Below, piece after piece: positions 1-20,000 of a stretch of 20,000 nt of DNA. The stretch is from IMG/VR virus record IMGVR_UViG_3300028564_000919, one strand, 5' to 3'. Position 1 is the stretch's first letter; each line of letters starts with the position of its first letter. Below the pieces are notes generated by a model. It was not told the DNA's origin, searched no databases, and saw only the letters and a program-made list of their open reading frames with translations. The position numbers were made by a program, and so were the translations under genes. The DNA is from an uncultured virus (IMG/VR IMGVR_UViG_3300028564_000919) (taxonomy: Duplodnaviria; Heunggongvirae; Uroviricota; Caudoviricetes).

Positions 1-2
1 AA

Positions 3-1661
3 GAATTAGGTGTAGAGTATAAGAAGCTTGTATCTTATAATCAGGATATCTATAAGATTTCACACGATTTACAATTAGAGTCAAATATTACATGGAAGCA
101 GTTCTCCCAAATATATAGTGAAGCATATAAGAATGCTCGTTTAATGAATGACCAAATAGGTAAGAGTTTACATACAAGTAAAGAATTGATAGCAACAGTA
201 AGCCAATTATCTAAAGATGGTTGGAAAGATATAGACTCTTCAACATTAGTAAATATCTCTTCATCAGTATTAACACTAACAAGAACATTGGGGGTATTTC
301 CAGCTGAGCTTAATGATACATTTAGACAAGCATATAGACAATTTGGTGATAATACTGATAGATTTATAACTACATTGGGTGATAGATTAAATGCTTTTAG
401 TAAAACCTTTGGTATATCAGTAGGAATGCTTAGCTCAGTAGTAGCTGAAATGTCTGAGGCTACTTCCTTCTTATTAAGAAATAATATGGAAGCACAACTA
501 AAAGCCAATGCAAGTATAATGCAAGCAACAGCGTTAGCTGGAAGAGTAGGCTTAACATCAGGAACATTTATAGCTGATTTAGCGCAAACAGCTCAACTAG
601 GAACTGCTGAGCAGATGGCTAAGATATATCAAGGTGGAGCATTATTACAAGGGTTTAATACTGATGTATTTAGGGAACAATTGAGAGCACAAAATTATGA
701 TGAAGCAATTAAGGGATTATTTGCATCTATTAGTCAAACAATAAATGCAACACAAGAGCCTTATTTAAGAGCAGAGTATATTCAAAGAATTGGTGGAGCA
801 TTTGGATTATCCCAAGATGAGTTATTAAGAATAGCAACACATGGTGATAAATTAGAAGAATATGACCAAGATTTAAAAGACAAATTATTAAAGTCAACAG
901 ATTCAATGTTAGAAGAGTTGAAAGATTATAAAGTAGCTTGGGCTGACCGTTGGGATGCTTGGTTATCTAATACAGGTCTTTCAGAAATTATAGGTAAAAC
1001 ATATAATGAATTGGGACTTTATGGTTTGGGTGATAAATTAACACAGTTGACTAATATTACAAAATTAATATTAGCAGTAATTTCAATGCCTAAATTAAAA
1101 GGCGGAATATTTGGTCAAGATGCTAATGCAATGGGAGTATTACAAAAACTATATGGAGTAGATACTAATAGAGCAGCAATTGGAAAAGGACTAGGGACAG
1201 TAGCAGGATTAGGAATAGCAGCTTATAGTAATTATAAAATAGGTTCTGTCTTATCAAATCCTTATGCTTCTCAAAGTGATAGAGTATCCACAGGAATCGG
1301 GGGGACATTAGCTAGCGCCGGTGGTGGAGCATTAATTGGGGGTAAATTTGGGGGTGTTCCCGGAGCTATAATAGGTGGAGTAATTGGAGCAGGAGTTGGA
1401 ATTGCTAATTCAGTAATTTCAGATAGTAAACGTCAAGAGGCTATAACAGCAATCAATAAAGATATGGAAGAGACTAGATTATCAAGAACAAGACAACAAG
1501 TTGCTTCAACAAACCCTATTATAAATGCAATAGAAGATTTAAAAAATACAATGGTGGAAGTAGTTTATGATAACACAGATAAGACAATTGCAAATGAAAA
1601 TATAAATAGAGCTATAGATATAAATGAAAGAGCAAGATTAGCTATATATAGTGGGAAATAA
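3..1661 (+). CDS. Tape measure-like protein, C-terminal part (5'-truncated by window edge)
   Basis: The frame of ORF 144..1661 is open back to position 3 (ELGVEYKKLVSY...), so the real start lies upstream. Ala/Leu/Gln-rich helical sequence with a Gly-rich hydrophobic block (GGGALIGGKFGGVPGAIIGGVIGAGVG), directly upstream of baseplate genes. Confidence 0.65.
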   Translation, partial: ELGVEYKKLVSYNQDIYKISHDLQLESNITWKQFSQIYSEAYKNARLMNDQIGKSLHTSKELIATVSQLSKDGWKDIDSSTLVNISSSVLTLTRTLGVFPAELNDTFRQAYRQFGDNTDRFITTLGDRLNAFSKTFGISVGMLSSVVAEMSEATSFLLRNNMEAQLKANASIMQATALAGRVGLTSGTFIADLAQTAQLGTAEQMAKIYQGGALLQGFNTDVFREQLRAQNYDEAIKGLFASISQTINATQEPYLRAEYIQRIGGAFGLSQDELLRIATHGDKLEEYDQDLKDKLLKSTDSMLEELKDYKVAWADRWDAWLSNTGLSEIIGKTYNELGLYGLGDKLTQLTNITKLILAVISMPKLKGGIFGQDANAMGVLQKLYGVDTNRAAIGKGLGTVAGLGIAAYSNYKIGSVLSNPYASQSDRVSTGIGGTLASAGGGALIGGKFGGVPGAIIGGVIGAGVGIANSVISDSKRQEAITAINKDMEETRLSRTRQQVASTNPIINAIEDLKNTMVEVVYDNTDKTIANENINRAIDINERARLAIYSGK

Positions 1662-1697
1662 AAATTATTAAGAATTTAAACTATTAAAGGAGAAAGT

Positions 1698-4040
1698 ATG
1701 CCAGAAGAATTAAGAGTAGTAGATAATAAAACTTATATAGAATTAAAGTATGACCAAAGAGATTTGGATAACTTTAAACCTTATTCTTATAATCAAAAGA
1801 AGATTAAGATAAAGAATGAGGACCCCTTTAAAGATGGTATTCTTTTATATTTAGCAAATTTAAACACTATAGAGGATGATGGGATAGGAGGTTCTAGGAA
1901 AACATTTAAAAATGAAATCTCATTACATTTAATGCCAGATTCAATATCAGAGATATATACATATAATGTGGTTTCCCAATCACCATATGCTTCAATGAGA
2001 CCTTATTATTTTTATACATCTGGTAGTGAAAAACAAATTAGTTTTACATTTCAATTACATACAGATATGTTAGATACGATTGGAAGAAAAGAAGGTCATT
2101 ATTTTGGTAGTGATATAATTTATAAGGATTTAGATATTGATTATGGTGGATATAAAGAATTATATACAATGCTTCAAAATTATCCAGTAATTAACATGAT
2201 TCTTAATATGTCAAGACCAATATATAAATATAACAATAATAACCCGGAATTATATGAGCCCTTAGTATATTTCCAATTAGGTAATCAATTTGCAGGAATA
2301 GGTTATTTAAACTCAAGCTTTAAATTTTCAAAACCATATGATGTAGAGACAGGGACATATAAGATGATAACTATTTCAATGACTATAACATATATGGAAG
2401 AATTTGATATTTATAGTCAATATCAAGCTGACTTAATGACAATGGGGGAAAAGGAATCTTGGTATAGGATTTCTTATACTGATGAAAACGTAGGGTATGC
2501 AAATCAGATATCAGAAATTGCTAAGAATTTGGGTGTTATTAAATTAGAGGAAACACCAGAATCAAGATTAAGGGATAGTATGGTTGTTGATAACTTTTTA
2601 ATAAATTATTTTGAAAAAGGTAATGTAGTTCAAAATGTTATGTCATCAGAAAGATTACAAAAACTATTTAATGTAGAAAATATATTAGTTGACTTTGGAC
2701 AATATTCAACAAATAGGTATATGTCGGAAATATTATCAGATTATAAGAACATAATTCAGGATAAAATATTAAATCTAGAGAATTCATTTACTTTAAGTAG
2801 TGAGGATTTACCCGAAAAATATTATTTTATAGATTCAACGGTATCAAATTTTTATTTAGATTTATATAAGTTGATTATAGAATATTTGAATATAATTGCT
2901 GGTTTAATTATTTATGAGGAACCTAGTAAAAGGAAAGAAAGGTTAGAAAAAGTATTGAGTGAATTAAAAATATTAGAAACAAAACTAATAAGTGGAAGTT
3001 CACTGAAGACATATTTATATGATAACCCTAAAACAAGTATTGGTAAGAGGACTTCAAAAAGTGCTATATTTTTAAGACATTCATTAGATAATATAATCTC
3101 ATCGCTAAAAAACCAAATGCTTGGGAAAAAAGTTCAAAATAATATATGTTCAAGGGATAGTCAAATTGAATTAGAGTATACTTTTGATTTGGATAAACTT
3201 AGAAGATTTTACAATTTTATGACAACAACAAAGACAGGGAATTTTTATAAAACTAATCAAGAATTCCTAAATCATATTAAGTTAGAGACTCAAGGACAAG
3301 AGGATAATGTTATTATAATTACTGACTTAAACGGTAGAAAATTTCATTTAGCTTTAGATGAAGATATAGAATTAAAAGTAAATACAAAAAGATTATTATT
3401 TTCTGGTAATATTTCTATATCATCGGACTCTTTAAGGGAATTACAATTTTATGGGGATGATAAATGGGGTTATACAAAATATATAAAAATAAATAGTGCA
3501 TTAAACCATATAAAGATGTTGGTAGGAAAACAAACAACGAATCAAAATAATGAATTATTTTTTATAGATAAAGGTAAATCAAATAAGGTTGATAATCATG
3601 AGTGGACAACAGGATTACCGGGTGAGAAGACAAAGAATATTTGTTTAGCATTATATCTTTTTATTTTAATTGATTATTTTTATTTTGATGAAGAGGATTA
3701 TAATGATTTTCCAGAGGAATTTATATATCAAATTTACGAAGCAGCATATGAAGGAAACTTAAATAAACCGAATTATTTAAATAAAGCATTTAGTAGAAAA
3801 GTTGTTTTAAATGATAGGTGGTTACAATATACTAGTCACAAGGATCTTGATGCTTATTTTTCTTATAGTTATTTGTCAAACGTTAGTAATACAAAATCAG
3901 ATAATCATTATTATTATAGAATTATCTCCGAAGAAGAGCAAAGCGAAGTATTTAATTTAATTCATGATTTAAAAGATAGAATAAATTTAGCTTTACAAAT
4001 TTATACAAATATCTATACAACCGGGGGTATGACATCATAA
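1698..4040 (+). CDS. Tail tube initiator / baseplate tube-fold protein (T4 gp48/gp54- or CIS-tube-like N-terminal domain) with long C-terminal extension
   Basis: AAGGAG RBS before the ATG. N-terminal motifs MPDSISE...PYYFYTSGSEKQISFTFQL...PLVYFQLG fit tube-fold baseplate proteins. Paralogous to the next ORF and follows the tape measure gene. Confidence 0.55.
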   Translation: MPEELRVVDNKTYIELKYDQRDLDNFKPYSYNQKKIKIKNEDPFKDGILLYLANLNTIEDDGIGGSRKTFKNEISLHLMPDSISEIYTYNVVSQSPYASMRPYYFYTSGSEKQISFTFQLHTDMLDTIGRKEGHYFGSDIIYKDLDIDYGGYKELYTMLQNYPVINMILNMSRPIYKYNNNNPELYEPLVYFQLGNQFAGIGYLNSSFKFSKPYDVETGTYKMITISMTITYMEEFDIYSQYQADLMTMGEKESWYRISYTDENVGYANQISEIAKNLGVIKLEETPESRLRDSMVVDNFLINYFEKGNVVQNVMSSERLQKLFNVENILVDFGQYSTNRYMSEILSDYKNIIQDKILNLENSFTLSSEDLPEKYYFIDSTVSNFYLDLYKLIIEYLNIIAGLIIYEEPSKRKERLEKVLSELKILETKLISGSSLKTYLYDNPKTSIGKRTSKSAIFLRHSLDNIISSLKNQMLGKKVQNNICSRDSQIELEYTFDLDKLRRFYNFMTTTKTGNFYKTNQEFLNHIKLETQGQEDNVIIITDLNGRKFHLALDEDIELKVNTKRLLFSGNISISSDSLRELQFYGDDKWGYTKYIKINSALNHIKMLVGKQTTNQNNELFFIDKGKSNKVDNHEWTTGLPGEKTKNICLALYLFILIDYFYFDEEDYNDFPEEFIYQIYEAAYEGNLNKPNYLNKAFSRKVVLNDRWLQYTSHKDLDAYFSYSYLSNVSNTKSDNHYYYRIISEEEQSEVFNLIHDLKDRINLALQIYTNIYTTGGMTS

Positions 4041-4041
4041 T

Positions 4042-5655
4042 ATGGCAAGAATATATTTATTTGAAGTAGAAGATACTAGAGGGAAGATTCAACTAGTAGA
4101 ATATAACACTCAAACAGGATTAACAAAAATAGTTAATAGAACTGGTGAACAAACTATTAACCCTAAAGATGTAGGTATTACTACTGAAATACAAAACCAA
4201 CTTATAGTTAAATATGATATAGAAGATTATTTAAGAAATAATTATTTGAGATATAATAAGATTATAGAATGGGATGATACATGGACTAAATATACACCAT
4301 TGAGTGAAAGACCTAATGCATATAGGGATAGACATAGACTTGATTCAATACCGCTTCAATCAAAGTTAATTCAATCTCTTATTGATAAACAAAATATAGA
4401 TGATAATTTATATATTTATTTCTTAGTTGGATATAAAGATAATAATGGACAATTTCAACCAATCAAAAATTTCTTTAATGAACAAGGGAATATAAACTCT
4501 AAGAGTGGTTCTGGTTCTAATACATTTGATGGGGAAATAATGATACCAATGATACCAGATGAAATGGGGTATAATTATTCAGCTAATTTTTCTTCACAAC
4601 CAGTATTAGGTAGAGTATCCCCATTACATTTTTATAGTAGTGGTAGTAGTGAAGTAGTTTCATTTAGTGTAAAATTGAATGAGGACTTAATAAACTATAA
4701 AGGACATGGTATATATGCTTCTGATAAAGAGTGGATATCATTATCGGACTATGTAGAAAACATAAGAAGAATGTCTTACCCTGTAATTGATATAGATGGT
4801 AGAAAAATATTCCCTGTAGTTTATTTTCAACTAGGTTCTTTTGTTGCAAAGGAATGCCATGTAGAAACAACAGTTTCTTGGGAGAAGCCTATAAGGGACG
4901 GAAAATATACAGTAGTTAATTTGGGGTTCACAGTAACTATAGAAACAGGGAATGAGCAATTATTATCAACATCCGAGAAGTTTGAAATAGGTGGTGAAAT
5001 AGTGGAGGGACTTTCATCTACATATGGTAATATTTATTATGCAGATAAGGTTATAAGTGAGATATATGATATAGAGGGATTAACAATAAATAACCCAAAT
5101 TTATTTGTATCATTAAGACAAACTCAAGAACTAGCAAAATTGGGTATAGAAGCTGATAAAAGGTTTATAGATACAGTTGCTAAGAAGTTAGATAACATTT
5201 TTAGTGCATTTAACACAAAGATGTATGGTTCTGAGTATTCAAGAATAATAACAGAATTAAAAGAGGAAGTAAGAAATCTTGCTAGTGCTAGTAAAAAATT
5301 TGAAGAAACAGCTCAATCACTTACAAGCGAAGGGACTACTATTTATATGAAATATTTAGCTGAAGTAAGTAAAGAGACTAATCCAAATAAGAAAATAAGT
5401 TTTGGTGATTGGTTATTGAAACAGGATATGTCATTTAAAACTGAATCAGGGGTGGAATATCAAGTAACAAAGAATTGGTTATTTGAATTAGACCAACACA
5501 GTATAATGAAGAAGATAGATACTTTATTAGAATATTATACCGATGACCCTGAGAGTAGAAGAAGTAAAGCAGAAATAAGAGAAGAAATATTTCAATTATT
5601 AGCAGATATAATAGAGACATATAAGATGGGGGTTGGGTATTGTGCGAGTAGTTAA
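4042..5655 (+). CDS. Second tail tube initiator / tube-fold baseplate protein (paralog of 1698..4040)
   Basis: Motifs IPDEMGYNYSANFSSQPVLGRVSPLHFYSSGSSEVVSFSVKL...PVVYFQLG align by eye with the preceding ORF. Starts 1 nt after its stop. Confidence 0.55.
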   Translation: MARIYLFEVEDTRGKIQLVEYNTQTGLTKIVNRTGEQTINPKDVGITTEIQNQLIVKYDIEDYLRNNYLRYNKIIEWDDTWTKYTPLSERPNAYRDRHRLDSIPLQSKLIQSLIDKQNIDDNLYIYFLVGYKDNNGQFQPIKNFFNEQGNINSKSGSGSNTFDGEIMIPMIPDEMGYNYSANFSSQPVLGRVSPLHFYSSGSSEVVSFSVKLNEDLINYKGHGIYASDKEWISLSDYVENIRRMSYPVIDIDGRKIFPVVYFQLGSFVAKECHVETTVSWEKPIRDGKYTVVNLGFTVTIETGNEQLLSTSEKFEIGGEIVEGLSSTYGNIYYADKVISEIYDIEGLTINNPNLFVSLRQTQELAKLGIEADKRFIDTVAKKLDNIFSAFNTKMYGSEYSRIITELKEEVRNLASASKKFEETAQSLTSEGTTIYMKYLAEVSKETNPNKKISFGDWLLKQDMSFKTESGVEYQVTKNWLFELDQHSIMKKIDTLLEYYTDDPESRRSKAEIREEIFQLLADIIETYKMGVGYCASS

Positions 5656-6973
5656 TTTTAATTTAATTTTACCAAATAATAAAGTTTTGGATTTAAACAA
5701 CTCAGGGTTAATTCAAGCAAGGTTTAATAAGTATAAGTCAAGTGAAATGATAACTAATACTAATGTATTAACTGACTTGGAGATGAGTTTGTTTGATAAG
5801 ACAGGAACTGATTTATTATTAAAATTACAACAAGAGACTGGTTCATCAAAGCTAAGGTTTAATTATGGTTTTGATATAGAGCTTAGTGATGTATATGAGA
5901 TGACAATAACTAATATAGGAACTGAATATAGCCAAGGCTCAGCAATAGTAACTATAAGTGGAATAGGTAGTCAATATGGTATAAGATTTCCCGCAGAGTA
6001 TTATAAAGAGGGGACATCAATTAAAAGTATTATAAAGAAATTAGCTGATAGGAATGGTTGGTTATTAACAGATGAACCAGATAACCCAAAATTAAAGACA
6101 AAATTTATTGATGATATATATGATACTATTAAATTGCCAGAGCCGTTGATTAAATTAAATACTCAAACTGATATTCAATTTATTACAGAGAAATTAAAAC
6201 CAATCTTGGATGCAACAGCTGTAGAGTTATATTCACAGGATAGGAATTTAGATTTCTTTATAGTAAGTCTCCAAAATATCCCAACTAAGAGTAATACAAG
6301 GCAATTAGCATTAAAGGTTGAAAAGAATGACAAGAGGGCTACAACAAAAAGAATATGGCATTTTACATATGGATTTAGTCCTGATAGTAATATTATAAGA
6401 ATCAACCAACAAATAAACCAATCATTTTTAGTGGACGGTTTAAACTTAGTAATTCCTGCGGCAGAGGGGGAAGCTTTAATATCACAATTAAAAGATAAAT
6501 ACGGAAATTTATATCAATCAAAATATAAAGAAAGAGTAGATAGTATTATATATTCAAAGAAGGATATAATTAGTAAATGGTTGAAAGAATTAAATTTACC
6601 AGTATTAGATATAGAGCAATTTCAAATTAACTATCAATTTGTAGACGTAGATAGTTTAGGTAATAAAACTTTAGAGCAGATAGTATTAGACCAATTACAA
6701 AATGCATTAAGTATTGTTAATACTTTACAAATAACAATAATTGGTAACAATAAAATTGAAGGTGGGGATTTGATTGATTTACAAGTAGCGACAAGAATAA
6801 AATCAACTCAAGGGAATAGGAATACATATATATTTAAAAAGAATCCTTATTTAAGTAAACGTTGGAGGATAATAGGAATTACTGAAGACATATCAGTATC
6901 GGGGGGATATACAACAACATTGAACTTAGTAAGTGATGTAAGTTCTAAAGATTTAATGGTAAGAGTTTCCTAG
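5633..6973 (+). CDS. Baseplate hub protein (gp27/gpD/Mu gp44-like)
   Basis: Typical hub C-terminus LQITIIGNNKIEGGDLIDL...LSKRWRIIGITEDISVSGGYTTTLNL. Sits between tube initiators and spike. Start codon uncertain (TTG 5633 or GTG 5642). Confidence 0.7.
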   Translation: MGIVRVVNFNLILPNNKVLDLNNSGLIQARFNKYKSSEMITNTNVLTDLEMSLFDKTGTDLLLKLQQETGSSKLRFNYGFDIELSDVYEMTITNIGTEYSQGSAIVTISGIGSQYGIRFPAEYYKEGTSIKSIIKKLADRNGWLLTDEPDNPKLKTKFIDDIYDTIKLPEPLIKLNTQTDIQFITEKLKPILDATAVELYSQDRNLDFFIVSLQNIPTKSNTRQLALKVEKNDKRATTKRIWHFTYGFSPDSNIIRINQQINQSFLVDGLNLVIPAAEGEALISQLKDKYGNLYQSKYKERVDSIIYSKKDIISKWLKELNLPVLDIEQFQINYQFVDVDSLGNKTLEQIVLDQLQNALSIVNTLQITIIGNNKIEGGDLIDLQVATRIKSTQGNRNTYIFKKNPYLSKRWRIIGITEDISVSGGYTTTLNLVSDVSSKDLMVRVS

Positions 6974-6989
6974 ATTTTTTGAGGAAATA

Positions 6990-7003
6990 TGATATAATAT
7001 AAT
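6990..7003 (+). promoter_or_regulatory. Possible extended -10 promoter (TGnTATAAT) upstream of spike gene
   Basis: TGATATAAT at 6990-6998 with a second overlapping TATAAT at 6998-7003, in a 45-bp intergenic gap ahead of the GGGGGAAG RBS. No convincing -35, and the AT-rich background weakens the match. Confidence 0.35.
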
Positions 7004-7018
7004 ATAGGGGGAAGTAGA

Positions 7019-7450
7019 TTGAATAATAAGATAAGCACTAGCGATATATTTACTGGTTATGTAGTTGAAGTCATAAAAAATAAGGAGGGAAAACCTACAT
7101 TAGAATTGAGAGTAAGAATTCCATCAATTCATAATACTGGGTCTATAAGTAGGATTGAAGATAAGGATTTACCAATAGCAAAACCCCTGTTAATACCAAC
7201 GGCTGCGGTTAATTTAGAGTTATTTGAAGATTTCATTAAGAGTATTACAAAGGTATTTATTATATTTGAAGGGGGAAATTTAAACAAACCATTGTGGTTA
7301 GGGTTTAAAGGTGAGAATGAAATTTTTGGGATGCCAGAAGAAGATGAAATTGATTTATCTAAAATCCCAGAAATTTTCTATGTGACTGAGGAAGATAATT
7401 TAGAAGAAACAAAATATAAAGTTAAATATTTTTATATCATAGAAGAATAA
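7019..7450 (+). CDS. Baseplate spike N-terminal OB-fold protein (gp5/gpV-like), lacking a beta-helix
   Basis: FTGYVVEV...LRVRIPSIH...LPIAKP...VFIIFEGGNLNKPLWLG matches the gp5/VgrG OB-fold pattern (V.V.F..GD...P...G). TTG start with GGGGGAAG RBS, directly after the hub gene. Confidence 0.75.
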   Translation: MNNKISTSDIFTGYVVEVIKNKEGKPTLELRVRIPSIHNTGSISRIEDKDLPIAKPLLIPTAAVNLELFEDFIKSITKVFIIFEGGNLNKPLWLGFKGENEIFGMPEEDEIDLSKIPEIFYVTEEDNLEETKYKVKYFYIIEE

Positions 7451-7462
7451 GGAGAGGAAAGT

Positions 7463-7786
7463 ATGAGTAAAGAATTAAAAAAAGAAGAATTAAAAAATTT
7501 AGAAGTAGTAGAAGACACAGGATTGTGTGATGGGGAAGAAGATTGTGAAGTTGCACCAGACTGGGAAGGAATGTTTAACCGACAAGAGGAGTATATTCAA
7601 GAACTAGAAAAGAAGTTGTTAAATTCTAACAAAGCATTTGATACAGTTTATAGTCTTTTAGTAGAGGTATTAAATCATCAAGATAGTCAACTAAAAGCAA
7701 ACTCTTTAGTATCTAGAGACACTTGGGGTAGACTTGATAATCTTATTAACGATTTACAAATGAAAAATAAAAAACAAAGTTTATAG
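7463..7786 (+). CDS. Hypothetical acidic/coiled-coil protein (107 aa)
   Basis: Strong AAGGAGAGG RBS. Acidic N-terminus (CDGEEDC) followed by heptad-like helices. Confidence 0.6.
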   Translation: MSKELKKEELKNLEVVEDTGLCDGEEDCEVAPDWEGMFNRQEEYIQELEKKLLNSNKAFDTVYSLLVEVLNHQDSQLKANSLVSRDTWGRLDNLINDLQMKNKKQSL

Positions 7787-7830
7787 TTTAGTTATGAGTT
7801 TTTTATAAAAGAAGGGGTAGATAAGAAACA

Positions 7831-10800
7831 ATGAAAATAAAATTCACAACTGAAAGTGGAGTAACTAAATATTTAAAGCTTGGGATATCTAGTGTATTAG
7901 GACTTCAAGATATTTTAGACACGAAGTCAGATACAGACCATATTCATAGTGAGTATGCTTTAACTACCCATAATCACGACACAGTATACTCTAAACTTAC
8001 ACACAACCACGATAGTAGTTATGCAGATATAAGCCATAATCACGACACAGTATATTCCGGGATAGGTCATAATCATTTAATGAGTGAAGTAACAGGGTTA
8101 CAAGCAGCACTTGATAATAAAGCAGCTTCAAACCACAATCACGATACAGTATATGCCGAGATAGGTCATAATCACGATACAGTATATGCGGATATAAGCC
8201 ATAATCATCCAATAAGTGAAGTAACAGGTTTACAAGCAGCACTAGATAATAAAGCAGCTTCCAACCATAATCACGATACAAGTTATGCGGATATAAGCCA
8301 TAATCATCCAATAAGTGAAGTAACAGGGTTACAAGCAGCACTTGATAATAAAGCAGCTTCCAACCATAATCACGATACAAGTTATGCGGATATAAGCCAT
8401 AATCACGATACAAGTTATGCAGATATAGACCATAATCATTCAATAAGTGAAGTAACAGGGTTACAAGCAGCACTTGATAATAAAGCAGCTTCAAACCATA
8501 ATCACGATACAAGTTATGCGGATATAAGCCATAATCACGATACAAGTTATGCAGATATAAACCATAATCATCCAATAAGTGAAGTAACAGGGTTACAAGC
8601 AGCACTTGATAATAAAGCAGCTTCAAACCACAATCATGATACAAGTTATGCAGATATAAGCCACAATCACGATACAAGTTATGCGGATATAAGCCACAAT
8701 CACGATACAAGTTATGCGGATATAAGCCATAATCATCCAATAAGTGAAGTAACAGGTTTACAAGCAGCACTAGATAATAAAGCAGCTTCCAACCATAATC
8801 ACGATACAAGTTATGCGGATATAAGCCATAATCACGATACAAGTTATGCGGATATAAGCCATAATCACGATACAAGTTATGCAGATATAGAACACACACA
8901 CGTAGGAAGCCAAATCTATGTAAAGAGTGAAGAATTAGGAACGACGTTAAATGATTGGACGACATCTATTGAAAACGAGTTAAGCGACCTTGCAGGAATA
9001 AATCATAATCACGATACAACTTACGAACCAATTATAAGCACAAAAGGAACAGCGTTTAATAAAGATTTTGGAACAACTGCTGGAACAATAGCAGAGGGTA
9101 ATCACGTTCATAGTGGAGATTATCATTTAAAACAACCTTTAGGAGTTCCTAGAGTAAACTATGGTGACCCTTTAATAACTGAGATGGCTTTGTTTGATAA
9201 TGAATATACTAATAGAACTGAGTTTTTTCCGATAGATAGATTAAAGATAGAGAAGAATATAACTGGCTATAGTTGGACCGATATTACAACTACTTTTAAT
9301 GAAACTAGAAGAAAACAGTTAGTAGGTGGTGATGTATATTATGGTATAAGCTTTAAAGATGAATGTGACACAACTAAGGTAAGAATTTATTTTGACGCAG
9401 CTGTTGATTATAACCCTTTAAATACCTTAGGTGATTTATATATGGGTTTAGACGCAGGATATCACCAATTTACAGCAAAGATTATAAAGAAGAAAAATGC
9501 TTCTTCAAACTGGGAATATCATACAAATAGTGAAATTCAATTAGCAACAAATGGAGATATTGCACACCTATATTTACCTTTTAGTAGTTTACTATGGCAA
9601 AATAATTATAACAATTATAGATATATAGGTGTAGAGCTAAAGATTTTTTGGGACCATAATTATGGCAGTTGGTCAAGATTTTATATATACAATCTTCAAT
9701 TTTGGGGAGTAGGTGGAGGTGAAGGTAGAAAGAGAACAATATACACAACAGATGAAAATAAGAATGTTAGATTTCCAGGAGATATTTATTCTGCGAATGA
9801 AGTCTATGCAAAAAGTATAGGGGATAGTGGTAAAGAAATACCTTTACTAGAAGGTTTACACCAAGCTACTAATATAATGATGAAAATTGTAACTGGTGGG
9901 GCTTCCCAAACTGGCTATGACTTAACTATAACTACTAAAAAAGAAAGAATTTACTGGGCGGGGGGAAGTTATACAGACTACTATGATAATTTTTATTATA
10001 GGGTTAATGGTAATAGTACTTACACAGCTATTACTTATCCTGTTACTAATCAAGTAATCCCTAACGTTATAATGGTATCGTTTTATTATGATTTAGCTGA
10101 ACCAGGTTATGAGGGTGGTTATCATACTATTACAGGTAATTATACTACTATTGGTGATTACTATTGGCTAGATGGACCAATTTCTATTACTTTCCAAAGC
10201 TCATATCCTTGCTTTGTTAAAGGAACTAAAATCACACTTGCTGATATGACTTATAAAAATGTGGAAGATATTACTTATGATGATGAATTACTTGTTTGGG
10301 ACTTTGATAAAGGGAAATTTACTTCAGCTAAACCTATCTGGATATTAAAACCACAGAAAGCACCAGCTTACAATAAATTAGTATTTAGTGATGGTAGTGA
10401 ATTAAGAACAGTAAATCAACACCGTATCTTTAATGCAGAAGAGGGTAAGTTCACATACCCTATGACAGAAGACACACCTATTGGAACAATTACTTTCAAT
10501 GATAAAGGTGAACTTATAGCTTTAGTTTCAAAAGAAGTAGTTGAGGAAGAAGTAGAATACTATAACATTATTACTGATTACCACATAAACTTATTTGCTT
10601 CATCGATTCTAACTTCTTGTCGTTTATCTAATTTATACCCAATTAAAGATATGAAGTATATAAAAGATGATAGAGAACTACATAGCCCAGAGATATTTAA
10701 TGAAGTTAGTCCTAAATGGGTTAGAGGACTTCGTTTACTAGAACAACCACTTGAAGTTAATAGAGAAAATGCAGTTAAGTTTGATAACTCATTGGTTGAC

Positions 10801-10833
10801 TATGTTAAGCGATTAGAAAGCACTAAATTATAA
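7831..10833 (+). CDS. Tail fibre-like protein with His-rich (HxH) repeats and C-terminal Hint autoprocessing domain
   Basis: Repeats HNHDTSYADIS and HNHPISEVTGLQAALDNKAASN (phage tail repeat-like), motif FGTTAGTIAEGNH, aromatic-rich putative receptor-binding region, then CFVKGTKITLAD...H...YNI...LFASSILTSC Hint blocks at aa 794-930. Confidence 0.8.
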   Translation: MKIKFTTESGVTKYLKLGISSVLGLQDILDTKSDTDHIHSEYALTTHNHDTVYSKLTHNHDSSYADISHNHDTVYSGIGHNHLMSEVTGLQAALDNKAASNHNHDTVYAEIGHNHDTVYADISHNHPISEVTGLQAALDNKAASNHNHDTSYADISHNHPISEVTGLQAALDNKAASNHNHDTSYADISHNHDTSYADIDHNHSISEVTGLQAALDNKAASNHNHDTSYADISHNHDTSYADINHNHPISEVTGLQAALDNKAASNHNHDTSYADISHNHDTSYADISHNHDTSYADISHNHPISEVTGLQAALDNKAASNHNHDTSYADISHNHDTSYADISHNHDTSYADIEHTHVGSQIYVKSEELGTTLNDWTTSIENELSDLAGINHNHDTTYEPIISTKGTAFNKDFGTTAGTIAEGNHVHSGDYHLKQPLGVPRVNYGDPLITEMALFDNEYTNRTEFFPIDRLKIEKNITGYSWTDITTTFNETRRKQLVGGDVYYGISFKDECDTTKVRIYFDAAVDYNPLNTLGDLYMGLDAGYHQFTAKIIKKKNASSNWEYHTNSEIQLATNGDIAHLYLPFSSLLWQNNYNNYRYIGVELKIFWDHNYGSWSRFYIYNLQFWGVGGGEGRKRTIYTTDENKNVRFPGDIYSANEVYAKSIGDSGKEIPLLEGLHQATNIMMKIVTGGASQTGYDLTITTKKERIYWAGGSYTDYYDNFYYRVNGNSTYTAITYPVTNQVIPNVIMVSFYYDLAEPGYEGGYHTITGNYTTIGDYYWLDGPISITFQSSYPCFVKGTKITLADMTYKNVEDITYDDELLVWDFDKGKFTSAKPIWILKPQKAPAYNKLVFSDGSELRTVNQHRIFNAEEGKFTYPMTEDTPIGTITFNDKGELIALVSKEVVEEEVEYYNIITDYHINLFASSILTSCRLSNLYPIKDMKYIKDDRELHSPEIFNEVSPKWVRGLRLLEQPLEVNRENAVKFDNSLVDYVKRLESTKL
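7939..8901 (+). repeat. Coding tandem array of 33-bp (HNHDTSYADIS) and 66-bp (HNHPISEVTGLQAALDNKAASN) units
   Basis: Six 66-bp units followed by 2, 1, 2, 2, 3 and 3 of the 33-bp units. Near-identical at DNA level and in frame. Confidence 0.95.
10210..10620 (+). other. Hint (Hedgehog/intein-like) domain within fibre gene
   Basis: Block A CFVKGTKITLADMTYKNVEDI, block B-like LRTVNQHRIF, block F-like EYYNII, terminal LFASSILTSC. About 137 aa with no endonuclease insert. Confidence 0.85.
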
Positions 10834-10846
10834 GGGGGGAAATAAA

Positions 10847-11266
10847 ATGATTTACATTATTGAGGGAAATACTGGTGCTGGCAAAGCTACTTTTGCTAAT
10901 TCTTTAAAAGGGTTTGAAGTAAGAAAAACCAACTTAAACACTCTTGAAGAAATAAAAGAAACTTTATCAAAAATTAAAGGCGACGTTGTATTTGATAGAA
11001 TGTTTGGTATAAGGTGGATTGATAAGCCAGATAAAGAAATCTTGGAATTGAATGAATACCTAAAAACTGTGCCTGATTTAGTTTGCTATAAGTTTATGGT
11101 AGATAAAGAAACAAGTTTAGAAAGATTTATTCAAAAAATAAAGGGTAGCTCTGAAAGAGAAATACATAAACAAGAAGAAGATATATTCAAAAAGAGAGTT
11201 GATAGGCAGTATGAAGGTTTTATCAGGTTGTTTTCTTTAATGGATGTATTTGTAGAAAAGGAATAA
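10847..11266 (+). CDS. Small P-loop kinase, thymidylate/NMP kinase-like
   Basis: IIEGNTGAGKATF Walker A, VVFDR motif, lid-like SLERF. GGGGG RBS. Confidence 0.65.
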   Translation: MIYIIEGNTGAGKATFANSLKGFEVRKTNLNTLEEIKETLSKIKGDVVFDRMFGIRWIDKPDKEILELNEYLKTVPDLVCYKFMVDKETSLERFIQKIKGSSEREIHKQEEDIFKKRVDRQYEGFIRLFSLMDVFVEKE

Positions 11267-11267
11267 T

Positions 11268-11675
11268 ATGAAGTTTATTATAGGTTTAGTTGGTAGTGGT
11301 AAGACAACTCTATATAGAAGACTAAATGAGAATAAAATCTTAAGCGCAGTAGAGATTGAATTACCGCAGTCTTGTTTAAAAGATGAAAAATTAAAAGTAA
11401 GCTTATTTGATTTATATTATAAAAACCCTAATATAGACTGTATCATCTCGCATCCTTATGCATTACCTGAAGACTTTTGGGGTAGAATTGGGGAAAAAGA
11501 TGAAGTATACTATCTAGATATCCCATTAAAACAAAGAATAAAAAGGATTAAGAAGAGAAGTAAAAAGTTGAAAGTTAAAGAAAATATATTCCCAAAAGAA
11601 TTTTTAGAAAAAGAAGAAGAGGACTTTATTAAGTTTAAGAGAAATCAAAATATAGCTAAACTAAATGATATATAA
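11268..11675 (+). CDS. Small P-loop kinase, NMP/shikimate kinase-fold
   Basis: FIIGLVGSGKTT Walker A and YLDIPLKQRIKRIKKR lid motif. Starts 1 nt after the previous stop, with an AAGGA RBS. Confidence 0.65.
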   Translation: MKFIIGLVGSGKTTLYRRLNENKILSAVEIELPQSCLKDEKLKVSLFDLYYKNPNIDCIISHPYALPEDFWGRIGEKDEVYYLDIPLKQRIKRIKKRSKKLKVKENIFPKEFLEKEEEDFIKFKRNQNIAKLNDI

Positions 11676-11702
11676 AAATTATATAGAGGGGGAGAAATAT
11701 AA

Positions 11703-11959
11703 ATGAATTGACTAACCATAATAGAATGAGTCTTAATAATAAGTGTTTTATTACTTAATGTATCTCTTATTACAGGATTTATTTAATAGATTATATAGAT
11801 AGTTATAGTAGTGATGAGTTAGAAAATTATTCTTGTGAAGAGATGATGAGGGCGATTGAGAATGCGAGTAAGTATTTTCAACGAACATTAGGAAATACAA
11901 TACCTGACTTTTTAGAAGATATAGAGGGTATATTAGAAGAATTAAAAAAGGGAGAGTAA
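11703..11959 (+). pseudogene. Disrupted or recoded small ORF (N-terminal hydrophobic anchor plus acidic domain)
   Basis: Strong RBS (GAGGGGGAG) precedes ATG 11703, but TGA occurs at codons 3 and 9 and TAA at 11784. A coding-like frame (...LIDYIDSYSSDELENYSCEEMMRAIEN...LKKGE*) continues in the -1 frame to 11959. Confidence 0.35.
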
Positions 11960-11965
11960 AAGGAA

Positions 11966-12100
11966 TTGAGTTTTAAGGAATACGATAAAAAAGTTTTAGA
12001 CAAAGAGTTAGATGATTTTTTAGGAAGTGTTATCTATGTAGCACCTAACGATACGATAGAAAACTACCAGCAAATACCAGAACCAGAACAAGAGGAATAA
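11966..12100 (+). CDS. Small acidic hypothetical protein (44 aa, MSFKEYDKKVLDKELDDFLGSVIYVAPND...)
   Basis: TTG start after purine-rich GGAGAG/AAGGA. Open to TAA 12098-12100 with codon usage like its neighbours. Below the size of ORFs in the supplied track. Confidence 0.45.
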   Translation: MSFKEYDKKVLDKELDDFLGSVIYVAPNDTIENYQQIPEPEQEE

Positions 12101-12159
12101 TGCTTTATGATTAGGTGGCTAATAAGTTATTTAATAACTTTTTTCAAAGGGGGTAAAGA

Positions 12160-12570
12160 ATGCAAAGACAAGTAGAAAGAACAGACAGAAGAAAGAAAAC
12201 ATTTAGAGGACGAGAAGATGATACTAATTTAGTAAATGTTAGACTATCAGTCCTTTATGATACACTTTCAACTAATAGATATAAAAGAATAGATGAGTTA
12301 GATTTAAAGGACGGTAAAACAATAAAAGCAAACTTATCGCCGGTAGATATGAAGATATTACCTTATGCTTATAACACACCTTATGTTGTTTTAAAGACTG
12401 AAGAAAATAGGTTAGATATTATAGCACATAAGATATATGGTAAAGCTTCTCTTTACTGGGTGATATGTTATGCTAACAACATTAGTGACCCATATAACGT
12501 GCCAGCTGGGACTATATTATTTCTTCCAGATTTTGCAAGCTTATATGAGTTTCCTAATCCACTTTATTAA
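12160..12570 (+). CDS. Baseplate wedge protein, T4 gp53/LysM (tail protein X)-like
   Basis: ENRLDIIAHKIYGKASLYWVICYANNISDPYNVPAGTILFLP is the characteristic gp53/LysM-like motif. Confidence 0.85.
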   Translation: MQRQVERTDRRKKTFRGREDDTNLVNVRLSVLYDTLSTNRYKRIDELDLKDGKTIKANLSPVDMKILPYAYNTPYVVLKTEENRLDIIAHKIYGKASLYWVICYANNISDPYNVPAGTILFLPDFASLYEFPNPLY

Positions 12571-12588
12571 AGAAAGGAGAGAACTGAA

Positions 12589-12951
12589 ATGGCAGTAGGG
12601 GTAGGATATAAAAATATCTTTGATGGGAATGGTAAAATTAGGTTTATAGAAAGAGATGAGTTAATCAAAGAAGAATTAGAAATGCTTTTAACTTTTCCAA
12701 AGAACTCTCTTTTCTTCGGTAATAATATGGGGCTTGATTTGAATAAGTATTTACAGCTTTCTAATAATCAAGCAGTATTTAATTTAATCAAAAAAGATAT
12801 TGAGAAAGTTTTAGAGAGTTATAGAAAAGTTAGACCAGTTAATATAGAAATGCTATTTAATCCTAATAGTGGAAATTTAACAATTAACTTAACAGTAAGT
12901 CCCATTAATTCTAATAGGCTTATTACACAAATTATTTCAATGGAAAGGTAG
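12589..12951 (+). CDS. Baseplate/sheath initiator, gp25/gpW-like
   Basis: LIKEELEMLLTFPKNSLFFGNNMGLDL...IKKDIEKVLESY matches the gp25 pattern (L.T..GE......FG..L). 120 aa, AGGAG RBS, synteny with gp53- and gp6-like genes. Confidence 0.8.
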   Translation: MAVGVGYKNIFDGNGKIRFIERDELIKEELEMLLTFPKNSLFFGNNMGLDLNKYLQLSNNQAVFNLIKKDIEKVLESYRKVRPVNIEMLFNPNSGNLTINLTVSPINSNRLITQIISMER

Positions 12952-13421
12952 TGATAAAAATGAAAAAACAAAAGAAAATAAATAAATTTTTATATTATGG
13001 AGTATTATGCACTTGGGGAATAGTTAATACTTTAATAGGTTTATTAGTAGCATTATTTATGTTAATCACAGGACACAAGCCTAAACGATTTGGACCTATG
13101 ATATATTTTGTAGTAAATAAAGAGTGGGGTTGGGGAGTAAACTTTTCATTTATAATGGTTATCACGAAAGATTGTGAAAACGATTTCCATGTATTATCAC
13201 ACGAGTATGGACACTCATTACAAAATATGATATTTGGGGTATTTCACTTATTTTTAGTAGATATTCCTTCTGCGATAAGGTATTGGTATAGAGAGTTTAT
13301 GTGGTATATAGGAAAAGGAAAAGACTTACCTGACTATGATGCTATATGGTTTGAGGGGACTGCTACTAAATATGGTATGGAGTATGCAGACAGTAATTGG
13401 ATATCGGGGGGAAATAATTAA
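12951..13421 (+). CDS. Membrane protein with HExxH (HEYGH) zinc-metallopeptidase-like motif
   Basis: N-terminal transmembrane segment, VLSHEYGHSLQ, second hydrophobic stretch, downstream WFE as a possible third ligand. Start may be ATG 12960. Confidence 0.6.
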   Translation: MIKMKKQKKINKFLYYGVLCTWGIVNTLIGLLVALFMLITGHKPKRFGPMIYFVVNKEWGWGVNFSFIMVITKDCENDFHVLSHEYGHSLQNMIFGVFHLFLVDIPSAIRYWYREFMWYIGKGKDLPDYDAIWFEGTATKYGMEYADSNWISGGNN

Positions 13422-13427
13422 AGGACA

Positions 13428-14210
13428 ATGCAGGAATTTTATTTACTTTTTGAAAATTTTAATAATAAGAAGCAAGGTGGTTATACAACAGCAAGGGGTA
13501 TTACCCCGGATCTTTGGGGAAAGTATAGAACATATCTTGAGAATATAAAAGATGTAAATGATTATAAATTATTATCAAAAATTTATAGAATGATAACACC
13601 AATATATAACGGTAAACAAGGTTGTGATAAATATGATGCATTATTTCTTTTTAATGAATTAAAGAAAATGGATGCATTTAAAAAATTTAATTTGGGTGAT
13701 TGGTTAAATTATAATGAATATGATACACTTAAAGAATTAGAAGATAATTTTATAAAAGAATTTGGTATTGATAATTTTTCTTATGAAAATTTATTTACTG
13801 CTTTGGGGGAGGTTATGAGGGAATTAGTTCCTAAATATTATAACATTTCTAACCCCTTTAATAATTTTAAAAACAAAATAAGAACACAGATAAATCTAAT
13901 GAATGAATTAAAAAATTATATAGGTGATTACCCATATTCATTAAGTAATTTTACAGAAGCTGTATATATTTTTATAGACCCAAGTGATTATGATAATTTA
14001 TATAAAGCTTTTGAAAAATATATTAAAAGAGGACTTATGAAAGTTGACGATATTTATATAAGGGAAGCAAGGGAAAGGAATATGAGTATAAAAGATTATT
14101 TAGATAACTATAAGGGAAAATTAAAAATAAGATTAGCCTGTCATGAGCAGAGGGAAAAGAATTTAGGAATAAATATTGAATGGGATATTTCAAATAAATA
14201 TTTTAGATAA
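13428..14210 (+). CDS. Hypothetical protein (260 aa)
   Basis: Long ORF tightly packed in the operon, with no recognised motif. Confidence 0.6.
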   Translation: MQEFYLLFENFNNKKQGGYTTARGITPDLWGKYRTYLENIKDVNDYKLLSKIYRMITPIYNGKQGCDKYDALFLFNELKKMDAFKKFNLGDWLNYNEYDTLKELEDNFIKEFGIDNFSYENLFTALGEVMRELVPKYYNISNPFNNFKNKIRTQINLMNELKNYIGDYPYSLSNFTEAVYIFIDPSDYDNLYKAFEKYIKRGLMKVDDIYIREARERNMSIKDYLDNYKGKLKIRLACHEQREKNLGINIEWDISNKYFR

Positions 14211-14224
14211 GGGGAAAAGGAAAT

Positions 14225-15823
14225 ATGAGTAATATGACATTAAAAGATAAAATAAAAAATGGGCTTTCTTATACTAGTTTAACATATGAAGAAATGTTAC
14301 AAGATATGTTAGGACTTTTTATAGGGGAAAACGCAATTACAACAAGGTGGAATAACTTATCAGAAACTGATATTATTACAATACTTATGTCAATATTTGC
14401 AGCTCATAGGGATATGCAAAATTATATGATAGACTATAGGACTTTAGAAAATTATATGACAACAGCTAAGGAATTTTCATCAATAGTAAGAATTGCTAAA
14501 TCACATGGTTATAAGATACCATTACATAAAGCAAGTAGGATAAGATTAAAATTACCAGAAATAGATATTGATGAGACCAATGAAGCTAGAAGTACTTATA
14601 GTGTAGTTCAATTAGAGAATGGAACTATTATAAATGATATAGTAGGAATACCTTGGTTATATGAAGGACCATCAAAATATTTGGTTCCATCAAATATTTC
14701 TTTTGATAGTGAGACTGGTCAAATTACAAATGTAAAATATAAGGAGTGGTTGGAATCAAGGGGTATTCAGAACTTACTTAATATTGATGTAATAAAGGAA
14801 GCTGAATTTATCCAAGGTATTAGAAAAAGAGTAACTTTACTTTCTAAAGGATTTAATAACCAAAGCTTATCACATATATTAACAAGTAATTCTATAGCTG
14901 GGGGAACAACAACTTTATCAACATCAGTAAGTGGTGGTGGACAAATAACATTAATGGAGATAGATAACTTTTATACAGTAAGACAAGAAATCCCACAAAA
15001 CTCTTACATGATAGATATAGATACAGAAGGGTTACTTTATATCAAGTTATACCCATTTCAAAATGCTATAGATGTTTTAAGTGATACTCAACAAGTTGAA
15101 TTTAGTTTTATAGAGACAACAGGTATATATGATGAATTTACAGCATTTGAGATTTCAAATAAAGAAGCAAACCCAACAATGTATGTGGGAGTAGACCCTA
15201 TAACAGTAAGTGGGGAAGAAGTAATATATAAAGCATTTGGAAGTGCACCATTAAATGCAGCTGATATAAAAGAAGACTATAAATACTTTAGTGTTTCAAA
15301 GGAAAATTTAATAGTAATAGATGATGTAAAAAATCATATTTTAAGAAGACAGTTAATAATACCATCTTCATATATGAGTGATGTATTAGTTGCTGATGTA
15401 GGTGGTGATACTGCAGATAAGGGTAGGAATCATATTATATTAGAAAATGGTATTATAGATACGGGGGAAATAGAAATTTATATATTATCAAGAGCTAATA
15501 CAATAACATTAAATCAGGTCCAGGAATTAAAAGAAGAAATACAAGGATTAGCAGTTTCAGGTAATTTATATACGATAGTTTTATATAATAGTGATTATAC
15601 AGGTTCAAAGAAAAAGGATATTACAGTTACTTTTGCATCTAGTATTTCGGATGAATCAAAATCTGATGTATTATCATATATGAATCAAGTAACAGGAATA
15701 GGTGATATAATTACTGATGATGAATTACAGGATTTAATTTATAGTCAATTTAGATATACACCGACACAGGTTAGTTTTACGTTAACAGGTTTAAAATATG
15801 ATGAATTTTATAAATTTGTTTAG
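14225..15823 (+). CDS. Baseplate wedge protein, T4 gp6 / baseplate J-like
   Basis: YTSLTYEEM...IDYRTLENYMTTAKEFSSIVRIAKSHGYK matches the gp6 N-terminus (E.FL.TA....S...LA...GY). Later AEFIQG and LIVIDD motifs are consistent. Confidence 0.85.
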   Translation: MSNMTLKDKIKNGLSYTSLTYEEMLQDMLGLFIGENAITTRWNNLSETDIITILMSIFAAHRDMQNYMIDYRTLENYMTTAKEFSSIVRIAKSHGYKIPLHKASRIRLKLPEIDIDETNEARSTYSVVQLENGTIINDIVGIPWLYEGPSKYLVPSNISFDSETGQITNVKYKEWLESRGIQNLLNIDVIKEAEFIQGIRKRVTLLSKGFNNQSLSHILTSNSIAGGTTTLSTSVSGGGQITLMEIDNFYTVRQEIPQNSYMIDIDTEGLLYIKLYPFQNAIDVLSDTQQVEFSFIETTGIYDEFTAFEISNKEANPTMYVGVDPITVSGEEVIYKAFGSAPLNAADIKEDYKYFSVSKENLIVIDDVKNHILRRQLIIPSSYMSDVLVADVGGDTADKGRNHIILENGIIDTGEIEIYILSRANTITLNQVQELKEEIQGLAVSGNLYTIVLYNSDYTGSKKKDITVTFASSISDESKSDVLSYMNQVTGIGDIITDDELQDLIYSQFRYTPTQVSFTLTGLKYDEFYKFV

Positions 15824-15847
15824 AGTATAGAGAAAAGGAGTTAAGAT

Positions 15848-18800
15848 ATGGATTTAGATATTTTTAAAAGTAGGATAGAGCATTTAAGTCAGGTTGAAAA
15901 AGATATGTTTGATTTCATTATAAATTCTTTCCCCGAAAATATTTTAATGGATGACTTCGGTGAATATAGAGAGGACATATTGAGTCTTTTAGTATTAATA
16001 TCAAAGGCAGTGGGTAAGGGAAAAGAATTAGTAGACAATGTTGCTTTAGCTCAATCACTGGAAGAAACTATATATGCAATATATGCTAATTATGATAATG
16101 TAGTTTTAAAAAGACAATTAACTAATTTACTTATATTACAATTAGTAGATACTAATATTCCTTATTTTATGAATATGAATGAGAGTGAATTAAATTCATT
16201 ATTGGATTCATTTCAAAATACTGAAGAGAATAAATCAAATAATGCAAAGTTAGTTTATTTAATCAATAGCTTAATTTCAACATCTAAAATAAATAAAGGA
16301 ACTAAGAAATCCCTATCATCATTATTATCCTTGATGTTAACAACGAGATATGGTAAGACTAATTTTAGAATAGACTTTGATTATGATGAATATGAAGGAA
16401 ATAGAATTTTAGTAGTAGTCCCGGAAGGAAGCACAGAGAACTGGGATGATTTATTGAAAGACCCAACATCCCCAGAAGTTTATAAAGAAATGAAGGATGA
16501 AATATTTAATTTAATTCATCAAAATAGGTCTCTTGGTTCATATTATAAATTATATAAGACACCAGAATATTATAAAGCATATTTCTATTATGAGAACAAT
16601 TTACTAAGAACATTTAATATCTTTAGAGATAATGACCCAAGTGTTAGTGATATACAGGGAAGTTTAACTGTATCCGATGTGGAATTTTTGGGTGATATAG
16701 TTGAAGACTTAAGACCACAAGACCAAGGATTTGTTGGTTATTGGGCATATGGTTCTAATATCTCAGAGCAAACAATAAAGATAGAAGAGGATGGAACTGA
16801 TGTTACAGTAACAGATACAGAAGGATTAACAACAACTGTTTCTAGTGATATCTCATTATATGTAAGATTACTTGGAGCATTTAGAACTATAAATTTCTAT
16901 GGTGACTCCGCAACTTATTATGTTAAGAGAGGCACAAGTATAAATGGTGGTTTATATAGTGATTCTTCTTTTACAACATTAGTAGATATTCCAGAAGCTA
17001 CTGGTTCTACACCAGAACATTATACTTATACTTGGACGAATAATAATCAAACACCTTTTGATTTTAATACTAAGATATATACAAATCAAAACTTTGTAGT
17101 ATTATCAACTCCAAATGTATACCAAGTTAAGTTTTATGATGGTGAAACATTACTTAGCACACAGAATGTTACATATAATACGACAGTAATAGAACCAACA
17201 GGTCCTTCAAAGACTGGTTATACATTTGATGATTGGTATACAAGTTCTAGTTTTACAACAATATTTGATTTTACAACACTATATACAAAATTATCAAGTC
17301 CTACAACACTTCCTGCAAACACCGCTTGGGGTTGTGCTTTTAATCATAACGGAACAAGACTTGCAGTTGCACATTCCTCTTCATCATATATAACAATATA
17401 TGACACAACTACAACACCATATACAAAATTATCAAATCCTACAACACTTCCTGCAGGCAACGCTTTTGGTTGTGCATTTAATCATGACGGAACAAGACTT
17501 GCAGTTGCACATTACTCATCACCATATATAACAATATATGACACAACTACAACACCATATACAAAATTATCAGATCCTACAACACTTCCTGCAAACAACG
17601 CTTGGGGTTGTGCATTTAATCATGACGGAACAAGACTTGCAGTTGCACATGGCTCATCACCATATATAACAATATATGACACAACTACAACACCATATAC
17701 AAAATTATCAAATCCTACAACACTTCCTCCAAGCGACGCTTATGGTTGTGCATTTAATCATGACGGAACAAGACTTGCAGTTGCATATTACTTATCACCA
17801 TATATAACAATATATGACACAACTACAACACCTGTTCATACAATAACTAACGTAGCATATAATAGTTTAATTTCAGACCCTAGGATAACACCAACAAGAC
17901 AATATTATATATTTAAGGGTTGGAACTTTAACTTTAGCACTACAAGAATTACTCAAGATACAAATATTTATGGAACTTGGGAATTAGAGAAATATATAGT
18001 AAGATTTATGAATGGTGTTAATGTATATAGCACAGTTAGTGTAACTAGGGGAAACAAAGTAACAAGACCAACAACAGACCCTACAAAGACAGGATATACG
18101 TTTGATAAATGGAGAATAACAAGTGAAACAGGTCAAGAATTTGATTTTAACAACACTTATATTTATGGCCCAATGGATATTTACGCAAGTTACACAATTA
18201 ACACATATACAGTTAAGTTCTACTCAGAAGGAGCTCTATATGAAACACAAACAGTTAATTATGGAGCTAAAGCTATTAAGCCAACAACTGACCCAACAAA
18301 GTCAAATTATCAGTTTACAAGTTGGAGAATAGGAAGTGCCTCTGGAAGTGCTTATAATTTTAATACTGCAGTTTCAAGCAATTTAAACTTATATGCTAAC
18401 TTCACAATTAACACATATACAGTTAAGTTCTGGGCAAGACCAGATTTAGTATATAGCACACAAACAATAGAGCATGGGGGAGATGCAACTAATCCAGGAA
18501 CTCCGAATGTAGTAGTAACAGGTTATGATTTTGATGGTTGGGATGGGACGTATACAAATGTGACTTCTAATTTAGATATTCATGCTAAATGGAAAATTAA
18601 GACATACACAGTTAAGTTTTATAATTACTCAGGAGGAACATTACTTAGCACACAAACTATAGATTATGGTAATGATGCAACAGCTCCAACACAACCTACA
18701 AGAACAGGGTATAGTTGGGAAGGTTGGGATAAAGCTTATACTAATATAACACAAGATACTAACATTTATGGAACTTGGGAAATTAACAAATATACAGTTA

Positions 18801-19999
18801 AGTTCTATGATTATGTTGGGGGAAGCACAACTCCACTTAAGACACAATTAGTTCCATATCAAAGTAATGCCACTCCACCTACTAATCCAACAAGACAAGG
18901 TTATATCTTTAAAGGTTGGAGTGGAACTTATACTAATATAACACAAGATACTAACATTTATGGAACTTGGGCAGTAGCGTATGAAGTAATCTTAAATGGT
19001 AATGGTGGTAAATATGGAACTGCCGATACTAAGACATTATATGTAGAGTATAACACACCAATAACAACAATTACTAATAATCCAGCAAATATACCGACAA
19101 GGGAGCATTACATATTTAATAAGTATTATGGTACTCCAGAAGTAACTACTAAACACAGTAATACTGCTGATGTTAGTATACTAGAGTTTATAAGAGAGTT
19201 TATATTAGGATTTCCAGAGACTATTAGTCAGATGGAAAGTTGGTCAAGACCTTATTGTTATTCAATAATAAGAGATAGATTATCACTTAATACAACTTTC
19301 AAAGAATATAGTATACTAAACACTTCGGGTGGAAACTGGAATATATCATTAGCTAATAGTAGTTATACAGTATATGATGGGGATAATTATAAACAAGATG
19401 GTAGTATTAGATTTTGGACTAACTCTGCAAATATAAATGCTTTAAAGAACACAAGTTATTACAATAGTTCTACAAACTCTTTAGTAATTCCAAACGGATA
19501 CTATTTAGAAATAATAGCAGCATCAGATGAAACTTCCGGACCAAACTCAAATGACTTTAGATTTAGTTTTGCCGTAGAAGAATTACAAGAAATTACAGTA
19601 ATTACAGAAGACATAACTTTATATGCAAACTATAAGTTTGACCCTAAAAATGTTAGCATATTAGGTAGTGCAACATATAACAGCGCAACATACCAACCAT
19701 TTGAATATGTAAGTGTTAGCGGAGTAACTTCTTTAATTCCAGAAAGTATTACACCGGATTTAACAATCACTAGTAATATACCTAGTAGAGAAAAAGTTAA
19801 CAAGTATTTTAAAGGAGAAAGATATTCAGGAAAGATAACTAATAACTTTATTAGCTCTAATCCAGACCTATCCGAGAGACAAAATTCTTCAGAGATTACT
19901 TATTTAATTCAAGGTGATAATATAACAAATAGGATATTAACTATAGCTCACAGTTCTTCCCTTGTTTGGAAAGATACAGGAATGTTAGGACCTGATCAA
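15848..19999 (+). CDS. Large baseplate wedge (gp7/gpI-like N-terminus)-adhesin fusion with InlB B-like repeats and beta-propeller repeats, 3'-truncated
   Basis: AAGGAG RBS, ATG 15848, open by manual translation to the window end (>1380 codons). KGTKKSL motif near 16295 and position directly after gp6. Repeats of type YTVKF...P..PT(K/R)TGY.F.GW...ITQDTNIYGTW. Confidence 0.85.
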   Translation, partial: MDLDIFKSRIEHLSQVEKDMFDFIINSFPENILMDDFGEYREDILSLLVLISKAVGKGKELVDNVALAQSLEETIYAIYANYDNVVLKRQLTNLLILQLVDTNIPYFMNMNESELNSLLDSFQNTEENKSNNAKLVYLINSLISTSKINKGTKKSLSSLLSLMLTTRYGKTNFRIDFDYDEYEGNRILVVVPEGSTENWDDLLKDPTSPEVYKEMKDEIFNLIHQNRSLGSYYKLYKTPEYYKAYFYYENNLLRTFNIFRDNDPSVSDIQGSLTVSDVEFLGDIVEDLRPQDQGFVGYWAYGSNISEQTIKIEEDGTDVTVTDTEGLTTTVSSDISLYVRLLGAFRTINFYGDSATYYVKRGTSINGGLYSDSSFTTLVDIPEATGSTPEHYTYTWTNNNQTPFDFNTKIYTNQNFVVLSTPNVYQVKFYDGETLLSTQNVTYNTTVIEPTGPSKTGYTFDDWYTSSSFTTIFDFTTLYTKLSSPTTLPANTAWGCAFNHNGTRLAVAHSSSSYITIYDTTTTPYTKLSNPTTLPAGNAFGCAFNHDGTRLAVAHYSSPYITIYDTTTTPYTKLSDPTTLPANNAWGCAFNHDGTRLAVAHGSSPYITIYDTTTTPYTKLSNPTTLPPSDAYGCAFNHDGTRLAVAYYLSPYITIYDTTTTPVHTITNVAYNSLISDPRITPTRQYYIFKGWNFNFSTTRITQDTNIYGTWELEKYIVRFMNGVNVYSTVSVTRGNKVTRPTTDPTKTGYTFDKWRITSETGQEFDFNNTYIYGPMDIYASYTINTYTVKFYSEGALYETQTVNYGAKAIKPTTDPTKSNYQFTSWRIGSASGSAYNFNTAVSSNLNLYANFTINTYTVKFWARPDLVYSTQTIEHGGDATNPGTPNVVVTGYDFDGWDGTYTNVTSNLDIHAKWKIKTYTVKFYNYSGGTLLSTQTIDYGNDATAPTQPTRTGYSWEGWDKAYTNITQDTNIYGTWEINKYTVKFYDYVGGSTTPLKTQLVPYQSNATPPTNPTRQGYIFKGWSGTYTNITQDTNIYGTWAVAYEVILNGNGGKYGTADTKTLYVEYNTPITTITNNPANIPTREHYIFNKYYGTPEVTTKHSNTADVSILEFIREFILGFPETISQMESWSRPYCYSIIRDRLSLNTTFKEYSILNTSGGNWNISLANSSYTVYDGDNYKQDGSIRFWTNSANINALKNTSYYNSSTNSLVIPNGYYLEIIAASDETSGPNSNDFRFSFAVEELQEITVITEDITLYANYKFDPKNVSILGSATYNSATYQPFEYVSVSGVTSLIPESITPDLTITSNIPSREKVNKYFKGERYSGKITNNFISSNPDLSERQNSSEITYLIQGDNITNRILTIAHSSSLVWKDTGMLGPDQ
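17120..19635 (+). repeat. Array of about 8 InlB B / Listeria-Bacteroides-like repeat domains (about 60-70 aa each)
   Basis: Recurrent Y(T/Q)VKF starts near 17120, 17993, 18206, 18416, 18605, 18791 and 18980, with GY.F.GW cores and IY(G/A).W/Y ends. Confidence 0.8.
17281..17832 (+). repeat. Four tandem 138-bp (46-aa) beta-propeller blade-like repeats
   Basis: Units start at 17281, 17419, 17557 and 17695. Consensus YTKLSxPTTLPAxxAxGCAFNHDGTRLAVAHxSSPYITIYDTTTTP (WD40/YVTN-like AF..DG..LAV...I.IYD). Confidence 0.95.
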
Positions 20000-20000
20000 G

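Follow-up and report, generated by a model that had tools for sequence, protein, structure and literature searches.

The window, a 20,000-nucleotide stretch of DNA from an uncultured virus, holds the tail module of a contractile-tailed phage, with genes for a tape measure, a tail fibre and gp53-like and gp25-like baseplate proteins. The nearest record (G001; 19% complete) overlaps it at 98% identity over window positions 1-7260 and contributes genes for capsid, sheath and tube. After the gp53-like and gp25-like genes comes a large plus-strand ORF (15848..20000, open at the window end) made up of a wedge-like N-terminal domain, Listeria-Bacteroides repeats (PF09479, six stretches) and a blade array, behind which the rest of the Listeria-Bacteroides repeats continue as a putative stalk (17834..18990, +). 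The N-terminal domain (approximately residues 1-248; 15848..16591, +) is probably a baseplate wedge subunit, judging from gene order and from structural alignment, in which 7 of 50 VIA-align rows paired it with contractile baseplate or needle chains over 141-168 residues. The initial annotation had called the ORF a baseplate protein, and gene order together with these full-length matches agrees with it; because the Z scores are only middling (5.3-5.8), we regard this identity as likely rather than proven. Searches of PHROGs, Pfam, PDB sequences and Foldseek gave no match to the domain, the Atlas gave one lead at 0.88, and viral contigs held no usable relatives of the domain, the upstream ORF or P0121, a relative of the ORF with repeats that the window lacks. 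An Rfam scan of the window found nothing. At least half of the region's words were present in 20 of the 24 runs listed, from 17 studies labelled as soil, wastewater, sludge, digester, biogas fermenter or plain metagenome. DUF285 and Listeria-Bacteroides repeats under translation code 11 presumably indicate a low-GC Bacilli or Acholeplasma-like host.

Between 17272 and 17832, Tandem Repeats Finder detected a 138-bp unit in 4.1 copies (93% matches, 0 indels), and in-frame alignment confirmed four head-to-tail units that differ from each other at 6-14 positions per 138 bases. The initial annotation had set the array at 17281..17832; the array itself stands, with its frame shifted by one base, since the coding frame opens at 17282 and the units end at 17833. 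The array thus comprises four WD40-like propeller blades of 46 codons each (17282..17833, +), starting at 17282, 17420, 17558 and 17696. Each blade has two variable loops, which in blade 1 are codons 12-16 (17315..17329, +), covering the d-a loop and the start of strand a, and codons 32-33 (17375..17380, +) in the b-c turn; both recur every 138 bp. Recounting over the original coordinates reproduced the 17 variable columns, 11 of them with A, the codon lists given for codons 6, 13, 14, 16, 23 and 32, and the mere two synonymous changes (codons 19 and 33, plus the last base when read in frame). Counted in frame, there are 18 variable columns, 12 with A, the added column being that last base. 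The proposal that A-richness of these columns signals a diversity-generating retroelement (DGR) did not hold up: a two-allele column here contains A with probability 0.65, which makes at least 11 of 17 a chance result (P = 0.62). The remark that C-ending codons are otherwise scarce was borne out, as four of the five C-ending consensus codons fall among the 10 variable codons (P = 0.006). Summed depth over the array far exceeds that of its flanks (four runs, contigs), a figure that pools the unit from several phages and does not give copy number. Position 17729 is G in all four runs, again in pooled contigs and so not a strain call.

The fold was assessed on an AlphaFold2 model of the seven-blade protein of a related locus, L002 (4-row alignment; mean pLDDT 63, with blocks of 59-90 over the repeats). 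The model contains seven repeated sheets and matches seven-bladed WD40/WRAP propellers (2ymu, E 3.7e-15; 7big, TM 0.92 by target), in keeping with the propeller blades first proposed. The Pfam WD40 family was reached only at its cut-off, in L018. In the model, codons 14-16 begin strand a and codons 32-33 end strand b, and because the arrangement is an antiparallel hairpin, the two groups should lie on one face. Repeats of the Podospora protein HET-E are under diversifying selection at codons 7/9 (d-a loop) and 25/27 (b-c turn) (PMC1805685, PMC12222747), and the spacing 14/16/32 found here corresponds to codons 7/9/25 in HET-E, in the same loops (PMC1805685). Strand order and the match to HET-E positions are both consistent with the single variable propeller face that the initial annotation had suggested. 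We infer that the two loops probably bind the host surface. The four blades in the window do not close a seven-bladed ring.

The blade unit is not confined to this phage. It recurs at 86-96% DNA identity in L002 and 14 metagenome loci. The phages from which these loci come have different gene sets, and in them the blades make up a tail gene of their own, which usually contains seven blades and has capping ends. Fusions to baseplate J or tail-collar domains are seen in some homologues. As an exact motif, the unit had no match in 185,579 species genomes, and annotated phages yielded one 40% match, to a 'WD40 repeat protein'. Other patches of the window also occur in the same phages (9982-11643 at 77%, 8856-8973 at 96% and 12010-12150 at 83-97%), and the phages sharing the blade pool probably have one host. 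Across 37 complete blades, mean distance is 9.7 bases within arrays and 10.0 between them, and each window blade lies 4-7 bases from a blade of another phage, compared with 6-14 from its own neighbours. Site counts were made on 57 of 60 blades in 13 arrays, including the window; three blades cut by contig ends were left out, as were the arrays of L001, L006, L007, L008 and L011 (the same array as L002) and of L021 (nearly that of L013). Four insertion-bearing loops and, in one L010 blade, a frameshifted tail were also excluded.

In these blades, variation is concentrated at a few codons. Codon 32 takes 17 codons (13 residues), codon 33 takes 14 and codon 16 takes 10, and the 39 cold codons together hold two synonymous variants. 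Pairwise codon differences amount to 9,173 non-synonymous and 544 synonymous (raw counts). Third positions are unchanged at codons 12, 15, 17, 31 and 34, and at codon 11 are changed in 1 of 57 blades. Extra synonymous codons number 12 at hot codons and 2 elsewhere; those at codons 16, 32 and 33 can all be reached through non-synonymous steps, and the codon sets at 12, 16, 32 and 33 are joined by single non-synonymous steps. At codons 13, 14 and 32, C never occupies the first position, and Y, S, D, G and N are favored among the residues. Among 119 homologues, 25 reach an internal identity of at least 70%, and within these the same columns (32, 16, 14, 33, 12 and 13) are the most variable; a GC-rich phage and bacterial copies with synonymous divergence likewise vary at the hot columns. 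Loop 1 occurs in 38 distinct versions among 53 blades and loop 2 in 29 among 56. In-frame insertions, apparently from slippage of a 6-base word, are found in four loops. Each of the 28 marker pairs has all four gametes; linkage is already low at 1-6 bp (mean r2 0.09) and does not fall off significantly with distance.

One explanation for such a spectrum is recent amplification of a single blade, followed by relaxed constraint at its surface loops without positive selection. New propellers do keep arising from single blades, some of them without synonymous changes (bioRxiv 10.1101/2022.03.13.484165), and the insert described below is dispensable. Neutral drift, however, cannot yield 17 codons at one site alongside 2 changes in 1,284 site-copies at four-fold sites outside codon 33, and we consider this explanation improbable. 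The combination of repeat homogenization and positive selection, mentioned in the initial annotation as an alternative, fits both the site spectrum and the equal distances within and between arrays.

The explanation favored in the initial annotation was that a DGR, acting in cis or in trans, diversifies each blade from one template repeat. The array does resemble targets of DGRs of the Bordetella BPP-1 type in its variable first and second codon positions, its NNC/NNT codons (prevailing at codons 6, 13, 14, 16, 23 and 32) and its location in a putative phage binding protein. A is seen in some blade at 21 of the 28 sites with a minor count of at least 2, the residue spectrum at hot codons is similar to the output of the reverse transcriptase (RT) on AAC (PMC12875486), and DGRs acting in trans exist (PMC10907252). 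A DGR miscopies template adenines and then overwrites its target (PMC10907252); since the BPP-1 enzyme in cells mutates about 31% per adenine (PMC12875486), silent adenines should be scrambled. Instead, with codon 33 excluded, a change is seen in 1 of 1,167 third-position adenines (upper 95% bound 0.4%), in 0 of 267 third-position adenines in AAC context and in 0 of 53 copies of the adenine lying between hot sites 12.1 and 13.1. Of the 53 consensus adenines, 41 are invariant. Conversely, A is absent from seven variable sites, including one where 18 of 53 blades have minor alleles, and the in-frame loop insertions in four blades also speak against a DGR. Nor does one template account for every blade: with AAY at seven candidate codons, the best template fits 5 of 57 blades but not one of the window's four, and a template given A at every site where A was ever seen accounts for 22 of 57. 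Further unlike DGR targets, the variable region is a mid-protein propeller, not a C-terminal CLec or Ig-like domain.

The check proposed in the initial annotation, a search for a second copy of the unit and a DGR-clade RT, found neither in the records searched, whose incompleteness counts somewhat in favor of a DGR. No RT was found in the 14 window ORFs, in a motif scan of 44 loci, or in five virus records (47-82% complete), G001 and two MAGs; no template repeat occurred outside the arrays in the window, G001-G003, G006 or 45 loci (incomplete records); and a Pfam scan of the 14 window ORFs returned no Avd family. Overall, DGR action is not supported and is largely refuted by the invariant adenines, and we give it very little credence. 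Silent adenines between hot codons may serve as a simple control that separates arrays of this kind from true DGR targets.

An as yet undescribed targeted process that works without RT might also rewrite only the two loops, for example through short single-stranded donors and a phage recombinase, with selection acting afterwards. The weak linkage at 1-6 bp, the many loop versions, the synonymous excess and C-ending bias at hot codons, and a scaffold that is near-frozen across unrelated phages would all suit such a process. Against it, the silent bases beside the hot sites are fixed at the codons given above, variation keeps to codon boundaries as expected of selection, the variants form stepwise networks, and no donor copies were found outside the arrays. 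We think this process unlikely. A broader version, to which we assign similarly low odds, would have a communal blade pool among the phages of one host, with the two binding loops rewritten by such an RT-free targeted process that spares the bases beside them, and arrays spreading via microhomology to further structural genes. Its sharing and insertion parts are largely shown by the data, and targeted rewriting is its candidate part; if true, unrelated phages would hold a mobile binding repertoire in common.

The array is a strain-variable insert. Its left junction (17273..17279, +) is a stretch of 7 bases inside a Listeria-Bacteroides repeat, and the same bases are present at every blade's end. 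The right junction (17825..17833, +) consists of 9 shared bases, and across it some 880 codons of Listeria-Bacteroides repeat sequence are absent from the window. The ORF belongs to a cluster of 14 members; all 11 that span the site lack blades and have the Listeria-Bacteroides repeat intact, and their identity over residues 1-477 is 98.1-99.6%. Downstream of the array, identity among cluster members is 95-98%. One further member, P0133, joins two blades to the downstream half of the Listeria-Bacteroides repeat and looks chimeric. The left junction is bridged, by 29-87 bases, in single contigs of all four runs compared, which come from four studies; the inserted allele therefore exists in nature. 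That the alleles differ by gain of the array, and not by its loss, is the direction that we infer.

An assembly chimera with a co-occurring phage could also have put the array into this ORF. The 11 blade-free members, the chimera-like passage of P0133 through the repeat, and the right junction of the window, which was not seen in the listed pieces of the four runs, would fit such an error. However, the left junction is carried by single contigs in four studies, and in the same four runs the array end continues into the repeats that are missing from the window. Moreover, junctions sharing 7-9 bases are too short for a k-mer assembler to join. A chimera is thus very improbable as the source of the array. 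The right junction is a separate matter. In the four runs, position 17825 is preceded by other sequence, and the approximately 880 residues that the window lacks after the array are present in P0121 and its cluster; the gap is either a private deletion or an assembly error and may have removed blades. Because these residues are missing, the window's count of four blades is unreliable. A second junction, between a blade and an unrelated gene, also with 9 shared bases, is found in L013/L021. Both of those contigs (L013 1-2311; L021 1-2328) start and finish in blades, possibly as a small circle or a tandem duplication, and there a blade is joined to the end of the upstream 1,349-residue gene.

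Our preferred explanation, which we hold with a probability of roughly three in four, is a pool of near-identical WD40-like blades shaped by inter-blade recombination and by diversifying selection at two loops, from which the array in this ORF would be a recent insert. Under this model, several unrelated phages carry a WD40-like propeller module with near-identical blades on their tails. Recombination among blades, both inside one phage and from phage to phage, would keep scaffold DNA uniform and reshuffle the loops, and diversifying selection would let new residues persist only in the two loops of a single face. Whole blades would then have recombined into a Listeria-Bacteroides repeat of the baseplate protein at microhomologies of 7-9 bases. 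Recombination is supported by the equality of within-array and between-array distances, the loop versions shared between arrays and the four-gamete results. Phage single-strand annealing proteins efficiently recombine diverged DNA (PMC2327257). RecT was found in one of four records tested, which belongs to one of the phages sharing patches, and was absent from the fragment of this phage; for that reason the recombination route is put forward only as probable.

Several observations fit selection and recombination less well. The weak linkage at 1-6 bp means that recurrent mutation or very fine shuffling would be needed. The enrichment of C-ending codons (P = 0.006), the 12 extra synonymous codons at hot codons against 2 elsewhere, the C-free first positions at codons 13, 14 and 32, and a Y/S/D/G/N spectrum like that of the DGR enzyme on AAC (PMC12875486) also count against them. 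Apparent recombination may in addition be inflated, because short-read assemblies can scramble repeats of this kind (PMC12222747).

Propellers with many near-repeats of one blade have been described from all kingdoms and from viruses as well (bioRxiv 10.1101/2022.03.13.484165). Besides DGRs, three known systems stand closest to this array. The first is the HNWD family of Podospora anserina (HET-D, HET-E, as well as HET-R), which likewise has near-identical WD40-type blades exchanged within and between loci (PMC1805685, PMC12222747). The 'high internal conservation' WD40 repeats of HET-E have blades more than 80% identical, with a diversified d-a loop and b-c turn on one face. HNWD proteins are NACHT immune receptors, whereas the blades here are part of a phage tail protein, come from a pool that extends over genomes of unrelated phages, and form an array that is present or absent as an insert in another repeat protein. 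No NACHT (STAND) domain was found in the ORF, L014, L018 or P0121. The array may work like the HET-E sensor, with a frozen scaffold and a selected face, yet it is not an NLR and, on the tests run, not a DGR target. The second system is WRAP (Npun_R6612; PDB 2ymu and 7big), which gave the best structural matches and has near-identical blades with few or no synonymous changes. WRAP homologues are described as independent amplifications; in contrast, the blades here resemble one another as closely across phages as inside one array, and hypervariability is concentrated. The third, the YVTN propeller of an archaeal surface-layer protein (1l0q), is the best sequence match among solved structures (E 6e-12) but is a cellular protein with blades far less alike. 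In the literature searched, which largely consisted of sources outside subscription journals, we found no paper on such a pattern in phage tails. What this array adds is the blade pool common to unrelated phages together with presence/absence insertion. These phages would thereby have a route to DGR-like receptor diversity without reverse transcriptase, a HET-E-type design on phage tails, with one blade pool across unrelated phages caught entering a new gene.

Other blade-bearing loci vary in architecture. In L014 (3-2756) and P0047, blades are fused to DUF285/BspA-type leucine-rich repeats. L016 (614-1531) and P0047 contain capped genes with four blades only, which may oligomerise or represent collapsed assemblies. 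The translations of the ends of L017 and the start of P0131 resemble sequencing-adapter read-through, and we take these to be artefactual assembly ends. L023/L024, a contig of a Bdellovibrionales MAG, carries several older, synonymously diverged propellers of the same family in which the same residues vary.

Elsewhere in the window, the tail fibre (7831-10833) contains His-rich repeats of 33/99/132 bp (PF12789); it matches L013 at 90-98% identity in parts and L009/L010 at 77% in its C-terminal half. Two small P-loop kinase-like genes follow directly (10847-11675), and in L009/L010 two such genes immediately precede the propeller gene. The 140-bp patch at 12010-12150 resembles sequence that lies immediately behind the propeller gene in seven other loci; in the window it ends a short ORF and supplies the first codons of a foreign gene, which is then cut off before the gp53-like gene. 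At the far end, the C-terminal part of the large ORF (19082-19900) differs by tens of substitutions between runs, and the N-terminal part is nearly identical.
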